Of a stretch of DNA of 64,000 bases, positions 1 through 64,000 are shown piece after piece (the first letter of the stretch is position 1; each line of letters starts with the position of its first letter). A program made the position numbers and the translations under genes. Below the pieces are notes generated by a model. The model worked only from the letters and a program-made list of their open reading frames with translations, was not told the DNA's origin and did no database searches. The stretch comes from Octopus vulgaris (lineage: Eukaryota), in assembly GCA_951406725.2 (NCBI GenBank), contig OX597835.1, forward strand, positions 39,680,001 through 39,744,000. Direction: 5' to 3'.

Positions 1-69
1 CTTGTGAATGGATTTGGTAGACGGAAACTGAAAGAAGCCCGTCATATATATGTATATATATACGACGTA

Positions 70-112
<43 letters not shown>

Positions 113-418
113 CATAAGGGACTAAAGCCATCTGAATATGGCTAGGGACAGGGCAGGGTGGTGTCCCTTATGTTATCGAGCAGTTACTGTCTATATCCCT
201 TTTAGAGAATTATTATTGCTATATATATATATATATATATATAAATATACATATATAAATATGTGTGTGTGTTTGTCTCCCCAACATCGCTTGGCAACCT
301 ATGCTGGTGTGTTTACGTCCCCGTAACTCAGCAGTTCGGCAACAGAGACCGATAGATTAAGTACTAGCGTTACAAAGAATAAGAAATGGGGTCGATTTGC
401 TCGACTAAAGGCGGTGCT
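1..418 (+). mobile_element. SINE family A, 5' end outside window, with internal (TA)n tract
   Basis: Matches the recurring family-A body ggatttggtagacggaaactgaaagaagcc...gtttacgtccccgtaac...ggggtcgatttgctcgactaaaggcggtgct. Confidence 0.85.
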
Positions 419-630
419 TTGAGAACCAGACAAAAATTGCTGCAGCTCATTCTTGCCATGAAACCACCTCAGTTCTGGGAAGAGGGTATTTTCAAGTTAA
501 AGGGAAGATAGAGACGCATTGTGCAACAAAATGGTTCATATTTGGTTGATTAAAAAAATGCAATGGCAAGTATTTATTGACCTTCTTCTTTCCTTTAAAA
601 ATCGGCACGAACTTTCCGGACAACCCAATA
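419..630 (+). mobile_element. Tc1/mariner remnant: transposase C-terminus plus right TIR
   Basis: Reads ILAMKPPQFWEEGIFKLKGR*RRIVQQNGSYLVD* (mariner F..GI..L..RW......G.Y motif, W changed to stop), then mariner-type TIR aaatcggcacgaactttccggacaacccaata ending at TA. Confidence 0.8.
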
Positions 631-1245
631 TATACAAGTAATTCTCAACTGGAGCCCATATCAGACTTTCGATGGTCCATGCATGCAGAATAGTAAACTG
701 GGCATCTTACAGGTCTAATGAAATAAATTTTGCTTTCGATGTACTTATCGCAAGAAACTGCCAGGCTTCTCCCGCTAACCTTTTACATACTTCAACCTAT
801 ACAATTATTGTATGAAAAACAAAATGGGAATTTTGAAAGGAGTATCTATAAAACTAAATTTTAGACCAGGAAAAGCTCCGAGGAGTTCACCAGAATAAGA
901 TACTAATCAAAGGAGACCCATAAGGGGGGAAAATGCTTGAGAAAAACTGATGTATACGGAAGTACAGGATCCATTGTTTAAAGGTGTATATGTGTGTGTG
1001 TGGAGAACGAGACAGACAGACAGAGACAAAGAGATACAGAGATAGAGAGAAGGAGAGAAAGCGAGTTGTTGAGTTGGATAATAAATATTTTTATTTATTA
1101 TTATTTTTTTTTATTTTTGGCTATATAGGTCTGCTTAATCCATATTAAATCTCAAAAATCATCAGGTATACCAAACTCGGGTCAGTAAACCTTGTATATA
1201 AGAGGATCACTGGAACAACAACTTCTGAACCAAAGAAAATCGAGT

Positions 1246-1618
1246 TCTTTTACTCTTTTACTTGTTTCAGTCATTTGACTGTGGGCATGCTGGAGCACCG
1301 CCTTTAGTCGAGCAAATCGACTCCGGGACTTATTCTTTGTAAGCCTAGTACTTATTCTATCCGTCGCTGTTGCCGGACCGCTAGGTTACGGCGACGTAAA
1401 CACACCGGCATCGGTAGTCAAATGATGTTGGGGGACAAACACAGACACACAAACACACACACTTCTTTCAGTTTCCGTCTACCAAATCCACTCAGAATGC
1501 TTTGGTCTGCCCGAGGCTATAGTAGAAGACACTTGCCCAAGGTGCCATGCAGTGGGACTGAACCCAGAACCATGTGGTTGGTAAACAAGCTACTTACCAC
1601 ACAGCCACTCTTACGCCT
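1246..1618 (-). mobile_element. SINE family A, full length, lacking internal (TA)n
   Basis: Minus strand: A-box tggctgtgtgg, B-box ggttcagtccc, CORE-like ccttgggcaagt, tail (gtaaaaga)n. Confidence 0.88.
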
Positions 1619-2600
1619 AGTTGTATATTATTTTAACAAGAAACATTATTTAAATTGACGACACACATCACGCAGATATAAGTAACGATGACAGTATATA
1701 TGCATACACAGTAGGGACATACAAAAAAAAACTGCAACAATTAAAACAAATACAGCTATAGAAATTCATACGAGAAAAATTTAAAAACAAAAAGATTTAT
1801 ACCGTAGTTCAAGTTTTTACGGTATGGTCGTATCAATACACTCTCTTTAAGATAGCGTGTTAGCACTAGCACACATTTAAAATACATCATCCGGGTCTAC
1901 AATTGAAACTGCTAATTAATGAAGTCTCCACATGTTAAGCAAACACGAACACCCACACAACAAAAAGATGCACACACACACACATACATATGTATGTATG
2001 TGTATATGTGTGTGAATGTGTACTCTCGTATTTGTGTGTGTGTATGTGTGTGTGTGATGACGCCATGTCATCAACTCTTAAAGCTCAACGTGACTTTAGG
2101 GGTCATCTTAGATAGCGCCACCACCCTTTAATTGCCGGCTCCCTCTCCTAATTGAATAATAAAGTTAAACTTCTCACTTGGTCTTTTACACTCCTTTGCT
2201 CCCTTCTCCCCCAACGCTCGCCTGTCTTACCCCTCAAACACACACACATATATATACACACACTTATACACACACTTATACTCGTAGGCACGCACACGCA
2301 AACTCCCACATTGTTCCACCACTCCGAGAGATGAAAAAGATCCTCCCTTCCGAAAACGGCGACACCACCACCACTACTACCACCACCACCATCACCACCG
2401 CAAATACTACTACTACTGCTACTACGGCTGCTGCTGCTGTTGTGTCTAGGCAAACAATTATTGTAGCCAGAATTGTTTCCTCCCCTCTTTTAAAGGAATA
2501 AAGGAGATGCCAACCCGCCCCATTCTTCCGTAAAATATGACTCTCCATCGCTCTACATCCCCAACTCTAACCACATCACTGTTTATCTCTCGGACGCGCC

Positions 2601-2637
<37 letters not shown>

Positions 2638-2644
2638 TCTATAA

Positions 2645-3374
2645 TTTACTCTTTTACTTGTTTCAGTCATTTGACTGCGGCCATGCTGGAGCACCACCTT
2701 TTAGTCGAGCAAATCGACCAGGACGTATTCTTTGTAAGCCCAGTACTTATCCTATCGGTCTCTTTTGCCGAACCGCTAAGTAACGGGGACATAAACACAC
2801 CAGCATCGGTTGTCAAGCAATGCTAGGGGGGCAAACACAGACACACAAACAAACACACGCATATATATATATATATTTATATATATATATACATATATAC
2901 GACAGGCTTCTTTCAGTTTCCGTCCACCAAATCCACTCAGAAGGCTTTGGTCGGCCCGAGGCTATAGTAGAAGACACTTGCCCAAGGTGCCACGCAGTGG
3001 GACTGAACCCAGAAGCATGTGGTTGGTAAACAAGCTACTTACCACACAGCCACTCCTGCGCCAAGCCTACTACTTATTTTATCGGTCTCTTTTGCCGAAG
3101 CGCTAAGTTACGGCGACGTAAACACACCAGCATCGGTTGTCAAGTGATGGTGGGGTGGACAATACAGACACACAAACACTTACACACACATGTATATATA
3201 TATATATACAAATAGACGACGGGCTTCCTTCAGTTTCCGTCAACCAAATCCACTCACAAGGCTTTGGTCGGCCCGAGGCTATAGTAGTAGAAGACACTTG
3301 CCCAAGGTGCCACGCCGTGGGAATGAACGCAGAACCATGCGGTTGGCAAGCAAGCTACCTACCACACAGCCACT
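2645..3374 (-). mobile_element. Two tandem SINE family A copies (2645-3062 full; 3066-3374 lacking 3' tail)
   Basis: Same head, core and tail motifs as 1246-1618, with internal (TA)n. Confidence 0.85.
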
Positions 3375-3954
3375 TAGGAAAATTTTTCTAAGTTTAGTCA
3401 TTATTCATTTAATCAGTGATTCTGAGTGTTTGTGTTTACGGTTTTTTCACAGCGTCTGAAAAACGGAAGCATGAAACACAAAAATAACGACGGGGTTTCC
3501 TCCGATTAAAAAATTAAAAAATTGGAAAAAAACCGCGTCGTGTGGGAAGGAGGAGGAGTTCTTTAATATGATCTAAGACGTGACAAAGAATATACTACAA
3601 AAAAAGCTAAAACCCATACACATGCATGCAGTATTATCAAAAGCACACATAGATACGCAGCGACAGTCAGACCTAATAAATATCGCTCACAGACTACAAA
3701 CCGCGTCCATAAAATCCCTATCTCTTAACTTCTTTGGTGAGAAGAGCAGCGTCCCCTAATAAACGGTTAAAATCACCATCCCTGAATTGTGAGGTGATGT
3801 AAGTGATGGGGAAGGGGAAGGTAGGGAGGGGGGGTAGTCGTTGATGGGTGAAGTTAAAAGTGTAAAGGATAAGGAAGGAAAGAAGTGAAGAGAAAGAAGG
3901 AATGAAGAACAGAAGTTTATTCTCCTGGTTTTAAAGAAATAAAACCCGATGTCA

Positions 3955-4500
3955 CTGTTTCTTACTGGTACTCCGTCGGTTGCGACGATCAGGGTTCCAT
4001 CCAGTTGGTCCGATCAACGGAACGGCCTGCTCGTGAAATTAACGTGCAAGCGGCGGGAGCACTCCACGAACACTTGTCCACTTAGCGTCGTTCTCGGAGA
4101 AATTCAGCGTGACACAGAGGGGACAAACAAGGACAGAGAAACGGTCTAAGTCGATTATATTGACTCCAGTGCGCAACTGGTACTTATTTAATCGACCCCG
4201 AAAGGATGAAAGGCAAAGTCGACCTCGGCGGAATTTGAACTCAGAACGTAGCGGCAGACGAAATACCTATTTCTTTACTACCCACAAGGGGCTAAACACA
4301 GAGAGGACAAACAAGTACAGACAAACGGATTAAGTCGATTATACCGACCCTAGTGCGTAACTGGTACTTATTTAATCGACCGCGAAAGGATGAAAGGCAA
4401 AGTCGACCTCGGCGAAATTTGAACTCAGGACGTAGCGGCAGACGAAATACCTCTAAGCATTTCGTCCGGCGTGCAAACGATTCTGCCACCTCACCGCCTT
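3955..4500 (-). mobile_element. Composite SINE: B1 + headless B1 + family C tail
   Basis: B head at 4500, junction gaaata|ggtatttcg at 4268/4267; second unit switches near 4110-4125 to the family C 3' sequence seen at 5215-5375. Confidence 0.8.
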
Positions 4501-4988
4501 TCTCTCTGGTATTTGTATAGAAAAATTACTTCATCGATAAATAACTCCTCATCGTAGATCAAATTTGTAAATAAATCGTTGTGTGATTTCGACAAGTGAC
4601 TGGACGCCATACTGTTGTTCTCATTATCGATTTCATTAACCGATGTTTGACCCGATAAACGTTTTATTTAATCCACAATCACCCTCATTGTTACTAAGTT
4701 ATTAAAAAAAAAACAAAATGTGTGAAAACATTTGTTTGGACATACGAAATCTGGCTAAGCTTGGCTAATTGAAGAATATCAAAGGAAATTGCAAAACCAC
4801 TTAGAGGGGATCGAAAAACACGAACCATGCTAATAGACACTCAATAAACGATACCAATCAATAAAATCACGTGGATTGGGTTGAACACAAAGATTACGGG
4901 CATAAAACTAAGTATAGTGTATATGTACACAAAAAACTTATTATAAAGGGAAACAAAAACCTTTTATTCATGTTTTATTATATAATCC

Positions 4989-5379
4989 GTGGAGGCGCAA
5001 TGGCCCAGTGGTTAGGGCAGCGGACTCGCGGTCATAGGATCGCGGTTTCGATTCCCAGACCGGGCGTTGTGAGTGTTTATTGAGCGAAAACACCTAAAGC
5101 TCCACGAGGCTCCGGCAGGGGATGGTGGTGATCCCTGCTGTACTCTTTCACCACAACTTTCTCTCACTCTTACTTCCTGTTTCTGTTGTACCTGTATTTC
5201 AAAGGGCCGGCCTTGTCACTCTCTGTGTCACGCTGAATATCCCCGAGAACTACGTTAAGGGTACACGTGTCTGTGGAGTGCTCAGCCACTTACACGTTAA
5301 TTTCACGAGCAGGCTGTTCCGTTGATTCGGATCAACCGGAACCCTCATCGTCGTAACCGACGGAGTGCTAGAAGAGAAG
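4989..5379 (+). mobile_element. SINE family C (tRNA-Arg-like head), full length with 12-bp TSD
   Basis: A-box tggcccagtgg, B-box gtttcgattcc; TSD attatataatcc at 4977-4988 and 5380-5391. Confidence 0.9.
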
Positions 5380-5404
5380 ATTATATAATCCCTATACAGA
5401 TAAC

Positions 5405-5494
5405 ATATAACCGGAATGCCTTATATAACCGGAATGCCTTATATAACCGGAATGCCTTATATAACCGGAATGCCTTATATAACCGGAATGCCTT
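5405..5494. repeat. Perfect 18-bp tandem repeat x5 (atataaccggaatgcctt)
   Basis: Five identical contiguous units read directly. Confidence 0.95.
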
Positions 5495-5868
5495 ACCGCA
5501 GGTATTATAGCGAAATCGTGTCATTTATCACCTCTTATGAACATTCGATTAATTGAAGCACTTCAATAAATTACATAAGAATTCCAATCACCAAGACCAT
5601 GCAATTAAGCGGCATCCTTCCCAGGTAATGCAATTAGGCGATATCCTTTCGAGGATACCGCTTATCGTTTCTGGGTGTGCCTTATGCTGTGTGAATGAAA
5701 GAGTTTGTGTGTGTGTGTGTGTGTGTGTATGTGCGTGTGAGAGAGAGAAAGAGTATTCTAGGCAAACATGTAGCAGTTCCCACCCTACCCCCATTACATG
5801 CCATATCCATGGTTCCATGTTGTGGCCATTGTTATTTGTTTTGTATGTTTTTTTTTTGTTTTTTTTTT

Positions 5869-6030
5869 ACCCTTTAACATTCAGATTTCTCTATTGAAAG
5901 TAATGCTTGTTTATTCACATTGTTTTTCAATTAAACATGCGTTAATTCATGGCTTCGAGATATCAATGATGTGACTGTTTATCTTTAGAATGACATTGTA
6001 GGGTAAGTGTGAAAGGCCGTCTCCGTTCAT
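5869..6030. mobile_element. Fragment of putative piggyBac-like MITE (family H)
   Basis: Begins ccctttaacatt; reverse-complement homology to 36640-36775. Confidence 0.5.
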
Positions 6031-6249
6031 GTAGAATATCTAGAGAATTTACATGCATCAATTAGATCACAAAAAAAAAATAACATTACAAGTATTCAGG
6101 TTTATGTGAAGTGGGTGACATCCAGCATCCACAAATGCGCACCCCCCCAAAAAAAAAAATCCCAGAAAGACTGCCATCATAGAGTTAGAACCATCCTACA
6201 GAGATTACTGAATGCAATCAATGTCTTAGCTATATCTTACTATTTGTAA

Positions 6250-6600
6250 ATCTCACAACGAGAGATATTCGGCAACAGTAATTTGGAGTAAAGCTTATTT
6301 GCCAACATAACATTGACACATGTCAATCCCTACAGAGTATAATACTTCTGTAAAAACATCCGAAATGTTGAGTACATTCAAGGACCAATGAAATAGAGGT
6401 CTCAAAAATGGGCACTTAAGAATAATAAATGTACCTATCATCGGAGATTTGACGTTAGTACTAAATGGTGTTCTTAAATATCCCGGCCAAAATTTAGGAA
6501 ACCCCAAAGTATCAGAACTATTAAAAACAAAAAAGACATTGTCCTCATCAGAACCGCCCACATCCTAGGAAAAACATTGCCGACTTGAAAAATCCCTGAT
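6250..6600 (+). mobile_element. Highly decayed R4/Dong-like LINE restriction-like endonuclease fragment
   Basis: Frameshifted MSIPTEYNTSVKTSEMLSTFKD...VPIIG...TAHILGK pattern typical of the RLE C-terminus. Confidence 0.55.
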
Positions 6601-6644
6601 TTTTTAAATAAATTCTTTCCAAAACTGAAATATCGCCACCTTAA

Positions 6645-7068
<424 letters not shown>

Positions 7069-7070
7069 GA

Positions 7071-7480
7071 TTTTAGAATAGGAAGCCAGGCATAGTCTTA
7101 ATTGAGAAAGAAAGCAAACTATGCTGGATCATAGATATAGGATGCCCAGCTGACAACAAGGTATGCGATAAGGAAGAAAGAAAAGTCGAGAGATATGACA
7201 GGTTAGCTTGGGAGGTTTAAGCAGTTGTGGTCGATGAAAAAGGTGGTAGTAGTACCAATAATTGTCGGAGCCCTGAGTACGGTGCGTAAAAATCTCGAGA
7301 AGTACATGGAACAAATAGGGGCTGCAATAAGGGTGGAACACTTGCAAAAAAAACAGCACTGCTTGGAACAGCGCGAATACTCCGGAAGGTACTCGAAAAA
7401 TAAGAGGTGTTAACTTAGTTCACTGGTAGTGAACAGCTGACACCGTAGTACATCTCCAACGTTAGAGACTGTGCAAAAGC
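7071..7480 (+). mobile_element. 5'-truncated R4/Dong-clade LINE (RLE domain + 3' UTR)
   Basis: NRKPGIVLIEKESKLCWIIDIGCPADNKVCDKEERKVERY then frameshift to LWSMKKVVVVPIIVGAL (PD-D-K nuclease pattern, PD changed to PG); followed by (AAT)n. Confidence 0.85.
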
Positions 7481-7502
7481 AATAATAATAATAATAATGA
7501 AT

Positions 7503-7818
7503 GCCCTGATGCAGTACCAGACTCTGGCTCTCATGGCTTCTGATCTTAACTGATTGGAAGTGTTATCATGTACATATTTTGTCTTGGTATAAAAGATGGG
7601 CTACAGAAAATATTCTGCTCAATACCACAAATTTGCTTATCAGTTGCTTGACCATAACCAGTTGAGCATGTCCCTTAGTGGCTGACATCTTGATATGAGA
7701 TCACCATGTCCCGCATATATGGGTGTGATGCGTGTGGCATATATATCAGACGGGTAGTCACGATGGTTATTCTGGACTTCGTATATTTTAGCTCAGCGTC
7801 ACTTTGATGGCATGCACA

Positions 7819-7875
<57 letters not shown>
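7503..7875 (+). mobile_element. Family D non-coding element (internally deleted) in (AAT)n
   Basis: Homologous to 42607-43103, 47606-48088 and 54614-55916. Confidence 0.8.
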
Positions 7876-7878
<3 letters not shown>

Positions 7879-7885
7879 TAATATA

Positions 7886-8200
7886 TATTTCTTTACTACC
7901 CACAAGGGGCTAAACATAAAGGGGACAAACAAGGACAGACAAAGGGATTAAGTCGATTACATCGACCCCAGTGCGAAAATGGTACTTTATTTATCGACCC
8001 CGTAAGGATGAAAGGCAAATAATCCATTCTATTAAAGGCACAAGACCAGAAATTTGAGGGAGGAGCATAGCCGATGACATCGACTGCAATATTTGACTGG
8101 TATTTTATTTGATCAACCGTGAAAGTATGAATGTCCTTTCCGGGATTTCAACCAATGACGCAACGCATTTTGTCTGACGCTCCACCAATTCTACCACCGC
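7886..8200 (-). mobile_element. SINE B1 3' part plus adjacent decayed B copy
   Basis: tttctttactacccacaaggggctaaac tail and gaccccg.aaggatgaaaggcaaa core. Confidence 0.75.
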
Positions 8201-8549
8201 TGCCCTCTCCTCTCACCACCCCCCGCCACAAAAATGATCGTTTGATCATCGTTCAGTGGTGAGACATACGTTTGAAACAACAAAACCAACAACAACTCTG
8301 ATGAGATATGGGGCGACTTTTCACATGGTCATTAATCGTGCTGAAAACAGCAGCTAAGCCACTAACCAAGAGGAAAACTTCATTATGTAACACACATCAA
8401 TGCGTGTTACATAATGTAATGCCTATAGACCCCTTGGATGCAAACTATCATCCCGCAACACCACCACTACGAACGCCCCTTAAATAAGACAAGATGGTTA
8501 CGACTGGAAAACCTTCATTAATCATAAGTGTGTATGTATGTAATTCATA

Positions 8550-9248
<699 letters not shown>

Positions 9249-9250
<2 letters not shown>

Positions 9251-9601
9251 TGTGGTAAGTAGCTTGCTAACCAACCACATGGTACCGGGTTCAGTCCACT
9301 GCGTGGCATCTTGGGCAACTATAGCCCCGGGCCGACCAATGCCTTGTGAGTATTTGGTAGACAGAAACTGAAAGAAGCCTGTCGTATATATGTATATATA
9401 TATATGCGTGTTTGTTTGTGTGTCTGTGTTTGTCCCCCTAGCATTGCTTGACAACCGATGCTGGTGTGTTTATGTCCCCGTTACTTAGCGGTTCGGCAAA
9501 AGAGACCGATAGAATAAGTACTGGGCTTACAAAGAATAGTTCTGGGGTCGATCGATATCAGCATGGCCGCAGTCAAACGACTGAAACAAGTAAAAGATAA
9601 A

Positions 9602-9604
<3 letters not shown>
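9249..9604 (+). mobile_element. SINE family A
   Basis: Head, core, internal TA/TG tract and gtaaaaga tail. Confidence 0.85.
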
Positions 9605-9641
<37 letters not shown>

Positions 9642-10400
9642 TTCTGCTCGATGCGGAGAGACTGAACGGAGACTAAGCTAAGCCTTTCAGCTCCCAACGC
9701 CCCACACCCTGACCGAAACCTTCCTGAAACACACAAACCTACCCGTCCCCACCCACCCATCCACCCTTAAAAAAAAGGGCATCATTAAGTCATAATACTA
9801 CAGCGCAGTGTGTACAGGGAAGGGGGTGGGGCCCAGCAACATCAACAACAACAACAACAGCCACAACAACGACGACAACAAGCAAAACAAAACGAAACAC
9901 AACACAATAATAACCCCTTCCCCTTAGAGTAAAAAGTAGGGGCGGCAGGCTCTGGGGATATTTATTTCTTTACTTTCTACCCCTATTAACGCCAATGTCA
10001 TTATCTCCAGGCCGTAATTTCACATAAATGCCCCCCGCCACCCGCCCACCCGACACACATCACCCATACACTATCGTCGCCATTCCTCCACCTCATCATC
10101 ACCCCCTCCCCCTTCCATTCTATTCTATATCTGTTTATTTTTGTTTTTTTACTTTCTAGAAGTCAATAGATGCAGTTTGTGTGTGTGTGCGTGTGTGTGT
10201 GTGCGTGTGTGTGTGTGTGTGTAAGCAGACACGTATAAGGTTTTTATTTCATATACACATATGAGATACACGTATATGCACGCATACGCTGGGGATGGCG
10301 GGGGGGGGTAGAAAGAGACAAAATAATTAAGATTTGTAACAGAAACCAGTCTTGTGCGTGTGAGTAGAGAGGTAGTAATGCAGATAAACGCAATTAGGCT

Positions 10401-10456
<56 letters not shown>

Positions 10457-10678
10457 CCATACATGCAAATATACATATTTACACAGAAACACACACATAT
10501 GTATATATATAGATCTATATAGATATGGATATATATGTGTGTGTGTCTGTCTGTCTGTAGCTATATATATATATCATATATATATATAAGTATATAATAT
10601 ATATATAATATATATATATATGTGTGTGTGTGTGTGTATATATATGTAAATATATATATATATGTGTGTGTGTGTATA

Positions 10679-10761
<83 letters not shown>

Positions 10762-11629
10762 GTATATATGTATGTACGTATGGATGTATGAATATATTAC
10801 ATAGAAATGTATATTGTATATATATTTGTCTCGTGTGTGTGCGTTTCCCGCCTTATCTTCATTGTTGGCGGCCATTTTTACAAGAAAAATTTATCACAGT
10901 AGAAGGGAAAGATATAAAGGGAAAAGAAATGAAAGCAGAAAGAAGAAAAAAAAAGGAAAGGATAAGGTTGTGCAGGAGGGTGGTTGGAAGGTAGTATAAG
11001 TAACATGACCCCCATCGTATTTCCCTGTGTGTCTCCGGACCGATTAAGCTGTCATTACACCGTCTTACGACGGTGACCCCTCTATCATTATCTCCCTGTT
11101 TAAAATAGTGTACGAAGCTGTGGAGGAAGGAGGTGGCTCTTTACTTTCTTAGTTACTAACGTACTGAAGGGGATTGCTGTGGTGGAGGGGAGAGAAACAG
11201 AAAGTTGGGTTGGTGCGGCCTGGTGGAGGGCTGGGTGAGCATTAATGTCGCTACACCCGTCACCAATCTCTATTCAATGAGGCGACAACGAAGTCCAATG
11301 CTAAAATATTCTGCGCACCTCCACACACACTTGAAGTCAATGGTCGTCGTCGTTGTTGGTGGTGTTGTTAAGCTAGCGAGGTAACTTCTACCTAGTAGAT
11401 CGAGCGACCCGCCTGCTAGAAATAGCAGCCACACCTTATCTTTTATCTTTTACTTGTTTCAGTTAGTGGAGTGGGGTCATGCTGGGGCACCGCTTTAAAG
11501 AGTTTTAGTTGAACAAATCGACCGCAGTATTTATTTTAAATCTGCCGAACAGCGAAGTTACGGGGATATAATAAAAACCATGCCGAATGTCAAGCAGTGA
11601 CGCATTGGTCGGCCCGGTGCTATAATATA

Positions 11630-11925
11630 TTTATTTATTACCCACAAGGGGCTAAACACAGAGGGGACAAACAAGGACAGACAAACAGATTAGGTCTATT
11701 ACATTGACCCCAGTGCGTAACTGGTACTTAATTTATCGACCCCGAAAGGATGAAAGGCAAAGTCGACCTCGGCAGAATTTGAACCCAGAACGTGACGGCG
11801 TGCGTAACTGGTACTTAATTTATCGACCCCGAAAGGATGAAAGGCAAAGTCGACCTCGGCGGAATTTGAACCCAGAACGTGACGGCAGACGAAAAACAGC
11901 TACGCATTTCGCCCGGCGTGCTAAG
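11630..11925 (-). mobile_element. SINE B1 with ~85-bp internal tandem duplication
   Basis: gtgcgtaactggtac...ccagaacgtgacggc occurs twice (about 11714-11799 and 11800-11886). Confidence 0.85.
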
Positions 11926-12138
11926 ATATGTCAATGGTGTCACGCAGTGGTGCTGAACCCGAAACCATCTGGTCTGGCAGACTTCTGGCCATACTGCCAA
12001 AATATAGTTTATAATATTGAACAGCGTAACACAAAATACCTCATGTATGTATAATGTAGATAAAACTCTACAGTTACAGATAATTCGGGAAACCGACCCT
12101 AGGAGCCTATGACCCAGGAAAGACCCTTGGTCGCCTTT

Positions 12139-12171
<33 letters not shown>

Positions 12172-12631
12172 GTATATGTATGTATCTAGGTGCATGCTTT
12201 CATGTGTATTTGTCCCACTTGACAACCGGTATTCGTTTGTTTGTGACCCGACGACTTAGTTGTTCATCAAAAAGAGGCACAATAGAATAAGTACCAGGTT
12301 CTTTTTTAAAAAAATGAGTACTGGGGTCGATTGTTCGAGTAAATCCTTCCAGGTAATGTCCTAGTGTGGTTGAACTCCAATGACTTGAAACCAGTAAAAC
12401 ATAAAAGCTATTTCTCTCTTTTCTCTTTCTCTTTTACTTGTTTCAGTCAAGCAAATCGACCCCGGGACTTATTCTTTGTAAGCCCAGTACTTATCCTATC
12501 GGCCTGTTTTGCCGAACCGCTAAGTGACGGGGACGTAAACACACCAACATCGGTTGTCAAGCGATAGTGAGGGGAACAAACACAGACACACGCACATAAA
12601 TGTATACATACATACATATATACATATATAC

Positions 12632-12689
<58 letters not shown>

Positions 12690-12693
<4 letters not shown>

Positions 12694-12925
12694 CCTTTTA
12701 AAGTCTAGCCAGGCTCATGGGCCCGGTTTCCCGGTTTCTATGGCGTATGTGTTCCCCAGCTGGACGGGACGCCAGTCCATCGCAGCGTTACTCATTTTTG
12801 CCAGCTGAGTGGACTGGAGCAACGTGAAATGAAGTGTTTTGCTCAAGAACACAACGCGTCGCCCGGTCCAGGAATCGAAACCACAATCTTACGATCATGA
12901 TGCCGACACCCTAACCACTAAGCGC
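12690..12925 (-). mobile_element. SINE family E (tRNA head, CORE-like and V-domain-like modules)
   Basis: Minus strand: ttagtggttaggg...gtttcgattcc, tgtgttcttgagcaaaacactt, ctgcgatggactggcgtcccgtccag; related copies at 48816-48976 and 61630-62062. Confidence 0.8.
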
Positions 12926-13059
12926 AAATATATGATATATGATGTATGATGTATAAAAACATGTAATATACAAATAAATATCTGTAAATATAAAACCATC
13001 CGAATTTCTGAGTACCTCACTTCTTCTAATATAAAATACCTGTACATCATCTCCAAACC

Positions 13060-13127
<68 letters not shown>

Positions 13128-13241
13128 ATATTTCGGAATGGTCATATTGCCAGTTTAGCCAATAAAAACACACGCACTATATATTTGGTGTTATTTTGCT
13201 TCAGTGATATTTATTTTTTACATTAATCTTAATCTTATTTC

Positions 13242-13286
13242 GGCCAAAGTTCTTTCGTCACACTCCTGTGACCGCATCAGTGGTCC
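13242..13286 (-). ncRNA. Degenerate minimal hammerhead-like motif in (TA)n-embedded element 13121-13392
   Basis: Minus strand GGACCA-CUGAUGC-G-GUCACA(GGAG)UGUGAC-GAAA-GAAC-UU-UGGCC; perfect 6-bp stem II, A9 changed to C. Confidence 0.5.
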
Positions 13287-13954
13287 TTTGTTTTCTTCTC
13301 ACTTATTTGTGTCTCTCCTTACTAACCGTCAGCCATTTTGTGTTTCAACACACGACTTCACATAAAAAATCTTGCACAACAAATATTTAAACATATATAT
13401 ATATATATATATATATACACTCACACACATACATACACCCACAGTTTGAGGATGCAATTTCCCCATAAGGGATTGCTAATAACAATCCAGATGGCAACTG
13501 GCTTTATCAAATATATTGAAAGAAAGTTCCTCAATACATGTGCATAAAGAGGTTTCATAAATTATAAAGTTACTGAAAGAAAATGGCGAAGGAAAAACAT
13601 AATAGATGCTTGGTTCATTTTATTTGTATAAGAATAAGTATAATAGGAACCGGATCAAGAAACCAACCAAAAGATATCTGAAAAAATCCCTACACAGGCT
13701 CCAGTCCGACAATATGTTTGAATCATCAACATTCTAACTGTTATAGATGTAATAAACCATATATTGCCGTGTATCTTCAGAGAAAAGTAAGTATATTTTC
13801 CGATCTTGAATTACGAAATATCTTATTTGAGGACTATGTTTAGAAAATTGCAAATATAAACAACTTATTAATATATATGCCGGGTAACCGGCCCTTATGA
13901 GTCGGTATGACTGGGGAAGGTAACTCTATCTTTTCCTTTTGTAGTTATTTAGTT

Positions 13955-14288
13955 ACGTATCAAAATCTCTCGTGGAAGCGTCATCCAACCAAAATGCAAA
14001 TATATGGGAAACTACCACCTGTGTCATCTCTTGTGAAAGGTAGGAGAGTCCAGTTTGCTGGACATTGTTGTAGAGCTGACCACGAGAGAATTTCTACTCT
14101 TCTCCACTGGAAGCCATCTGCTCGCGATACCAGAGGGCGCACATTCTCCTACCCTGATGTAATCTCCAGGGATACAGGCATCCAGCAACAGGACCTCCGT
14201 AATGCTATGATGGACCGTGAAGTCTGGCGTAGCATGGTAAATTCCATTGTTTCGACCACGATCGAACAATGATGATGATGATGATGAT
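13955..14288 (+). mobile_element. 5'-truncated RTE-clade LINE, open ORF C-terminus and (TGA)n tail
   Basis: SWKRHPTKMQIYG...RRVQFAGHCCR...LLHWKP...AMMDREVWRSMV is the RTE C-terminal signature; stop runs into (TGA)n. Confidence 0.88.
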
Positions 14289-14514
14289 CAATACTGACCC
14301 AGGAGGCTTATGATGAAAGGCATTCCCGCCGCAACTATCAAGTCTTTTGAGAAGTATATAACAATACATCACATTATATATTATTTTCTTTATTCTCTAA
14401 GTCGGAACGTAATGGATCTGAATAAGATTTAGCTCCTATTTCTTGCAGACAGTGTGACCATATAAAAACCCTCCCATTGGTTACTAGTCAAATTGGTTAT
14501 ATATCGTGTGAATT

Positions 14515-14722
14515 AGGTGGCGAGCTGGCAGGATCGTTAGCAACCCTGACAAAATGCTTAGCGGCATTTCGTCCGTCTTACGTTCTGTATTCAAGTTTCA
14601 CCGAGGTCGACTTTGCCTCCATTTTTGGAGGGGTCGATATATGTACCATTTGAAAACTGGGGTGGATGTAATCGACTTAATCCTCCTCCCCCGAAATTGC
14701 TGGCCTTGTGCAAATGATCTGA
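14515..14722 (+). mobile_element. SINE family B, diverged, alternative tail
   Basis: ggtggcgagctggcaggatcgttagc head and gaggtcgactttgcct core. Confidence 0.75.
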
Positions 14723-15819
14723 AATCACTATATCCTGTAGTTATATTCTGTGGTTATACCACGGCGATAATTCTGTAGTGCTAATATCCTGTTGTACTTA
14801 AGCCACGGTTCGCATGTGAGAAAAAAAAATGGCTCCGTAAATATGTTAACGTGTTATGTATTAAAAAGGTGGCGGGGGGAGCTAAAACACATAGCCATTT
14901 CCTTTCACTCGTTTAATTAAGGACCAAACACTTGACATTAAAGGGGAGTCTAATTAATTTTACTGCTTCATCACACATTATCGGCTTCAAATAGCTTTTA
15001 AAATGGTGACCGTACACCACCTCAACTCCATGACTGCCCTTTCTGCTCAGACCAGAGAAATGAAGAAAGAAAGAAATGAAAAAAAGTGCTTTAACATCTG
15101 AATGTACAAACTCTCCCCTTCATTCTCTCTTATACGCTTCTCTCTTGCTCTCTCTCTCTCTCTCTCTCCTACTCGCTCCTTCTCTATCGATCTGATTCCA
15201 TCTCTTTTAATATGCACTTAAATTTTTCCCATACTCTCTCACCCCCTCTCTCTCTCTCTCTCTATCTATCTATCTATTTCTCTCTCTCTCTCTCTTTGTC
15301 TTTCTCTCTCTTTGTCTTTCTCTGTCTGTCTCTCTCTCTCTCTCTCTCTTAAACGCATATAAACACACGCGGCGGAACACTACAAAATGATAGCAAACAA
15401 CTGTTTTCCCTACCAACTTCAGGTCTTTTGTACGCGGCTAACGCATTGTTAATCGGTTCCGTTTTTTTTTTCCTTTTTTCTTTTTTCTTTTCTCTCTCAC
15501 TCTCTCTCTCTCTCTCTCTCTCCTTATCCCCCTCTCTATCGCTCATTCATCTCTCTCTATCGCTCACTACCATATGCTCACAAAAGTACTCTTTCTTTCT
15601 CTCTTTCCCTCTCTCTCGCCCAGCTTCCCTGTAACACGGTCTCTTTTCTTACACACACGCTCTCCTCTCTCACACACTCTCTCTCTCTCTCTCTCCACAC
15701 ATATAAACACACACAAACTTATATAAGTATAAATATATACCCACTCACATATGTATGTACATATATGCATATATATACAAATATATACATATATATATAT
15801 ATACATACATACATACATA

Positions 15820-15854
<35 letters not shown>

Positions 15855-15886
15855 GATATATACATATTATGTATATGTATACATAC

Positions 15887-15923
<37 letters not shown>

Positions 15924-16054
15924 TATAACACACACACACACATACACACACTCACACATGGTGAGTGTACGGAAGCTCCAAGAGCAAAACAAAGATTAAA
16001 AGAACAACAACTACAACAACAACAAAAACACGAACAACGACCTTCAATATACCT

Positions 16055-16126
16055 CAACATGGCCGCCGACTATTTATGACGTAACAAATTTCCTGTACAT
16101 ATCACACGAAAGAATTGACCAATCAG
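16055..16126. promoter_or_regulatory. Candidate promoter-motif cluster (YY1-, CRE-, ETS- and NF-Y-like)
   Basis: caacatggccgcc 16055, tgacgtaa 16077, atttcctgt 16088, gaccaatcag 16117 in unique sequence. Confidence 0.3.
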
Positions 16127-16383
16127 AAGAGATGAATACTTAAGATGTTTATCAATACGGAGATGATCATTATAGAGATCCTTATCACCATCGCTTTCAA
16201 ATACTGTTATCATCATCATCATCATCATCATTAACCGTCTATATTTAGCAAAATCACCACCATCAGCATCATCATTAATATCACCTGCATCTATGAAAGA
16301 TGGCGCGATGATGGGAGTAGGCAATGGAATTGTCGTATTGTCATGAAACGAACAAAAGCTTACCTATTTCATTGATATATAAA

Positions 16384-20270
<3,887 letters not shown>

Positions 20271-21086
20271 TGCTTCTTCATTAAATGCAACGATTTACAC
20301 ACATCATTAACCTTTCCCAAGTTTATGTTTTGATTTCTCAAAATTTTCAACGAACCCAACAAATGGTATATGTACCCAAAGTACCCGGATGAAGTCCTTG
20401 ATAAATAAATGCAATTTTAATTCTCAAACGAACATCCCCTCGCAACCCTTTCTCTTCTCTATCTTTTGCTCCTAATTGCTTTTATTTCTTTTTTTATTCT
20501 TGTCTTTCCATTTATCCACACGTTCATAATTCCAACACACAAATTAGTAAATGCTCGTACTCCACTTCAAAGTCCCAAATCACAGACAACACTCGAGATA
20601 TGCAAAAAAAATAATTAAAAAAGAAGAAAAGGACGAAGAAAATCACAAACCACACCCAAAAACCTACATGAAGAAGAGAACGACACGTCCCACCCTTCAA
20701 ATCCACCCAGCATCTACCCGCCTAAATAACAAAACATAGCGAATACTAAACAACAAACAAATAAATGCGAAAAAAAAAAGTAATAAGAATAACACATAAA
20801 AAAAAAAGAAATCTGCCTTTTGTTTATGTTGTGAAATGAAGTCGTCTGCAAGAACCGAACCTCAACCTCCACCCACTCTCAGCCCCCACCTTTCACCTAT
20901 CCACCCCTCCTCACGTTCCAACAACCTCCACCACGAACTCCCCCACCGCCATCAGACTTCCAACACCTATTTCCCACCACTTACACTTACAGGCCACTTA
21001 ACACATCAAAGGAAATTTTAAACCCCCGAAGTACCACATTTAACGACAAACGTTCTCCTCCGTTCTACAACAACAACAACAACAAC

Positions 21087-21144
<58 letters not shown>

Positions 21145-21334
21145 GTAATGAATGGTTATAATTATAGAGATATATAAAAAAAATTAAAGCATAGCATACC
21201 CTCATATATTTTAAAACTTCACACGTTGCATGTTTAAAACTGGAACCGGGTTGTAGAGTAGGGGGTACTAACGAAAATGTCTCTACGGACCTACACACAC
21301 ATGGTTATTAATAATGATAATAATAAAAATAATA

Positions 21335-22110
21335 ATAATTCTTTCTGCTATAGGCACAAAATTTGGGGCAGGGGGTACCTCAGTACTCGACTGGTACCTA
21401 TTTTATCGACTCCGAAAGAATGAAAGGCAAACCCTAACCCTTGCGGCATTTGGACTCAGAACATAAAAACAGACGAAATACCTATTTCTTTACTACCCAC
21501 AAGGAGCTAAAAACACAGAGAGGACAAACAAGGACAGACAAACGGATTAAGTCGATTATATCGACCCCCGTGCGTAACTGGTACTTATTCAATCGACCCC
21601 GAAAGGATGAAAGGCAAAGTCGACATCGGCGGAATTTGAACTCAGAACGTAACGGCAGACGAAATGCCGCTAAACATTTCGTCCGGCGTGCTAACAGTTC
21701 TGCCAGCTCGCTCCTTTAATAATCCGTTCTACTGGAAGCACAAGGCCCCAAATTTGGAAGAAAGGATTTTAGTCGATTACATCGACCCCTGTGCGTAACT
21801 GGTACTTAATTAATCGACCCCGAAAGGATGAAAAGCAAAGACGACTTCAGAGGAATTTGAACTCAGAACATAGCGACGATTCTGCTCGCTCGCTGCGTCA
21901 ATCGCCGCCTTAATAATAACAATAATAATCCTTTATACTATAGGCACAATGGCCGAAATTACATCGACCCCCAACAGTTCAACTGGTACTTATTTTATCA
22001 CTCCTGAAAGGATGAAAGCCAAAACTGACCCCGGCGGCGTCTCAACTTAGCACGTTAAATCGAAAGAAATGCTACTATGCACTTTTTCCGAAAAGTTTTA
22101 TGTCAGCTCA
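21335..22110 (-). mobile_element. Head-to-tail cluster of four SINE B units, including B1 joined to a headless B2 at 21483/21482
   Basis: Repeated B core and (ATT)n-tailed variants. Confidence 0.85.
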
Positions 22111-22118
22111 CTGCCTCC

Positions 22119-22892
<774 letters not shown>

Positions 22893-23868
22893 GAGAAAAT
22901 AATCAAATGATTTCTAATGTGAGCACATAACCGGTAATTTTCATCGTCCCCATTACATGACTGGTTCTTTATTTTATTGGACCCTGAAACGATGAATGAC
23001 AAAATTGACCTCGGTGGATTTTTTAGCAAACAGAGAGAATAGAGCAATGGATTATGGGTAGGAATAGAAAATGGGATTGTGGGTAGGAGAAAAACATGGA
23101 TGTATGTGTAGGGAGAGAAAAGGAAAAAATGGGCCGAAGACAAGAAGAGGAAATAGGACCAACGGTAGGAAAAAGAAATAGGGGCTTGGGCACGTTCCGA
23201 TGGCCTCTACCCAACTCCCGACGTATAGACTTCTTCTTTATCTACGTATTGGGCTAGCCTCCTTCATCGTCTGGGGGCATCCATACAACAGGCAGGAAGC
23301 TAAGATGGATCACAGAGTAAGAATACAGATTGTTTCGAAGGATAGAAAGAGGACCAGCGTGAAACCCTGGGTAGAAATAGAAAACGGGTACACCAAATGT
23401 GACAAGAGATTATACAGAAAGGATGGATGCGATGAGAAAATGGGTAGAGAGAGAAAATTATGGAATGGTCAGTAAAAATTGAGAATGCATACGGACATAG
23501 ATACAGACAGAAAACGAATGGAATTATGGGAAAGTAGGCAAGATGTAGTGAATAAGGGGTAGAAAGAGGGGCTCATGAGTAAGGCGGTACAAGGTTAAGA
23601 TTGAATCGTAGAAAAAATATATGAAGATTTGGAAAGGAACCAAGACTAGATGAAAACCAGGAACCGTATTATTATTGGTACATGTCGTTTTTAGCAAAAA
23701 GGCGGAGATAAAAGAGAGGTAGAAGGAAACGGAAAGAAGGGAATATATTCTCTAACCAAAACTCACTTCCGACCTCCTAAAATATGGATTAAATGAGAAG
23801 CTAATAATTATTAATATATTAGAAGGTTTAAAAAAATAGAGAATTTTCTCATAAAAATCAACGTAAAC

Positions 23869-24272
23869 GGCAAAGGAGTGGCTGAGTGGCAAGTAGTTTG
23901 CTCAACAACTACAAGGTTCTGGGTTCAGTCCCACTATATAACACCTTGGGCAAGTGTCTTCTACTATTGCCTCGGGCCGACCAAAGCCTTGTGAGTGGAC
24001 TTGGTAGACGGAAACTGAAAGAAGCCTGTTGTATGTATATGTGCGCGTCTGTGTGTATGTGTTTGTGTCTGTGTTTGTCCCCCTCAACATCGCTTGACAA
24101 CCGATGCTGGTGTGTTTACGTCCCCGTAACATTAGCAGTTCGACAAAAGAGACCGATAGTATAAGTATTAGGCTTACAAAGAATAAGTCCTGGGGTCGAT
24201 TTGCTCGACAAAGGGCAGTGCTCCAGCATGGCCACAGTCAAAATGACGGAAACAAGTAAAAGAATAGAACAA
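23869..24272 (+). mobile_element. SINE family A, full length
   Basis: All family A modules present. Confidence 0.88.
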
Positions 24273-24562
24273 TAAAAGAATATACATGTATGTATAATTG
24301 TACATATACATATATATACATGTATATATATATATGTATACATACACATATATATTTATAGATAGAGATATATATTATATATACATTATATATATGTATA
24401 TATGTATGAGTATATATATGTGTGAATATATGTATATATATAAATATTATATATGTGTGTGTGCATGTATGTATATGTATATGTATGTATGTTTCCTGTC
24501 ATTATTTGGTAAGCGGTGTCAGTTTTACAATTTTGTGATTAATAATAACAATGATAATAATG

Positions 24563-24621
<59 letters not shown>

Positions 24622-25312
24622 AATAATGATCCAATAAATTATTAATGTATATGTATGCATGTATATATAAACATACATATACACACATATATGCACGTAT
24701 ATAAACACGTTTTTGTATTATATCATATGTAAGTTTATATATATGCGTATATATATATGAATGTATGTATGGGTGTGTGTGCAGATGTGTGCATGTGTGT
24801 GTGTGTGTGTGTGTGCGTGTATGTGTGTGTGTGTGTAATCGTATATACATCTATGCATGTCCTTCCCCGTTATAAATAAGCGTATATAAAGATGTGAAGA
24901 TAAAAGCGTTGAACATGATGAAATCTTCCGCCATATTTCACTAACCGGTGCACGACAAGTACATTCCCCACCTCAATAAAATACCTGTCACTGTTCGCTG
25001 TCTACTCCATATTTCTTGAGAGGTATTCGCACCGGATTTTCACTCAAGGACCCACCCAGACCATTTGTCCCCCAACCTAAACATGCCAGCCTCAACTGCA
25101 GTTACCATATGTCTTCTAACGGGTGCAATTAAACAGTCTCATCCACCCGCAATAATTATACGTAGTTCCGCTGTACGTTTGCTAGTCGTTGGGTTTAGAT
25201 TGTGTACGTGATGTATGTCTTGTATGTATAATGGTTATACATACACTCACGTATACATGCATTCACTTGTATATACATATACATACATACACACACACAC
25301 ACACATATATAT

Positions 25313-25360
<48 letters not shown>

Positions 25361-25584
25361 GCACTCTCACACACATATGTACATATATCTACATATATTC
25401 ATATTTATACATATGTATATATACTTACATATATATATATATTCTTACATATATATATATTCTTACATATATGTATATATACACACATTCACAGATATAT
25501 ACATACACACACACACATATACAGACACACATATGTACATATATCTACATATATTCATACTTATACATATATGTATATATACTT

Positions 25585-25644
<60 letters not shown>

Positions 25645-26194
25645 TCATATTTATATGCATGTATAATTAAAGCAGGAAGTCTGTATAAATTTAATGAATG
25701 TAGGTTTTTATGGTGATTTGCTTGTGTATGTATGTGCGTGCGTGTGTATGTGCATATGCAAAGTGTGTGTGCGTGGATGAATGTATATTTGTGTATAGGA
25801 AATTATACATATGCCATATGATAAAAGACCTGGTGAATATGTACTTTTTGTTGTTGAGGTTGTAATTCTTCACCTTTCCATCTCTGACCATAGCTACGTT
25901 CACAATATACAGAGCTTTCAACGTATTTTTCGTTTGTTTTGTATCGTTTTGTTTAACTATGGCATTATAGTGTAAGATAAGATAGACTTGGCCGTTTTCT
26001 TTAGCAGAAAAAAATGGCCACGTAGAGATATAGATTCATTCGTAATTTACAATGCTGTTCTAGCTTTCAAGTTGAAGCCATCCTCACTGAATTGGAAGGC
26101 AGGACATATATTATTACCACTTCAGTTTAGCTAGCTTCAAACCTCTAACGAATAGATTACGGGTTCGCTCGCGTGAAGAAGTCCTTCCACAAGG

Positions 26195-26410
26195 TCAGTA
26201 GATCCGCTGCGCTGGACATGCTGCAAAGCTCATGGGCGACAAGTGGACCCGCGCAGTTACCGAATGAAATCTAAGAGACCGAAAAAAAGCTATTTGGAAC
26301 GCTTCCTCGACGATGAGAAGACGGTTTAGTGAAGCAATTCGGGTCAAGATGGAACAGAATAGCACAGCATACTGAAAAGAACTGGAAGCGCATCGTGTCC
26401 AGCGATGTAT
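26195..26410 (+). mobile_element. Decayed RTE-like LINE C-terminal fragment
   Basis: IRCAGHAAKLMGDKWTRAVTE*NLRDRK resembles the WAGH..R..D.RWT..V.EW.PR motif. Confidence 0.6.
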
Positions 26411-26814
26411 AACAGCATATGATGGCCTGGACAATACTACGATACTGCGACATATAAAATAAGAAAATGTCTGACTTTTTAGACTTATTTTCTGCAGCAA
26501 TCGCAACGTTTTCACCGTGCGTTTGTCATTTAAGTAAGGTAGACTTCTTGTCGTCGCTGCTGTTGTTTTTGATGTTGTTTAGCGCCAGATCTTGCCTGAT
26601 CTCACTGATTTATTTTCAAAGTTGTTTAAACTGCGACCATCCCGTTTTTCATTCATATATATATATATGTATGTGTGTGTGTGTGTGTGTGTGATTATTT
26701 ATTTGTATTTTAGGATTATATTGTCTGGGGTTTTTTTGTCTTTATGGCAAAAATTTTTCTTGTCGAGTGACGTCGTAGACGTTCTGTTATTGGCTTGCAT
26801 GAGGTGATGTACAC

Positions 26815-26860
<46 letters not shown>

Positions 26861-27594
26861 CATCGCGATGTTGGTGTATACTATATATATATATATATAT
26901 ATATATATTAGTCAGCCGAAATTGCGAGGATGATCCGGTTCTTGATTGAAGATTAGAGGCTTCGAATGACCCGTCCGCTTTTTTTCTGAATCGTCTATTT
27001 GAATGTTTTACGTTCTTGTCCCATTTTGTATTTTATATATATATTTTTATACATATATATTTTTATATATATATATATATATATCGTTTGACAACTGATG
27101 TTGGTGTGTTTACGTCCCCGCAACCTAGCAGTTCGGCAAAATACACCGACAGAATAAGTACTAGGCTTACAAAGAATAAGTCCTGGGGCCGATTTGTTCG
27201 ACTAAAGTCGGTGCTCCAGCATGGCCGCGGTCAAATGGTTGAAACAAATAAAAGAATAAAAGAACATGTGTGTGTGTCAGACACTCATACACACGCATAA
27301 TCAACGATTAAACATTGCACTAAGTGCCAGCTAAAACCATAATTACCACTACTACTACTACTACTACTATCTTCACCGTCGCCACCGCCGCCATAACTAC
27401 TACTACACTGTTTATTACCGTTGCAGTACACCTACAATATAAATGGCTTCTGTTTCCATATCTAAAATATCAAGATCACGTGACACTGATTCGGCAAATA
27501 ACTGTTTCATCCTAGAGTAAACAATATGACATTTGACCTGTAACCTTTGACATAACACTCATAACTTTACGCTTGTCTGCCATCATATATACTA

Positions 27595-27678
<84 letters not shown>

Positions 27679-27854
27679 AAGAAGAAGAAGAAGAAGAAGA
27701 ATATCAACAATAACAGCAATAATGACCCTTTCTACTGGAGGCACAAGGCCTCAAATTTGTCGGGTGGAGACTAGTGGATTATATTGACCCCAGTGTTTCA
27801 CTGGTACTTAATTTATCGACCCCAAAAGGATGGAAGGCAAAGTCGACCACGGCA

Positions 27855-27914
<60 letters not shown>

Positions 27915-27923
27915 CAATAATGA

Positions 27924-27975
27924 TTTTTTTTATTAACCGCAAGGGTTTACATTAAGGATAGCATTATCAACACAC

Positions 27976-28019
<44 letters not shown>

Positions 28020-29335
28020 CAAGACTAACAAATTTTTTTTAATAGAAATCATAAATGTGTAATCTTCCTTAGGGAGGAGACATTCGAGGGTTGCTCATGG
28101 AATCCCCCCCCCCAATAAAAACCATGGGCACCCTGACTTTTGGGGCCGATGCCTTTTTTTCCTTTTTCTTTTTTCCAACTACGGGTGTATGCTCAGGGCA
28201 GGCCCATTCACTCACACCATTCTCACCACTTTCATCCACCTTTCAGCAAAATGGCTAGAAGACATCACTTCCCTCTCTACCCTTATTGTTCTTTCCAAGT
28301 GAAACTCGAAGAAGTTGATCAAGGATTGGCCAAAGAGAAAAGTGTTTGTCTTCAGCCCCTTTAATCTCGTCCACCATACAACCTTTTTCGTCAGGGTCAC
28401 CAGCCATATAAACACGTTTCCTTCCCGGTTAAAGGAAGGCGGTGTGGCGATCTTCATGATGGATTCAGTTGACAGCCGGATCCGTCCCACACGCGACAGC
28501 AGGTGTTCGATAAAAACCCACAGGCCAGAAATGCCTGGGCACTGGACGAGTACATGCTGGACCGTCCCGTCGTGCTGCGCACATTTCGGACATGCTCGGC
28601 TTGCAGTACAGCCGTGCCTGCAAAGCTCCTAGGTAGCACCACCAGGCCAGAGATTTTTGGAAATTATCCATCGGTCCCCAGCCGAAAGTTCTCCAGAAAA
28701 GAGCGGCTAGTTGATTTTTTTCGACGGCCAAGGTCTCCCCAAGAACGTCGTCGCACTTTTCCTCCTCTAATCTTTTATAAAAGGCTAAATTGTTCCACCT
28801 ATCGCCGTTTCCGATTGGCTGAAGGGTGTGAGCGCTTAAATACATTCCAATTTCCAAATGCACCCTCTTGGTCTGTTTTACATAGAATTGCTGCAGATAG
28901 ACCGCCTGACCATCGGAACGCGTCCTTTCCACAAGAAGCGGAAGAGTATACGCTCCGGCGCAATCAGACGGTGGTCAGGACAAGGCACGATGGTCAAGCG
29001 ATAGCAGATGACGGACGCAATGTACGCGTTAGCCATCTTTGCCCGACTTTTCAGGGATAGCCTTTTTTTCGGCCCATTTCTGGGTGAGAGTAGTCACCTT
29101 TTCATTACCTCGCCCCAGTTTTTGTCCATCTGGATATTCGGACCGAACCAGCTTCGAGCAATTTAACCGATCCGGTCCGTCTGTCCAGCGCTTAACGACG
29201 CAGTTGGACGGCATGGAGTTACCGAGCCACAAGCCAACCGCTTTTTCCTGGTTAATTATCGCTCCTGAAACCACCTCGTGGTCCCTGAGAGCGGTTACCA
29301 CCAGGGCGAAGGATGAGGTGGACAATACTAAGACA
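27924..29335 (-). mobile_element. 5'-truncated, frameshifted Tx1/L1-clade LINE ORF2 + 3' UTR
   Basis: Post-RT motif VSGAIINQEKAVGLWLG; CCHC knuckle CPKCAQHDGTVQHVLVQC (C-X2-C-X8-H-X4-C) at about 28540-28593; 3' end cccttgcggttaataaaaaa. Confidence 0.85.
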
Positions 29336-30484
29336 GACACAAAGTGTTGGACTTTACATTTAATGAAATAAAATAATCAAATGAGTAACAATAAAAAAAC
29401 CTGTAAGTATACAAGGAATACAATGAAAACGAAGGGAAATATACGTAGTATACAAGGGTTAAATTTTTTTTTTAAATAGCGAGTAACAAAAACATAGACA
29501 AGGACCCTATTTTTTTCTTTCTTGTTTAAGTGATGCGTGATGATGGTTGTTGGCTGGGACCCAGAAGAATGAAAGGTTAATTTGATCCCGGCCTGATTCG
29601 AACGCTAATCGCAAAAAAAGAAACTTGCTACCGATTCTCCGTACGTCAGCTCACTGCTCTCATCCTTTTTAATACATACCATTTCAATGATAAGACAGCG
29701 GTCTTTGTGAGAACTGTGGAGGTAATAGAGGTATCCAAGCCCTTTCTGATTTGAAATAGGCATCAGTAGGTTACGAAGGACCATATTGGAGGCATGCCAG
29801 TTGGTAAGGGGCCAAAATCAGATGAAAGAATGTAGGTCTCCAAAATTATATTTTTTATTAAATAAAGCATTAAATCAGTTAAAATACTTTATATTTTAAG
29901 CGAAGGTGTGACTGTGTGGTAAGATATTTGCTCACAGGTTCAGTTCCACTGTGTAGTACCTTGAGCAAGTGTCTTCTACTATAGCCTAGGGATCTACAGA
30001 TGGACAAAAACTGAAATGAGGTAATGAGAAGGTGACTACTCTCACCAAAGCTTTGTGAGGGGATTTGCTAGACGGTAATGTGAAATTGAAATGTTAGCGA
30101 AATAAATGAAGGAGATCGATCCCGGCGATGAGTATTCAATTGAGGACCCAAATGAATTTTAACGCTTGAAAATGAAGACCCCCACCCTTTAAGTACATGT
30201 GATGAAATTCTCAGCTCTACCCAGCAGAACACAACCTGACGAAGCTAGATATTTGTTTTACAAGTAGAAAGGGAAAGGCCGCGTGGGGTGGGAATAGATC
30301 CCTGTTGTGAATGTTTTTTTTAAATCTTTTATACAAGAAGAAAAGCAATACGCATAACCCCAACCCTCTTTCAGAATTTCAGAAACTGGTGGAAGAGAGG
30401 AAACGTGGACCGGTTATTTATAACTGAAGGGGCCTCACTAGAGATACGCAAGATGCACACACACGCACGCACACATGTGCGACT

Positions 30485-30630
30485 TTTTTTTACTTGTTTC
30501 AGTCATTTGATTGCGACCATGCTGGAGCACTGCCTTAAAGGGTTTTAGTCGACTTATTCTATCTGTCCCTTTTGCCGAACCGCTTCGTTATGGGCAAATA
30601 AACACACCAGCATCGATCGTGGAGGAGCGA

Positions 30631-30684
<54 letters not shown>

Positions 30685-30842
30685 GACAGACTTCATTCTT
30701 TTTCCGTCTACCAAATCCACTCACAAGGCTTTCGTCGATCCAAGGCTATAGTAGAAAACACCTGCCCAAGGTGCCACGCAGTGGGACTGAATCCGGAACC
30801 ATGTGGTTGGAAAACAAGCTTCTAACCACACATCCACGCCTG
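30485..30842 (-). mobile_element. SINE family A, diverged
   Basis: Family A head, core and tail. Confidence 0.8.
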
Positions 30843-31249
30843 TAGTTTATTTCCCTCATCTTCCCTTATTTTCGTAAGCTCTAGAATTCACAAAGCGCGG
30901 TTTCCATGCCATATATAAGGGAATGAGATCGGTCTGCTGCAGGGTTCAAAGCCCGTGATTTTGGGGGGAGGAGACTATTCGATTACATCGACCCCTGTAC
31001 TTGGCTGGAACTTTTATTTTATCGACCTCGAAGTTTGCGAGGCAAAGTTGGTCGCGGCAGGATTTGAACACAGTACGTAAAGAGCCGGAAGAAATGCCAC
31101 TAACTACGCACTAACAACTCGTCCAGCTCGCTGCTTTGTATTCAATTTACGAACCCAAAAATGGTTGAAGAAAGCTCAGAGAAGCGGAATGAATATTGCA
31201 TAGAAATGGAATAAATTTCTGAAGATTCTGCCACTTTGCAGTATGTATG

Positions 31250-31328
<79 letters not shown>

Positions 31329-31621
31329 GTATAAAAATACAAACTGCGACAAGAACGCAAAACATTTAGGAGACGATACAAAAAACACGGACGGGACATT
31401 CGAAGCCTTCAATCTTCAGTCAAAAACCGGATCATCATATATGTATCTATCTATATATATATATATATATTTCGTTTTAGGATTTGGCTTCTAAGACTCT
31501 TTATATGAATTCGTGTGTTGAAGCATATTCTGTTGTGTCTGGGGAAAGTCATTTTCTTCTTGTGCCTTATAATTTAACACACTCACCGGTAAAATTTCCA
31601 CTTTTTTCTTATTTTTATTCT

Positions 31622-31660
31622 CCTAAAATTTTCGTTGCGTCTTGCAACCTTTTCAATAAT
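31622..31660 (-). ncRNA. Minimal hammerhead-like motif, U3-A8 core variant, between 48-bp inverted repeats
   Basis: Minus strand AUUA-UUGAAAA-G-GUUGC(AAGAC)GCAAC-GAAA-AUUU-UAGG; IR arms 31525-31572 and 31669-31716. Confidence 0.55.
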
Positions 31661-31710
31661 CTTGACTCTTATAAGGCACAAAAAGAAAATTACTCTCACC
31701 AGACACATCA

Positions 31711-31795
<85 letters not shown>

Positions 31796-31797
31796 TG

Positions 31798-31837
<40 letters not shown>

Positions 31838-32106
31838 TATACGCACCAAAAGGACAGCCTAAATATATAATTATACACACAAATATAATATATCATGTAT
31901 ATAAATATATACTCAAATATGCATGAGGCCTGTATATATAAAGTATTCAAACAAACTTGGCTGCGTGTATATATAAATATACCCATAGCCCGTGTATTTA
32001 TGTATACACACAATACTTGCAGCCTGTGTATATAGAAAATATACACCCAAAGTTACTGTCTGCTCTTATACATACACACCAATGGTTTCTCTCTCTCCCT
32101 CTCTTC

Positions 32107-32240
32107 CTCCGCTCCTTCTATATCTCTCTCTCCCTCCGCTCCTTCTATCTCTCTCTCTCCCTCCGCTCCTTCTATCTCTGTCTCTCTCTCTCTCTCTCCG
32201 CTCCTTCTATCTCTCTCTCTCTCTCTCTCTCTCCGCTCCT

Positions 32241-32272
<32 letters not shown>

Positions 32273-32308
32273 CGCTCCTTCTATCTCTCTCTCTCTCTCT
32301 CTCTCTCA
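32107..32308. repeat. Minisatellite ctccgctccttctat(ct)n x6
   Basis: Constant 15-mer separated by CT tracts of variable length. Confidence 0.9.
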
Positions 32309-32959
32309 GATTCACACACATACGCTCCATCATTACCCCCCGCTCACCATCGCACTACCACCCCTCGCTCCATATATGTTGTCTCTCGGTATTTACGTTT
32401 CGCTCCCACTGACTCCCCTATATTAACAATATCCTTCCCTCCCCGCCCCACCTTCAGAACCATCCGACTCAATCCCTCCCATTTTCTATTGTTGCACCAC
32501 AATCCTTTCACCTCATACCCATACCCCCCTGACCCTACGACGCTAATTTATCTGCCGAACAATAAGTTTAAACCACTTCACATTCTTCTTCCGATAATCA
32601 ACCCTGCTCTTCCCTTATTCCCCCACACACATACAGATAGATAGATACATACATACATCAATACGTATACACACTTACACGTATATATATATATGTGCGC
32701 GCGCGTATGTGTGAGTGTGTGTGTGTGTGTGTGTCTGTGTGTAATACAATATACCATTTCCCTAGTAATTCCAATGGTATTCTAATTGAAATGTTTACCG
32801 TATGTATGTATGTATGTATGTATGTATGTGTGTGTGTATGTATGTATGTATGTATGTTTGTGTGTGTGTATGTATGTATGTATGTATGTTTGTGTGTGTG
32901 TATGTATGTATGTATGTATGTGTGTATATATGTACATATTTTTGTATCCAAGTATGTGT

Positions 32960-33935
32960 GTCCACGTCCCTGTAACTTAGTGGTTCGGCCAAAAATACCG
33001 ATAAATTAAGTACTAGGCTAACAAAGAATAAGTACTGGGGTCGATTTGTTCGACTAAATGCAGTGCTCCAGTATGGCCGCAGTCATTTGACTGAAACAAA
33101 TAAATAGAAAAACATAAAGAAAAAGCACTAACGGAGTTCCACATGTGGCAGGAGTGGCTGTGTAGTTAAGACGCTTGCTTCCCAACCACATGGTTCCGGG
33201 TTCGGTCCCACCGCGTGATATCTAGAGCAAGTGTCTTCTACTGTTCCCCCGTGTCGACCAGTCTTGTGAGCGGGTTTGGTAGACGGAAACTGAAAGAAGC
33301 CTATCGTATATGTCTTTGTACCTGTGTTTGTTCCTCGCACCGCCACACTTGATGGCCGGTACTGATGTGTTTACGTCCCCGTAACTAAGAGGTATGGCAA
33401 GAGGGGCCGGATAGAATGAGTGCCGAACTATTTTTAAAATCTACTGGGGTCGATCGATACATTCGACTAAAAATTGGTGGCGCTCCAACATGGCTGCAGA
33501 TTGAACGGAGTAAAACATATATGTAATCAGGCAAAGGAGTGGCTAAGTGGCAAGTAGTTTGCTTAACAACTACAAGGTTCTGGGTTCAGTCCCACTGCGT
33601 GGCACCTTGGGCAAGTGTCTTCTACTATAGCCTCGGGCCGACCAAAGCCTTGTGAGTGGATTTGGTAGACGGAAACTGAAAGAAGCCCGTCGTATATATG
33701 TATATACATATATATATATATGCGTGTGTGTGTTTGTGTGTCTGTGTTTGTCCCCTTAGCATTGCTTGACAACCGATGCTGGTGTGTTTATGTCCCCGTT
33801 ACTTAGCGGTTCGGCAAAAAAGACCGATAGAATAAGTACTGGGCTTACAAAGAATAAGTCCCGGGGGTCGAGTTGCTCGATTAAAGGCGGTGCTCCAGCT
33901 TGGCCGCAGTCAAATGACTGAAACAAGTAAAAGAG
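32960..33935 (+). mobile_element. Three tandem SINE family A copies (partial, diverged, and full-length 33529-33935)
   Basis: Family A modules repeated. Confidence 0.85.
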
Positions 33936-33968
33936 TATATGTGTGGGCATGTGCGTGTGTGTGTGTGT

Positions 33969-34035
<67 letters not shown>

Positions 34036-34486
34036 TGCGTGCGAGTGTCTATGTGTATGTGTGTCATTCGTCCGTTGTATTTCCGCGCTAAAATATCAAA
34101 ATAAAGACCGTTTACTGAATGTAAATCCCGACATTTTTCCTGTCATACGACGACGTCAGTTTAATTGTAACTTTTTGGTTAGGGCGATTTGGCTGTTATT
34201 TCGAGCGCTTAATAAGCCTTAACAATAGTGATAACGGGTAGAGGTTGCAACATTAAGAGATGTATCCCCTACCCAAATCCCATTCACTTGTGTCTTATCA
34301 AACCTATCTCTCTGTATTAAAAACCTCAGACAGACAAACATAAATACTAGAGACACACTCGAAACCGAGAACACCGTCTCGCTGTCGTATCTCTATCAGT
34401 CGTATATCTGTTTATCTCTGAAATCCAGACACATGAAAAGACAGTCGGAACCTTTCTCTCTCTCTCTCTCTCTCCCCCTCTCTCTC

Positions 34487-34517
<31 letters not shown>

Positions 34518-34923
34518 GCCGCTACATTAAATCAAAATCTGTGCATCTGACGAAGATGCCTTTGTGGCTTTTACACTGAACGACCACACCTCCCGCTGCT
34601 CTCTTAGTCTTTTACTTGGCACTGAGGTTCTTAGAAAAAGTCAGAAAGCAATAAACGAACAACATCACAAATAAACACACCAAAAACAACAACTACGCAT
34701 AATAAAACAACAAATATACATACAATAAAACTCAAACACTTAATTGCTTGTCAGAGTTATTTTCCTATTATTTTATCGTTTTTTTCTTTTCAGTCTGTTG
34801 CCAACTGGAAAACTAACAAAAGCCCGAAAACGCAAGTGAAATAACATCATACAGAGTCATCAGGCTCACAGGCCCTTAGATATTTCTCTCAAGGTTTTAA
34901 TCCAGTCAGCACTAATCTATACC

Positions 34924-35049
34924 TATTTCTTTACTACCCGGGTTCAGTCCCATTGCGTGGCACCTTGGGCAAGTGTCTTCTACTATAGCCTCGGGCCGAC
35001 CATGGCCTTGTGATTGGATTTGGTCGACAGAAATTGAAAGAAGCCTGTC

Positions 35050-35123
<74 letters not shown>

Positions 35124-35490
35124 GTGTGTGTGTGTGTGTATTTGTGTGTCTGTGTTTGTCCCCCCAACATCGCTTGACAACCGATGCTGGTATGTTTACG
35201 TCCCCGTTACTTAGCGGTTCGGCAAAAGAGACCGATAGAATAAGTACTAGGCTTACAAAGAATAAGTCCTGGGGTCGATTTGTTCGACTAAAAGGCGGTG
35301 CTCCAGCATGGCCGCAGTCAAATGGCTGAAACAAGTAAAAAAGAGAGAGAAAGGGGCTAAACACAAAGGGGACAATCAAGGACAGACAAACGGATTAAGT
35401 CGGTTATATAGACCCTAGTGCGTAACTAGTGCTTAATTTATCGACCCCGAAAGGATGGAAGGCAAAGTCGACCTCGGAGGAATTTGAAGA
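34924..35490 (-). mobile_element. 5'-truncated SINE B1 with 13-bp TSD, interrupted by a plus-strand SINE A (about 34937-35350)
   Basis: TSD actaatctatacc at 34911-34923 and 35491-35503; B1 tail split by the A copy. Confidence 0.88.
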
Positions 35491-35794
35491 ACTAATCTAT
35501 ACCATAATCCCGCTCCAAACCATAACACACATCTAAAGCAATTCACGTGACTAAAACGCTATACAAGAAGTAACCCATGTGGCGTGCCATGGTGATCAGC
35601 TATCGTAAGGGGAGGTAATTCTTTTTAGATCAATGGTTCTCAACCTGGGGGTTCATATAAGATTTTGTGGGGGGTCATGCAAGGAAAATAGTAAATAGGG
35701 AATCCACAGCAGTATTTTAAGGGTTCACGAAAAAAATTGCTTCAAATATATTTATTGCAAAACCGATAGGTTCCTTTCTCTGTTTTATATAGAA

Positions 35795-36157
35795 CTAGCA
35801 CTATGACCCGGCAACCCCGGGTCATAGTGCTAGTGCATGCATATACAGCTGCGTGCGTGCGCACATACACGCGAGTACTGGCCAAATCTCCGACCAATCA
35901 CATACAGCTAGCTGGCATTCAATTGGCGTATCAAGTTTCGGGCATTTTGGTTGGGTTTGGATAGAAAATTCACCAAAAAGTCACATCTATTGATTTTTTA
36001 ATGGCTTTGCGGAGTGACTGGGGAAATGTAAAGATGTGCACGACCACCCTTGAATGGTTCTAAATGATCATAGAAAGTGCGAGCCCTCTAACTGAAAAAT
36101 TGTGGATTTGTATAAAGGACACACGCACAGACATTTTGCTGTTTATACAGAGAGAGA
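35795..36157 (-). mobile_element. Non-autonomous Helitron nested in a hAT-like MITE (about 35631-36270)
   Basis: Minus strand A|TC start (tctctctctgtataaac...gtctgtgcg), 3' hairpin and CTAG|T end, no TSD; termini resemble 41881-42264. Confidence 0.75.
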
Positions 36158-36289
36158 TTAACATGTTTCCAACCCCCGATTCAGAATTTTGAAAGAGGTT
36201 TCTATAAAACTAGTTCTTAAACATCAATTGGCGACAGGGATCCACCAGAGTAAAATAGAAATCATAAGTAAAACAGCTCTTCTAGATAA

Positions 36290-36776
36290 ACCCTTTGGCA
36301 TTTAAAACAGCCAGATCTGGCCTAAATCTTCCACCCGTTTCATGTTCAAACCAGCCAGATCAGGTCTCTCACACCTACCCTCCAATGTCATGCCATTCAA
36401 TGACAAACGATCACGTCACCGTAACCTTGAAGCTATTTAAACCAGAAAGATCTGGCCTAAATATTCCACCCGTTTCATGTTCAAACCAGCCAGATCGGGT
36501 CTCTCACATCTACTCTCCAATGTCATTCCATTCAATGTCAAACGATCACGTCACCATAACCTTGAAGCTATTTAAACCAGAAAGATCTGACCTAAAGATT
36601 CTACCTGTTTTATATTCAATCCAACTGGATCTAGCCTCTCACACCTACCCTACAATGTCATTCATTCTAAGACCAAACAATGACATCATCGTATTCTTTA
36701 AAGCTACGAGGTAGTAGTGCATGATTAAATTAAAATAAATAAGCATTACATTTGACAGAATTATCTGAATGTTGAA
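36290..36776. mobile_element. Putative piggyBac-like MITE (family H) with about three 135-bp tandem units
   Basis: Starts aaccctttggcatt; agatct anchors at 36313, 36448 and 36583; right end homologous to 5869-6030. Confidence 0.6.
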
Positions 36777-36854
36777 ATAAGGCGGAATTGGAAGTCTAGA
36801 TTTTCAGTCAGGGCAAAGAGTAATATTCTCCCACCCGCTTACACATTCGGCAAA

Positions 36855-37079
36855 GGCCTGGCTGTGTGCAAAGAAGCTTGCTTTCCAATCACTACGTGGC
36901 ACCTTTAGCAAGTGTCTGCTATTAAAGTCTGGGGTCAACCAAAGCCTTGTGAGTGGATTTGGTTGACGGAAACTGAATGAAGCTCATCATATATATGTAT
37001 GTATGTGTATACATGTATGTATATATATATATGTGTGTGTGTGTGTATGTATGTGTGTGTGTGTGTGTGTGTGCATACG

Positions 37080-37111
<32 letters not shown>

Positions 37112-37345
37112 TGTGTGTGTATTTGTGACTGTTTACCCACCTCCCCACCGCTGGACAACCGATGTTAGCTTGTTTACGTTGCCGTAACTTAGCAGTTCGG
37201 CAAAAAAGTCCGATAGAACAAGTACCTGGCTTTAAAAAAAAGAAAATAAGTACCGGGGTCGAATCATTAGAAGAAAAAATTTTCAATGTGGTACCCCAGT
37301 ATGGCCGCAGTCTAATGACCGAAACAAGTAAAATATTAAAAGACC
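36855..37345 (+). mobile_element. SINE family A, diverged
   Basis: Family A modules with long internal TA/TG tract. Confidence 0.75.
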
Positions 37346-37557
37346 AAAAATTATAATCACCTTAAAACCTTCCAGTCGTTAACACGCGCGCACACACACA
37401 CACACACGCACTCATCATTATAACTCCCATCGACATTAGTAATGGTTTCAGCTCCATTTCCCGTTTTCCCAAAATACTCAACCCCCGCCTAAAGAAACTA
37501 CACAAAAATACTATTTAATAAACTACAAATCAGGTCACCAAAACTATGTATTTAGAG

Positions 37558-37854
37558 CTATGGTTCTCAAACTAGCGTCCACATGACCCTTAGTGGTCCA
37601 TATAACCATTTTTCTGTTAAAATTTAGGGGTCCATATATTTTGTTGCTAAAATTGATGTGCGATAAATCGGTTATACTTCTACTTTACACAAAATATTTT
37701 AAGATATAAATTTTTTTATATAATTCCTAATAAAATTTAATTACAAAAATACATTAAGACATTTTAAACATGGAATGGCTATGAGAATCCCACCGAACAC
37801 AATATCGGAATCAAAGTGAAATCTATAGGTGAAAAGAATGGTTGAGAAACAGTG
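37558..37854. mobile_element. hAT (Charlie/Buster-like) MITE
   Basis: TIR-like ends ctatggttctcaa / ttgagaaacagtg; 8-bp near-TSD atttagag / attcagag; related partial copies begin at 35631 and 38356. Confidence 0.72.
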
Positions 37855-38750
37855 ATTCAGAGTATGTGTACAGCATTTCCAAATTTTGAAATTTCAACAA
37901 ACATACTTGTACTACAGGGATCTGTTCTTGTACCCGCTTTTTACAACCTACTCTTCTTATGCGATAGGCTTAATTTTGAGTTATATGGTTAACCCCGTCG
38001 CCTGGTCTAATAATGCTATTTAGCTTTTTAGTCCACTTTTTGCGAGCACCATCTGGGCATTTGGGCCAGGTTTCTGGTTTGAGGATAACAGCATACTTCC
38101 ATATTCCAAACCCTACCTCAGAAGCGATGTCAAGGGTTATGTACAGTGCCTCTTTCCTTGACTAAAAGATATAGCCTACCATTACACACAAAAACATAAA
38201 CGTACCAAACACACACATACACACACAAGAAAAATACTTGCCACTGCAATGGAAGACATAGTAGAGAAGAGAAAATGATGTTGAAGTATAGAGAAATCTC
38301 AGACCAACAGAGAGAAACGACACCAAATGTGTATAAAATCCAATATGGACTACACCAGTGATTCTCAAGTGGGGTCCGTATGATCCTCGGGAGTCCAAAT
38401 AGCATTTTTTAATTAAAATTTATCTGCAATAAATTGGCCATAATTCTACAATACACAAAATATTTTAATTTTTTCACACAATTCTCAATAATCTTTTGTA
38501 CTATAGGCACAAGTCCTGAAATTTTGATGGGAGGGGATAAGACGAATTCATCGACCCCAATGCGACCCCGAAATGAAAGGCAAAGTCGACCTCGGCGGAA
38601 TTCGAACTCAGAACGTAAAGATGGACGAAATGCCGATAAGCATTTTGCCTGGCGTTACAATTCCTAATAATATTTAACTATAAAAAGTATTTTCCAAAGA
38701 AAGATAGGTATTCATGGCTAATATAAATTAAATAATTAAAAATAAATACC

Positions 38751-38983
38751 TACTTCTTTATTACCCACAAGGGGCGAAACACAGAGAGGACAAACAAGGA
38801 CAGACAAACGGATTAAGTCGATTATATCGACCTCAGTGCGTAACAGGTACTTAATTTATCGACCCCGAAAGGATGAAAGGCAAAGTCGACCTCGGCGGAA
38901 TTTGAACTCAGAACGTAACGGCAGTCGAAATACCGCTAAGCATTTCGCCCGGCGTGCTAACCCTTCTGCCAGCACGCCGCCTT
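38751..38983 (-). mobile_element. SINE B1, full length
   Basis: A-box tggcagaagggttag, B-box gagttcaaattcc, Meta/MESC-like core gcctttcatcctttcggggtcgataaattaagtacc, B1 tail. Confidence 0.9.
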
Positions 38984-39624
38984 ACGTATGATATGTATAT
39001 AATATGTAATAATTATAGTATATGCAATAATTAAATCATAAATTGTTCTTTATCGTGTTTTGTTACGCGTGTGATTTCCCGGTTTGTGGGAAAATTTGTC
39101 TTGTATGAAACCAATAAGATACGTGGATACTGAGAAAAAAAAAAACCCAAAAAAAAAAACAGACGAGATAGTTATGGTTGGAACGCTTTTGGTCATTGAT
39201 CTCACCAAAAAGGAACGACCTGGATTTCAATAACAAAAATAAAATCGTCTTTTTCTCGCCTAAACTCAGACCTAGCTTCAAATTCCTATCTCGCTGCTGT
39301 ATAAGCCTGCCTGCCTGCTCGCCTCCCTCTCTCTCTCTCTGTTAGTCTTTGCCTCTTGTCTTTCTATCTTTTTATCATCTTTATCTCCCTTCCATACTGC
39401 CTGACTGCCTGTTTGCCTGCTTGTCTCCATCGCTGTCTTCTAGTCTTCCAGCCTCTTCTCTCCTATTCGTTTCTCCCAGCCAATCAGAAAACGTTGTGGC
39501 CAACACTTTCACAAGAACTTCTGTCCAACATCGACGCTGCAATTGGGGCGTTGATACAACACCACACTCGAATTCACTTGGCGAATTGGCGGGTTTGTTA
39601 AAAGCGTGAAGGATTTTCTTCGCT

Positions 39625-41400
<1,776 letters not shown>

Positions 41401-41880
41401 TGAGCTTGCCTTTTTATATCTCTCCAAGGAACCTGAATGAAAAATACCAGATATATTCGACCTGCACCATTAGTCTCTATCGCCCCACAGAAGATCGAAT
41501 CGTCTGTCGTTTACAAAACATATGTGTTTTGTAAACGACAGACCATACTGATGATCTTGCAGATGTTTACGTGTCCATATACGTAAATATTAACAAGTGA
41601 AACTAATTAGTACATAGGTAATCGTTTTTTTTTATTTCGTATATTTTCATTTGTCTTGCTTATTTTTACACTTTGGTTTTTTGCTGAATTTTTTCTTGAG
41701 AACACATTCTTTGTGGAAAATGGCGATTTTGACGTCTATATCTAGAATAAAGGCGATCTACTTTTAGTGGTCAGTCCTCTAAATTTTGTATGTAAAAAAA
41801 TTTTTAATCTTCGGATTTTTAAAAAAATATGCTAGGTCACTGGATTTAATTGATTAATATCAATTTCAACCCTTACTTAA

Positions 41881-42264
41881 TCTCTCTCTATATAAACGGC
41901 AGTTTGTCTGTGCGTTTTCTGTGTGTCTGTTTTCTCGTACCCTCACTCTGACCACGGCTTTCAACCGATTCTGATGAAATTTGACACACACATAGCCCAA
42001 TGTCATAATTCAAAACTAACGCAGCGAAAATTTTGAAAAGTTCCCCCAGTTCTGAAAAAAATCGATAAATTCGACATGGGGTCGAGAATCAGAAACCCAA
42101 ACCACAGACCGTCTAGGGGACGCAACTCCACCTTTTTTAACTCTCAAAAAAAATTTACCATAATTTTTTTTCCATTTTTTTGCTATTTTTTGGTTATAAC
42201 TCTCTAAAAATGCTTTATAGTTATTTCCCTTACAAACCTGAGCAACGCCGGGCGATACTGCTAG
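41881..42264 (+). mobile_element. Non-autonomous Helitron
   Basis: A|TC 5' end (tctctctctatataaac), GC-rich subterminal hairpin-like gagcaacgccgggcg, CTAG|T 3' end, no TSD. Confidence 0.8.
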
Positions 42265-42265
42265 T

Positions 42266-42303
<38 letters not shown>

Positions 42304-42559
42304 CAGACACACATGATTTCTAATGTGTAAACACGAGAAAGCACTGAGTTAAAAAAGTACATAAATATGAGGGCGTTCCCTCGTCAGTTCGCCATTAAAT
42401 TTGTTTATATATCGAATTTAACAATGTGTTAAAGATATTGTTAGTGACGGACAAATGCACACACACACACACACAAACAAGCACACAGACAAGCACACAA
42501 ACACAGTATATACATATAAATATTATATGAAAGTATTATAATAAAACAATAATAATAAT

Positions 42560-42606
<47 letters not shown>

Positions 42607-42607
<1 letters not shown>

Positions 42608-43103
42608 CTTAACTGATTGGAAGTGTTATCATGTACATTGTTTTGTCTTGGTATAAAAGATGGGCTACAGCAAACATTCTGCTCAATACCACAGATTTGC
42701 TTGACAGTTGTTTGATCTTAACCAGTTGAGCATGTCCCTTAGTGGCTGATGATATGTGCATTTCTGATCACGAGCAGAAGTTGTGGAGGAGCATCATAGC
42801 CATGTGTTGAGAGGGATTCTTTAGGGTTTGGATAATTCACCTTTGGAAACATGGGTGTTTCGTTCAACATCCTTAAACAATCCTTACTCAGGGACCTTTT
42901 GAGCAGGATGGGTTAATCGACCAGAAGAAAATTCTAACTGGGCCCCACCTACAAGGTCATGTGCTGTTTATCTTGATATGAGATCACCATGTCGCGCACA
43001 TATGGTTGTGATGCATGTGCCTGGTGTACCCTTATCAGACGGGTAGTCATGATGGGTATACTGGGCTTCGTATACTTTAATGGCATGCACTGCTCTCTCG
43101 CTC
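42607..43103 (+). mobile_element. Family D element in (AAT)n
   Basis: Flanked both sides by (AAT)n; common 3' end gcactgctctctc.ctc. Confidence 0.85.
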
Positions 43104-43164
<61 letters not shown>

Positions 43165-43919
43165 GGTAAATAAAGGCAAAGCTATAGATTTTTCAGTCGA
43201 ATGAATCGACCCCAGTACTGTTTAAAGCCTACATCTATTACTTTTTCTTTTTCTTATGCCGAACTGCTAAGTTACGGGGACGTAAACACACAAACATCGG
43301 CTCCCAAGTGGTGATGAACACAACACACACAGTATCGATATGCATCAAGATATTTTTTTCTATTTTTAACATAGGCGTGGCTATGTGGTAAAAAGTTTGC
43401 TACCTAACCACATGGTCGTGAGTTCAGTCCCTCAAGGTTTTTGGTCAGCTCAAGGCTACAATAGAAGACCCTTGCTCGAACTACCACGCAGTGGGACAGA
43501 ACCCGGAACTATGTGGTTGGGCAATAAACTTCTCGCCGCATAGCCGCGCTTATGTTAAAAATAGAAATAAATATATTTATGTGAATATCGAGACATAATT
43601 AAATTAGTTTTTACTGGGACGCCAACACCATAATAATTTAATCAACCAGTACTCTGGTACCAATCGAAAATAATTACATAATAAATTTGGCACTAATTAA
43701 TTACTGCTCAACTAGTCAGGAAATGTTCTGTTATTATCCTTAAAATTCCTAAAAACCAACTTGTGTGAGTGTGTTAATTTGAGGATATTAGTTTAGCAAA
43801 ATAACTATAGAAAACATTTACTAAAGGATAAAAAGTTGTACAAAAGACGGGTGACGAACCTACATGGGTTTGAATACAAATCGTTTTAAACAACAACAAC
43901 AACAATAATAATGATAATG

Positions 43920-44544
43920 ATAATCTTTTCTACTAAAGGCACAAAGCCTGAAATTTTCAGACAGAATGGTACTTAACTTTTCGACCCCGAAATGATGAAA
44001 GGCAAAGTCGACTTTGGCGGAATTTGAACTTAGAACGTAAGGATGGACAAAATGCCGCTAAGTATTTTTGCCCGGCGTGCTAACGATTCTGCCAGCTCGC
44101 TGTATGAACAGCAACAACAACAACAACAACAACAATTATAATAATGCTGATTTCAAACTTTTGCCACAAGTGCAGCTTGGGGGAGGGCATTAAATAGATT
44201 ATATCGACTCCAATGCGTAACTGGTACCTGTTTAATCGACCCCGAAAGGATGAAAGGAGAGGTCGACCTCAGCGGAATTTGAACGCAGAACATAGCGGTA
44301 GACGAAATACCTATTTCTTTACTGCCCACAAGGGGCTAAACACAGAGTGGACAAACGAGGACAGACAAACGGATTAAGTCGATTACATCGACCCCAGTGC
44401 GTAACTGGTACTTAATTTATCGACCCCGAGAGGATGAAAGGCTAAGTTGACCTCGGCGGAATTTGAGCACTGAACGTAGCGCCAGACGAAATACTGCTAA
44501 GCATTTCGCCCGGCGTGCTAACGATTCAGCCAGCTCGCCGCCTT

Positions 44545-44545
<1 letters not shown>
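43920..44545 (-). mobile_element. SINE B cluster: B2 copy, plus B1 joined to a headless B unit at 44312/44311
   Basis: gacgaaatacc|tatttcttt junction on plus strand. Confidence 0.85.
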
Positions 44546-44576
<31 letters not shown>

Positions 44577-45170
44577 TAATAATACTATATGTTTGTGAAT
44601 ATGCAGTTTCAATGCACTATGTTGAGCATTCATGTAAATGCATACATGCACACGTAACATCCTGCATGCTGAAAGGTTGCGAAACGGCCGAAATTCTATA
44701 GAAGTCACCTGCTGAAAATTATACATATTTGGAGCAATGGGTTTGTCGATTAAATCGCTCAGTATTTGACTGGAATCATTTTAAATTCTATTATCTCTGA
44801 AAGAATGAAAAACAAATTTGAGTGCAGCAGCATTTGAACCCGGACCAAATACTGTAGGTACTTTAGTCCGATGCTCTACAGGTTTTGGTTGTCCACTGCT
44901 CAATTATAATTGTTTGCTCTTCAGAAATTTAGTGCTGAAATCTCCATCAGGATTAATCAATTAAAAATACCAGTCATTTACTGGGGAGGGGGGAGATAAA
45001 ATCAACTGCTCAAACACACAGTTTGTGACATTTGTGTCGAATTAAGAAATCCACAAAATCACATGTTCTTGTAGATTTTTTTATTCCACACAATTTCCTA
45101 TTAGCTGTTGGATCATTCTCTGAAATGTCACTGAAACACAAGCAGACAGAAACACACACACACACACACA

Positions 45171-45202
<32 letters not shown>

Positions 45203-45221
45203 TCTCTATCACTCTCTCCCA

Positions 45222-45513
45222 CGCTCACTGCTCCAGAGCGTCGGCTGCGGGGGTCATTCCGAAAAGCTCTATCTGCGACGATTTAATCTCAATCGAAGGA
45301 GAGGGGGTTTCTCCGTCCGGGTTGCGGATCCGTGGAATAAGCTGCCGGACGAGATGGTGAAGATGCCGACGACCGCTCGGTTCAAAGTCTCCCTTGACCA
45401 CAAGTGGCCTGAACTCTTTACATGAACACCACCCTGTACATAACTCCATGTCCCCCTACATGGCCTTGCTTTTTTGCTTTTTGGGCCAAAAAATTAACTA
45501 ACTATCTAACTAA
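45222..45513 (+). mobile_element. 5'-truncated CR1/L2-group LINE 3' end
   Basis: GHSEKLYLRRFNLNRRRGGFSVRVADPWNKLPDEMVKMPTTARFKVSLDHKW (RGH..KL...F..RV...WN.LP...FK..LD motif), short 3' UTR, (TAAC)n tail. Confidence 0.85.
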
Positions 45514-45969
45514 TTTCGAAAAATAGTCACGTTTTTTTAGAGATCCACTTAACAGATATTTTTTTTCCGGAATGAAGTATTTGAAATATGTAAACGTTCA
45601 CCCCATTACCCTGAAATGGGAAGAGATTCATTCTTAAATATGTATTGTTGTGTCTGCTTATTTCTACAAAATATCCACTTTGTTTCTGGTTATTAGTGGT
45701 GCAGTATGACTATTTCTGGAGTAACAGGAAGAGACGGTCGTCTATTTTTGAAAATGCAAAATCAGAGTTTTGAAATATCTAATTACAGTTATATACACGC
45801 GATTATAAATAGAGATAATTATGTTTTGAGAAGCACAAAATTAAAAAACAAAAATGAAGTGAAAATGCAGATTTAAATGACAATAACAAAACACCATTTA
45901 CAACAATAATTCGTAATTTACTAAGAGAAATAATATTCAACACATTCGACAGTTCCTGAAAGAAGTATA

Positions 45970-46331
<362 letters not shown>

Positions 46332-47605
46332 TTAATAATGAGGATGATAAATTAATATTGTTATTACTGCTGTTGTTATAATTATCATTGAATTTGCTCT
46401 CGTCTTAGTTGCCTGTTGCAGTTATAAATAGCTAACTAAGCTAATCCCAACCTCAATTAAATGTCTAATTAATTAAGCGCTACGATTTACAAGCAGCAAT
46501 CTAGCGGACGCCATACATTAATCATACACACACACACACACACACACACAGGCAGCATTTATGCCAGTCATGGCGATCATTATCTTTTCTGCTTCATTTA
46601 TGTTTAAACCAGATTGAAAATAGAAACCAATAAAACTCAGACATTGAAACAAATAAAGCCAATGAAAGCAAAACCGACAAATTGTTAGCAAACCGGAAGT
46701 TGCTATGACACCGTCTGTTAGCAAAGAGGAGTCGAGCTTATTTATTTATTACCAACAGAAAATTGTTATTAAAACTTAATTATATAAAATATTTATATGA
46801 TCTGCTTGTTTGTTAATGTTTGTTTTCTTTTGTTTGGGAGTTTTTATCGTAATTTTGTTGTTATTTATTTATATATTTTATATTGTTGCTTTGGTATGTT
46901 TACTTGTTTTTATTACGTTATTGTTGTTATGAAATAAGGGAATGGTTGTTGATATTTTCGTTTCGTTTTGTTTTGTTTTTGGTTTTTGCTTTTAATTGAA
47001 ATAAATAGCTTTTGAAAATTTCGTTTAACGCAAATGGGTATTTAGAAATTGGAAATTGGAAATTGGAAGCTGGAATTATTGTCTGCTTGCAGAAAGAGAA
47101 AATGGAAACAAGAACGGCAAAGACAGCAATGGCGATCACGTGAGGACGACGGCGACAAAGAAATCGTGGGAATTATGGAATTGGTTAACCAAAAAGATAA
47201 TCTAGAGAAGAATTTCATACAAGGTTTTATACTAAAGGAAAGTCTTACATTTTTGGTAGGATGGAGGTTTAGTACCGCGCGTTGGATTGTGGGAATATAA
47301 ATCGTCTATGAGCAGGGGGTAGGGGGTGGGTTTGAGCTGAAAAAGAAGAAGAAGACGACGACGACGGTGATGATGATCATGATCACGATCATGATGGTTT
47401 CAAATTTTGCTAGAAAGGCAGTAATTTTGGAGAGGCGATGAGTCGATTACACCGACTCCAGTGTTCAACTGGTACTTCCTCGGCGGAATTTGAACTCAGA
47501 ACGTGAAGACGGACGAAATGCCGCTAAGCATTATGCTCGGCTTGCTAACGATTCTGCCAGTTCGCCGCCTTAAATAATAATAACAACAACAACAACAATA
47601 ATATT

Positions 47606-48088
47606 CCCTGATGCTGTAACAGGCAGTGGCTTTCATGGCTTCTAATCTTAGCCGATTGGAAGTGTTATTATGTGCAGTGTTTTCTCTTGGTTTAAAAGAT
47701 AGCCTACAGCCAATATTTTTCTCAAAACCATAGATTTGCTTATCAGTTGCTTGACTTTAACCAGTTGAGCATGTCCCTTAGTGGCTGACAATATGTGCAT
47801 CTCTGAGCAGGAGTAGTCGGGGAGCATCACAGCCATGTGTTGAAACGGTTTCTTTGGGGTTTGAATAATTCACCTCTGTTCATCAACCTTAAGCAACACT
47901 TATTCAGAGACCTTTTGAACGGAATGGGCTACTCGCCTCGGAGAAAATTTTAACTGGGCTTCACCTGCAAGGTCATGCAGTGTTTGAGATCACCATGTAA
48001 CGCATATAAGGTTGTGATGCATGTGTCTGGTTAGTCATGTTGGGCTTCGTATATTCGTTACTTTGATACATGCACTGCTCTCTCACTC
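47606..48088 (+). mobile_element. Family D element, diverged, with apparent 5' end
   Basis: Starts ccctgatgc as does the 7503 copy; ends ctctctcactc(aat)n. Confidence 0.82.
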
Positions 48089-48815
48089 AATAATAATAAT
48101 AAGCGATCCAAGTACTTTGCTAATTGGCACCGAAAGATGAGGAAGTTGGCTTGGAAATCGGGTAACCGGCTTTATGTTCCTAGGATGCATTAGGCCGTCT
48201 AGCCGTTTTCTATGTTGTATATAAGGGGCTGGAACCACAACATTCTTCACTAAACAGGACGCCGCTCCGTTGCAGAGCTCAAGGCGAACAATTTTGAAGG
48301 GAGGAGTAAATCGGTTACAACGCCCCAAGATTTGACTAAAGGGATAAGGAATTTGAGGTGGAAGAAATGCCGCTAAGCATTTTGTGCAACACCCTCGAGA
48401 TTCTACAACTTAGCCTTGTATCTTTGTTGGAAAGCGACTCCCTCCTCAGTAGATGATTTATAATGATTAAAAAATAGAAGAGACATACATGCATACATCC
48501 ATACATTCATACATACATGCATACATCCATCCATACATACATACATACATACATCCATACATCCATACATAATTACATAGAAAGGTAGGTACATACATAA
48601 ATACATATATACATACATTCATACATACAAACACACACACACATACATACACGCATGCCACGGTATCGGCCAGTCTGTCGGATGGTGTTATACATCGCTA
48701 GTCACAATGTGCTTCTCATTGCTTTAGTCTCCGAACGATACCACTCCGTGGCAGGGTAACATTCTCCTTGATCGGGAGGGTATTCCGTCGTAAGTTTATC
48801 CATTTACAGCAGAGT

Positions 48816-49136
48816 GGAGGCGGGTAGCTTAGTGGTTAGGGTGCTGGACTCATAATTGTAAGATTGTGGTTTCGATTCCTGGACGGGACGACGCGTTGTG
48901 TTCTTGAGCAAAACACTTCATTTCACGTTACTCCAGTCCACTCCGTTGGCAAAAGTGAGTAATCCTGCAATGGACTCACCATCATGATTATCTGTTTCTT
49001 TATTACCCACAAGGGGCTAAATATAGAGAGGACAAACAAGGACAGACAAACGGATTAAGTCGAGTACATCGACCCCAGTGCGTAACTGGTACTTAATTTA
49101 TCGACCCCGAAAAGGTGAAAGGCAAAGTCGACCTCG
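48816..49136. mobile_element. SINE E 5' part (+) followed by SINE B1 3' part (-)
   Basis: E head/core 48816-48976; B1 tail/core 48995-49136. Confidence 0.8.
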
Positions 49137-49678
49137 TCATCGTCATCGTCATCATCATCATCATCATCACCGTCGTCGTCACCGTCGTCGTTGTCGTCAT
49201 CTTTGTCATTGCCCCACGCCCACAAGCAGAGGAGATTATAATAAAATTCATACCACTTTCAAATAATTGGTAAATAATAATTACAACAACGAATGCAAAA
49301 TAAATAAATAAATAAAAGAAAAGTAAATAAAAGAAAAGTAAAAATAAGAAAAATAAATTATGCAAATTAAATTATTTCCTCGATAATCTCTTCGCTAATT
49401 AACCGGTGGCATGGTTAATATTTTAAAGTTTGGCACGAAATGCCAGTCTAGCTTTCAAACCCACACATCACTCATACACATACATATATATATTAGTATG
49501 TATAATAGTTTAAGATGTGTGTGTGTGTGTGTTATATAATAGAAAATATATGTAACATAATATATATATATATATTTAAAGTTAATCCAAACATGAAAGC
49601 ACAAAAAAACACAACAACACGAGGACGTGGAACAAATATAGTGTTATTGGACGCTCAGGAAGGAAGGAAAGAAGGAGG

Positions 49679-49713
49679 GTTTAACGTTTCGAGCGGATTT
49701 CTTCGTCAGAAAC
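49679..49713 (-). ncRNA. Minimal type-I hammerhead motif (canonical core, damaged stem II) in element 49577-49790
   Basis: Minus strand GUUU-CUGACGA-A-GAAAUCCGCUC-GAAA-CGUU-AAAC; stem I GUUU/AAAC, palindromic ACGU stem III. Confidence 0.65.
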
Positions 49714-49851
49714 ATAGGAAAAGGAAAAATCCAAAAAAGGGAAGACGGAGGAAAAAAAATCGCCAACGTACCCACGTGGTCACATTTCGAATATATTATA
49801 TATATATGTATACTTACATACATACATATATACATACATACATACATACAT

Positions 49852-49902
<51 letters not shown>

Positions 49903-49913
49903 CATATATATAT

Positions 49914-49950
<37 letters not shown>

Positions 49951-50462
49951 GTTAATCCAAACAAGAAAGCAAAAAAAAAAACACAACAACGCGAGGACGT
50001 GGAACAAATATAGTATTGATCAGAGAAACTAAAAGAGAGGAGGGTTGCATGAAAAGTTAGAACCCCACCGGGTCATAAATCTATTACATGCCCCCCTTTG
50101 TAAGCGTGGATTTTAAGCAAAAGTTAGCCTAAGAAACCAGCTCACGACCCACAAACATTAAAGATTCTAATCTGGTCATCTCCAGTGACATGACGGACGA
50201 ACAAAATTTTTTAAAAACGAAACGAAAAACAAATGCAGCTAATAATGATTGTCTTTAATATGCGAATGAGGTCTGAAACTTGTTGAGTAGGGGTTAGACG
50301 ATCGTATCGATTCTTGTGATTGACTGGTACTTTATTGTATCGACCCTGGAAGGATGAAAGGCAAAGTTGACGATGACGGTATACTTAAAAGTGCCGGGGC
50401 TAGGGGGAAGGTGAAAAATAGAAAAACATGGGGAGGGAATAGGAGAGGGAAGGAAAGGCCGA

Positions 50463-50578
50463 AAGAAGGAGGAGGAGGAGGAGGAGGAGAAGAAGAAGAA
50501 GAAGAAGAAGAAGAAGAAGAAGAAGAAGAAGAAGAAGAAGAAGAAGAAGAAGAAGAAGAAGAAGAAGAAGAAGAAGAA
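50463..50578. repeat. (GGA)n/(GAA)n microsatellite
   Basis: Direct reading. Confidence 0.95.
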
Positions 50579-51254
50579 TTTGGGGTTTTCCTTTTGGATT
50601 TTATTTCTTCGAATATTTTACAGACATTGAATGAATGCGCATTCTAGTTTATTTTTTTATTGCTATTTATAAAGTTTTTTTTTATAAATGTTTTTTTTTC
50701 TTCATATAATTGGGAGGAAGGTGGTGGATTGCAGAATTGGTAGGGGTGTTAGATAAAGAAACTACCCCCTGGCATCATTTACTTTCATCAATTTACGTTC
50801 AGCGCTCAAATCCCACCCAGGTTGTTTCTAATGTATGTCTGTCGATAAATAATGTAAACGTCAGCTAGCGGTGTCAATTTAATCGACAATTTGTGATTTT
50901 ATTTTATTTTATTTTAGATTGCAATTTATTTTTTTACTTCTTTTTTTTTTCTCACTCTGGTATTTCCTGGCTGTGACAACATCTTACCACCCTATATTTT
51001 ATGCTAACTTAAGTCACTTTTAACCCTGGGAATGTTCTTCAGAACAAGTTTCAGCCAAGTAACAAAGCTTTTTTTTATTTCGCCATACTTTAAATATTTC
51101 AGGCTCCTTTGTGTATTGTAAAACCTTTTGTGTTTCAAATACATTTTTTTTTTGTTAGGAATTATTAACTAATTCCTACCATTTTGTAAATGTTCATATA
51201 TAGACATGTAGAACATATTATTGAAACCTCATATCTATCTACCTATCTCCCCCT

Positions 51255-51338
<84 letters not shown>

Positions 51339-51436
51339 TAATCCAAACATGAAAGCACAAAAAAAAACACAACAACGTGAGGACGTGGAACAAATACAGT
51401 ATTATTGGACGCCCAGGAAAGAAGGAAAGAAGGAGG

Positions 51437-51471
51437 ATTTAACGTTTCGAGCGGAGCTCTTCGTCGGAAAC
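51437..51471 (-). ncRNA. Minimal type-I hammerhead motif (intact stem II, U4 changed to C) in element 51334-51548
   Basis: Minus strand GUUU-CCGACGA-A-GAGC(UCC)GCUC-GAAA-CGUU-AAAU; paralogue of 49679-49713. Confidence 0.65.
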
Positions 51472-52358
51472 ATAGGAGAAGGAAAGATCCAGAGAAGGGA
51501 AGACAGAGGGAAAAAAATCGCCAACGGTACACACGCAGTCACATTTCCGAAGTATATAAAGCTACAAATCATAACATATAGTTATTTGGTAAAAAAAAAC
51601 TTTAAAAAAAAGGGGGACGAAGGGTGCTCATGGGAATCGAACCGATATTTGCTGTAAACATGAGAGACTTTCTGCCATTGAACCAAAGCAATTCTTCCCG
51701 TTTGTGACTCTATTTTAGAAGCTTTGTTCTCACCAGCCAGAATTGTCTTGTTGGCATCATCAGAATTTAGAAACTTTTTTAACACAAGATTTACACGTTG
51801 TTGTTTATAGCTTTATCTACTTCGAGCTCTACAGTCGAAAACGAATTACTTCACGTCTCTAGTAAAACACACACACACACACACACATGTATGTTACTAG
51901 AGTGATGTCTGTTGAAAATAAACCTGGTATCAGCAGCGGGTCAAGCGATTAGTTCATGACCGCTTATCCCTCCACGTCGCTACGTTGCTCCAGTTGGTCA
52001 GGTCTCTTTGATCAAATACATTCCAACCGTGACCATCTCAGCTTTCTCCTTCCTCTTTTTCGTGTCTCTTGTATTTAGGGACGACATTATTTTATGGGTT
52101 GCTCCCAATATTTAAAAAAAAACATCCCAGTGTGAGAGGAAAGAGTTTTAGCTGTTATTTCTTGACAGATCAAGCAATTACCTTTCAATAGCGCGGCCCG
52201 TCAGGTCAACCACAATTCAGATATATAATCTATGAAATCTAGGATCAAAGACAATCTAACCGTAACAAACTCATCTTATTTCATGAATAATAAATATATT
52301 AGGAACTATGTTTTCTAAAGAATCCGACCTCGCCCTATACATACACTTACGCATATTA

Positions 52359-52512
<154 letters not shown>

Positions 52513-52611
52513 TAGATAGATAGATATATAGATATATTTATATATATTTATATATTTATATATATATATATATTTATGTATATATATAACTTGTCCTCAT
52601 ATGTGTACATT

Positions 52612-52652
<41 letters not shown>

Positions 52653-53025
52653 GGGTGCTAGGAGATTTGACTGTTACTTTTGGTGGGTCGAGTTCGCAAG
52701 CCCCAGTAGTCAAAGGAACCGTGCTGCCCTCCCTCGTTCCGATCTTTCGTTGGACATGGTCTGATTGCTACATGCTTACGTATTTGCACGGTAAATAGAC
52801 TACACAAGAACAGCGGCACTATAGATAGACGGTGGTGGCGCGAATGGCAGGGGTCGGTACTAGAGTCCGCTAGGATCTTTCTCCAACCCATCCATCCTTA
52901 AATTTAGGGAAGGATTACAATAGATTTGCTCGTTAGATTATTTGTTTGTTTACCGGTTGGCTGGTTGGCGCGTCCAGCATGTATATGCGTATAGGGATGT
53001 AAGGATATATATTTGTGTGTATGAT

Positions 53026-53080
<55 letters not shown>

Positions 53081-53855
53081 CTGTTACTGTATTGTATGTG
53101 TCTGTTATTCTCTAGTTTTTAGTCTCTAGGTAAATGTATTTGTATATATGGGTTTATCTTTATAAATATATGTAGTTATATGTATCTATGTATAACTGTG
53201 TGCATCAACATAAATGTATGTGTGTGTATGTACGTGTATCCTAATTGTGTTTATCTGCATCACTGTCTCTCTCTCTTTCTCTCTCTCTATCTATCTATCT
53301 ATTTATCAATGTGTGTCTGTGTGCATATTTATATATATAGATACGCGTGTTTCTAGTATGTGACTGGGTATATGTGTATGTTACGTATCACTTGTCTACA
53401 TGTGTATATGACAAGAGATATGTTCAGTAAATATGACGATCAATTGACACCCTCTTTTTCCCCCGCCACACATCCTCCCACTGCTACCCTTTGTTGCCTT
53501 CCCAAAAACCGTGACACGCGAGTTCGATCTCTAACGGGATCCACTTTCGCCTTCAACCTTTCACATTTTATTTTTTGTTTCGATTTTTTAAAAAATATTC
53601 TTTTATGTTTCTGTGTATGTGTGTATACGTGTCGTATGGTTCCTTGTATTATATATATATATATCCGTATGTGTGTTGTTCTTATATTTGTGCGAGTTTT
53701 ATAGTGTGTGTTGTATTGTACGTCTGCGCATACGTTGTATTGTGTATGTCTACGTGTGTATTCATTCTTTCTTTGTCCTTCAGTATTTGTTACCATCTTT
53801 TGTCAGAAAAAAGAATCAATCGATAAGAAATTATCACAATAAATACGATACTATA

Positions 53856-53947
<92 letters not shown>

Positions 53948-54099
53948 TGATGATGATAAATATCGGCAAAAGAGACCGATAGAATAAGTACTGGGCTTAC
54001 AAAAGAATAAGTCCCGCGGTCGAGTTGCTCGATTAAAGGCAGTGCTCCAGCATGGCCGCAGTCAAATGACTGAAACAAGTAAAAGAGTAAAAGAGTGTC

Positions 54100-54580
54100 A
54101 TCATGATCAGAGAGCGAAAGTGTTACACTGGAAACTATGCGAAAAGAGGGGCGACCAGAGAGAGGCAAAACGTGGTATGAGGACAAATCGCAGAGAGTGG
54201 CAGAGTCGAAGACTAGCAATCCAAACATATCAGGTGCTAGAGCATAACAGACTGGACCTAGTAGTGGTGGACAAAGTGCACCACGTATGTTATATAGTTG
54301 ATGTTGCATTCCCCTTTGACCAACGAATAGTCAGGAAGGATGGCGAAAAAACAGATAAATACAACTCCTCTTAAGTACGAAATAGCTTGGCTATGGATAA
54401 TGAAGAAAATTGAAATAGAGTGCCCGGTAGAACTGTTACAAAAGGTTTCCCTCCAGAATAATCGGGAAAGCATTAGATAGCTGAAAAGAATGGATAGCAT
54501 GGTACCATAAGTTGCAGGTAGCAAACCCGCTACTCATGCAAGACTTCAGGACCTCCAACAAAACCTCTGATAAAGAGAAA
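54100..54580 (+). mobile_element. Decayed R4/Dong-clade LINE 3' fragment
   Basis: HDQRAKVLHWKLCEK...IQTYQVLEHNRLDLVVVDK...IVDVAFPFD...EKTDKY (RHD and PD-D-K RLE motifs), followed by AAT repeats. Confidence 0.8.
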
Positions 54581-54613
54581 TAATAATAATGATCATAACA
54601 ATGATAACAATAA

Positions 54614-55075
54614 TTGGTATAGAACATGGACTACAGCAAATATTCTGCTCAATACCACATATTTGCTTGTCAGTTGTTTGACCGTAACCAGTTGAGCATG
54701 TCTCTTAGTGGCTGAAGATATGTGCATCTCTGATCACAAGCAGGAGTAGTTGGGGAGCATCATAGCCATGCGTTGAAAGGAATTCTTTGGGGCTTTAATA
54801 ATTCACCTCTGGATGTTTCGTTTATCATCCTTAAACCGACCTTTTGGGACCTTTTGAGTGGGATGGGCTACTTGACTTGAAGAAAATTCAAACTGGGCCC
54901 AACCTGCACGGTCATGCACTGTTTATCTTGACATGAGATCACCATGTCATGCACATATGGTTGTGACGCATGTGCCTGGTGTACCCTTATCAGATGAGTA
55001 GTCGTGATGGGTATACTGAGCTTCATATATTTGTACCCCAGTGTCATTTTGATGGCAAGCGCTGCTCTCTCATTC

Positions 55076-55108
<33 letters not shown>

Positions 55109-55554
55109 TCTGCTCAATACCACAGATTTGCTTGTCAGTTGTTTGACCATAACCAGATGAGCATGTCCCTTAGTGGCTGACGACATGTGCATCTCTGATC
55201 CTGAGCAGAAGTAATGTGGAAGCTTCATAGCCATGTGTTGAGAGGGATTCTTTAGGGTTTGAATAATTCACTTCTGGAAGCATGGGAGTTTCGTTCAACA
55301 TCCTTAAACAACCCTTATTCAGGGACCTTTTGAGCGAGATGGGTTACTCAACCAGAAGAAAATTCTAACTGGGCCCCACCTGCAAGGTCATGTACTGTTT
55401 ATCTTGACATGAGGTCACCATGTCACGCATATATGGTTGTGACGCATGTGCCTGGTGTACCCTTATCAGACGGGTAGTCATGATGGGTATACTGGGCTTA
55501 GTATATTTTACCCCAGTATCACTTTGATGGCATGCACTGCTCTCTCACTCAATA

Positions 55555-55605
<51 letters not shown>

Positions 55606-55916
55606 GAGAGGGATTCTTTGGTGTTTGAATAATTCACCTCTGGAAACATGGGTGGTTCTTTCAACATCCTTAAACAACCCTTATTCAGGGACCTTTTGAG
55701 CGAGATGGGCTACTCAACCTGAAGAAAATTCTAACTGGGCCCCACCTGCAAGGTCATGTGCTGTTTATCTTGATATGAGATCACCATGTCGTGCACATAT
55801 GGTTGTGATGCATGTGCCTGGTGTACCCTTATCAGACGGGTAGTCATGATGGGTATATTGGGCTTCGTATATTTTACCCCAGTGTCACTTTGATGGCATG
55901 AACTGCTCTCTCACTC
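54614..55916 (+). mobile_element. Three head-to-tail family D copies separated by (AAT)n
   Basis: Copies 54614-55075, 55108-55550 and 55606-55916 share the 3' end and differ in 5' start. Confidence 0.9.
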
Positions 55917-55920
55917 AATA

Positions 55921-55977
<57 letters not shown>

Positions 55978-56290
55978 TGACGATGATGATTTGTCCCTCA
56001 TCCTTCGCCCTGGTGGCAAATAAAGGAAATTATTATTGTTGTTGTTGCTTTTGTTGCTATTTATTATTGTTGTTGTTGTTGTTTCTGATTTAGGCACAAG
56101 GCCAGCAAAACTCGAAGGGATTGAGGGAACGGGCAAAGGGGGTTTAATCGACGCCATTGATCTGTTTACTAATTGTTGCTAATTAACGTTTTATTAACGT
56201 ATTCAACCACTAAATAATTCGAGCAATAAACAACGAAACCGGCAGAAAGTAGTAGTAGTAGTAGTAGTAATGGTGGTGGTGGTGGTGGTG

Positions 56291-56334
<44 letters not shown>

Positions 56335-56630
56335 GGTGGTGGTGGTGGTGGTGGTGGTGGTAGTAGTAGTAGTAGTTGATGAATGAAAACTGCGGAAGAG
56401 CGTGTAAGAGAGACAGAGTGAACGAGAGGGAAGGAAAGACAGACAGACAGTTTAGGGGTCAAAGATAGTGATGACACCTTGTCCAGCCTAAAAAAAGGGC
56501 GTTATTAGCTAAGTAGTCCCACCTCACCTCCACCCCATATAAATATATTTTTATATATAACAAGATTATATACACGCATACACACACACATATATAACAC
56601 AAGATACACACACATACATACATCACGAAT

Positions 56631-56669
<39 letters not shown>

Positions 56670-57020
56670 TACATCCACATCTACACAGAATCAAAGGAGC
56701 TGCAAAGGGACAGGATGTGTTGCCTTTTTGTTGTTGTTGTTGTTGTTGTTGATGATGCTGTCGTTGTTACAGTTTCAACCCCAGGTCAACCCTCCATTAT
56801 GAAGAGCTTATGAATTTATGATCAAAGACATTCCAGCTGTGACTTTCCCAGTTTTGCCCCCCCCCCTTATGTAAGAGGAACCTTGGGGGCCAAATTATCC
56901 CCCCCATGCCCCCATCCCTTTTTACTGCTATTTTTCCCCCCAAAGACATTTGGATTCATATTATCTAATGGGTCCACGCCCATCCTTATTTTTTAATACG
57001 GTGGCTGGTATTTGCTGAGG

Positions 57021-57722
57021 GAAATTTAGCTGCTATTTCTCGTACCCAGAGGTTCCACCCTCGGTCAAGATAACGTTGTGAGGGAGATTTGGTTGCTATT
57101 TCTTGAACGTACAGGTCCTATTCTTCGACAGGATAATGTTGCTGAGAGAGATTTGGCTGCTATTTCTTGTACCTAGAGGGCTCCACCTTCGGTCAAGATA
57201 ATGTTGTGAGGGAGATTTGGTTGCTATTTCTTGAACGTACAGGTCCTATTCTTCGACAGGATAATGTTGCTGAGAGAGATTTGGCTGCTATTTCTCGTAC
57301 CTAGAGGGCTCCACTCTCGGTCAGGTTAATATTACTGAGGGAGATTTGGTTGCTATTTCTTGCACGTACATGCCCTATTCTTCGACAGGATAATGTTGCT
57401 GAGAGAGATTTGGCTGCTATTTCTCGTACCCAGAGGTTCCACCTTCGGTCAAGATAACGTTGTGAGGGAGATTTGGTTGCTATTTCTTGCACGTACAGGC
57501 CCTATTCTTCGACAGGATAATGTTGCTGAGAGATTTGGCTGCTATTTCTCGTACCCAGAGGTTCCACCCTCGGTCAAGATAATGTTGTGAGGGAGATTTG
57601 GTTGCTATTTCTTGCACGTACATGCCCTATTCTTCGACAGGATAATGTTGCTGAGAGAAATTTGGCTGCTATTTCTCGTACCCAGAGGGCTCCACCCTCG
57701 GTCAAGTTAATATTACTGAGGG
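57021..57722. repeat. ~64-bp minisatellite, 11 units alternating A/B, inside a dispersed family G repeat
   Basis: gagatttggYtgctatttct anchors at about 57021, 57084, 57148, 57212, 57276, 57341, 57405, 57468, 57530, 57593, 57657. Confidence 0.92.
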
Positions 57723-58462
57723 AGATGTTGCTACTGTTTCTAACAAGTAGGTCAGGATAATGATGAAGGAGATTTGGCTGCTATTTCTCGCATGGCTCAG
57801 GATAATGTTGATAGGTGGTTGTAGTGTTTAACCCCAGGTCAATCCAGATTGATCAGTGTTTCATTAAAGTCGTTCCAGCCACGACATCCCTTCCAATTTT
57901 CCTATCCCAGCGTTATCGAACTCACTGTTTTCTGCGACGCAAGGACGCGATTTGATGGAGATTTAGCAGCTATTTCTAGCATGGCGAACAACCACCAGCC
58001 ATATACAGGTTCGCCTTTAGCTGGGTTATAGAGAAAAATGATGATGGCGGCGGTCGTGGTGGTGGTGGTGGTGACGAGGACAGTAGCGGCGGTGGTGGGG
58101 ATGAAAGGGGTTGGGGGGTATGTGGTATGTTTGGGTGGAGTAAGGATCAGGGGAGGGGGAGGTGTGCGCTCGCAGGGTGTGAAAGGGTTCAGCGTTTGTT
58201 TGTCAATCGACGGAGCTGAAATAATTCGATTAGGCCGGTGATGGTGGTGGCGACGACAGTGGCGACGGTGGTGGTGGTGGTGGTGGTTGTGGTGGTGGTT
58301 GGTGGTGGTGGTGGTGGTGCTAGCGGCAGGCAGTGGGAGGTGAAGGGGTGGGGTGGGGGTGGATAGAGAGGCATCGGAGCAGCAACCGGGAACTCGTTCT
58401 TATACTGTAATTCTTTACAAAACAAACACACCACCCACATCACCACCACCACCACCACCACC

Positions 58463-58530
<68 letters not shown>

Positions 58531-58803
58531 CCACCTACAACTACTGCAAGCATGCACCACCGCACCACCCCCACCCACCAGCATCGCCGCCAATACGCAA
58601 CACGCCGCCACCGTTACCACCACCAACCACAATCCATTTCTTTTCTCTTCCCATTACCCACCTCTTTTCCTCCCTCCCTCTCTCTCTCTCTCTCTCTCTT
58701 TCTTTATCTCTCTTACCAACAGCATACCATCATCACCTCTCCACTTTCGCCCACCACTACCAGCAATGATTTATCGCTCTCTCTCTCTCTCTCTCTATCT
58801 CTC

Positions 58804-58844
<41 letters not shown>

Positions 58845-59836
58845 AACACACGCATGCGCCCTTCAAGACCACAAACCACCAGCTCTCCCAGTCTGTCTGT
58901 ATGTCTCATTCTCTGCCTCTCTCTCTCTCTCTCTCGCTCTCTCAACATCAGCTCTCTCTCTTTCTCTATCTCAGCATCTCCTCTCCTTCTGTCCCTGTCT
59001 GTCTCTCCCTCCCTCTCTCTCTCTTTCTAAGCATCACTCTCTCTCTAAGCACATTCCCTCAGTCTATTTGTCTCTCTCTCTCCTTGTGTCCCTGTCTCTC
59101 TCTCTCTCTCTCCATCTCTCTTTCTAAGCATCACCCCTCTCTTTCACTCTCTCTAAGCACTTTCCATCTCTTTCTCTCTCTCTCTCACAGCATCACCTCT
59201 CCATGGCTCTCTCTGTTTCTCTCTGTCTAACCACCACCACCACCACCACCACCACCACCACCACCATCTCTCCTTCCTCCTCCTGTCTCCCACTCTTCCC
59301 CTCCAACCCCCAATCCCCAACACGACTAACACTCTATAACCCTTATTTTTTACACAATTTGCGGTCGAGTCACACGAACGACGACCTCGAGGTGGTAGCG
59401 ACGGCGGTGGAGTTAAGGGGATTTAGGGGTCCGTAATTGGGTTTATATAACTAACCCTAATAACATTAAGTAGTGAATGGCGGTGGCGGGGGAGGAGAGG
59501 GGAGGTGGAAATAAAAGAACGGTGAGAGTGGGTGGAGGGTGTGTGTGTAGACTGTTCGTTCCTTAATTGTATTATTAAGGGGGTGAAAGGGGCACTGCGT
59601 CACACCGCACTCCACTCCACTACCCTTACTCACGCGGCACACAATCCAACCCTTTCTTTTCACCCATGTGCATCCCACCCCACCGTCTGCCCTCTATAAT
59701 CATGTAAATATAGCCCCTTGTCCCCCTCCCCATCTGACGCCCTAGCAACAGCAAATAAAGAAAATCACCACTGCAACCATCATTATCATCACCACCACCA
59801 CCACCACCACCACCACCACCATCATCATTATTATTA

Positions 59837-59868
<32 letters not shown>

Positions 59869-59974
59869 GCCCCCACCCCCTATTTAACGATTATGTGAAT
59901 TCTATTGTAAATTTGTTTATTGGCCCTTGTGGCTAATAAAGAAATAGCTGTTGTTGTTGTCGTTGTTGTTACGC

Positions 59975-60905
59975 TACAGAATTGCTAGCATTCGCCGGGC
60001 AAAATGCTTTACTAAGCATTTCTGCTCGTCTTCATGTTCTGAGTTCAAATTCCGCCAAAGTCGACCTTGCCTTTCGGTGTTCGATAAAATAAAGTACCAG
60101 TTGAACACTGGAGTCAATATAATCGACTTTAACCCCTACCTCAAAATTACTGGCCTGGTGCCAAAATTTGAAACGATCATTATTATTATTATTATTATTA
60201 CTATTATTATTATTATTATTATTACTATTATTATTATTATTATTATTAAAAGATGGCGAACTGGCAGAAACGTTAGCACGCCGGGCGAAATGCTTAGCAG
60301 TATTTCAGCCGTAGCTACGTTCTGAGTTCAAATTCCGCCTATGTCGACTTTGCCTTTCATCCTTTCGGGGTCGATTAAATTAAGCACCAGTTACGCACTG
60401 GGGTCGATGTAATCGACTTAATCCGCTTGTCTGTCCTTGTTTGTCCCCTCTGTGTTTAGCTCCTTGTGGGTAGTAAAGAAATAGGTATTTCGCTACGTTG
60501 TGAGTCCAAATCCCGCCGGAGTCGACTTTGCCTCTCATCCTTCAGGGTCGATAAAATAAGTACCAGTTGAACATTGCAGTAAATGTAGTCGACTCATTCC
60601 CACCTCTCCCCATGTTGCCCTTGTGGCAAAAATTTGAAATAGTAATAATGATAATAATTATTATTATTGTTGTTGTTGTTGTTATCATCAGTAAGGCGGC
60701 GAGCTGGCAGAAAGGTTAGCACGCCGGGCGAAATGCTTAGCGACACTTCGTCCGTCTTTACGATTTGAGTTCAAGTTCTGCCGAGGTCGACTTTGCCTTT
60801 CATCCCTTCGGGATCGATAAAATAAGTACCACTGAGGTTGATGTAATCGACTAGTCCCCTTCCCCAAAATTTGAGGTCTAGTGCCTTTAGTAGAAAGGAT
60901 TATCA
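59975..60905 (+). mobile_element. Head-to-tail cluster of four SINE B units, including B1 joined to a headless B unit at 60483/60484
   Basis: aaagaaata|ggtatttcg junction; (ATT)n tails. Confidence 0.88.
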
Positions 60906-61093
60906 TTATTATGATTATTATTATTATTATCATTTTATTATTTTTTTTTTCTTCTTCTTTCAAATTTGCTTTCATTTCTTGCCGAGCGTCTTCCCGACTC
61001 CTAGGGCAAAGAAACTCATAGTATACATTGGTAGGCCATTAAACCAAACTCAATAGTTCGTTCATTTTTTTTTTAAGGTTAAATTAAATATTA

Positions 61094-61151
<58 letters not shown>

Positions 61152-61629
61152 CAACAGTATGGCCCTTTAATTGTATTGGGAGGGAATGAGTAACGAGGTA
61201 GGGGTGTGGTGCTCTCTAAATAATACATTACCCCCATCTACGCACCTCTCTCTCTCTCTCTCTCTCTCTCCCTCTTTCTCTTTCTCTGACGAGGAAGAGA
61301 AAGCATAAATACCCACACGCATACGTGCACACACAAGTACACACTCTCACACACACACGCCCGCAAACACACACACACACACACATACACACACCACGTG
61401 CATACACAATGGTGAGAAATGCAAATACCAAAACACAAATACAAGCACTCTCATACGTAACTCAGGAATGGAGCTTGTACGTGGAGGTGGGCGTGGATGG
61501 GTGGACGTATGCCTGTATGTAGGTAGTTAGGCATTTCATACCGGATAATTGAATAACTTTGGTCAATATTATTTCAAAACACACAATTGTTTGTTTAACA
61601 TCAAAATAAATACTGCCCGAGGATATATA

Positions 61630-62062
61630 GGGCTGGTTACCCGGTTTCCGGGGCCTATAAGGGATCGTGAGCACAACATTATCATCTGAATGAGATGCCA
61701 GTCTGTTGCAAGGTAACTTATTTACAGCCGAGTGGACTGAGGCAACATGAAATAAAGTATACCTATTTCTTTACTACCCACAAGGGGCTAAACACAGAGG
61801 GGACAAACAAGGACAGACAAACGGATTAAGTCGATTATATCGCTCCCAGTGCGTAACTGGTACTTAATTTATCGACCCCGAAAGGATGAAAGGCAAAGTC
61901 GACCTCGGCGGAATTTGAACTCAGAACATAAAGACAGACGAAATACGGCTACGCATTTCGCCCGGCGTGCTCCCACGAACACAACGCACTGCCTGGTCCG
62001 AGGATTGAAACCACTAGCCTGCGATCGTGAGCGCAACACACGAACCACTAGGTTCATGCGCC
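61630..62062 (-). mobile_element. SINE E copy with nested SINE B1 (61764-61971)
   Basis: E sequence continues on both sides of B1 when compared with 12690-12925. Confidence 0.8.
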
Positions 62063-62579
62063 TTCATACCTTCGTCACCAAATCTATGCAGAATTAATTG
62101 GTTAATTAAAAGGCAAATGATAAAGGTCAGAGGTCGAATAAAAAGAAATAACACAAGGCCTCATACAACTGACTCTTTGATTGGATAGGAATGAAAGGAT
62201 TCAGGAAGTTTCCCTTTTTCATGATGAGTTAAACTGACAGCAACCAAATACCACATATACTCAAATCATTCTAACCATTTCCAAGAATTAGAGACCATGG
62301 AATTTCAGATTCCGGTACATTCGTTTCCTATATTAGTGTACTAAAATTAATTAGTTAATTAGCAAATCTTCATCGGAGATGAAATTTGTAAATAAATTCC
62401 TATGATTTAAACCAGTGACTGGAAGACATTTTGCTGTCTGTGATCGCAGCACAAATTAAATCGGTTTTAACCAAGACTAAGCCATCTTATACATCACTGA
62501 GTTATTCGAATTAGGTTCAAATAAATGCCTGGACCTATAATCTAGTTAAGCCTGGCTCTCATATTTTATCTCTAATCTG

Positions 62580-62865
62580 TTACTTATTCCAGTCATTAGA
62601 GGTTGGGGCACCACTTCGAAGGGCTTTAGTAGAACAAGTCGACCCCAGTACTTACTTACTTAAAGTCTGTTAATTATTCTATCGGGCTCATTTTGCCGAA
62701 AAGCCAGGTTACAGAAACGCACACTGCTTCCCAACTACATGGTTCCAGGTTTAGTCCCACTGCGTGGCACCTTGGGCAAGTGTCTTCTACTATAGCCTTG
62801 GGCCCACCAAAGCCTTGTGAATGGATTTGGTAGACGGAAACTGAACGAAGCCCGTCGCATATATA

Positions 62866-62909
<44 letters not shown>

Positions 62910-63075
62910 TATGTGCCTGTGTTTGTCCCCATCACCACTTAATAGCCGGTGTTAGTATGTTTACGTCCCCGTAACCCAGCGATTGGCAAAAGACCCTGAT
63001 AGAATATGTATTAGTCTTAGGAACAAAGTACTGGAGTCAATTTGTTCGAGTAAAACCTTCAAGTATAAAAGAATA
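62580..63075. mobile_element. SINE family A pieces (minus-strand 3' part, then plus-strand copy)
   Basis: Family A modules. Confidence 0.75.
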
Positions 63076-63140
63076 AATGAACAAACCAACCCCAATCTAA
63101 GGAGAACAGCCACAAAATTAGAGAAAAACACAAACTCACG

Positions 63141-63191
<51 letters not shown>

Positions 63192-63263
63192 CGGGCCTCT
63201 TTCAATTTCCGTCTACAAGGCATTCAATTCACAAAGCATTGATTGGATACGGGCTATAAGCAG

Positions 63264-63592
63264 AAGGCGCATGGCTCAGTGGTTAAACAGTCGGGCTCAC
63301 AATCATGGGGTAGTGAGTTCGTTTCCAGAACCGGGCCGTGTGTTGTGTTCTTGAGCAAGACACTTTATTTCACATTGCTCCGTTCACTCAGCTGTAGAAA
63401 TGAGTTGCGACATCACAGGTGCCAAGCTGTATCGGCCCCTTTGCCTTTCCCTTGGATAACATTGGTGGGTTGAAGAGGGAAAGCTGGTATTCATGAGCGA
63501 CTGCTGATCCTCCATAAACAACCTACCCCAGACTTCAGCCTTGGAAGAGAACTTCCTAGGTGTAATTCCATGGTCAATCATGACCGAAGGGT
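63264..63592 (+). mobile_element. SINE family F (E-like head/core, different tail) nested in a decayed A copy
   Basis: tggctcagtggtta A-box, tgtgttcttgagcaagacactt core; A-like sequence on both flanks. Confidence 0.7.
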
Positions 63593-63766
63593 GAGGGTGG
63601 GGGCTACGCTTTATAGTAGAAGACAATTGCCCAAAATGGAAGCAATGGGACTGAACGTTAACTTGATGGTTAGGAAGCAAATTTCTTAAGAGCACAGCCA
63701 TGTCTGAGCTTAAGCTAATTAGAAAACATTAAAACGAATTGCATGACACCGGAAATGATGACTCAA

Positions 63767-63951
<185 letters not shown>

Positions 63952-64000
63952 CATGTGTGTGTGTGTATGTAGGTATATACCTACATATACCTACATATTA

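What the first reader, a model, noticed from the sequence alone, without database searches (positions are those of the whole stretch)
49577..51548. Paired ~210-bp non-coding elements in (TA)n arrays carrying a minimal hammerhead ribozyme
Seen: two paralogous elements (49577-49790, 51334-51548) plus a partial direct repeat at 49950-50020, each abutting (TA)n. Their minus-strand consensus is GUUU-CUGACGA-A-GAGC(UCC)GCUC-GAAA-CGUU-AAAC. Each copy has a different lesion, so the reconstructed ancestor has a complete core, stem I and stem II. Known: minimal type-I hammerheads with a loopless palindromic stem III (here ACGU), thought to cleave as dimers, occur in Penelope-like element pLTRs. Inference: a self-cleaving, non-autonomous PLE-derived or retrozyme-like family living in TA microsatellites.
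Basis: partly seen in the sequence, partly recalled or inferred. Interest (0 to 1): 0.85.

Follow-up and report, generated by a model that had tools for sequence, protein, structure and literature searches.

The report
Penelope retrotransposon tails with drifting hammerhead
These short repeats are the truncated tail ends of a Penelope-like jumping gene that has thousands of copies in this genome; they carry a hammerhead ribozyme motif, and its youngest, still-intact versions have a core change predicted to weaken self-cutting, which suggests cutting may matter little for jumping.

Summary
The three repeats are real: A 49580-49787, B 51336-51546 (90% identical) and partial C 49950-50017, all on the minus strand beside (TA)n. 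They are not a special pair and not a non-autonomous family. They are 5'-truncated 3' ends (pseudo-LTRs) of a Penelope-like retrotransposon with Neptune-type architecture. At least 13,376 copies exist. 18 of 20 loci found with its GIY-YIG sequence carry the same 210 bp downstream, and young full-length elements (5.9-6.2 kb, two pseudo-LTRs) include intact 949-aa RT-endonuclease frames. The minimal type-I hammerhead is real and of a known kind (2,306 exact canonical copies). But copy B's CCGACGA (U4C) is no private lesion: it is the majority state (6,053 exact copies) and is fixed, with a stem I mismatch, in the youngest subfamily (at least 934 copies, about 2% divergent). Short head-to-tail arrays are rare (10 junctions), and 5' ends do not pile up at the predicted cut. 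They cluster about 80 nt upstream of the core, on a 7-bp hairpin that likely stalls reverse transcription. Cleavage itself was not testable. Known kind; the altered but conserved ribozyme is the noteworthy part.

The parts
49580..49787 (-). Copy A: 5'-truncated 3' end (pseudo-LTR) of a Neptune-type Penelope-like element; canonical-core (CUGA) type
   Evidence: 90% to the 3' end of ORF-bearing copy L059; 89.8% to copy B
49679..49713 (-). Minimal type-I hammerhead motif of copy A: canonical core, stem I 4 bp, stem II broken by two changes; predicted cut between 49683 and 49682
49791..49949 (.). (TA)n/(TACA)n microsatellite holding the 5' end of A and the 3' end of C; inferred insertion target
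   Evidence: TRF array 49791-49950; sequence
49950..50017 (-). Copy C: last 68 nt of the element, truncated downstream of the hammerhead; likely an independent insertion
   Evidence: 98.5% to L129, main CCGA subfamily
51285..51335 (.). (TA)25 tract at the fixed 3' end of copy B; inferred insertion target
51336..51546 (-). Copy B: 5'-truncated 3' end of the same element; main CCGA (U4C) subfamily
   Evidence: 93% to the L059 3' end, 95% to L118; 40 scored genome hits at 94-100%
51437..51471 (-). Hammerhead motif of copy B: U4C core, intact stems I and II, palindromic ACGU; predicted cut between 51441 and 51440

Best explanation
The three repeats are 5'-truncated 3' ends of an autonomous Penelope-like retrotransposon with Neptune-type architecture, likely inserted one by one into (TA)n tracts by the element's own endonuclease and reverse transcriptase, and they carry its minimal hammerhead motif, whose self-cleavage is untested and predicted to be weak in the U4C majority. 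Shown: physical linkage of the 210 bp to RT and GIY-YIG coding sequence, full-length elements with two pseudo-LTRs, a fixed 3' end, ragged 5' ends, and the subfamily series of core states. Inferred mechanism: (1) a full-length RNA is made from a partial tandem; (2) the GIY-YIG domain nicks (TA)n and RT starts at a fixed internal site about 100 nt downstream of the predicted cut; (3) in the older and main subfamilies RT usually stalls at a 7-bp hairpin 70-90 nt upstream of the core and joins to the target, giving the 210-bp copies, or jumps upstream, giving internal deletions; (4) when RT reads on for more than one unit, both ends are copied from one template. The template is mostly uncut or re-ligated RNA. 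My odds: about 0.65 that the canonical form cleaves as a dimer or with protein help, about 0.4 that the U4C forms still cleave usefully.
For: 18 of 20 loci fetched by the endonuclease DNA query have the 210-bp element 0.4-2.2 kb downstream on the same strand. L059 endonuclease passes the Pfam GIY-YIG cut-off (22.7 vs 22.6); 916 homologues, the best at 53-57% identity, carry RVT_1 and PF26215, some GIY-YIG. Nine of 9 young core pairs fetched are full-length units of 5.9-6.2 kb; 3 of 9 have an intact 949-aa ORF with YIDD, a CSRSRCNTC linker and LIYCIKCNLC..YVG. 65 of 74 non-young chr1 copies start at -99..-67 from C3 and 1 of 74 beyond -100. Six internal-deletion copies join upstream body to the 3' end at -83..-119. 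The hairpin there folds at -9.4 kcal/mol, z -2.9; the young equivalent does not (-1.1, z +0.7), and 5 of 6 young copies read past it. The two pseudo-LTRs of one element differ by 0-2 nt, between elements by 4.0 on average. At most 4 of the first 100 3'-anchored matches begin within about 6 nt of the cut (by eye). In vitro, a lizard PLE starts RT internally, its hammerhead needs the protein, and catalytic mutants do not reduce insertion (PMC11167929).
Against: RVT_1 and GIY-YIG score below Pfam cut-offs on the full 949-aa protein and on L152. Two of 20 endonuclease loci lacked the element in the stretch fetched. No compensatory change was seen inside the family (0 in a 6-row alignment); covariation comes only from sister families. 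The predicted monomer fold is an extended hairpin, not the hammerhead fold. The stall-hairpin link rests on 6 young copies plus 9 upstream pseudo-LTRs and on one chromosome's first hits; microhomology of AUGUG to the target could give the same cluster. Clade placement was not tested by phylogeny. No RNA evidence for cleavage or circles was obtained.
Confidence: 0.88

Rival explanations
1. The 210-bp form is a separately amplifying non-autonomous element (retrozyme- or SINE-like): rare tandem masters make multimeric RNA that self-cleaves as a dimer, circularises as about 219 nt and is copied by the PLE protein.
For: Head-to-tail arrays exist: a 219-nt trimer with canonical or near-canonical cores (L070) and a 215-nt tetramer (L156). 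5' ends are strongly clustered. Two internal-deletion copies share one junction (L161, L162), so deleted forms can likely be recopied. Animal non-LTR retrozymes are proposed PLE derivatives (10.64898/2026.07.22.740005).
Against: Only 10 head-to-tail junctions at 7 loci match the exact pattern against at least 13,376 copies; a small circle should often give wrapped copies. 5' ends are ragged over about 30 nt, and the same zone is used by internal deletions with five different upstream partners. Both core states also occur on ORF-bearing copies.
Confidence: 0.1
2. On the ribozyme's role: the U4C forms still cleave slowly as dimers or with help from the PLE protein, cut and re-ligate the 6-kb unit into a circle, and this explains the identical pseudo-LTRs and multi-unit tandems.
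For: All other core positions, stem II, ACGU and the NUH rule are kept (N17 is U 114, C 19, A 14, G 0 among 147 motifs in fetched loci, which were largely selected by motif). The 33-nt motif is identical between main and young subfamilies while the flanks match 27/73 and 57/95. A viroid U4C variant is weak in vitro but sufficient in vivo (PMC3088659). Pseudo-LTRs share private changes and extend 553 to over 1,100 nt upstream, as a circular template predicts (PMC4209133 Discussion).
Against: The young subfamily also has a U-U mismatch in stem I, and its C17 stabilises the competing hairpin (-8.8 vs -6.5 kcal/mol). Strand transfer between pseudo-LTRs explains identical ends without a circle. Catalytic mutants did not reduce insertion in vitro.
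Confidence: 0.4
3. The motif is a chance hammerhead look-alike in an ordinary dispersed repeat, with no ribozyme ancestry.
For: No Rfam hammerhead hit; fold z-scores of the 45-nt motif are only -0.7 to -2.1; the majority lacks CUGA.
Against: It sits in the pseudo-LTR of a PLE, where such motifs are known. 603 genome matches versus 18 control for a related spacing show covarying stems I and II. The unpaired base after A9, G10.1-C11.1 and the palindrome match the published min-HHR traits.
Confidence: 0.03

Closest known systems
Minimal hammerheads (min-HHR) of metazoan Penelope-like elements (Cervera and de la Pena 2014, PMC4209133)
   Same: Type-I topology, 4-bp stem I, unpaired base after A9, G10.1-C11.1, palindromic loopless stem III, location in the pseudo-LTR, thousands of solo motifs from truncated PLEs.
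   Different: Stem II is 4 bp (7-8 bp in the Schistosoma families). The dominant and youngest subfamilies carry an uncompensated U4C; in the sections read that paper reports a U3-A8 covariation, not U4C.
Neptune/Nematis-type EN+ PLEs (Craig et al. 2021, PMC8557442)
   Same: Single ORF, RT then CX4CxxC linker then GIY-YIG with two cysteines; microsatellite targets; partial tandems and inverted truncated copies.
   Different: Very long (1.5-2.9 kb) AC-rich 3' UTR; a strong 5'-truncation hot zone giving SINE-sized copies; clade not tested by phylogeny.
Poseidon_Ac of the green anole (Frangieh et al. 2024, PMC11167929)
   Same: Fixed 3' end downstream of the hammerhead, AT-rich targets, no sign that cut RNA is the main template.
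   Different: Different clade; there the ORF starts inside the hammerhead, here about 340 nt after the pseudo-LTR; core canonical there.
Animal non-LTR retrozymes (PMC7229834, search listing only; 10.64898/2026.07.22.740005, parts 1-2 read)
   Same: Short, non-coding, type-I hammerhead, PLE-related; a few tandem arrays.
   Different: Almost all copies are monomers that are literal 3' ends of an autonomous element; tandem arrays are under 0.1%.

Membership tests
EN+ Penelope-like element | Single ORF with RT followed by C-terminal GIY-YIG endonuclease | tested here: met
   949-aa ORF in 3 of 9 full-length copies; GIY-YIG above cut-off in L059; RVT_1 and GIY-YIG in order but below cut-off in L174; homologues with the same domains
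EN+ Penelope-like element | CCHH motif with two cysteines between GIY and YIG | tested here: met
   LIYCIKCNLC..YVG; downstream EHL..RHF histidines seen
EN+ Penelope-like element | Pseudo-LTRs from partial tandems; inverted truncated copies; 5' truncation | tested here: met
   9 of 9 young pairs; L079, L159, L162; inverted copies L050, L157
EN+ Penelope-like element | Telomerase-related RT by phylogeny | not tested
   No tree with labelled references was built
Neptune clade | CX2-5CxxC linker between RT and EN (shared with Nematis) | tested here: met
   CSRSRCNTC at residue 817; definition from PMC8557442
Neptune clade | Microsatellite insertion bias | tested here: met
   Microsatellite within 30 nt of the aligned end in 61 of 80 copies downstream and 55 of 80 upstream, lower bounds
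Neptune clade | Placement in Neptune rather than Nematis by RT phylogeny | not testable with these tools
   No clade-labelled reference sequences were returned
Minimal type-I hammerhead | Core CUGANGA ... GAAA | tested here: inconclusive
   Met in copy A and 2,306 exact copies; not met (U4C) in copy B, 6,053 exact copies and 98 of the first 100 young copies
Minimal type-I hammerhead | Stems I and II, unpaired base after A9, G10.1-C11.1, palindromic 15.2-16.2, NUH site | tested here: met
   All pairs form in B, L045, L118; A lacks two stem II pairs; young subfamily has 3 of 4 stem I pairs; N17 never G in 147 motifs
Minimal type-I hammerhead | Covariation of stems | tested here: inconclusive
   None within the family in 6 rows; present across sister families: stem I CUUU/AAAG, ACAC/GUGU, stem II GGAC/GUCC, GGCUG/CAGCC (read by eye)
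Minimal type-I hammerhead | Self-cleavage as a dimer or with protein help | not testable with these tools
   Needs an assay; only contigs of runs guessed to be RNA were available
Non-LTR retrozyme | Organised as tandem repeats of hammerhead units | tested here: not met
   10 junctions at 7 loci versus at least 13,376 copies
Non-LTR retrozyme | No protein-coding capacity in the family | tested here: not met
   Same sequence is the 3' end of ORF-bearing elements
Non-LTR retrozyme | Accumulates as small circular RNA | not testable with these tools
   No raw RNA reads were offered

The most novel reading that the evidence does not exclude
A recently active Penelope-like lineage has turned its hammerhead from a ribozyme into a non-catalytic signal: U4C, then C17 and a stem I mismatch, were fixed in turn and favour a plain hairpin, while stem II and GAAACGU stayed unchanged as the flanks diverged, because the retrotransposon protein recognises them. 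This would be genomic evidence that PLE hammerheads are kept for structure, not cleavage.
Probability: 0.3. Interest if true: 0.65.

Novelty: new variant of a known kind. Interest (0 to 1): 0.42.

Why it matters
Why PLEs carry hammerheads is open: one paper calls the function unclear (PMC8557442), and catalytic mutants did not reduce insertion in vitro (PMC11167929). This family offers a natural allelic series in one genome, from canonical core to U4C to U4C plus a weakened stem I, with intact ORFs at the derived end, so the question becomes directly testable. It also shows how a PLE can make over 13,000 SINE-sized copies through one truncation hot zone, copies a canonical hammerhead descriptor would mostly miss. 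The window's own copies are ordinary decayed members.

Tried and rejected
Rfam scans of the window region and of the young 3' UTR found only microsatellite-driven miRNA hits, no ribozyme. CpG decay as the source of CUGA copies: rejected for most, since CCA decay is 3 of 100 against 27 CTG and CTG copies carry linked diagnostics; more diverged relatives have U4, so U4 is likely ancestral. A and B as two ends of one element: no ORF between them or in the window. A PLE ORF near a long copy in L069 belongs to another family, on the opposite strand. RNA: no RNA holder listed on record; four runs guessed to be RNA, contigs only, cover all 27 bins and show one 56-nt skip and no back-joint; this is no evidence for or against expression, cleavage or circles. 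Two mis-spaced patterns gave 0 and 3 hits and were discarded. No tRNA in the window. Three look-ups of earlier findings returned nothing. Lunse et al. (PMC5785218) was not held.

Full report
Observation. The window is microsatellite-rich eukaryotic DNA from a 2.8-Gb assembly, G000:C22:39680001-39744000. Its repeats looked cephalopod-like to me; that is recalled and comes from no call. Copies A (49580-49787) and B (51336-51546) align at 89.8% over 215 nt and C (49950-50017) matches the last 68 nt of the minus-strand element. On the minus strand both full copies carry a type-I hammerhead-like motif with stem I GUUU/AAAY, an unpaired A after A9, stem II GAGC/GCUC and a loopless ACGU. A has the canonical CUGACGA but two broken stem II pairs; B has intact stems but CCGACGA. 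Rfam reports no hammerhead here; that Rfam lacks a minimal model is my inference.

Family size and core state. B found 1,606 first-look candidates, of which 40 were scored at 94-100%. Exact 33-nt patterns gave 2,306 canonical and 6,053 U4C matches, 0 in reversed controls. A degenerate core pattern gave 13,376 and a 3'-anchored pattern 13,125; both are lower bounds. Among the first 100 listed, I counted 70 CCG, 27 CTG and 3 CCA. So B's change is the family majority. CTG copies exceed CpG decay and carry linked diagnostics. More diverged relatives have U4, so U4 is likely ancestral.

What the element is. The 3' end is sharp and abuts (TA)n; the 5' end is ragged. Some copies continue upstream. 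Of 20 stretches fetched for such copies (19 extended, 1 tandem), several ran through 1-1.5 kb of AC-rich sequence, and L059 reached a GIY-YIG endonuclease and RT sequence. Of the 40 scored hits of the endonuclease query I fetched 20, the best after the self-hit bar one; 18 had the 210-bp element downstream on the same strand. L079, L159 and L162 show a short copy directly ahead of the element body with the same junction, a pseudo-LTR. A young subfamily has 934 matches with a core-free pattern. I fetched 9 of its same-strand core pairs: all are 5.9-6.2 kb units with two pseudo-LTRs and a fixed junction, and 3 have an intact 949-aa ORF. The protein has YIDD, a CSRSRCNTC linker and two cysteines between the GIY and YIG equivalents. 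Pfam scores on it are below cut-off, but 916 homologues carry RT and related domains. By the definitions in PMC8557442 (Introduction and passages read) this is an EN+ PLE of Neptune/Nematis architecture. No tree was built.

Subfamily series. Among 80 chr1 copies (the first 40 listed for each exact pattern), mean pairwise distances were 0.085 for old CUGA (14 copies), 0.060 for middle CUGA (18), 0.053 for main CCGA (29) and 0.020 for young CCGA (6); 13 copies outside these clusters were left out. In the first 100 young matches, 98 have CCG and 2 CTG, all have C17, and stem I has AUAC (96) or AUGC (4), leaving a U-U mismatch (by eye). Between a young and a main copy the 33-nt motif is identical while flanks match 27/73 and 57/95. 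The young group was first seen through that motif, so other young groups with changed motifs could be missed. C17 strengthens a competing hairpin. A natural U4C is known from a viroid, weak in vitro yet sufficient in vivo (PMC3088659, passages and section 8 read).

Why 210 bp. 65 of 74 non-young copies begin between -99 and -67 relative to C3, 8 begin closer and 1 further. Of 12 stretches fetched for odd upstream sequence, 5 proved internal deletions joining at -83 to -119, as does L045. A 7-bp hairpin lies at about -90 to -70 (-9.4 kcal/mol, z -2.9) and is absent from the young subfamily, in which 5 of 6 copies and all 9 upstream pseudo-LTRs extend much further. I infer an RT stall. Target microhomology or short masters are alternatives.

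Role of the ribozyme. If cut linear RNA were the usual template, copies would start at +27. At most 4 of the first 100 3'-anchored matches start within about 6 nt of that site (by eye). Pseudo-LTRs of one element share private changes (0-2 differences against a mean of 4.0 between elements) and cross the cut site, which fits either a re-ligated circle (PMC4209133; abstract, Results and Discussion read, figures and supplement not seen) or strand transfer on uncut RNA. In vitro work on a lizard PLE found internal RT initiation, protein-assisted cleavage and no loss of insertion with catalytic mutants (PMC11167929, parts 1-2 of 4 read). Head-to-tail short arrays are 10 junctions at 7 loci, so the retrozyme model (10.64898/2026.07.22.740005, parts 1-2 of 5 read) fits few copies. 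Against my reading: no covariation within the family in a 6-row test, modest fold z-scores, and no usable RNA data. Sister families do show covarying stems (603 matches against 18 control; L053).

Novelty. Minimal hammerheads in PLE pseudo-LTRs and thousands of solo motifs are known. Eight searches found no description of this family's ribozyme or of a U4C PLE hammerhead; an octopus repeat annotation (PMC13282606, passages) does not mention hammerheads. The library is limited, Repbase and Dfam could not be searched, Lunse et al. was seen only as cited in two reviews (PMC6765202, PMC6466107, passages), and unread supplements may list such variants. Verdict: a known kind of element, with an altered but conserved ribozyme in its active lineage as the point of interest.

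Noticed in passing
window 4075-4477, 7877-8029, 11619-11924, 21476-22099, 35324-35542, 38536-38960, 43958-44521, 45961-46179, 48984-49136, 61755-61973: A separate abundant SINE-like repeat with 12-16 copies in the window (families D17 and D18), some in tandem (periods 184 and 87).
   Followed up: no
window 57012-57726, 55240-55971, 36300-36667: Tandem arrays with periods 128 (64-nt subunit), 366 and 135.
   Followed up: no
window 51610-51700 (minus strand): tRNA-like stretch just upstream of copy B's 5' end; ARAGORN finds no tRNA; possibly a decayed tRNA-derived SINE.
   Followed up: partly
L152 6780-7010 and 8490-8700: A long inverted pair inside the young element's 3' UTR (duplex -213 kcal/mol) that would form double-stranded RNA; no Rfam match.
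   Followed up: partly
G000:C1:119858786-119867881: Four young cores at about 3-kb spacing with a shared stem I variant: likely a tandem of an internally deleted unit.
   Followed up: no
Genome-wide; L053; L152 1-1351; L069 about 3170-3930 (minus strand): Several other PLE-type families with canonical minimal hammerheads and different stems, and other PLE ORF fragments with a CxxxxCxxC linker.
   Followed up: partly
L161 and L162: Two unlinked copies share the same internal-deletion junction, suggesting a recopied non-autonomous derivative.
   Followed up: partly
L057 about 750-5350: A Gypsy-like LTR retrotransposon (protease, RT, RNase H, integrase frames by eye) inserted into the AC-rich UTR of a long copy.
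   Followed up: no
L179: A young full-length element with an intact ORF has the canonical U4 in both pseudo-LTRs, likely one reversion copied to both ends.
   Followed up: partly
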